From: Candidatus Hermodarchaeota archaeon
GTDB lineage: Archaea; Asgardarchaeota; Lokiarchaeia; Sigyniarchaeales; SOKP01
Assembly: GCA_048885925.1 (NCBI GenBank)
Contig: JBHLLG010000042.1
Span: 1 to 23,605 of the forward strand
DNA: 23,605 nucleotides
Direction: 5' to 3'
Part shown: one piece after another, positions 1 through 23,605 of the stretch
How the letters are laid out: the number at the start of each line of letters is the position of its first letter
Numbering within the stretch: position 1 is the first letter of the stretch
Program-made: the position numbers and the translations under genes
Notes under the pieces: model-generated
What the model was told of the DNA's origin: nothing
The model's input: only the letters and a program-made list of their open reading frames with translations
The model's database searches: none

Positions 1-119
1 AGATGATTGATAAAATTCCAGAAAAAGATCGTTCAAATATCAAAAAAATTAATGAAAGTTTAAGAGCTAAAATAAAAGCGTTATATAAGGAAATAAGAAT
101 ATCGATTAAGCAAAAATGA
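1..119 (+). CDS. 3' end of a gene entering from the left edge (hypothetical, helical C-terminus)
   Basis: Frame 3 is open from the edge to TGA at 117-119 (..MIDKIPEKDRSNIKKINESLRAKIKALYKEIRISIKQK*); no recognisable motif. Confidence 0.55.
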   Translation, partial: MIDKIPEKDRSNIKKINESLRAKIKALYKEIRISIKQK

Positions 120-203
120 AAAGTCAATTAAAGGGTTAACTTAGTTTGAAGTCACTTTTATTTAGAACAAAGAGAAGGAATGGATAAAATACTCAGAGTT
201 TTA

Positions 204-698
204 TTATATTTTCTTTCCACATTCTTCACAATATTTAATAGTTTCTACATTTTTTAATTCGGAACCACAATTAGAACAAAAATTAGGTTTTTTAGGTAAA
301 GGAGAATCTTTTTTTATTATTTCAAAATCAAATGATTCTATTTCTTTTGGAGTATGATCAAGTTCGATGTTACAATTCTCACAGAATCTTGTATTAGTTC
401 GTATATATTTTCCACATGAAATACATCTAAACCACAATTTAAGTCCACAGTTTCTACAAAAATCACCATATTTAGTTGTTGGAGCATTACAACGTGGGCA
501 AATTTTTTCTTCTGTCCAAAAATAATGAGACATCAGCTGGAATAAAATAATTAAAAATATTGATATAGGAAGTAGAATCCACCAAAATGGATGGATTAAT
601 AAAGATAAGATAAAGGACAGTGATGTAATTAAAATAAAGATTAGAATCCAAATACCGTAATAACTTCTTTTCCTTATATTTCCAATAGTAATACTCAC
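204..698 (-). CDS. Membrane-anchored multi-zinc-ribbon (double zinc ribbon-like) protein
   Basis: Two N-terminal hydrophobic segments, then six CxxC motifs (CPRC/CRNC, CISC/CENC, CSNC/CEEC) giving three zinc ribbons; GTG start. Confidence 0.85.
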   Translation of the reverse strand: MSITIGNIRKRSYYGIWILIFILITSLSFILSLLIHPFWWILLPISIFLIILFQLMSHYFWTEEKICPRCNAPTTKYGDFCRNCGLKLWFRCISCGKYIRTNTRFCENCNIELDHTPKEIESFDFEIIKKDSPLPKKPNFCSNCGSELKNVETIKYCEECGKKI

Positions 699-775
699 AG
701 AATTACCATTATTTTTTAAATTAATTTGTGTAAATCATAATTTTTCTTTAATTTTAAGGTATTTGGATGCATTAG

Positions 776-934
776 TTATTTAACAGGTGTTCTACAATAT
801 GGGCAAATTTCTGTATCACTATCTATGTGTTCGCCACACGCAAAACAAACTATTTTATTATCTCCATATAGAATCTTTTCTTCTTCTTTGTTAAGATTTT
901 TACTCTTTAATTCAAATCTTTTTTTCTCAGACAT
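776..934 (-). CDS. Small zinc-ribbon protein, 52 aa (not in ORF track)
   Basis: Manual translation MSEKKRFELKSKNLNKEEEKILYGDNKIVCFACGEHIDSDTEICPYCRTPVK*; CxxC-x10-CxxC; co-oriented upstream of the 204-698 gene. Confidence 0.8.
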   Translation of the reverse strand: MSEKKRFELKSKNLNKEEEKILYGDNKIVCFACGEHIDSDTEICPYCRTPVK

Positions 935-994
935 AATTTAATTTAAATTAGAATCAAGTTTAATTAAATAAATTACTTGAAAATTAAATAAAAA

Positions 995-1042
995 ATTGGA
1001 GTCCAATATTTAAGCTCAGTAAAAAAAATTGGAATTCCAATT
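995..1042. promoter_or_regulatory. Two related palindromes in a divergent intergenic region
   Basis: ATTGGA-G-TCCAAT (995-1007) and AATTGGAATTCCAATT (1027-1042); each is followed by a T-run on the minus strand. Confidence 0.45.
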
Positions 1043-1151
1043 AATTTTACTCCCTATATCTTTAAGTCTTTTAAAAGATAATAAAATTTAAGAGTTTGAA
1101 ATTATTTATTTATTCATAAGATAATTATAAAATAGTGAAGACAAAAAGAAA

Positions 1152-1358
1152 ATGCCTGGCTCTCATGGTTCCCTAACAAAAGCAGGAAAAGTTAAAATGC
1201 AAACTCCAAAAATTGAGCGAACAGGAGTCAATTCAACAAGGAAAAAATCTCCAAGAATGCGATTTCGTGAGTTGTATATCGAAAGATATGTTAATAGTCG
1301 ATTTGGAGGCCAAAAGGATAGTCTTGGAGCTAAAAGATCTCAATTTTCAAGAAAATAA
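1152..1358 (+). CDS. rps30e: 30S ribosomal protein S30e (eS30)
   Basis: Signature HGSLTKAGKVKMQTPK; small and basic; no ubiquitin-like fusion. Confidence 0.95.
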   Translation: MPGSHGSLTKAGKVKMQTPKIERTGVNSTRKKSPRMRFRELYIERYVNSRFGGQKDSLGAKRSQFSRK

Positions 1359-1359
1359 A

Positions 1360-1367
1360 TTTTTTTT
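1360..1367 (+). terminator. Oligo-T archaeal terminator after rps30e
   Basis: T8 run immediately after the stop, in the short gap to the convergent gene. Confidence 0.5.
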
Positions 1368-1370
1368 ATT

Positions 1371-3260
1371 TTACATGCTTAATCCAATTGTTTGAAGTTG
1401 TGTTTTTAACTTTTGACTTTGTTTTAAATAAAAGTGAGATTTATCACGATCAAGACCAAAAATATTGTAATAATCACTCATTAATAAATTCCAACGAATT
1501 GCTCTTTTCATATTACTGATTTCTCTTAATCTTATTTGATTTTCCAGATTATTTAATAGATAAAACGCTTTCTTTGCATCTTTCCTATGATGAATATAGA
1601 ATTCAGATAATTCAAGAATTATATCAATTTGAAGTTTGAGGATATCCTCATCTTCAAAATTTAGACTTATTAGATCAAACCCTGCCTTTAAAAATTTTTG
1701 TGTGAGGAATAAATTTCCTTGTTTCTTAAAATCAATGGCTCGATGGAGAAAATATCTCAACTTTATTGGTACATAATTATTTCCAATTTCTATAGTGTTC
1801 TTGAAACAGGCTTTAGCTTCTACAATTTTTTTTTGTTCTAGATAAATAAATCCAAGATAAAGATAGGATAAACCCAGAAATTTTTCCTTATTAATTGAAA
1901 TTTCTTCATTTTTTAAAAAATTGATTATTATATTAAAATGATCTAAAGCATTCTGAAATTCTTTTTTTTCAAAATATGAAATTCCTAATTTATAATGTAT
2001 TTTTATTATATATTTAACTGGAATTTGACCAGATTTAGCTACCCCTAAAGCATTTTGCAAATAATTTAGAGCAGTATCCTCTTGATTTAATAATTTTGCA
2101 ATTTTTCTTAATTTAAGCAAGATTGATACAACAATTTTTCTTTGTTGATTCTTATTAAAAACAATTAATGCCTCTTTTAATGTATTAACAGCTTCTTCAA
2201 ACCTATAATTTTTCATCAATTCTTCTGCCTTAATATACTGATTAATAGAGTCTATTTCATCAAAAGTAGTTGGAGGCTTATTGAATAAATCATTATGAAT
2301 ATTAAATAATTCTTTTGTAATTGAACTTTCATAACTCAATGCTGAAAGAGGGAAATTATTTTGATCTTCTATGAAATTCTTGGTTTTGTAGATAAGTTCT
2401 TTAGATGGACGAAAATTAATAAATTCTGTTTGCTTTAATTTTGCTGATTTTGTGATTTCTATAACAGAATCAAAAATCAACCGAGAAAATTTAATCCAAT
2501 TTTCAAGATAATTTTCAAGTTTAAACTCTGGAATCTCTTTAAATAAAATGTTTAAAATCCAGGGGGTATAACTATCAAAGAAAGTTCTGATGTAAAATTT
2601 ATCATATTCTATATCTTTGAAATAGGTAAAATAACCTTTCTCTAAAATAAAAAATTCCTCAAAATCTCCATTATTGGAAAATAATAGGGTTTCGGAGGTT
2701 CTAATTTTAGGAATACCATATTTCAATTCCCAAGGTATTTTAAAACTAGGTATTAAACCTACATTTTTTAGAGATTTTACAATATTGAAATGTGTTGAAG
2801 GTGAAAATCCCTCCAATTTATCTCTTTTATTCATCAAGGATATTCTTAAACGATTTAACCATATATTTTCATTTTCGTTTTTGAATAAATCTGGAATTAC
2901 TAAATTTAATATATCACTAAGTTGCTGCTTTTTTCCTTCTAAGGGAAATTCATGTTCTATAGTTAATGAAATAACTAAATTCCTGATAGCTTTCATTAAA
3001 TAAAGGATAATGTTATATATATTCTGGTCTAAGTTCCAAAATTGAAAAGCAACTGAAAGTCGAAAATTAACAACTTCAAAAGGTATATTTATTCGTATTG
3101 GTAAAGTTACCGGAAATTTTATCGAAAATAGAACTAATTTCTCTTTCTTTAAACTGTATCGAAAATAGTTTTCAACATAACCTTCTATTTTCCATCCATT
3201 CTTTTCAATAAATTCTCTTAAATTATTTATTTCAATTTCAGAAAATGGATTAATTGACAT
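1371..3260 (-). CDS. Tetratricopeptide-repeat protein with unknown N-terminal domain
   Basis: C-terminal half has TPR-like units (e.g. IHYKLGISYFEKKEFQNALDHFN, SYLYLGFIYLEQKKIVEAKACFK); N-terminal ~330 aa not recognised. Confidence 0.8.
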   Translation of the reverse strand: MSINPFSEIEINNLREFIEKNGWKIEGYVENYFRYSLKKEKLVLFSIKFPVTLPIRINIPFEVVNFRLSVAFQFWNLDQNIYNIILYLMKAIRNLVISLTIEHEFPLEGKKQQLSDILNLVIPDLFKNENENIWLNRLRISLMNKRDKLEGFSPSTHFNIVKSLKNVGLIPSFKIPWELKYGIPKIRTSETLLFSNNGDFEEFFILEKGYFTYFKDIEYDKFYIRTFFDSYTPWILNILFKEIPEFKLENYLENWIKFSRLIFDSVIEITKSAKLKQTEFINFRPSKELIYKTKNFIEDQNNFPLSALSYESSITKELFNIHNDLFNKPPTTFDEIDSINQYIKAEELMKNYRFEEAVNTLKEALIVFNKNQQRKIVVSILLKLRKIAKLLNQEDTALNYLQNALGVAKSGQIPVKYIIKIHYKLGISYFEKKEFQNALDHFNIIINFLKNEEISINKEKFLGLSYLYLGFIYLEQKKIVEAKACFKNTIEIGNNYVPIKLRYFLHRAIDFKKQGNLFLTQKFLKAGFDLISLNFEDEDILKLQIDIILELSEFYIHHRKDAKKAFYLLNNLENQIRLREISNMKRAIRWNLLMSDYYNIFGLDRDKSHFYLKQSQKLKTQLQTIGLSM

Positions 3261-3427
3261 ATCCCAATAACTCTTAAATAATTAGCATTTTCAGAGAATT
3301 TACCAATTCTTATATAACTTATAGTGAATTTAAATATTAAATTTTGTATCAAGGTTCGGATAAAGATTTAATAGTCTGTATTTATTTGTAAAAATTGTAG
3401 TTTTAAGAAGATATAAGAGATTCCATT

Positions 3428-4117
3428 ATGGACATTCTACGATTTAACAAAGAACTAGGAACTAAAATTGCAAAAGCAAAAGGATTTGAAAAAAATGGTA
3501 ATATTAAAGCTGCAATACGGGTATGGTTAGAAGTATCTGAAATGGCACTTAATTTTTCAAAATCTCGTAATATTGAGCCATCATTTAAAAACATGATACT
3601 TAATAGAACCAAAGGGATTTTTGAACATATAAAAAATTTAAAATCAGGAAATATAGATGAAGAGGAATATCAAAAAGTCTTAGAAGCTCCAAATGATGCT
3701 TCCCAAATTGAAAATTCCTTTGAAGAGATGCAAAATGATAAATCTTCTTTAGAAAATGAAGCAAATAATGAAAAATTCGTTCTAAAATCAAAATCCAAGG
3801 GTAACGGAAAAAATATTGATGATGCTGAATTAAAAGGATTACCTAATGGATTTAAAGAAATAAAAGCTTCGAAAGATTTCAATATAGTAACTCCTCATGA
3901 TAAAAATTTTGTAAAAAAACATTTTAACAAAATGGAAGAAAGCGAGATTTTTAAGTCTAAAAAACAAGAAAATATAAATGAAAATTTTCGCCCACAAGAG
4001 AGATATAATTTTGAAGAACCCGAAGATAGTAAAGCTTTGATTTGTTTTGCATGCGGTTATGATAAAAATTTGGTAACAGATAAAATTTGTAAAAATTGTG
4101 GTACGCCATTAAATTAA
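3428..4117 (+). CDS. MIT-like domain + charged linker + C-terminal zinc ribbon protein
   Basis: aa 1-72 follow the MIT three-helix pattern (AKAKGFEKNGNIKAAIRVWLEVSE...ILNRTKGIFEHIKNLK); low-complexity E/K/N linker; C-terminal CFACG...CKNCG. Confidence 0.7.
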   Translation: MDILRFNKELGTKIAKAKGFEKNGNIKAAIRVWLEVSEMALNFSKSRNIEPSFKNMILNRTKGIFEHIKNLKSGNIDEEEYQKVLEAPNDASQIENSFEEMQNDKSSLENEANNEKFVLKSKSKGNGKNIDDAELKGLPNGFKEIKASKDFNIVTPHDKNFVKKHFNKMEESEIFKSKKQENINENFRPQERYNFEEPEDSKALICFACGYDKNLVTDKICKNCGTPLN

Positions 4118-4191
4118 ATATTTTAAACCTAATTTATTTCTTCAAATTCTTGCTTATTAAAATATTTCAATCATAACTAATAATTTTGGGA

Positions 4192-4752
4192 CTAGGATGA
4201 GTATTTAAAATTTCTCGAGTATTGAATTTTATTGAATTTTTTAATCGCACGAGCTCGCCAAATAGTATTCCATTTTTTGAAGCCTGATTTAACAAATCTT
4301 TCTCTTTTATAGAAATCATAGCAAATCCAATTAAAAAGCACAAAGAACCTTTTTGCTCCACTTTTTTTTGTTAAATTCTTGGATTTTACATTTAAATCGT
4401 TTCGAAGGTGTTCAAGTAATTTTCCCTCAATAAAATCTTGTAACCTACCTTCGATCATTGCATTTTCATAATTAATTCCTTTTTCAATAAAATATGCTCT
4501 TACATCATCAAAGATATTACCTCTACAAAGATGAATAATTTCGCTATCTGACTGAAAATTTAATTCCTTTAATCCTTCTTTAACTAATTCTACTGTTTTT
4601 TCAAGCGGTTTTTTATTTTTCCAATTTTCCCCTTGAAATAGCGCTACATCTAATCTTCGATATGCTAGTTCACCTGTTTCTTTTCTAAAGAACCCAATAA
4701 ATGCATCTCCTACAAGATCTCCTGTTCCTGCGTCATCTATTTCTATTGTCAT
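4192..4752 (-). CDS. Conserved hypothetical protein, probable RNase H-like fold
   Basis: N-terminus IEIDDAGTGDLVGDAFIG resembles RNase HII GIDEAGRG-x3-G; remainder divergent. Confidence 0.6.
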   Translation of the reverse strand: MTIEIDDAGTGDLVGDAFIGFFRKETGELAYRRLDVALFQGENWKNKKPLEKTVELVKEGLKELNFQSDSEIIHLCRGNIFDDVRAYFIEKGINYENAMIEGRLQDFIEGKLLEHLRNDLNVKSKNLTKKSGAKRFFVLFNWICYDFYKRERFVKSGFKKWNTIWRARAIKKFNKIQYSRNFKYSS

Positions 4753-4898
4753 TTTTATTTTTTTATTCCTAAGTATATAATGTAAAAGATTTTAAACATT
4801 TCAAATTTTTTAAAGTTCAATATAAAAAAAAGTTAAATAGAACACTATTAATTCATACAAAGCAAAATACTTTCTTATAATTACAAAATATTGATATT

Positions 4899-5693
4899 AT
4901 GGATATAGAACTATTAATGATTGGAAATGAAATTCTTATTGGAAAAACTCAGGATACAAATTCTAATTGGATGGCAAAAAGAATTACAAAATATGGGCAT
5001 AAAGTTAAGAGAATAACTATCATTGGAGATGAATTAGATATAATATCAAGAACCTTACAGGACATCTTAAAGCGTAAACCAGAAATTATTATCACCTCAG
5101 GAGGTATAGGCCCTACTTTTGATGATATGACTTTGGAAGGGATTGCTATTAGTTTAGACCGAAAGCTAGAGTTAAATAAACATGCTTATAATTCTATTAA
5201 AAAAGCTTATGAAAAAGCTCATAAAAAAGGATTATTACAACTTGAAGGTATGACTAAAGAGAGAGAGAAGATGGCTTATCTTCCACAAGATTCTATTCCA
5301 TTACCGAATACGGTTGGTACAGCTCCTGGTGTAAAAATTAAGGAAGGAAATACAACAATTTTTATATTACCAGGAGTACCTGCTGAAATGAAGGCTATGT
5401 TTAGAAATATAATTATGCCCGTTTTAAGGGAAAACCAAGGAAATTTCATTATGAAAGGATTTCTTTTTTCAGGCATCGGAGAAAGTCAGATAGCGGCATA
5501 TACAATTGAATTAGAAAAGAAATATCCACAATTATGGATTAAAACGCACCCGAAGATTGGTTTGTCCGTTGAGGTGGAGGTTTCTATAACTGCTTTTAAT
5601 GTTGAAAATGGGGAACAATTGGTTGATAATGCATTAAATGAAATCAGAGAAATTGTTATACAACTCAATGGAAAAATAAAAGAGATTAAATAA
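4899..5693 (+). CDS. CinA-like molybdopterin-binding domain protein (COG1058-type pyrophosphatase)
   Basis: IGNEILIGKTQDTNS, SGGIGPTFDDMT, NTVGTAPG, LPGVPAEM, GIGES motifs; no PncC C-terminal domain. Confidence 0.9.
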   Translation: MDIELLMIGNEILIGKTQDTNSNWMAKRITKYGHKVKRITIIGDELDIISRTLQDILKRKPEIIITSGGIGPTFDDMTLEGIAISLDRKLELNKHAYNSIKKAYEKAHKKGLLQLEGMTKEREKMAYLPQDSIPLPNTVGTAPGVKIKEGNTTIFILPGVPAEMKAMFRNIIMPVLRENQGNFIMKGFLFSGIGESQIAAYTIELEKKYPQLWIKTHPKIGLSVEVEVSITAFNVENGEQLVDNALNEIREIVIQLNGKIKEIK

Positions 5694-5703
5694 TATAATT
5701 TTT

Positions 5704-5774
5704 GATGCCACTTCACAAGTGGAATTCTCAATAAGCCCCCACATGATTGTGTTTTAACTTATATCATCAACATC
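5704..5774 (-). promoter_or_regulatory. Eukaryote-type SECIS element in the selD 3' UTR
   Basis: Minus strand: AUGAU (5767-5763), helix AUAAGUU/GGCUUAU, unpaired AAAA (5755-5752), mini-stem CACA-AUCA-UGUG, 3' UGAG (5730-5727); basal GAUG/CAUC pairing. Confidence 0.8.
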
Positions 5775-5775
5775 T

Positions 5776-6801
5776 TTATAAATCAATAATTTCAATATTT
5801 TGAGCATTTTTAGCGACTCTAACTAAGCCTGGCTGTATCTTATCTATTGAACCTATGATCCAATTGGTTATATTATTACTCGAAAGAGTATTCGTAAACT
5901 CCTCTACTTTAGTAGGATCAACGGAAAGGAGCATTCCTCCTGCTGTTTCATGGCAATAGCAATCATCAAAAGCATATCCTAGCTCGTGGGATATCTCCTT
6001 AGAATACTTAATCGAAGGAATCGTATCAATTACCGCAGACAAATCAGAATTTTGAAGCATTTCAGCAGTATGACCTGCTAAACCAAATCCAGATACATCA
6101 CTTAATGCGTGAATAAATGAAAAATCATTGTATGAATGAATTATTTTTATTACATCTTGATTTGGTGTTGTCATTATTTTTACGGCGAGATCTATAGATT
6201 TTTGGAGTTCTTTTTTAGAATAATGTTCAAGCATTTCTGGAAAATCTTTAAGAAGTCTATATGATGCCATAATTGCTTGTAATCCTATTGGTTTAGTTAA
6301 TACTAATTTATCTTCTTTCTTTACACCTTGTTTTTGAATAATAGCATCTTTATGTACATATCCAGAAGCCTCTCCACCTATTAATGGCCACTCACTATAA
6401 ATGGTGTGCCCACCAACGACTCTAGAATGTATCTTTTCCTCCATGAAATATTTTATTCCCCTTAAAATCCCTTCGGCTACTTCCAAAGGAGTTCTCGTGC
6501 TTATTGCGAGAAAAATAAGCATTCCAGAGATTTCTGGTACATTCATAGCAAAAATATCATTTGTTACGTTACATGCGGCAATTTCACCTGCAATTTCGGG
6601 CTCATCAATTATAGGAGTAAAAATATCAATATTTTTAACAAGAACTAAATCGCTGTCTGGAATTGGTAAAATTGCAGCATCCTCAATCTTCCCAGCTAAT
6701 CCAACTTTGGCTAATAGAGTATTTAAATCGTTTTGTCCAAGCTTACAGCTTCATCCATGTATTTTTACATCTTTGGTCAACCTATATTCTGATTCTTCCA
6801 T
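5776..6801 (-). CDS. selD: Selenide, water dikinase (selenophosphate synthetase), selenoprotein with Sec17; 341 aa
   Basis: ATG at 6801 with GAGGTG SD; MEESEYRLTKDVKIHG-U-SCKLGQ with in-frame TGA at 6753-6751; then EDAA, IDIFTPI, NDIFAM, LTKPIG, DVSGFGLAGH, ETAGGML; in frame with track ORF 5776..6546. Confidence 0.95.
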
Positions 6802-6804
6802 TTT

Positions 6805-6810
6805 CACCTC
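6805..6810 (-). promoter_or_regulatory. Shine-Dalgarno site of selD
   Basis: GAGGTG followed by AAA then ATG on the minus strand. Confidence 0.75.
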
Positions 6811-6968
6811 ACGATTTAATCTTATTCTCATATATTAAAATTTAAGTATATAATAAAATATAATTATCTTTTAATTAGTTACATGTAAATTAATTCTTAA
6901 TCTAAAAATTAAAATATTAAAATCCATTTTTGTACAATTCAAGTAATTTGTATTATTAATTAATCTTT

Positions 6969-6997
6969 TCGATATTTCTTATCGATTGTTTCGATAA
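6969..6997. promoter_or_regulatory. Triple TCGATA half-site array (putative operator) upstream of selD
   Basis: TCGATA-N5-TATCGA (6969-6985) overlapping TTATCGA-N5-TCGATAA (6979-6997). Confidence 0.45.
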
Positions 6998-7045
6998 ATA
7001 AAAAAATTGATATAGTAAGAGCCCATTTTAAAAATTGGAGTAGTT

Positions 7046-9997
7046 CTATGGAATGAAGATATCAATGTGCTTTGTAGTTTTTCTAGCTATATCGAATTGA
7101 TCTCTATAATGTAATTCCAGTTTAATTTCATCAGCAGTTGGATCGAAAAGGTTTTTCTTAAGTTCTTTTTGTTTATCTACTTTAAGCACATAATTAAACA
7201 GAAAGTTTTTCCCCGGTTTTAATTCGTTGATTTGAAGAAATTTTGGAAAACTATCTTTTCGTTGAAAGCTAAGATAAGAGGGTATTTTCAGCGATATTTG
7301 TAAATCTTTAAAATCAAAATTAGAAGGATTAGTTAATTTAAAGTTAAGGTATATTTCATTTCCTATAGTTTTTATATTCTTAAAGAAAAGAATTTCTTTA
7401 GAATCTGTGATTTCAGATTCAATTTGTTGATAATAAAGTGTATCATTGAGGATTTTGGCATTTAACTTATTTTTATTTATAAACTTAAGAACTACATCTC
7501 TTAATTTGTCAATATCTAATTTGATGTAATTTCCAAGTAATTCTAATTTAATAGGATTAATAATTTTAAGATAATATTTGATCTGATTTAGATTTAATGA
7601 ATTATTTGCTTTTCTAACAAATGTTTTTAATCGATTTATTAATAATTCTTTTGAAGCATTAAATTTATTGAGATAAGGTCGAATATATAAGTTAAATATG
7701 TTGTTATCTTCAAAAATTTTTTCTTTTCCTAAAATTGCATCAATTTTATTTTCTGCTTCTTCAATATAATTTTGTATTTGAGTGGAACTCATCCCAATTA
7801 ATCTTTTTGCGTCCGAAAATTCATTCTTTTTGAATAAGAAATCTAATTTGGCATTTAACCTCTCAAAGTCATCGTTTAGTCTCTTCATTCCTTCAATTTT
7901 CTCTGTAATAATAGTTTGAAAGTGACCTTGAAGAAGTTGGTAATTTAGTTCAGTACTAATCCCATTAATTTCTATACTTTTCGAACTTTCTATAATCTCT
8001 CCTGGTTGAATTATGTATTCAATTAACTTATCTTTCATTAACTTAATATGCCGATCTAAATCACTCAAATATTCTTGAATTTCAATTTTAGTTTCAACCC
8101 ATTTCTGTAAAAGATCTTTAAGGATTTCATTAAATTCTACATTATCGATAAGTAATTCTCTGATTTCATTGTCGAGGTTAAACAATTTTTTCCTAATTTG
8201 GGTTACATAAGCAAGTTTCTCATCTCTAATATCATTTAATTCAATCGCAGATATTTCTTCGTCAATATTTATTTCAAGTTTATTTTCTTTTACAAATTCA
8301 AATTCTGCTTTTAAGATTTTAATACGATTAAGAATAACATTAATAGTTTCCTTTAAATTAGAAATAAATTCTGATTTTTTCTCTTCACATATCTCAGAAA
8401 TAAAGCTTTTAATAATACTTAATTCTTCAATAATTTGTACTCGGGTTTCTTCCCAATCTTCAATCAAATCAAAGGCTAATCTTTTATAATCGAATCTTTT
8501 AATAATATTATCAAATTTCTTAATTTTTTTAAGAATCTTGTTATATTTTGTATTTAATTGAATTTCTGTATCGTTGAATTTGAAATTTTCAATATATGAA
8601 TTTAATTTTTCTCTAAATTGAGCAGGAATTTTTTGAAATTCAACAATTCTTTTTTGAAATAGAGATAATTCATTATTTATTCTTTCAATCGCACTATCGA
8701 TCCCTGTGAAGTTAGTTTTTATATTTTTTAACGTATGAATAATTTCATTCTTAACCTCAGGATCTTTTTCAATACTTAAAGCTTTATTCAATTCAATTGT
8801 AATCCAAACTGCAATTTTTTTATTTTCTAAAATAAAGCATATATTTTGTATTAAGACAACATTTTTTTTTCGTTCTCGCCAGAAGCGTGATTCTAATTGA
8901 TACAAAATTTTAGTGATTTCATTTTCTATTTCAATCTGGAATTCTTCAAATAAACGTTTAAATACTAATGCAATACCTTCCCTAATATTTTCAGAGGGAT
9001 TTTCCAATTCTTCAAATAAATAAGGAAAAATTTCAGTAATATGTTTACGGCAAAGATGAAATATTGCATTTATTAATGAATTTCTATAATTCAAATCACT
9101 TGCTTCTAACATAGAATGTAAAAGATTCGCCCAAATTTGATCAAAGTTATTTTCTGCGATACTAACAAGAGCCTCAATAACTTTTAATTGAATACGATAA
9201 TCTGTTTCTTTTAATAAATTAATCAATTTCGGAATTATAGAGATTATTTCTGATGATTTTTCCTTGCCAATTTCTCCAAATAACCAGATAATAAGCTCTT
9301 TAACTCTATTTTTTTCATTATAGAGAAGATTCAAAAGAATATATAGGATATTTTCTTTTGTTAGAAAATAGGTTCCATGGATTTTTAATAGTTCCGCAGC
9401 TGCTCTAGCGACATCATCATCTTCATCTCTAAGATTAATTATAACCATTGATAATAGAGGCTCTAATTCTCGAATTTTTGTATAATCCTGATTTAATATT
9501 TTCTGGATAGTCTTTATTACATTTAATTTTACTTTCCAATCATTATCCATTAGTTTTTCTGTATATTCTTCAATAATTTCCTGTAATTGATCAATATCTA
9601 GATGTAAAGATAGAATGAGATTTCCAATAATTTTTACTGTTAATCTCCTTACAGAGGGATCCTGATCGTATAAACGAGCCCGAATTTTATTTAATAATTC
9701 AATTAATAAATTTGGTCTAAATAAACTTATTTGGTATGAAATTTCTAACGATACTAATCTGATCCAAGAATCAGAATCATTGATAAACTGATTGATATTC
9801 TTTATTGCTCTCAATGATATTGTGGGAGATTTATCACAGATTAAATTTAATAAACTAAGACTTCGATAAATAAGCTCCTTATAAGAATGATTTTCGTAAT
9901 CTTCGATTAAGCTAAATATCTCTTCTGCGGCTTTTTCATTATGACCTTTTAGAATTAAGATCTCTATTTTTTCAGTATCTAAGCTTATTATTGTCAA
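7046..9997 (-). CDS. HEAT-repeat protein with coiled-coil, PCI-like winged helix and C-terminal Ig-like appendage (adaptin/coatomer-like architecture)
   Basis: HEAT units (DSDSWIRLVS, DQDPSVRRLTV, DNDWKVKLNV, DEDDDVARAAA, ETDYRIQLKV); long helical middle; IKLELLGNYIKLDIDKLRDVVLKFINKNKLNAKI (PCI-like); beta-rich end with LTNPS...LKIPSYL...LKPG...LELHY. Start moved from GTG 10159 to TTG 9997 (uncertain). Confidence 0.75.
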   Translation of the reverse strand: MTIISLDTEKIEILILKGHNEKAAEEIFSLIEDYENHSYKELIYRSLSLLNLICDKSPTISLRAIKNINQFINDSDSWIRLVSLEISYQISLFRPNLLIELLNKIRARLYDQDPSVRRLTVKIIGNLILSLHLDIDQLQEIIEEYTEKLMDNDWKVKLNVIKTIQKILNQDYTKIRELEPLLSMVIINLRDEDDDVARAAAELLKIHGTYFLTKENILYILLNLLYNEKNRVKELIIWLFGEIGKEKSSEIISIIPKLINLLKETDYRIQLKVIEALVSIAENNFDQIWANLLHSMLEASDLNYRNSLINAIFHLCRKHITEIFPYLFEELENPSENIREGIALVFKRLFEEFQIEIENEITKILYQLESRFWRERKKNVVLIQNICFILENKKIAVWITIELNKALSIEKDPEVKNEIIHTLKNIKTNFTGIDSAIERINNELSLFQKRIVEFQKIPAQFREKLNSYIENFKFNDTEIQLNTKYNKILKKIKKFDNIIKRFDYKRLAFDLIEDWEETRVQIIEELSIIKSFISEICEEKKSEFISNLKETINVILNRIKILKAEFEFVKENKLEINIDEEISAIELNDIRDEKLAYVTQIRKKLFNLDNEIRELLIDNVEFNEILKDLLQKWVETKIEIQEYLSDLDRHIKLMKDKLIEYIIQPGEIIESSKSIEINGISTELNYQLLQGHFQTIITEKIEGMKRLNDDFERLNAKLDFLFKKNEFSDAKRLIGMSSTQIQNYIEEAENKIDAILGKEKIFEDNNIFNLYIRPYLNKFNASKELLINRLKTFVRKANNSLNLNQIKYYLKIINPIKLELLGNYIKLDIDKLRDVVLKFINKNKLNAKILNDTLYYQQIESEITDSKEILFFKNIKTIGNEIYLNFKLTNPSNFDFKDLQISLKIPSYLSFQRKDSFPKFLQINELKPGKNFLFNYVLKVDKQKELKKNLFDPTADEIKLELHYRDQFDIARKTTKHIDIFIP

Positions 9998-10155
9998 TGT
10001 AGTAGGGAGATATGTAATTTTAAAAAATAATCCTTCAATAATTTGTTCTGTTAAACTAATATAAATATGTTTTAATATAATTATGGCAAATAAAAAATAC
10101 TGAAAAAAATAAAGAAAATTAGTAGATTTAAGAAATGGTGATATAAATTTATAAT

Positions 10156-10704
10156 TCACTCAAAAAGTTCAATAATTGCTGTACCTGGAGTAGCTACTCG
10201 TTCGCGATAAGTTAAGATCCCTTCAGATACTTCTTTTTTTTTTACTAAACCTCTCTCAACATCTTTTTCAGAAATATAACCTCTTTCACCAGCTTCAAAC
10301 TGCTTTTTGATAGCTCCATTTGTATCTTTAATATCAACATTAGTTATTGTCGTTTGCTTTACATCTAAATATACTCTTTTGCCTTCAATTTTATTAATTG
10401 TTGCTTCTGTAATCAAAAGGTCCCCGCATCTCACCATTCCTCTCATTTCAACTTCAAGTTCAATTATTTTTCCATATGTTCCATATTCAAGAAATTCATC
10501 CAATAGTTTAGTTATAAATCCTAACGAAAATAACCCATGTGCAATTACTCCTTTAAGACCCGCTTTAATTGCAACCTCATCATTTGTATGAATAGGATTA
10601 GTATCACCAGAGGCTTTTGCATATTCTCGCAATAATTCTCTTGTAATCCCATCAAATTCACTCTTTAAAAATTGTCCTATCTTCAATTCTGAGATTTTAA
10701 CCAT
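10156..10704 (-). CDS. MaoC-family (R)-specific enoyl-CoA hydratase/dehydratase, catalytic subunit
   Basis: Hydratase-2 motif YAKASGDTNPIH...VIAHGLF. Confidence 0.9.
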   Translation of the reverse strand: MVKISELKIGQFLKSEFDGITRELLREYAKASGDTNPIHTNDEVAIKAGLKGVIAHGLFSLGFITKLLDEFLEYGTYGKIIELEVEMRGMVRCGDLLITEATINKIEGKRVYLDVKQTTITNVDIKDTNGAIKKQFEAGERGYISEKDVERGLVKKKEVSEGILTYRERVATPGTAIIELFE

Positions 10705-10707
10705 TTT

Positions 10708-11214
10708 TTAATAACCTCCTGGTCTTATTCCTGCTGTTACTACAACATTACATACAAGTTCATTATTTTGATTTTTGATCGTAGTTAGGAATTCAGCAAA
10801 TAACATCATATTTTCCTCCACTAACCATACTTTCCCGCATTTTGCAGTAATTGTTAACTTATCTTTTGGTTTAACTTCTACACAACCTTCCCAATTATAT
10901 TTATTTCCTGCATGAAGTATCATTCTAGGGTTTTTTACAAGAAGACGTTCTTCTCCATCTTGAATTAGTTTCATTCCAGGTACCAATGTATAAAGTCCCT
11001 TTATTGTATAAGTATTAGCAAAAGCATGGCATGCGATAACTCCTTCTTCTTCCGGTCCAACATATTTTGGATCAGTAAAGCCAAAAATTTTCGCAAAATC
11101 AATTAATTTCCTATAACGAATATTAAGACTAGTACTACCTGGTACTTCTTTTCCAGGAAGATTTTTTATTAGGAATTCTGCGTTTTTTTTCATTTCATTC
11201 TTATCCATTTTCAT
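10708..11214 (-). CDS. MaoC/FAS1-like hot-dog fold protein (non-catalytic partner)
   Basis: FAKIFGFTDPKY and ILHAGNKYNW patterns; 3 bp from the MaoC gene; lacks the D-x-N-P-x-H motif. Confidence 0.75.
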   Translation of the reverse strand: MKMDKNEMKKNAEFLIKNLPGKEVPGSTSLNIRYRKLIDFAKIFGFTDPKYVGPEEEGVIACHAFANTYTIKGLYTLVPGMKLIQDGEERLLVKNPRMILHAGNKYNWEGCVEVKPKDKLTITAKCGKVWLVEENMMLFAEFLTTIKNQNNELVCNVVVTAGIRPGGY

Positions 11215-11299
11215 TTCACAATTAAAATTGACTAATTTGAATTTAAAAATTACATTAATTATTATTTAGGTTCAATTTAATTAAAACTTTAATCAATAA

Positions 11300-12028
11300 T
11301 TAAATGGAAGTGAGTTTTGTAAAATTTTTTTCTCTAATATTATTAGATGTAAAGTATTTAAAAATATCAGAGCTTGGAGATACACCGTTTAATATTATAC
11401 ATGGAATTTTATAACAATCTATAAGAGTTAATAGATATGGATCAATCGGTTTCGTCTTAATTTTTAATTCTAAGTCTGTTGAATCAATTTCTTTTAGTTT
11501 TCCCTCAAGTTTAAACTGTTTAAAATCTTTAGTAGTAATTTTCTTTATAATATTTTGATTAGAATCATAAATGCCTTGAATATCTTTAATTAAAAAACAT
11601 TCATTCATACCTAATGTTTTAGCGAGATAGAAGGTGATTGAATCTGAGGTAACGTCCCAAGAATGGGGTAATTCATCCTTCTCTTTTAGATAGTTATAAG
11701 GTAGAAATATAGAGATAAGTCTATTCTCTTTTTCAAGGTTTTTTAGGTCATTATTAATCTTTAAATGAGGAAATTTTCTTTTTAATTCTTTTCCATTATA
11801 ATCCATTGCATAAATAGCCATCCAATGCGTAATATCATCATTGAAATGGAATTTTTTATATAAATGTCTTATGAAGTCTACTAATAATCCACCACCGGGA
11901 ACTAAAATAATTTTTTTAATAATTTCATCTTCAAATAATTGAGTAAGTTGGGCTATTGTATTTATTAGATTTTTACTATTATCTAAAATTGTTCCCCCTA
12001 TCTTAAATATCGCTGAGGTCATTGCCAT
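11300..12028 (-). CDS. mfnE: Amino-acid-kinase family protein, likely 5-(aminomethyl)-3-furanmethanol phosphate kinase (methanofuran biosynthesis)
   Basis: KIGG, VPGGG, HWMAIYAMD, LPHSWDVTSDSI, KDIQGI; overlaps mfnF. Confidence 0.8.
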   Translation of the reverse strand: MAMTSAIFKIGGTILDNSKNLINTIAQLTQLFEDEIIKKIILVPGGGLLVDFIRHLYKKFHFNDDITHWMAIYAMDYNGKELKRKFPHLKINNDLKNLEKENRLISIFLPYNYLKEKDELPHSWDVTSDSITFYLAKTLGMNECFLIKDIQGIYDSNQNIIKKITTKDFKQFKLEGKLKEIDSTDLELKIKTKPIDPYLLTLIDCYKIPCIILNGVSPSSDIFKYFTSNNIREKNFTKLTSI

Positions 12029-13112
12029 TTTTTAAAACACCCTTCATTTGAAATGAAAAAGCTCCTGCTACAGCAAAAGCAGAAGAACTTATTTTGTCTG
12101 GTATTTTCGTTATTTTTTCATAAGAAGAAATATTAGAATAACCTAATTTTTCTAAAGATTTTTTTATTAAAAATTCAGCTGCTAAACCAGTTATTACAAA
12201 TTCTGGATTTTTTTGAAATAGAGGAATTCTAATGAATAAATTATTCATGAATTCTTTTATTTCGGTAATAATAATATTTAATTGTGATTCATAAATATAC
12301 TCAGCAATTTTGATAAGCTCTTCTCTTGAGATTGTTTCTAAATCCATACAGAGTATCCGTGAAATTCGAGCATAGCAATCGTCTAAAGATTTAGAGCGAT
12401 TGTCTGCTGTATCATTAATATATTCCTTTTCGGTAATATTATTCAAAATTCTATGAACATCTGAAATTAAAGCAAACTTTTCAAAAGAAATTCGAACCAT
12501 TTTTCCTTTATATGGAACAAAATGGGTAATTGAAGGAATGGTTGCTCTCAATCCTCCAGTGTAAATTAATTCATGATTTATTAGTCTTTGAATATCTGAT
12601 TTTCCTTTTGAAACAGGAATAGAATCTAGAATCGGGATTATATCTATTGTTGTAGAACCTGCATCTATTAAAATGCATTTTTGGAGATAATTTCCTAAAA
12701 ATAATGCTGTAGAAACCCAATTCGCAGCAGAAATTAGTAGATAGTCACGTTTAGCTTCGTTAAATTTTATAAATTCATTATTAATACTGATAAAATACAT
12801 TTTTTCTTTATTGAATACTTTTTTTAGAGCATCTAGAATTTTGTTAATACCTTCCCTTTTTGTCTGGAATGCGTCTGAAAGTTCAGCTGTAATAGCAATT
12901 GCAATATAGTCTATATCAATTAATTCTAAGTCATTCTTGTTTATAATATTTGAAATTATTCGTTTAAACAACAAGGGGATGTTATTAATTGATTGCTCCC
13001 AAAAAGGAAAGTATTCAATGTAAGAATAACATTTTTGTATTTGTCCATCAATAAATTCTATAATTGCTGCTTTTGTATTTGCTCCTCCAATGTCTAAACC
13101 TAGAATTATCAT
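12003..13112 (-). CDS. mfnF: Hydantoinase/oxoprolinase-family H4MPT-linked C1 pathway protein (MfnF-like)
   Basis: GLDIGGANTK, TAELSDAFQTKREG, AANW, DAGSTTIDIIPI, ELIYTG, FALISD, TAD, ARISRILCMD. Confidence 0.85.
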   Translation of the reverse strand: MIILGLDIGGANTKAAIIEFIDGQIQKCYSYIEYFPFWEQSINNIPLLFKRIISNIINKNDLELIDIDYIAIAITAELSDAFQTKREGINKILDALKKVFNKEKMYFISINNEFIKFNEAKRDYLLISAANWVSTALFLGNYLQKCILIDAGSTTIDIIPILDSIPVSKGKSDIQRLINHELIYTGGLRATIPSITHFVPYKGKMVRISFEKFALISDVHRILNNITEKEYINDTADNRSKSLDDCYARISRILCMDLETISREELIKIAEYIYESQLNIIITEIKEFMNNLFIRIPLFQKNPEFVITGLAAEFLIKKSLEKLGYSNISSYEKITKIPDKISSSAFAVAGAFSFQMKGVLKNGNDLSDI

Positions 13113-13582
13113 TTCTTATTCTTTTTCTTTCTTCTAATTTTTTCCAATAATTCCACAAAAAATCCAAACTCTTTTTCAGTATCCATATAAGTAACTCTTG
13201 TGTTATAAGTTTCTCCAGCTTGTAAAATCCTGATTCCCCTTTTTTCAAATTCTTTAATATATGAATCTGTATTTTCGATATAAAAAGCCATATGATGAAG
13301 ACCTTCTTTTCCTTGATCTAAAAATTCTTTGAATAAACACTCTCCACTAATCCATTTAATCAATTCAATTTGTGTACCCATCAAACGACTAAAGGCTAAT
13401 TGACGGGTAATTAGTGTTGTATTTCCCCGATATTGAATGGTACTGGTTCTTGGATTGCTAAATATAAATTTAGAAAATCCTAAAACATTTTCCATTACCT
13501 TTGCTTGAGTGAGTATATCTTTATAGACATATCCCAGTTGATCAATCTTTAACTTTCCAAAATCAATTTTAAAATCATCCAT
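13109..13582 (-). CDS. VOC family protein (methylmalonyl-CoA epimerase/glyoxalase-like)
   Basis: IDQLGYV, QIELI, EFLDQGKEGLHHMAF, YMDT, VELLE; ATGA overlap with mfnF. Confidence 0.85.
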   Translation of the reverse strand: MDDFKIDFGKLKIDQLGYVYKDILTQAKVMENVLGFSKFIFSNPRTSTIQYRGNTTLITRQLAFSRLMGTQIELIKWISGECLFKEFLDQGKEGLHHMAFYIENTDSYIKEFEKRGIRILQAGETYNTRVTYMDTEKEFGFFVELLEKIRRKKKNKK

Positions 13583-13660
13583 AATTGCTTGCTTATTTTT
13601 TTATTAAAATTATTATTTTATAAAATTGAGAAATAATACTAGATGAATTGAATTATATTA

Positions 13661-14695
13661 TTAATTACTATATCTTTTTTTTAATTCGATGATGATTAGA
13701 TCTAGATTTTCTCCTTTAAGCGCGTTGGTCAAGAAGAATTCATTTTCCCTAAGATTTAATTTATTTATCAAATATTCAATTTCTGAGTTTTTAGCTAAAT
13801 CCATTTTATTAATTACAATGATAAGTTCTATTTCTCTCTCTTTAGAAAATTTTTGTTTTATTTCATAATATAATTCAATTTGGGAGTCAATATTATATCC
13901 TGAAGTAAGTGTTGGATCAAATACAAAAATAATTAAATCAGATATTAATCTTAAAGCCAATATTGCTTGTAATTCAATCTGGTTCCTTTTAGCCATAGGT
14001 CGGTCTAAAATTCCTGGAGTGTCTAATATTTGTATTTTAATTTTATCAAATCTTCTTTCAATCTCTAAATGTCCCATATTCAATTTTTTTGTTGTAAATG
14101 GATACTCTTTAATTTCAATTTTCTTGTTTGTAGAAATGTTTTTTACAATACTACTTTTCCCCACATTTGGGTATCCCGCAACAACCACGCATGGTATTAC
14201 ATAGTCAATTGAAGGAATTTCTCTCAAACGTCCTCTAATCTCATTTAAATATTGAAGGGTATCATTTTGCTTATTGATAATTGAGGATATCCGACCAAAT
14301 GCAGCTCTTCGTAATTTATCTCCCTCCTTTGGAATTTCAATTCTTTTTAATTTATGGAGATATTCTCTTTGAAGTTGACTTAGGATAGGCAAAATACCAT
14401 TTAACTTCCCCAATGATAATTTCAATTCATTAATATTAACTAAAATAGACGCTAATTCTCTGTAAAAATCAGGAAGATCATCTATAATCGGAACCATTTT
14501 TATAATACTAAGAATTCTATTTACGAGTTCTTCAATAGCTACTTTAATTCGTTTCGATTCTTTTTTCTTTGCCTTAATAAGGATAGGAGCATTTTTTGAA
14601 ACTTGAGTAGAACTCTTCATACTCTTTTTAAAGGCAATATCTAATAATTCTTTTGAATTTGGAACGTGATAAAATTCATTAAAAGGATTTTTCAT
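13661..14695 (-). CDS. nog1: NOG1-family GTPase (ribosome biogenesis)
   Basis: G1 GYPNVGKS, G2 YPFTT, G3 DTPG, G4 NKMD; N-terminal helical domain with LPDFYREL and AFGRISS. Confidence 0.92.
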   Translation of the reverse strand: MKNPFNEFYHVPNSKELLDIAFKKSMKSSTQVSKNAPILIKAKKKESKRIKVAIEELVNRILSIIKMVPIIDDLPDFYRELASILVNINELKLSLGKLNGILPILSQLQREYLHKLKRIEIPKEGDKLRRAAFGRISSIINKQNDTLQYLNEIRGRLREIPSIDYVIPCVVVAGYPNVGKSSIVKNISTNKKIEIKEYPFTTKKLNMGHLEIERRFDKIKIQILDTPGILDRPMAKRNQIELQAILALRLISDLIIFVFDPTLTSGYNIDSQIELYYEIKQKFSKEREIELIIVINKMDLAKNSEIEYLINKLNLRENEFFLTNALKGENLDLIIIELKKRYSN

Positions 14696-14737
14696 AAAAA
14701 TTCAATAAAGACTTAATTTTACAATTAAAGAATACTA

Positions 14738-15268
14738 TTACAATTTTTTTCTAATGTTTTCTAATTTTTGTTCTATTTCATAAATTTCCTTTGAGAAATT
14801 GATTATATCTTTCGGGATTGATTTATATATTTCCAAAAGAACTTCATATCTTCCTTCAGCTCTTTGTAACTTTCCTATTTTCTCTTCTTTTTCTGCTTTT
14901 TCTATTATTAAATTGATCTTTTCAAGCTTTTTTTTCATTTCTGGAGTTAGAGTTTTCTGTTCTATTAACTTATTATTAATATATTGTTGCTTTTCTTCTA
15001 AGATTTTATCAACGTGTTTTTGAAAATCTTCCTCACCTTTAGTTTTTACAAATGTATCTTGCTTCTCAAATTTGACTAGATTTTTTAATTGAGCTATACG
15101 TTTAGTTATCATCCCAATTTTTCCTTGATATCCTAATTTTGAATAAATATCTTTTGCTTCTTCCAACTTTGAAATCGCTAAAATGAAATTTTTCTGGTTA
15201 AATCCTTCTTTTGATTGTTTTTCTAGGTTTTCTGCTTCTTTTTCTAATTCATCAAAAGGACCTGGCAT
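14738..15268 (-). CDS. Helical protein with two MIT/TPR-like three-helix units
   Basis: Likely start ATG 15268 (MPGPFDEL) with upstream GTGAT; two similar units (..NFILAISKLEEAKDIY..RIAQLK and ..KLQRAEGRYEVLLEIY..KLENIR). Confidence 0.65.
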   Translation of the reverse strand: MPGPFDELEKEAENLEKQSKEGFNQKNFILAISKLEEAKDIYSKLGYQGKIGMITKRIAQLKNLVKFEKQDTFVKTKGEEDFQKHVDKILEEKQQYINNKLIEQKTLTPEMKKKLEKINLIIEKAEKEEKIGKLQRAEGRYEVLLEIYKSIPKDIINFSKEIYEIEQKLENIRKKL

Positions 15269-15452
15269 AATAATTATCACATAATCTAAATAATATATGA
15301 GAATATATTCTATCAAATTAGTTCACGGTTTCTATATACTTAAAGATTTTAAAAAATAAAAATTTAACAATATTAGATTTTAAAGGTTAAAATTAAATAG
15401 GAATTGATAATATTGTAAGAATTAAATACTATTAATTATTAGAGGTTTATTA

Positions 15453-16541
15453 ATGAGAAAGTTTAGGGTTGGGATCCTTGGTGGTACAGGGATTGTCGGA
15501 CAAAATTATATTAAACTATTACAAGGGCATCCTTGGTTTGAAATTATAGATATAGCAGCATCTCCTATATCTGCTGGGAAAAGTTATGAAGAAGCTGTTA
15601 ATAAAAAATGGCAGATGGCAATTTCAATTCCTGAGGAGATTAAAAATTTAAGAGTAAGAGATGTTCAAGATTTCACTAAAATCCCAGATGAACTTGACTT
15701 ACTTTTTTCTGCTGTTAATATGCCAACAAAAGAACAAATAAAGATGGTGGAATTTGAATATGCAAAAAAAGGATTTCCAGTAATAAGTAATAATTCTGCT
15801 CATCGTTGGACTCCAGATGTACCTATGATTATAGGGGAAATTAATCATGAACATTTAAATATTATCCCAATTCAACAAAAAAGTCATGGTTTTGATAAAG
15901 GTTTCGTAATTGTTAAACCGAATTGCTCACTTCAAAGTTTTTTAACTCCAATTTATGCTTTAGAACAAATAGGTTATAAAGTTGATAAATTAATCATAAC
16001 TACGTTACAAGCGGTTTCTGGAGCAGGATATCCTGGTGTTGCTTCTTTGGATATTATTGATAATATTGTTCCTTATATTGAGGGCGAAGAAGAAAAGACG
16101 GAAAAAGAATCTTTGAAGATATTAGGAAAAATTGGAGAGTATGGAATTTTAAATGATGATACAATGAAAATAAGCGCTACATGTACGAGAATTCCTGTAA
16201 ATGATGGTCATACGGCATCAGTAAATATAAAATTTAAAAATAAAATACCCCAAAAAGAGGAAATAATTGGAATTTGGAAGGATTTTAAATCTTTACCACA
16301 AGAATTAGACTTGCCTTTTGCTCCGAAACAACCGATCATTTATTTGCGTGATTCAGATAGACCCCAACCAAAGAAAGATAAAGATAATGATAAAGGAATG
16401 GCAGTAACAGTTGGTAGACTTCGAGAAGATAACGTTTTTGACTATAAATTTGTCTCTTTGAGTCATAACACTATAAGAGGTGCCGCAGGAGGTGCAATTT
16501 TGATTGCAGAATTATTAATCGCTAAAGGATTTATAGAATAA
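15453..16541 (+). CDS. asd: Aspartate-semialdehyde dehydrogenase
   Basis: GGTGIVGQ, catalytic PNCS, TTLQAVSGAG, SHNTIRGAAGGAILIAE; GAGGT SD upstream. Confidence 0.96.
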   Translation: MRKFRVGILGGTGIVGQNYIKLLQGHPWFEIIDIAASPISAGKSYEEAVNKKWQMAISIPEEIKNLRVRDVQDFTKIPDELDLLFSAVNMPTKEQIKMVEFEYAKKGFPVISNNSAHRWTPDVPMIIGEINHEHLNIIPIQQKSHGFDKGFVIVKPNCSLQSFLTPIYALEQIGYKVDKLIITTLQAVSGAGYPGVASLDIIDNIVPYIEGEEEKTEKESLKILGKIGEYGILNDDTMKISATCTRIPVNDGHTASVNIKFKNKIPQKEEIIGIWKDFKSLPQELDLPFAPKQPIIYLRDSDRPQPKKDKDNDKGMAVTVGRLREDNVFDYKFVSLSHNTIRGAAGGAILIAELLIAKGFIE

Positions 16542-16592
16542 GTGAAAATTTTTTATTTATGGGCTTTCTTGGTTTAATCATTATAAATATAA

Positions 16593-18173
16593 TTAAAACT
16601 CATGCTTATCAATTAGTATAGGTAATAAAAGCTTTAATAATGATATTATACTTTTCTTTTTGATTATATTATAGAAGGGAAATTCAGGGAACATCCGAAA
16701 ATAACGCTCATTCTTCAGCAATTTCAATACTTTAAATCTAGAAAAAAATGATATTTTTGAACGTCTTGAAATGAAATTTTTTGCTATTTCCTGTATTAGA
16801 AATTTATCAAAGACTATAATTGCGGTTACAGAACCAAAATTTGTTTTTGTAATATCTTTAATTGAATATAATGAATTATTAGCATTTGTAAAAAGGTGTT
16901 TTTTATTTATAAACCTTAATTTTTTCAATTCACTGTTTTCAATTTCTAGTAGAAATGAAGATATACATGTGTTTTTTAAAAAAATCTCTTGAGAGGATTT
17001 TCCTTTTTTATATCGGTTTTGATCTGTTATTAAAAATAAAATTTTAGAATTTAGTCCAAAATAAAAATCAAAATAATTAAAAATTAAGTCTGGTATAGCC
17101 CAATGTGAGACTTTTTTTAAATTTAAATTAAATCCAATTAGCCGAATCAAGAATCTTATGAAAGTATTATAAATTCTAGGGCGTGGAACCATATTCCAGT
17201 GCTTTTCAAAAGACCGATAACCAAATAAAGCCTTTTGAAATAAAAATTTTAAATTTTCTTTATTAATTAGTATTGATAACTCTAAAAAATCTGAAATATA
17301 TGAAATTAGGTCATTTTGTTTTAAATAGTATACTTTCTCGGTTTTTAATTTATTTTGAACGTAATTTAGAATTTCTCTTACACTTAGTTCATCTTGCTTA
17401 ATACCTAACTCTTCTGATCTAAAAAATTGTAATCTTAACTCTGATTTAGTAGATTTTGATAATATCTTCTGTAAAAGAATTACTGTTTTGAAATGCTTAC
17501 TATCTAAAAATAGAGAAATCTGGAATTCAGGTATTAATTGTTCTATAAATTTAAACAAGTTTTGGAATTTTATATGTTCAAATATTTTTAGAATCTGTTT
17601 ATAAAATTTTAAGATAATGGGCTCAGGATAAATAAATATTAAATCTCTTTCTATTAATACTTGAACCAAATCTATGATTTGTTCTAAAAACTCATTAATG
17701 GAAAGTAATGGAACTTTTTCACAATATGTATTAATTAACTCAATAGCTTCTTCCTTAAATATACGAATCGATGATATTTGAATACCTCTTTCTTTTATCA
17801 ATGCATTTTGTATTTTATTAAATATATCATCTAATTCATCACTCTCAAAACTTTTAATTCGTATCATTCCTTCAGGCAGAGATTCAATAGTCTCATGAAT
17901 TCCAGCTTTTTTAGTTTTATATAGATATGTTCTCAAGATTTTATTTTTTTTTTCTGTTTCTGTTATGATAATATCAAGGATATTCTGTTGATCGTTTATA
18001 AATTTAGGATATAAAATTTCAAAAAAATGGTATAGGATGTTAACATTTAAATTTATTGGACTTAACGGTATTCTAACAATTTCTGTTGTTTTTTCTGGAT
18101 CTTCTAATATATCTCGGTTTTTGTTGAAATTTAATATTTTCAACCAATTCTGTTTAAATGCTTGATTAATCAA
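16593..18173 (-). CDS. Hypothetical protein, 526 aa
   Basis: Long ORF with TTG start 4 bp after the DUF362 gene; no recognisable motif. Confidence 0.75.
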   Translation of the reverse strand: MINQAFKQNWLKILNFNKNRDILEDPEKTTEIVRIPLSPINLNVNILYHFFEILYPKFINDQQNILDIIITETEKKNKILRTYLYKTKKAGIHETIESLPEGMIRIKSFESDELDDIFNKIQNALIKERGIQISSIRIFKEEAIELINTYCEKVPLLSINEFLEQIIDLVQVLIERDLIFIYPEPIILKFYKQILKIFEHIKFQNLFKFIEQLIPEFQISLFLDSKHFKTVILLQKILSKSTKSELRLQFFRSEELGIKQDELSVREILNYVQNKLKTEKVYYLKQNDLISYISDFLELSILINKENLKFLFQKALFGYRSFEKHWNMVPRPRIYNTFIRFLIRLIGFNLNLKKVSHWAIPDLIFNYFDFYFGLNSKILFLITDQNRYKKGKSSQEIFLKNTCISSFLLEIENSELKKLRFINKKHLFTNANNSLYSIKDITKTNFGSVTAIIVFDKFLIQEIAKNFISRRSKISFFSRFKVLKLLKNERYFRMFPEFPFYNIIKKKSIISLLKLLLPILIDKHEF

Positions 18174-18177
18174 TCTT

Positions 18178-19644
18178 CTAAAGTGCCTCCCAGATGTTTA
18201 ATTTATTATTAAGTTCCCCTTCAACCCACTTACTATTTATATATGTGTGTAAATTTAAATTAGGCAAATTTTGTTTACCAAAATATTTTAATATTGATTT
18301 CAAACAACCGATGATTTCAGGAGGACAACCAGATAATTCTAAAATATTTTTATTTGGTTTTTCCTTGATTTTTTTTCCATTTTTAGATTGTTTTAAAATT
18401 CTATTTTTTGTTCCTGAGATTAAATCTTTTTTAGATTCAATTATTATTTTTCTAAAATTGGAAGTTTTTGTACTATTTATAGCACAATCTCCAAATAACC
18501 AGATATTTCGTGTGCTTTTTGGTTCTGATGGATTTTTACCTATTAAAAAAGAGTTGTTAGGATTATATTTTAGATCCTTTACCATATATGTTTTCATAAA
18601 ATTTAGTAAATGGTATGCTTGTTTAAAACATCCTGAACAGTATTTACCCACGTTGATAGCGAAATTTTTCACTTTTATATCTTCGAGTTTTAAGGAACAC
18701 AATTCAATGTCAAAAGTTATATCTTCGAGTTTTTCTCCCAGAATTCTTATACTTGAAAGCTCTAGACTTGTTAAATTTTTATGTTCTGCCTCTTTTAATA
18801 AATCGTGGCTACTTTCTGCAAGATTTAGTGTATTTAGTGTAATAAAATCAACATTAAAAGCGTTATCTCCCATTATCATTAGGCTACTTTTTTTTAAAAT
18901 CGAATCTTTATATGTATAAGGCCCAGCACCTTCTAATATATAAAATAAATCATTAATTATTAAATTAGGTTGTTTGATTTTATAAATATCAAAAATATTA
19001 GAAATTAAATCCGTTTTATAAAGATCTCTATTAATATAACCATTGTTTTTATTTCTTTTTTTACCGATTTCTCGATATTTTGTAGGAACGATAGAGTAGG
19101 AATTTAATATAGATAAATTTAACTTGAATAAAGGATCTACATTAACCTGATTAACAGATAACAACTTATTTGAATTAAAAACTACATTTGGGACGAAAAT
19201 GTTATTACCATTTACATCTACTCTTGTCAATGAATCATATTTAATTTTCTTTAATAGAGCTTGCTTAATATCCTTACTATCAAAATTATCACTATTATCT
19301 AAAAATGCCAGTTCTGCACCAAGATTTTTAAAATATGCTTTTAGATTAAATAGATCTGAAATAATTTTAATAGGTATTCCTTTCAAAGGAAAACTGCCTA
19401 AATAAATTTTCTTTGCTCCTGCTTGTTTACATAAAATAATAAGTTCTTCTAGAACTTCAAAATTAGTATTATTAGGAAAACCCGCGGGTAAATTTAGATT
19501 AAATTTAATAAATACTTGATCTCCTTCATCTATAAATTTAGAAATCCCGCCAAGTATTTCAATCCCTTTTTTTAAACATTCTTTTGGAGTATCAGCTTTA
19601 CTTATAGCAACTTCTGGTTTCTTTGATTTTGACTGGCTTAACAT
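18178..19644 (-). CDS. DUF362-domain protein with C-terminal Cys cluster (putative Fe-S)
   Basis: LGGISKFIDEGDQVFIKFN, DLFYILEGAGP, CSGC, FGDCA, LSGCPP. Confidence 0.8.
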   Translation of the reverse strand: MLSQSKSKKPEVAISKADTPKECLKKGIEILGGISKFIDEGDQVFIKFNLNLPAGFPNNTNFEVLEELIILCKQAGAKKIYLGSFPLKGIPIKIISDLFNLKAYFKNLGAELAFLDNSDNFDSKDIKQALLKKIKYDSLTRVDVNGNNIFVPNVVFNSNKLLSVNQVNVDPLFKLNLSILNSYSIVPTKYREIGKKRNKNNGYINRDLYKTDLISNIFDIYKIKQPNLIINDLFYILEGAGPYTYKDSILKKSSLMIMGDNAFNVDFITLNTLNLAESSHDLLKEAEHKNLTSLELSSIRILGEKLEDITFDIELCSLKLEDIKVKNFAINVGKYCSGCFKQAYHLLNFMKTYMVKDLKYNPNNSFLIGKNPSEPKSTRNIWLFGDCAINSTKTSNFRKIIIESKKDLISGTKNRILKQSKNGKKIKEKPNKNILELSGCPPEIIGCLKSILKYFGKQNLPNLNLHTYINSKWVEGELNNKLNIWEAL

Positions 19645-19717
19645 GAAAAAAGCAATTACACAACTGATATATTAAATTAATAATATAAAATAATGAAAGA
19701 ATTGAATTTTAAGTTAA

Positions 19718-20599
19718 GTGATAAATTTAATGTTAAAAATTGTTATAAACGATTTTATTGGAAAAATTCCAACAGATTGTATTGGTATTGATATGGGGCA
19801 AAGTCTTTGTAAAATTGTTTATAGAGAGGATAATGAATTAGCATTATCAATTTTTCCCACTCAGACTGATATTTCAGATATTAAAAAACTCTTAAATTCA
19901 AAGAAAGAAAGATATAAAATATTCAATTTCACAGGTGGAAGAAGTTATAAACTATATACAGAATACTCAAAAGACATTATATCAAATCTTATAAATGAAT
20001 TCGAAGCAAATCTTAAAGGTATAGAATTTCTCCACTATTTAGAAAAAAGAAAAGAACTATCGCGTTCATTATTAGTAACAATAGGAACGGGGACATCAAT
20101 GATTTTGAAAGATGATAATTTCTTACATTTGGGAGGCTCTGCACTAGGTGGTGGCTTCTTTATGGGAATTATCAAAGCCCTTTTCAAATATTATGATTTC
20201 GAAAGAGCAATAAACCTAGCTAATAAGGGAAATAGATATAATTTAGACCTAAAAGTATCAGATATTTATGATCCAAATGATAAGAGAATTGACAGACTTT
20301 TTAGAGAATTCACAGCAGCCTCGTTAGGGAAAATTGATAATCAATATGAGATTAAAACTTTAAAAGAAGAAGATTTCATAAACTCCATAATATGTATAAT
20401 TGGTGAGAATTTAGGCACTATTGCTACTGCTTTAGCAAATATTCATAATGTAAAAGAAATCGTTTTTTGCGGGGGATTTTTAAAAGAAAATAAGACATTA
20501 AAGAAAGTTTTATCCTTATTATGTAAATTAAATAGTAAAAAAGCAATCTTTTTAAAAAATTCTGAATTTTGTGCTGCAATTGGGGCTCTAATTATTTAA
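19718..20599 (+). CDS. coaW: Type II pantothenate kinase (Fumble/CoaW-like)
   Basis: GIDMGQSLCKIV, TGG, NEFEA, IGTGTS, GGSALGGG, GNRYNLDLKVSDIY, TAASLGK; start GTG 19718 or ATG 19730. Confidence 0.88.
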   Translation: MINLMLKIVINDFIGKIPTDCIGIDMGQSLCKIVYREDNELALSIFPTQTDISDIKKLLNSKKERYKIFNFTGGRSYKLYTEYSKDIISNLINEFEANLKGIEFLHYLEKRKELSRSLLVTIGTGTSMILKDDNFLHLGGSALGGGFFMGIIKALFKYYDFERAINLANKGNRYNLDLKVSDIYDPNDKRIDRLFREFTAASLGKIDNQYEIKTLKEEDFINSIICIIGENLGTIATALANIHNVKEIVFCGGFLKENKTLKKVLSLLCKLNSKKAIFLKNSEFCAAIGALII

Positions 20600-20670
20600 G
20601 TGTGCGCCGATTTGGAGATTTTTATTCATCGAATCGACATTCTAATAAAAACACTATAAACCGGCGCATG
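20600..20670. repeat. GC-rich long inverted repeat/hairpin after coaW
   Basis: TGCGCCG (20603-20609)/CGGCGCA (20662-20668), inner TTTTTATT/AATAAAAA and apical GAAT-CGAC-ATTC. Confidence 0.7.
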
Positions 20671-20814
20671 TTAATTTAAGAATTTAAAAACTTAAAGTTT
20701 TATCAAAAAAATATAGATATTTACTATCTTAGAAAAAAATTTTTTGATCAAAACATATTTTTTAAATGCTTCCTTTTTTATATATGGTACATAATAGGGA
20801 GATTATGATTCAAA

Positions 20815-21462
20815 ATGGTTCAAGAAACTGAAAAACAAATTGAAGTAAATGGGAGAGCTAAAGAAAATATTTTTCGCGCTACCGAAATAATTATGAACAA
20901 TCTTAAGGATAATGTTGAACATCTCAAAAAAGACAAATATTTCAAATACACTCAAAAATTTATTGAATTGGTCCATGATGGTATAATCAATAAGAGAAAA
21001 TTTTTTTTACTTGCTTCTGGAAGAAGTGCTTTTATTCTTCAATGCTTTGCTACTCGTCTTGTTCATTTTAATGCTGAAGTTTATGTAGTAACTAATTTAG
21101 GTTCGATACCAGCATTAACAGAAGAAGATATATTGATAATTTTATCAGGTTCAGGAACAACTGAAATTGTTGTATCCCTTTTGAAAAACTATGTAAACAC
21201 AGTGAAGCCATATGGAATAGTATCTATCACTTCACATCCAGAATCTATTATTGGTCGTATATCTGAAATAACAATTAAGTTAAAGGGAAGAACAAAACGA
21301 GATAGACCAGATCCTCAAGATGATCAAGCAATATTAACAACAGAAGGAACACAATTTGAAATAGCTGCATTTGTATATCTTGATTCAATAATAGCTGAGT
21401 TGGCTGTTAGAATGGGAAAAACTAATGAAGATTTGTTGAAAAGACATGCAGAATCTATATGA
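20815..21462 (+). CDS. hxlB: 6-phospho-3-hexuloisomerase (SIS domain)
   Basis: ASGRS, FATRLVH, SGSGTT, EGTQFE, C-terminal RHA. Confidence 0.85.
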   Translation: MVQETEKQIEVNGRAKENIFRATEIIMNNLKDNVEHLKKDKYFKYTQKFIELVHDGIINKRKFFLLASGRSAFILQCFATRLVHFNAEVYVVTNLGSIPALTEEDILIILSGSGTTEIVVSLLKNYVNTVKPYGIVSITSHPESIIGRISEITIKLKGRTKRDRPDPQDDQAILTTEGTQFEIAAFVYLDSIIAELAVRMGKTNEDLLKRHAESI

Positions 21463-21472
21463 TCTTTATTTA

Positions 21473-21482
21473 TTTTTTTTTT
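21473..21482 (+). terminator. Oligo-T terminator after hxlB
   Basis: T10 run 10 nt after the stop, between convergent genes. Confidence 0.55.
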
Positions 21483-21567
21483 CTTTTGTAAACTTGAATA
21501 ATAAATTTAATCTAAATCAACTAATAGATACAGAAATTTTCGAAATTTTATATCTAGATCAAGTTAT

Positions 21568-21960
21568 TTATTCAAAATTAAATTCTTGATTTAAACTAGC
21601 TAATTGCCTCTCAAATTCTTCTTTTAATAAAGTATAATATGTATATTTTCCCTTTTTCCATCCACGAATTAAACCTACTTTTTCTAATTCGCGGAGATGA
21701 TGAGAAATTGAAGGTTGAGATTTATCAAACATTGCTTCGAACTCACACACACAACGATCGTTATCCTTTAATGCAGTTAGTATAGCTAAACGTTCTTTAT
21801 TACCTAAAGCACTAATAAATGATGTGAGAGAATCTAGATTTTGATCTGATTTTAATTCTTTTCCTATTTGCTGTAGATCCTCGAAGTATTTATCACCATT
21901 AGTGCAACCATCACATCCACATAATGTCTCCTTTATTTTTTTCTTTCTTTCTAACTTCAT
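21568..21960 (-). CDS. arsR: ArsR/SmtB-family metalloregulator (alpha3 CxC site)
   Basis: ALGNKERLAIL, RCVCEF, SQPSISHHLRELEKVGLI, KKGKYTYY; extra N-terminal CGCDGC. Confidence 0.9.
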   Translation of the reverse strand: MKLERKKKIKETLCGCDGCTNGDKYFEDLQQIGKELKSDQNLDSLTSFISALGNKERLAILTALKDNDRCVCEFEAMFDKSQPSISHHLRELEKVGLIRGWKKGKYTYYTLLKEEFERQLASLNQEFNFE

Positions 21961-22044
21961 TTAAATATCATTGTATTTTTCTGTTGTTATTAATATAGAA
22001 ATCATTAAATTATAAAAATTTTATTCATATTTATAAACCTAGAT

Positions 22045-22068
22045 TCACATCGAAATATTTTTATATGA
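22045..22068. promoter_or_regulatory. Putative ArsR operator overlapping a BRE/TATA-like promoter
   Basis: TCACATCGAAAT|ATTTTTATATGA, 9 of 12 positions symmetric; contains CGAAA...TTTATAT. Confidence 0.6.
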
Positions 22069-22151
22069 GCTATTCTATTAATATTTTAACCTATTAAAAA
22101 ATGAAAATATTAAATCTAAAAAGTTAAAAAAAATTCTAAGAGGGATAATAT

Positions 22152-22292
22152 ATGAAAAAGTCAAATATGAAAGATGCTAAAAGGGAGAATTCACTCAAGA
22201 TCGATACAGAATTTCGTGGTTCTGCATGTTGTGGAGGTTCTAAAAATCAACTTGATAATAAAAACAAAACAGAAAAGAAGATTAATAATTGA
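22152..22292 (+). CDS. Small 46-aa peptide with CCGG motif (not in ORF track)
   Basis: MKKSNMKDAKRENSLKIDTEFRGSACCGGSKNQLDNKNKTEKKINN*; purine-rich AGAGGGA upstream; lies between the operator and the methyltransferase fusion. Confidence 0.6.
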   Translation: MKKSNMKDAKRENSLKIDTEFRGSACCGGSKNQLDNKNKTEKKINN

Positions 22293-22362
22293 ATTTTAGA
22301 GTTATTATAAAATAATAAAAATTGAGTTTTAAAACTTTAATTTAAAAGAATTTCGTGGGTTT

Positions 22363-23605
22363 ATGGCAGTTACTTATATGCGAAAGTTAGAGGAAGAACC
22401 AGAATCATACGATTCTAAATTCACTGCTTTAACAAAAGGAGTAAATGTTGAAGTTCAGAATTGGGTTATTGATAAAATTAATACTTCGGAATCTATATTA
22501 GAAATTGGGTGTGGTACTGGAGCGCTTGCTACAAAAATGGCATTAAAAGGAAATAATGTCATAGCTATTGATAAAAATGTTCAAATGATTAATTATGCTA
22601 TGAAAAATTTTCCATCTGATTTATCTAGTGGAAAGCTTCTATATCAAATAGGATCATTTACTCTTTTACCTGTAAAAGAACATTCTCAAGATGTTGTAGT
22701 AAGTACATTTATGTTATCAGAACTTCGTCCTTTAGAACAACAAATTTTTCTTAGAAATGTATGGAAAGTATTAAAACCCAATGGACGCGTGATTTTGGCA
22801 GCTGAATTTGTACCATCCGGATTTTGGAAATTGCCCTTTCTACTTAAGAGATGGCGATATAGAAAGAAGTTAAGACGTTTACGCATAAGGAGTACTCATT
22901 TAATAAAATGGTTTTTTAACTATTTAGATCCTATAGGGTTCAAAATCTCTAACCAAAAGATATGGAAACATGGTTCCATCCAAACAATAGAGCTACAAAA
23001 AATTGATGATATTGCAGGAAATGAAGCCGGCTATTATAGACCAAAAATAAAAAAGTTTAAGGGTTTACGATCTCAATTAAGAATTTATCGCTGTATTTTC
23101 ACTGGACAAATCGATAGAGTACCAATTGAACCAGGAATTTATCAATCTGGAAATCCCAATGAAAAATCGCCAATTATTGTAACTGCTAATTATGATTTTA
23201 CATATATTAAGGTTATGCGCGATCTTAAAGGAATTGATGCTTGGATATTATGTGTAGATTCAAATGGCATAAATGTGTGGTGTGCTGCTCGTGGTGATGA
23301 TTTTGGAAACATGCAACTTCTTGAGGCAGTAGAAGCTACAGGAATAAGGAATATAACTGAAAAAAAGACATTACTTCTACCACAACTCTCAGCTGGGGGT
23401 GTAGCAATACCTGAACTTCCTATTAATTCGGAAAAGTTCCCATTTAGAGTTAAATTTGGACCAGTTTGGTCAAAACATCTTCCTAAGTTTCTTGAAGATA
23501 AACCAGCTAAAAAGCCTGAAAAAATGAGGTTAGCTAAATTTACATTATTCCATCGAATTCGCGCAGTAATAACTCATACTACATTTTTATTTCGAAAATT
23601 ATTCG
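22363..23605 (+). CDS. Class I SAM methyltransferase fused to an HgcA-like corrinoid-binding domain (3'-truncated by the window; not in ORF track)
   Basis: Open for 414 codons to the edge; ILEIGCGTG, IAID, DVVVSTFMLSE, LKPNG; then PIEPGIY..GNP..SPIIVTANY, DSNGINVWCAARG (Cys307 at 23281), PQLSAGGV, FRVKFGPV, MRLAKF. Confidence 0.9.
   Translation, partial: MAVTYMRKLEEEPESYDSKFTALTKGVNVEVQNWVIDKINTSESILEIGCGTGALATKMALKGNNVIAIDKNVQMINYAMKNFPSDLSSGKLLYQIGSFTLLPVKEHSQDVVVSTFMLSELRPLEQQIFLRNVWKVLKPNGRVILAAEFVPSGFWKLPFLLKRWRYRKKLRRLRIRSTHLIKWFFNYLDPIGFKISNQKIWKHGSIQTIELQKIDDIAGNEAGYYRPKIKKFKGLRSQLRIYRCIFTGQIDRVPIEPGIYQSGNPNEKSPIIVTANYDFTYIKVMRDLKGIDAWILCVDSNGINVWCAARGDDFGNMQLLEAVEATGIRNITEKKTLLLPQLSAGGVAIPELPINSEKFPFRVKFGPVWSKHLPKFLEDKPAKKPEKMRLAKFTLFHRIRAVITHTTFLFRKLF

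Follow-up and report, generated by a model that had tools for sequence, protein, structure and literature searches.

The window, i.e., the whole stretch of 23,605 nt that was analysed, carries at its right end a divergent arsR gene, a palindrome, a small open reading frame for a Cys-Cys peptide and a gene predicted to encode a methyltransferase fused to an HgcA-like protein, all four located where an earlier reading of the letters alone (the sequence-only reading) had placed them. The features are the following:

21568-21960, minus strand: arsR, open reading frame of 130 amino acids
22007-22034, no strand assigned: AT-rich block lying between arsR and the candidate operator, near-identical in genus-level spacers
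22045-22068, plus strand: candidate operator, an imperfect dyad of 24 nt, TCACATCGAAATATTTTTATATGA
22152-22292, plus strand: small Cys-Cys open reading frame of 46 codons, with GAGGG 8 nt before the ATG
22208-22219, plus strand: 12-nt direct repeat from a repeat search, copy 1, within the small open reading frame
22347-22358, plus strand: 12-nt direct repeat from the same search, copy 2, with its end 4 nt short of the start codon of the fusion gene
22363-23605, plus strand: fusion gene, methyltransferase/HgcA-like, cut by the contig end (open reading frame 22363-23604, 414 amino acids, open)
23272-23295, plus strand: cap-helix motif NVWCAARG, its Cys encoded at 23281-23283

The window makes up an entire contig, and thus the 3' third of the fusion gene and all downstream sequence are absent from it, leaving 414 of about 552 residues; contigs of other samples carry the reading frame on past 23605, one public contig reaching 1277 nt further. 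A search of this genome (assembly 95% complete) for the 3' part of the fusion gene and for an HgcB-like gene returned only unrelated ferredoxins and a CdhD-like gene, and the remainder of the fusion operon is unassembled here. The spacer and the small open reading frame were confirmed as real DNA by contigs from four runs of four studies, with 0-3 differences, and one contig piece covered 22008-22609. The 12-nt repeat had two matches in the window against 0.01 expected. A scan of 21900-22420 with Rfam at E values up to 1 matched no family, and thus no riboswitch explanation was found. A look-up of RNA data sets listed none for the stretch. The Asgard origin suggested by the sequence-only reading fits the names of the relatives (Promethearchaeota, Hod-, Hermod-, Thor-, Heimdall- and Odinarchaeota). 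The metagenome scan for loci yielded only five, and one locus of 96% identity (L048) was left out of the spacer comparison, as its unrelated GC-rich 5' end looks chimeric.

The arsR gene is predicted to encode an ArsR/SmtB winged-helix protein of 130 amino acids, which passed the cut-offs of Pfam HTH_5 (PF01022; 53.1 bits, cut-off 22) and of NCBIfam ArsR/SmtB (NF033788; 68.9 bits, cut-off 55). Residues 70-72 read CVC and residues 14-19, near the N-terminus, C-x-C-x-x-C, while the R773-type site has a third Cys (Cys37) that is missing here. The proposal of a CVC sensing site was upheld, as this motif aligns with the CVC of the solved CadC-like protein 9t6r and is unchanged in all 28 orthologues and paralogues that were aligned. 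The three N-terminal cysteines were present in 22 of these 28 sequences, including every arsR that adjoins a fusion or an acr3-fusion operon; the exceptions were six paralogues (L032-L037), five of them seen beside acr3 alone. The closest solved relatives are CadC-type (alpha3N) sensors (1u2w and 9t6r, E values of 2.8e-9 to 2.1e-7), which likewise have extra N-terminal cysteines, whereas the identity is low and the genomic partners are ars-type genes rather than a Cd/Pb P-type ATPase. With the N-terminal cysteines that we take CadC to have, the five-Cys site resembles this Cd/Pb/Zn sensor as much as the As(III) sensors, and the inducer is therefore not readable from the sequence. A SahR-type assignment was rejected, because at 130 amino acids the protein is devoid of the methyltransferase-like effector domain of SahR. 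Judged by its sequence, ArsR is a candidate metal(loid) sensor of the CVC/alpha3 type, with operator binding and metal(loid)-triggered release predicted.

The palindrome of 24 nt reported between arsR and the small open reading frame is real but imperfect (11/14 complementary), and taken alone it is not above chance, being one of 12 inverted repeats in an AT-rich spacer; its significance comes from the comparison with relatives. Related loci yielded the consensus TCAnATCGAwAwnTwTwwATnTGA, and all 27 arsR upstream regions contained a copy, scoring 19.1-30.4 bits. For comparison, the same seed-and-refine procedure applied to random AT-rich segments gave a mean replicate median of 10.1 bits and a highest median of 13.3. 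Across 667,644 locus positions there were 30 matches of at least 15 bits, all within arsR-side or fusion promoters, and the window site (29.2 bits on the position weight matrix) was the sole one of at least 21 bits among 7,786,398 positions of the 3.9-Mb genome, the second-best site scoring 19.1 bits. As a text pattern, the operator had three matches in the genome against one for the reversed control, and the two matches outside the window site differ within the motif and do not reach 17 bits on the matrix. The motif also occurs away from the arrangement seen in the window. In L006, where an arsR-acr3 pair lies 4.6 kb from the fusion gene, and in L007, where arsR is not adjacent to it, 27.0-bit sites precede the fusion start by about 81 nt, neither having been used to build the matrix. 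Five arsR-acr3 pairs without a fusion gene (L033-L037) also carry the motif between the arsR paralogue and acr3. Because the operator thus stands before the fusion gene in two arsR-distant loci as well as before plain arsR-acr3 pairs, the fusion operon is a predicted member of an ArsR regulon common to arsenite pumps. The repressor/operator/operon architecture proposed by the sequence-only reading agrees with the specificity of the motif for these promoters, with ArsR binding predicted. In addition, the variant of the recognition helix matches the variant of the operator (19/19 versus 8/8), which is weak evidence because it essentially reflects one clade split.

The TATA-like box that had been noted under the palindrome was recovered in a qualified form, the rightward promoter having a BRE-like element (CGAAA) and a TATA-like, T-rich box (22058-22066) that both overlap the dyad, as judged by the general archaeal BRE/TATA consensus. 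The 24-nt block could accordingly be read as a mere strong core promoter inherited with the locus, with ArsR acting elsewhere or not on the fusion gene, an explanation to which the constant orientation of the motif toward the downstream gene and the imperfect dyad of the window also lend themselves. A generic promoter would recur, however, while a single site of at least 21 bits was found in 7.79 million genome positions. The arms TCAnAT/ATnTGA, which fall beyond the BRE/TATA part, show dyad symmetry and co-vary in several loci; among the loci where they form a perfect inverted repeat are L027 (C/G) and L030 (T/A). Moreover, all occurrences of the motif belonged to arsR-linked operons, and it is lacking, along with arsR, in the available sequence of seven Thor/Hod-type loci (L016-L019 and L021-L023; five with at least 3.7 kb of upstream sequence, L016 and L019 with less than 1 kb). 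A core promoter as the whole explanation is accordingly quite improbable. Motif conservation could in part reflect the core promoter (BRE/TATA) rather than a repressor site. The AT-rich block at 22007-22034, almost unchanged in nine genus-level spacers, is a candidate for the TATA region of the leftward arsR promoter with a degenerate left operator arm.

The methyltransferase-corrinoid fusion described on the same strand as the small open reading frame was recovered with Methyltransf_11/25 (amino acids 45-146) and CdhD (amino acids 239-344) matches. The N-terminal part (about amino acids 1-212) is a CpaM-like class I SAM methyltransferase domain and is followed by an HgcA-like domain (about amino acids 235-390) with predicted corrinoid binding; the window sequence stops where the first transmembrane helix starts (about amino acid 395). 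NCBIfam scores fell below every cut-off: 171.5 bits for HgcA (NF040863; cut-off 275; model positions 29-318 of 325; measured on P0003, a full-length relative of 92% identity), 170.3 bits for HgcAB-like (NF043039; cut-off 285; alignment stopping at 256 of 350), 136.3 bits for CpaM (NF043040; cut-off 180; model positions 3-215 of 216) and 33.8 bits for ArsM (NF008823; cut-off 263). The AlphaFold model of P0003 (pLDDT 90.8, pTM 0.87) showed five long C-terminal helices at 395-551, corresponding to the five-helix transmembrane domain of the HgcA type, and its best fold match in the PDB was the HgcAB model 9a0b_A (E 7.8e-13). The cap-helix position coincides with a helix at 305-310 of this model. 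All 26 relatives of fused architecture (21-78% identity) share the SAM-binding residues (GxGxG and D70) and the NVWC of the cap helix without change, and the Cys of NVWCAARG is predicted to be the lower axial ligand of the corrinoid cobalt. In some distant relatives the methyltransferase, the HgcA-like part and the ferredoxin are joined in one protein.

Synteny across relatives, proposed as a check of the module, was found: of 18 related loci whose upstream sequence reaches at least 3.7 kb, 13 have a divergent arsR upstream of the fusion gene. An HgcB-like ferredoxin gene follows the fusion gene in 19 of 24 related loci, three of the other five ending at a contig edge, and was also present in G003 and G014. 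This ferredoxin has two CX2CX2CX3C motifs, a Cys 12 residues past the second and a C-terminal CC or CxC, and scored 52.4 bits against the HgcB model (NF040864; cut-off 99). The pair thus resembles canonical HgcA/HgcB (NF040863/NF040864) in the cap-helix Cys, the five C-terminal transmembrane helices and the extra Cys and C-terminal Cys pair of the partner ferredoxin, whereas the extra N-terminal SAM methyltransferase, the variant cap-helix tail and the scores under the cut-offs set it apart.

These resemblances bear on the possibility that the fusion is a genuine mercury methylase, namely an HgcA with a built-in methyl donor partnered by HgcB. Such a function would fit HgcA being the best NCBIfam match of the C-terminal part, the HgcAB model being the best fold match, the invariant cap-helix Cys and a partner ferredoxin with all three HgcB sequence features. 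We nevertheless consider it very unlikely, given the 171.5 bits against a cut-off of 275, surrounding genes that are ars rather than mer, and a cap-helix tail that reads RG after NVWCAA in place of the GK of what we take to be the canonical motif, N(V/I)WCA(A/G)GK. In addition, Lin et al. (PMC10083202) assign Asgard sequences to the fused-HgcAB clade, in which Hg was reportedly not methylated by the Pyrococcus member.

Arsenic genes beside the fusion gene, as anticipated by the sequence-only reading, were found in relatives, where acr3, arsC and arsM adjoin it, but none above the cut-offs was found in this genome. The acr3 gene is directly upstream in 12 of 24 related loci (277.9 bits, cut-off 282.8), arsC of the pI258 type is downstream in four of the 24, and arsM is adjacent in one (L020; 347 bits, above the cut-off of 263). 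The locus resembles the classical ars operons (arsR-acr3-arsC, ArsM) in its CVC-type ArsR and divergent candidate operator, and in the acr3, arsC and sometimes arsM held by the operons of relatives. In this genome, acr3 was found neither by protein query nor by family model in the 95% complete assembly, and no ArsM or ArsC exceeded the curated cut-offs; an ars operon in the sense of arsR plus an arsenite efflux gene was hence not found. The acr3 gene is present in 21 of 23 genus relatives, and ArsM exceeded its cut-off in 11 of 40 related genomes, all 11 of which also carry the fusion gene. Since ArsM and the fusion co-occur in this way, the suggestion of an alternative to ArsM was rejected. 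Methylation of As(III) needs no cobalamin chemically, and ArsM needs a Cys triad for As(III) binding, whereas the only Cys of the methyltransferase domain of the fusion sits in its GCGTG SAM motif.

The subclade of the window has an operon with flavin reductases and a second methyltransferase and no ars genes, further neighbours being a cupin and an EamA transporter. In G003, whose orthologous locus has the same Fumble and SIS flanks as the window, the order is arsR / CC open reading frame, FMN reductase, fusion, ferredoxin, flavin reductase, methyltransferase and flavin reductase. This subclade, together with the Thor/Hod-type fusion loci without arsR, is what one would expect of an enzyme whose substrate is not a metal(loid) but, for instance, a lipid, a thiol or some other small molecule. 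ArsR would then report Cd/Pb/Zn, sulfide/redox stress or SAH, and the family indeed includes sulfide-, sulfite- and SAH-sensing members; the ArsR of the window has a weak NCBIfam match to BigR (31 bits, cut-off 155). An SAH signal would also be in line with ArsR2 of strain ND132, which reportedly responded to SAH too (10.1101/2022.10.17.512643). Against SAH, the protein has only 130 amino acids and no SAH-binding domain. Against a non-metal(loid) substrate, acr3 genes have the same operator in front, acr3, arsC and arsM flank the fusion gene in most Loki-type loci, and the ferredoxin, the C5 protein and the small open reading frames bear vicinal-Cys tails typical of soft-metal handling. A substrate or signal of this other kind is thus unlikely, and a metal(loid)-responsive module remains the preferred reading.

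The Cys-Cys peptide reported ahead of the fusion gene on the same strand was likewise located, and its open reading frame is probably the first cistron of the putative regulated transcript. The product of 46 amino acids is Lys-rich, with a central vicinal Cys-Cys and no hydrophobic segment. In the nearest relative, an 82%-identical open reading frame, likewise of 46 amino acids and with protein accessions, directly precedes the 92%-identical fusion, indicating that the small open reading frame diverges faster than the fusion gene. A large protein search gave only an identical copy and this 82%-identical one, and tblastn over the related loci found no homologue. CC-bearing open reading frames of 28 amino acids in L027 and 27 in L030 occupy the same place, and in five of eight distinct genus-level loci the small open reading frame is absent. 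We lean slightly toward a real soft-metal-binding peptide or carrier; otherwise, it would be a recent and dispensable insertion.

The description of the locus as an undescribed system was not supported. NCBIfam already names the CpaM (NF043040) and HgcAB-like (NF043039) families, and ArsR control of hgcAB has been published for a bacterium, Pseudodesulfovibrio mercurii ND132, where hgcAB is under the control of ArsR2, a regulator reported to respond to both arsenic and SAH, and where a link between the HgcA/HgcB enzyme family and arsenic was already proposed (Gionfriddo et al., 10.1101/2022.10.17.512643). Both systems have an ArsR-family regulator with extra cysteines beside an HgcA/HgcB-type pair, control being predicted in the present case. 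They differ in that arsR is divergent here and arsR2 is co-transcribed in ND132, and in the Cys pattern (CVC plus N-terminal CxCxxC, against Cys47/49/86/88 of ArsR2). Unlike HgcA of ND132, the present enzyme stays under the HgcA cut-off and carries a SAM methyltransferase domain at its N-terminus; its host belongs to the Asgard archaea, and a conserved operator motif is defined. With the CpaM and HgcAB-like families the locus has in common a class I methyltransferase that accompanies a membrane protein of the HgcA-like, Cys-on corrinoid type, as well as a 2x[4Fe-4S] module; the parts are joined in another way here, the HgcA-like protein carrying the methyltransferase and a gene of its own encoding the ferredoxin. 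Both are named families of untested function.

On balance, the locus is moderately likely to be a metal(loid)-responsive module in which ArsR and its operator govern the SAM-charged corrinoid methylation of a metal(loid). This reading builds on the observed gene order, domains, conserved residues, operator specificity and ars synteny, and from these we infer the DNA binding, the inducer, the loading of the corrinoid from SAM and the substrate. Several observations weigh against it: this genome yielded no acr3 and no ArsM or ArsC above the cut-offs, the operon of the window's subclade holds no ars genes either, the fusion co-occurs with ArsM in relatives and scores under all its curated cut-offs, seven Thor/Hod-type loci show it without arsR or the motif, and the small open reading frame is missing from five of eight genus-level loci. 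The ArsR dimer would be a sensor rich in thiolates, supplied by the CVC of the sensing helix and by the three cysteines near the N-terminus, and would bind the dyad of 24 nt at 22045-22068. As this dyad overlaps the BRE/TATA of the rightward promoter, bound ArsR would block TBP/TFB until its release by a thiophilic ion, with As(III) or Sb(III) the likeliest. The transcript would then comprise the small Cys-Cys open reading frame and the fusion gene; past the end of the contig, the orthologous locus in the closest relative suggests genes for flavin reductases and for an HgcB-like 2x[4Fe-4S] ferredoxin whose tails are Cys-rich. The N-terminal domain may transfer the methyl group from SAM onto a Co(I) corrinoid held Cys-on in the HgcA-like domain, the ferredoxin and the flavin reductases would keep the cobalt reduced, and the methyl group would be passed to a Cys-bound metal(loid) at the membrane. 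A bolder and doubtful extension would make the fusion a dedicated anaerobic methylase of arsenic-group metalloids, this being the original job of the HgcA family and Hg methylation by canonical HgcAB a side reaction of a descendant; SAM would be the methyl source through the CpaM-type domain, and the Cys-Cys peptides and Cys-rich ferredoxin tails would be carriers presenting the thiol-bound metalloid to the cofactor.

To our knowledge, the role of HgcA-type proteins and the identity of their methyl donor have been an open question since 2013. The enzyme described here brings its own SAM methyltransferase domain and sits behind the operator of arsenite pumps, which turns a vague arsenic link of the HgcA family into a defined putative regulon whose DNA site and enzyme can both be put to the test. 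If loading from SAM is true, the fused CpaM-type domain would answer where the methyl group of HgcA-type corrinoids comes from. The operator motif is also a simple tool for finding more regulon members in Loki-type genomes. Should the proposed chemistry hold, Asgard archaea of marine sediments would possess a cobalamin-dependent route of metalloid methylation that is missed by surveys counting only arsM or canonical hgcA.

The arsR gene, palindrome, Cys-Cys ORF and fusion gene proposed by the sequence-only reading were all present at the 3' end of the window, which is one complete contig of a 3.9-Mb, 95% complete assembly.

Features of the arsR-fusion locus
21568-21960, minus strand: arsR, 130 aa, matched in Pfam and NCBIfam
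402 nt: spacer between arsR and the fusion gene
22045-22068: imperfect dyad (24-mer), candidate operator
22152-22292, plus strand: small Cys-Cys ORF, 46 codons
22208-22219: exact 12-nt direct repeat, copy 1, inside the small ORF, encoding EFRG
22347-22358: exact 12-nt direct repeat, copy 2, ending 4 nt 5' of the fusion start, in the same frame relative to the fusion ATG
22363 to the last base, plus strand: fusion frame, open, 414 aa

The spacer and small ORF were covered with 0-3 differences by contigs from four public runs (four studies), and the fusion reading frame carries on past 23605 in some public-run contigs. Full-length relatives at 98% identity (541 aa) and 92% identity (P0003, 552 aa) both add a hydrophobic C-terminal third. 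Together, these data indicate that the arrangement is real and that the fusion gene is cut only by the assembly.

The imperfect palindrome belongs to a set of 12 inverted repeats in an AT-rich spacer; alone it has little meaning, and its weight comes from comparison with relatives. In nine genus-level copies of the locus (ArsR 71-78% identical, DNA 78-82%), the 24-mer was identical in six, representing five distinct loci since L008 and L029 have the same sequence, and differed by one or two bases in the remaining three. A position matrix, seeded with the window site and refined on arsR upstream regions, found a copy in 27/27 regions (19 distinct sites, 19.1-30.4 bits; L032, with 102 nt of region available, was left out). 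Applied to random AT-rich segments of the genome, this procedure yielded replicate medians that averaged 10.1 bits and peaked at 13.3. In a genome-wide scan of 7,786,398 positions, the window site scored 29.2 bits and the runner-up 19.1. Across all fetched loci (667,644 positions), the 30 matches of at least 15 bits all lay in the arsR-side promoter or directly 5' of the fusion. Two of these loci, outside the training set, carry sites of 27.0 bits approximately 81 nt 5' of the fusion start (L006:5911 and L007:639); arsR-acr3 is 4.6 kb from the site in L006 and no arsR adjoins it in L007, indicating that operator site and fusion operon move together. In L033-L037 the motif also separates acr3 from an arsR paralogue, so the fusion and genuine arsenite pumps fall under one type of regulon.

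In L027, L030, L010, L031, L006, L024 and L035, the outer arms of the motif (TCAnAT and ATnTGA) are perfectly inverted copies of each other. At the centre of the motif, CGAAA precedes a T-rich or TATAAA box, an arrangement that fits the archaeal BRE/TATA consensus. The simplest reading is a predicted binding site placed over the core promoter, with repression by occlusion, although conservation of the 24-nt block may in part reflect the promoter rather than the operator. Recognition-helix and central operator variants agreed in 19/19 and 8/8 cases, a match that in essence amounts to one split between clades. A contig of run X10, with a loose end at window position 22024, represents a related strain with a different spacer in which the box ACATCGAA is present twice at a spacing of about 21 nt, suggesting that left-arm cores can stand in direct repeat; the window itself has a second, degenerate core at 22022-22035.

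The arsR product scored above the ArsR/SmtB family cut-offs in Pfam and NCBIfam. The CVC sensing site claimed for it was invariant in 28/28 ArsR sequences drawn from related loci, and aligned with the CVC of the nearest solved structures, which are CadC-like (9t6r, 1u2w). Three N-terminal cysteines, mostly as C-x-C-x-x-C, were present in 22/28, comprising every arsR adjoining a fusion or acr3-fusion operon; the six paralogues of L032-L037, five of them seen beside acr3 alone, have one. Unlike E. coli R773 ArsR, the window protein has no counterpart of the third alpha3 cysteine. This combination points to a putative thiolate-rich "alpha3 plus N-terminal arm" site, whose preference for As(III)/Sb(III) versus Cd/Pb/Hg is not readable from sequence alone. 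A SahR-type SAH sensor was also considered and rejected, as the protein is too short.

In the fusion, a class I SAM methyltransferase domain spans aa 45-146, and aa 239-344 match a corrinoid domain of CdhD/HgcA type. P0003 aligned along most or all of the NCBIfam models HgcA (171.5 bits, cut-off 275), HgcAB-like (170.3, cut-off 285) and CpaM (136.3, cut-off 180), with each score below its cut-off. The predicted structure (pLDDT 90.8, pTM 0.87) ends in five C-terminal helices and had the published HgcAB model as top PDB match, followed by small class I methyltransferases; a sequence search of PDB chains returned no HgcA, the nearest being CFeSP large subunits. The fused architecture occurs in about 25 representative clusters (50% clustering) at 21-60% identity, some also fusing a ferredoxin, and the SAM-motif glycines, acidic D70 and cap-helix NVWC were invariant in 26/26. 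Among distant relatives, P0143, P0145, P0146, P0159 and P0176 are triple fusions of methyltransferase, HgcA-like domain and C-terminal 2x[4Fe-4S] tail. Assignment of the methyltransferase domain to ArsM was rejected (33.8 bits against a cut-off of 263), and it has no cysteine outside the SAM motif. The genus relative G012 carries, besides a regular copy, a distant paralogue (G012:C11:17984-19480; 28% identity, 592-aa frame with one internal TAA). In metagenome contig L048, an unrelated GC-rich segment (1-270) joins the fusion gene at residue 36; the contig is probably an assembly chimera.

Regarding the Cys-Cys peptide, the ORF recurs in the nearest relative (82% identity, same length, its protein accessions directly preceding those of the 92%-identical fusion), and in two other relatives its position is taken by ORFs of 28 and 27 codons that look unrelated, each containing CC and following a GAGG. 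The spacer is 175 nt long, too short to hold the ORF, in five of eight distinct genus-level loci. In L027, operator and small-ORF start are spaced as operator and fusion start are in short-spacer loci, and the stop of the small ORF forms an ATGA overlap with the start of an FMN-reductase gene. Two genus relatives also have a gene of the FMN-reductase family, with a compact Cys motif, inserted between small CC ORF and fusion: L064 (G003:C9, 6751-7320) and L065 (G014:C75, 2747-3358). Vicinal-cysteine tails occur on other operon proteins in other clades, namely C5 proteins and HgcB-like ferredoxins (N-terminal SCCS in 6/19, C-terminal CC or CxC in 19/19). By a slight balance, the small ORF is read as a dispensable first cistron that may bind soft metals. 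The 12-nt repeat (two window matches, 0.01 expected) suggests the scar of a recent duplication or insertion that made the present long spacer.

Synteny was analysed in 24 loci from species-representative genomes, and the general order was arsR, divergent from [DUF166] acr3, fusion, HgcB-like ferredoxin, two small proteins of unknown family, [arsC] and YdjM. The proposed association held for arsR (13/18 loci with enough upstream sequence), acr3 directly 5' of the fusion (12/24), the ferredoxin directly 3' (19/24) and, less often, arsC (4/24), but not for seven Thor/Hod-type loci, where a small membrane protein occupies the arsR position and the operator motif is absent. The window subclade (L008, L025, G003, G014) shares the Fumble and SIS flanks of the window; its operon holds flavin/FMN reductases together with a cupin, in some cases also an EamA transporter or second methyltransferase, and acr3 lies elsewhere with its own arsR paralogue. 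The two conserved small proteins 3' of the HgcB-like gene in L002-L020 (e.g., L010:8111-8431 and L010:8462-8824) had no Pfam or NCBIfam match. C5, in our view reminiscent of ArsD, has a core of about 90 aa with a DACAC motif, preceded in some cases by a CC-rich tail; the usual C-terminus of C3 (about 120 aa) is ...QPDVGC. A Cys-rich DUF2769 protein (82-91 aa) lies beside arsR on the minus strand in L002, L010, L012, L014 and L024 (e.g., L014:3812-4087), DUF166, whose NCBIfam family has selenoprotein members, is the first operon gene in four loci, and a gelsolin-repeat gene, an Asgard "eukaryotic signature", lies just 3' of fusion and ferredoxin in Thor/Hod-type loci and in G014 (L019, L022, L023, L065; e.g., L022:8816-9688).

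A bona fide arsM (347 bits) was present in 1/24 loci. The fusion was detected in 29 of 40 related genomes, acr3 in 35 and ArsM in 11; all 11 ArsM genomes also carry the fusion, which speaks against its suggested role as an alternative to ArsM. The window's own genome (95% complete) had no acr3, ArsM or ArsC over cut-offs.

An ArsR adjoining hgcAB and a link to arsenic are already described for bacteria (10.1101/2022.10.17.512643), and NCBIfam already names the protein families. In the available portions of Lin et al. (PMC10083202), Asgard sequences sit in the fused-HgcAB clade, the first 327 alignment columns were trimmed, and a methyltransferase domain is not mentioned. Full-text literature searches found no paper on the fusion, CpaM or the operator. 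New here are the operator motif, its specificity and its place before both fusion and acr3, the ArsR cysteine pattern, the recurring small Cys-Cys ORFs and the co-occurrence of fusion and ArsM.

In the proposed mechanism, the fusion enzyme would transfer a methyl group from SAM via reduced cobalamin to a Cys-bound metal(loid), with electrons supplied by the ferredoxin and flavin reductases. The chances that the substrate is a metal(loid) appear about even, and arsenic or antimony specifically is a more tentative assignment. The regulatory half, in which ArsR on the dyad would block the promoter until released by a thiophilic metalloid, is well supported by the comparison and probably correct.

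What the first reader, a model, noticed from the sequence alone, without database searches (positions are those of the whole stretch)
22363..23605. SAM-methyltransferase fused to an HgcA-like corrinoid domain
Seen: one continuous frame, missed by the ORF track, joins a class I SAM MTase (aa ~1-215, ILEIGCGTG) to a corrinoid domain. That domain follows HgcA motifs (TANY, D-x-x-GINVWCAA, PQL-x-A-x-GV, F-x-V-x-F/YGPV, MR..F) rather than CdhD/CdhE. The cap helix is NVWCAARG, against the canonical N(V/I)WCA(A/G)GK. Established: HgcA methylates mercury via a Cys-ligated cobalamin, and paralogs with variant cap helices have uncertain substrates. Inference: a single-polypeptide SAM-to-corrinoid-to-acceptor methyl relay for a metal(loid) such as Hg, As or Se. 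The MTase has no ArsM-type catalytic cysteines.
Basis: partly seen in the sequence, partly recalled or inferred. Interest (0 to 1): 0.85.

Follow-up and report, generated by a model that had tools for sequence, protein, structure and literature searches.

The report
Methyltransferase-fused HgcA relative, cut by contig end
This Asgard archaeon carries a real, widely conserved gene, cut off here by the end of the contig, that joins a SAM methyltransferase to a membrane-bound vitamin-B12 protein related to the mercury-methylating enzyme HgcA; in relatives it sits with an HgcB-like ferredoxin, often in arsenic-resistance operons, so it probably methylates a soft metal or metalloid, but this is untested.

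Summary
ORF 22363-23604 (+) is 414 aa and open at the contig end. It joins a class I SAM methyltransferase (aa 1-216) to an HgcA-type corrinoid domain with cap helix NVWCAARG (Cys307).

It is not an artefact. Of 119 listed homologs, 114 are 541-578 aa Asgard proteins with both domains. Contigs of four other public runs read on past the window's end.

The missing ~140 aa form five transmembrane helices, as in HgcA. No HgcB domain is fused. A separate HgcB-like ferredoxin gene follows in 33 of 33 related loci that have downstream sequence.

The protein scores below the curated cut-offs of HgcA, HgcAB-like and CpaM. In the tree it forms its own clade (100/99), outside canonical HgcA and outside the HgcAB-like clade.

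An ArsR-type regulator lies divergently upstream here. Of 36 related loci, 20 have ArsR and 15 have an ACR3 arsenite pump. This genome has no ACR3.

Best reading: SAM to cobalamin to a thiophilic metal(loid), with arsenic the likeliest acceptor. The substrate is inferred only.

It is a new variant of the catalogued CpaM/HgcAB-like module. This scan has reported the same family at least seven times on other DNA.

The parts
22363..23604 (+). Truncated gene (414 of about 553 codons) for a methyltransferase / HgcA-like corrinoid / membrane protein. It is cut by the contig end.
   Evidence: It is 92% identical over 414 aa to the full-length P0003 of 552 aa. Contigs of other runs read on past 23605.
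22363..23010 (+). CpaM-like class I SAM methyltransferase domain (aa 1-216). It has motif I ILEIGCGTG (22495-22521) and an acidic D70 (VIAID, 22558-22572).
   Evidence: Pfam. NCBIfam CpaM NF043040 scores 140.7 bits over profile 3-215/216, against a cut-off of 180. Invariant residues in 48 rows are M6, L9, E10, G49, G51, G53, D70, D110, E120 and G141.
23011..23118 (+). Linker (aa 217-252), including a helix at aa 235-246 in the model.
   Evidence: AF2 model of P0003.
23119..23544 (+). HgcA-type corrinoid-binding domain (aa 253-394).
   Evidence: NCBIfam HgcAB_like covers aa 253-407 and HgcA aa 254-402. PF03599 also matches. The best fold match is the deposited HgcAB model 9a0b_A.
23272..23295 (+). 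Cap helix NVWCAARG with the putative cobalt ligand Cys307.
   Evidence: N304, V305, W306, C307, A308 and A309 are invariant in 48 of 48 aligned fusions.
23545..23604 (+). Start of the first long membrane-domain helix. The other helices are missing from the window.
   Evidence: The AF2 model of P0003 has helices 395-427, 435-458, 464-487, 490-514 and 520-551. Hydropathy peaks agree.
21568..21960 (-). Divergent ArsR/SmtB-family metalloregulator (130 aa). It has an N-terminal CxCxxC (C14, C16, C19) and a CVC (C70, C72) in the DNA-binding domain.
   Evidence: NF033788 scores 68.9 bits, above its cut-off of 55. Homologs lie upstream in 20 of 36 related loci.
21961..22362 (.). Divergent A+T-rich intergenic region, presumably holding both promoters. 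It has several short imperfect palindromes.
   Evidence: No Rfam match at E <= 0.1.

Best explanation
What it is: the ORF is the 5' three-quarters of a conserved Asgard gene for a three-part membrane enzyme. The parts are a CpaM-like SAM methyltransferase domain, an HgcA-like corrinoid domain whose cap-helix cysteine (Cys307) ligates cobalt, and a five-helix membrane domain that is missing here.

Its partner: it works with a separately encoded HgcB-like 2x[4Fe-4S] ferredoxin. That ferredoxin carries a GCGC motif and a C-terminal Cys-Cys pair.

Proposed cycle:
1. The ferredoxin reduces cobalamin to Co(I).
2. The fused methyltransferase domain loads a methyl group from SAM onto cobalt.
3. The Cys-ligated methyl-cobalamin passes the methyl to a thiophilic metal(loid) held by cysteines.

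An ArsR-type repressor next to the gene switches it on.

Most likely acceptor for the family: As(III) or a related metalloid, rather than Hg(II).

My odds: architecture and partner, about 0.95. SAM-to-cobalt-to-acceptor relay, about 0.6. Arsenic-type acceptor, about 0.4 for the family and lower for this genome's subclade.

Shown here: domains, motifs, conservation, synteny and clade. Inferred: every chemical step and the substrate.
For: Domains and motifs.

Fusion conserved: 114 of 119 listed homologs are 541-578 aa and carry both Pfam domains. Intact full-length frames occur in family f1 genomes, where 33 of 40 have a match.

The gene continues in nature: contigs of X1 and X13 read on in frame past 23603, and records of X2 and X3 overrun the end.

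Membrane domain: the model has mean pLDDT 91.0, pTM 0.87 and five long C-terminal helices. The best fold match is the deposited HgcAB model 9a0b_A, at E 2.8e-12 over 318 columns.

Ferredoxin partner: an HgcB-like gene lies 30-118 nt downstream or overlaps the gene's end (L037), on the same strand, in 33 of 36 related loci. The other 3 loci end within 16 nt of the gene. Its best NCBIfam family is HgcB, at 53.6 bits. It has two CX2CX2CX3CP motifs, GCGCLW and a terminal CC.

SAM-binding residues and Cys307 are invariant in 48 of 48 rows.

Domain-domain fold test (methyltransferase against corrinoid domain): weak support.
- Median score 0.39, best of 3 controls 0.00.
- Partner pLDDT at least 78, and the runs agree in at least 70% of contacts.
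- The mark was reached by 58 of 80 solved complexes and 2 of 110 mismatched pairs.
- At 0.60 or under, only 7 of those 80 solved complexes and both mismatches reached it.

The same two functions also occur as adjacent genes (CpaM 282 bits, HgcAB-like 398 bits) and as a triple fusion (259 and 373 bits) in the same phylum.

Canonical HgcAB takes its methyl from SAM through methyl-Cob(III) with a Cys thiolate ligand (Zheng 2024).

Metal(loid) context:
- ArsR next to the gene here.
- ArsR in 20 of 36 loci, and ACR3 in 15 of 36, of which 13 are directly upstream.
- ACR3 scores 276.9 bits against a cut-off of 282.8, and the ArsC-like protein 138.7 bits.
- An ArsM-like ORF lies directly upstream in L113.
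- In ND132, an ArsR-like regulator that responds to As and SAH controls hgcAB (abstract).
Against: Weak arsenic link in this genome: no ACR3 was found at E <= 1e-10 in the 95%-complete assembly. The only local arsenic link is the regulator.

Incomplete context in the family: 16 of 36 loci show no ArsR and 21 of 36 show no ACR3 within the sequence held. Four loci have MarR instead. These loci are kin, so the counts are not independent.

Possible redundancy: L113 has an ArsM-like gene beside the fusion, which could make a second arsenite methylase redundant.

No function transfer by family: all three NCBIfam scores are below the curated cut-offs.

Role of the methyltransferase domain is unproven: canonical HgcAB uses SAM without any class I methyltransferase domain. 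The fused domain might act on something other than cobalt.

The fold test gave only weak support.

The C-terminal part and the ferredoxin gene of this genome are not in its assembly.
Confidence: 0.55

Rival explanations
1. It is a mercury methylase like canonical HgcAB, with its SAM-binding function moved to a fused domain.
For: It has the HgcA-type domain with the invariant Cys, the five-helix membrane domain, and an HgcB-like partner with a C-terminal Cys pair. HgcAB uses SAM. Asgardarchaeota are listed among putative methylators in sediment surveys.
Against: HgcA scores 146-172 bits against a cut-off of 275. The cap helix reads RG where HgcA has GK. The clade lies outside the canonical HgcA clade, which has 99/95 support, and on the side that holds the fused HgcAB forms. 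The tested member of that side did not methylate Hg. The neighbours are ars-type genes, not mer genes.
Confidence: 0.1
2. The acceptor is not a metal(loid). The enzyme methylates a membrane-bound organic molecule such as a lipid or quinone, or uses its corrinoid for reductive dehalogenation of halomethanes.
For: The membrane domain is conserved. The methyltransferase fold is closest to lipid and quinone methyltransferases, namely PmtA 8ys9, UbiG, Coq5 and UbiE-type enzymes. Heterologously expressed HgcAB is reported to dechlorinate CCl4 (preprint abstract). 16 of 36 loci have no ArsR, and some have flavin reductases or MarR instead.
Against: The partner ferredoxin, the small neighbour c6 and the regulator are all rich in cysteine pairs. 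ACR3 is translationally adjacent in 13 loci. No lipid or quinone pathway genes are conserved beside the gene.
Confidence: 0.2
3. The two catalytic parts do not form a relay. The methyltransferase domain methylates the substrate or product directly (for example a second methylation), while the corrinoid domain receives its methyl some other way.
For: Canonical HgcA is methylated by SAM with no class I methyltransferase present. The fold test of the two domains gave only weak support.
Against: The CpaM-type methyltransferase accompanies this branch of HgcA relatives in three arrangements: adjacent, N-terminally fused and triple-fused. The methyltransferase domain has no conserved cysteines for binding a soft metal. 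The high pTM of 0.87 points to a fixed domain arrangement.
Confidence: 0.13
4. The fusion is an assembly or gene-calling artefact, or a decaying pseudogene.
For: The gene is truncated, and its 3' part is not found anywhere in this assembly.
Against: The same uninterrupted frame occurs in many independent assemblies and studies. Public runs from 8 studies hold the stretch. Contigs of four runs laid continue past the window end. There are no internal stops.
Confidence: 0.01

Closest known systems
CpaM (NF043040) plus the HgcAB-like fusion protein (NF043039). These are catalogued by NCBI and their function is untested.
   Same: The same two functions are present: a CpaM-type SAM methyltransferase and an HgcA-type Cys-on corrinoid/membrane protein with a 2x[4Fe-4S] partner. 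Bona fide members occur in the same phylum, some in the same genomes as relatives of this gene. This clade falls on the same side of the deepest split of the tree as they do, with 93/73 support.
   Different: The fusion topology is reversed. Here the methyltransferase is fused to the corrinoid protein and the ferredoxin is a separate gene. There the corrinoid protein is fused to the ferredoxin and the methyltransferase is separate. Scores are below both cut-offs, at 141 against 180 and 160-170 against 285. This is a separate clade with 100/99 support. The cap helix reads RG. Many members sit in an ars-type operon.
Canonical HgcA/HgcB mercury methylation pair (NF040863/NF040864; Pseudodesulfovibrio mercurii ND132).
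   Same: The corrinoid domain has the same NVWC cysteine. The five-helix membrane domain is shared. The ferredoxin is separate and has C-terminal cysteines. SAM is the methyl source for HgcAB. An ArsR-type regulator lies upstream.
   Different: HgcA has no methyltransferase domain. Its cap helix reads GK, not RG. The score here is 146-172 bits against a cut-off of 275. This gene lies outside the canonical clade, which has 99/95 support. The ferredoxin scores 53.6 bits against a cut-off of 99 and has an extra GCGC motif.
Corrinoid iron-sulfur protein large subunit CdhE/AcsC (NF003195; PDB 2h9a, 4djd).
   Same: The corrinoid-binding fold is homologous, at E 1e-5 to PDB chains.
   Different: CdhE has no cysteine in the cap region (seen in the CdhE sequences). 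The score here is 71.7 bits against a cut-off of 306. The genome has its own CdhE at 470.8 bits. CdhE has neither a membrane domain nor a methyltransferase.
ArsM, the SAM-dependent arsenite methyltransferase.
   Same: It has a class I SAM methyltransferase fold and occurs in ars operons.
   Different: The score here is 36 bits against a cut-off of 263. ArsM's cysteine set (recalled, not from a call) is absent. ArsM needs no corrinoid.

Membership tests
HgcA (NCBIfam NF040863) | Score at or above the curated cut-off of 275 bits | tested here: not met
   The window fragment scores 146.2 bits. The full-length homolog P0003 scores 171.5 bits over profile 29-318/325.
HgcA (NCBIfam NF040863) | Cap helix N(V/I)WCA(A/G)GK | tested here: not met
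The window reads NVWCAARG. Of 150 representatives, 89 read NVWCAAGKG.
HgcA (NCBIfam NF040863) | Conserved cobalt-ligating cysteine | tested here: met
   Cys307 is invariant in 48 of 48 aligned fusions.
HgcA (NCBIfam NF040863) | C-terminal membrane domain | tested here: met
   The model of P0003 has five long helices, and hydropathy agrees. In the window only the start of the first helix is present.
HgcA (NCBIfam NF040863) | Placement inside the canonical HgcA clade | tested here: not met
   The canonical clade has 99/95 support and 38 rows. The window lies in a separate clade with 100/99 support.
HgcA (NCBIfam NF040863) | Mercury methylation activity | not testable with these tools
   This needs expression and an assay.
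HgcAB-like fusion protein (NCBIfam NF043039) | Score at or above 285 bits | tested here: not met
   159.7 bits for the window and 170.3 bits for P0003. Bona fide members in the phylum score 358-398 bits.
HgcAB-like fusion protein (NCBIfam NF043039) | Fused C-terminal 2x[4Fe-4S] domain | tested here: not met
   The profile is matched only over 14-256/350. No CX2CX2CX3CP motif occurs in the class A representatives. The ferredoxin is a separate gene.
HgcAB-like fusion protein (NCBIfam NF043039) | Placement in the fused-HgcAB clade | tested here: not met
   The window lies outside that clade, which has 99/96 support and 31 rows. It is joined to it only at an unstarred 93/73 node.
CpaM (NCBIfam NF043040) | Score at or above 180 bits | tested here: not met
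   140.7 bits over profile 3-215/216. The next methyltransferase family scores 49 bits.
CpaM (NCBIfam NF043040) | Association with an HgcA-type corrinoid protein | tested here: met
   It is fused in frame.
CpaM (NCBIfam NF043040) | Intact SAM-binding motifs | tested here: met
   The GxGxG motif (G49, G51, G53), D70 and D110 are invariant in 48 rows.
CdhE/AcsC (NF003195) | Score at or above 306 bits | tested here: not met
   71.7 bits. The genome's own CdhE scores 470.8 bits.
ArsM (NF008823) | Score at or above 263 bits and catalytic cysteines | tested here: not met
   36.3 bits. The domain holds one Cys, inside motif I.

The most novel reading that the evidence does not exclude
This clade is a cobalamin-dependent, ArsM-independent metalloid (arsenite-type) methyltransferase. 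The fused CpaM domain charges a Cys-ligated corrinoid from SAM. It would then represent the original job of the HgcA family, with mercury methylation a side activity of one branch.
Probability: 0.3. Interest if true: 0.85.

Novelty: new variant of a known kind. Interest (0 to 1): 0.6.

Why it matters
The natural function of the HgcA family is an open question. Mercury methylation gives no known benefit, and links to arsenic and to halomethanes have been proposed.

This lineage bears on that question in three ways:
- The fusion points to which domain would bind SAM in this branch.
- Many members sit behind an ArsR regulator and an arsenite pump.

That gives a concrete, testable candidate for a second biological route of metalloid methylation in anoxic sediments, in a phylum that is abundant there.

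I found no paper describing the N-terminal methyltransferase fusion. Lin 2023 trimmed the first 327 alignment positions as poorly aligned. Its supplementary trees, which I could not open, may contain these sequences.

Tried and rejected
Missing 3' part and ferredoxin gene in the genome's own assembly: tblastn with the C-terminal parts of P0002 and P0003 and with the neighbours of two same-genus loci listed no match (only hits of at least 40% identity were printed). The best HgcB-profile hit in the genome, on C167 at 48 bits, did not appear in that search.

Expression: no RNA holder was listed among 24 runs. This says nothing either way.

Riboswitch or other RNA upstream: no Rfam match at E <= 0.1 in 21400-23605.

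Operator: only short imperfect palindromes were found in an A+T-rich spacer. I do not interpret them.

Small 46-aa Cys-Cys ORF in the spacer: no conservation in the 36 related loci (one search used the wrong frame).

Outgroups: 5 of 7 extra CdhE loci were first translated on the wrong strand. After correction they still failed my motif filter. The tree therefore has only 3 CdhE rows.

Rows dropped before the tree:
- 63 of 95 canonical-cap representatives, by taking every third one.
- Representatives lacking the motif or lacking enough flank.

Rows dropped before the context count: 4 duplicate loci and L114.

Gene-calling error: my greedy gene caller missed the ferredoxin in L044 and L045, picking a shadow ORF. 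The tblastn count corrects this.

My scan of genome contigs returned only MAGs, so I could not check this.

Full report
**Observation**

The window is an entire contig, G000:C42. From an ATG at 22363, one frame stays open to the last full codon at 23604. It is 414 aa long.

Pfam finds a class I SAM methyltransferase at aa 45-145 (E 1e-15). It finds the CdhD/corrinoid family PF03599 at aa 239-344 (E 1e-14).

NCBIfam is more specific:
- The C-terminal part matches HgcAB_like (159.7 bits) and HgcA (146.2 bits) far better than the CdhE/gamma model (71.7 bits).
- The N-terminal part matches CpaM, 'corrinoid protein-associated methyltransferase', at 140.7 bits over profile 3-215 of 216.
- The next methyltransferase family scores 49 bits.

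The cap helix reads NVWCAARG. The methyltransferase part has a single cysteine, so it has no ArsM-like cysteine set.

**The fusion is real**

A search of 5.8 billion proteins returned 417 hits. Of the 119 listed besides the query, 114 are 541-578 aa and all carry both domain types. Where they are named, they come from Asgard MAGs.

In 201 genomes of the phylum, 75 have a match at E <= 1e-20, as do 33 of 40 genomes of the window's own family. Full-length frames of 552-586 aa have no stops.

The stretch is held in public runs of 8 studies. When contigs of four runs were laid on it, records of X2 and X3 overran the window's end. The loose ends of X1 and X13 continue in frame with the residues that follow in P0003; I read this by eye from the 30-letter consensus. 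The truncation is therefore an assembly break.

The missing part and the downstream gene are not elsewhere in this 95%-complete assembly.

**What is missing**

Full-length homologs are P0002 (98% identical, 541 aa) and P0003 (92% identical, 552 aa). They end in a hydrophobic domain.

An AlphaFold2 model of P0003, built from a 48-row alignment, has mean pLDDT 91.0 and pTM 0.87. It has five long helices, at 395-427, 435-458, 464-487, 490-514 and 520-551.

Its best match among PDB entries is the deposited HgcAB model 9a0b_A (E 2.8e-12, 318 columns, 27% identity). That entry is itself a computed model, by its title. The methyltransferase part matches ordinary class I enzymes. By sequence, nothing closer than generic methyltransferases and CFeSP gamma subunits has been solved.

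There is no ferredoxin domain in the chain. The HgcAB_like profile is matched only to position 256 of 350.

**Partner and neighbours**

I fetched wider loci. After removing 4 duplicates and one partial locus, I counted neighbours in 36 distinct loci of the window's clade.

The ferredoxin:
- A 88-126 aa ferredoxin gene lies 30-118 nt downstream, or overlaps the gene's end in one locus, on the same strand, in 33 of the 36 loci.
- The other three, including the window, end within 16 nt of the gene.
- Its best NCBIfam family is HgcB, at 53.6 bits against a cut-off of 99.
- It has two CX2CX2CX3CP motifs, a conserved GCGCLW and a C-terminal Cys-Cys.
- This recalls the three HgcB cysteines reported as important for methylation (passage).

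Other neighbours:

| Neighbour | Loci (of 36) | Notes |
|---|---|---|
| ArsR | 20 | |
| ACR3 | 15 | 13 lie 5-62 nt upstream on the same strand; 276.9 bits against a cut-off of 282.8 |
| Small cysteine-bearing protein c6 | 17 | no family match |
| Small cysteine-bearing protein c9 | 16 | no family match |
| LMW-phosphatase-type ArsC-like | 6 | 138.7 bits against a cut-off of 174.3 |
| Flavin reductase-like | 7 | |
| FMN reductase | 6 | |
| MarR | 4 | |

In L113, an ORF that looks like ArsM lies between ACR3 and the fusion. I identified it by eye and did not scan it against families.

These loci are relatives, and some flanks are short, so the counts describe a tendency and are not a statistic.

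In the window itself:
- The neighbour is a divergent ArsR/SmtB regulator at 21568-21960. It scores 68.9 bits, above its cut-off of 55.
- It has CxCxxC near the N-terminus and CVC in the DNA-binding domain. From memory, this is a thiolate-rich arrangement typical of soft-metal sensors.
- Further upstream lie housekeeping genes.
- The same order of PanK-like gene, HxlB-like gene, ArsR and fusion is kept in a same-genus genome. There the ferredoxin and two flavin reductase-like genes follow.
- This genome has no ACR3 at E <= 1e-10 and no ArsM above its cut-off.

**Place in the family**

Four arrangements exist in the phylum:

| Class | Arrangement | NCBIfam scores |
|---|---|---|
| A | The window's clade: methyltransferase fused to the corrinoid/membrane protein, ferredoxin separate | below all cut-offs |
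| B | The same architecture at about 31% identity | below all cut-offs |
| C | Triple fusions of 596-655 aa | CpaM 242-259 bits and HgcAB_like 358-373 bits, above both cut-offs |
| D | Adjacent genes | CpaM 282 bits, HgcAB-like 398 bits |

Several genomes hold A or B together with C or D, so these are diverged paralogs.

I built a maximum-likelihood tree of the corrinoid domain. It has 112 rows and 170 columns, uses LG+C20+F+G4, and has 3 CdhE outgroup rows (the quick version is). It gives:
- All HgcA-type rows against CdhE: 100/100.
- Canonical HgcA with the GK cap: 99/95, 38 rows.
- The fused HgcAB-like clade, including classes C and D: 99/96, 31 rows.
- The window's clade: 100/99, 25 rows. 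It is sister to one class B group at 98/84.
- A and B join the fused clade against canonical HgcA only at 93/73, which is not decisive.

This fits the two-clade picture of Lin 2023. That paper placed Loki- and Thorarchaeota in the 'fused HgcAB' subtree and removed the first 327 alignment positions.

**Mechanism**

Established: purified HgcAB takes its methyl group from SAM in two steps, through methyl-Cob(III) ligated by the conserved cysteine.

Shown here:
- The SAM-binding residues (GxGxG, D70, D110) and Cys307 are invariant in 48 of 48 fusions.
- A CpaM-type methyltransferase accompanies this whole branch in three different gene arrangements.
- The model packs the domains confidently (pTM 0.87).

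A fold test of the methyltransferase domain against the corrinoid domain gave weak support:
- Median score 0.39, best control 0.00.
- Partner pLDDT at least 78, and at least 70% of contacts shared between runs.
- The mark was reached by 58 of 80 solved complexes and 2 of 110 mismatches.
- At 0.60 or under, only 7 of the 80 solved complexes and both mismatches reached it.

Inferred:
1. The ferredoxin reduces cobalt.
2. The fused domain methylates Co(I) from SAM.
3. The methyl passes to a soft metal(loid) bound by cysteines.
4. ArsR controls expression.

The arsenic reading rests on the operons of relatives. It also rests on the reported arsenic and SAH response of the hgcAB-linked ArsR in ND132 (abstract) and on ars genes near hgcAB (passages). 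It is weaker for this genome. Rival readings are mercury, an organic or halomethane substrate, or a methyltransferase domain that does not serve cobalt.

**Novelty**

The components and their partnership are already catalogued as NCBIfam CpaM and HgcAB-like. This topology, clade and operon context are not described in the papers I could search.

I reached the arsenic-operon reading before looking at earlier notes. This scan's earlier reports describe the same family on at least seven other genomes, with the same reading. One of them pointed me to Zheng 2024, which I then read.

**Verdict**

- It is a new variant of a known kind.
- Interest is 0.6. The family is a good experimental lead, but this copy is truncated and lies in the subclade with the weakest arsenic context.

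Noticed in passing
window 22152-22292 (+): A 46-aa ORF lies in the ArsR/fusion spacer, preceded by GAGGG. It encodes a vicinal Cys-Cys (ACCGG). No similar ORF was found in the 36 related loci or elsewhere in the genome. It may be a chance ORF in A+T-rich DNA.
   Followed up: partly
L113 6791-7678 (+): An ORF that looks like a canonical ArsM, with several Cys motifs and an N-terminal Cys-rich stretch, sits between ACR3 and the fusion gene in one MAG. It was found in 1 of 36 loci at E <= 1e-20. I identified it by eye and did not scan it against families.
   Followed up: partly
L040 10207-10479 and 10517-10864 (and 16-17 of 36 related loci): Two small conserved proteins lie downstream of the ferredoxin and have no Pfam or NCBIfam match. 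One has a conserved CxC after a beta-strand-like start and, in some copies, Cys-rich N-terminal tails. The other ends in a conserved Cys in most copies. They may be metal(loid) carriers.
   Followed up: partly
G008, G104, G087, G134, G005 (rows; L067, L071, L068, L069, L070): Several genomes carry both a methyltransferase-HgcA fusion (class A or B) and a bona fide CpaM/HgcAB-like system (adjacent genes or a triple fusion). The two forms are therefore diverged paralogs rather than replacements of each other.
   Followed up: partly
window 7046-10159 (-): A 1037-aa HEAT-repeat protein has a sub-threshold match to the adaptin N-terminal region, at 33.9 bits against a cut-off of 37. It is a possible eukaryote-like signature protein.
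   Followed up: no
L101 (2864-base contig labelled Bathyarchaeota): This contig holds a class A fusion gene at 67% identity, with the ferredoxin and both small proteins downstream. It is probably a mis-binned Asgard contig.
   Followed up: no
G000:C167 374-745 (+) and 1587-1754 (-): This 3.7-kb contig carries the genome's best HgcB-profile hit (48 bits, 96-aa frame) near a 257-aa methyltransferase. It gave no match to the same-genus locus's downstream genes, and its relation to the window is unknown.
   Followed up: partly
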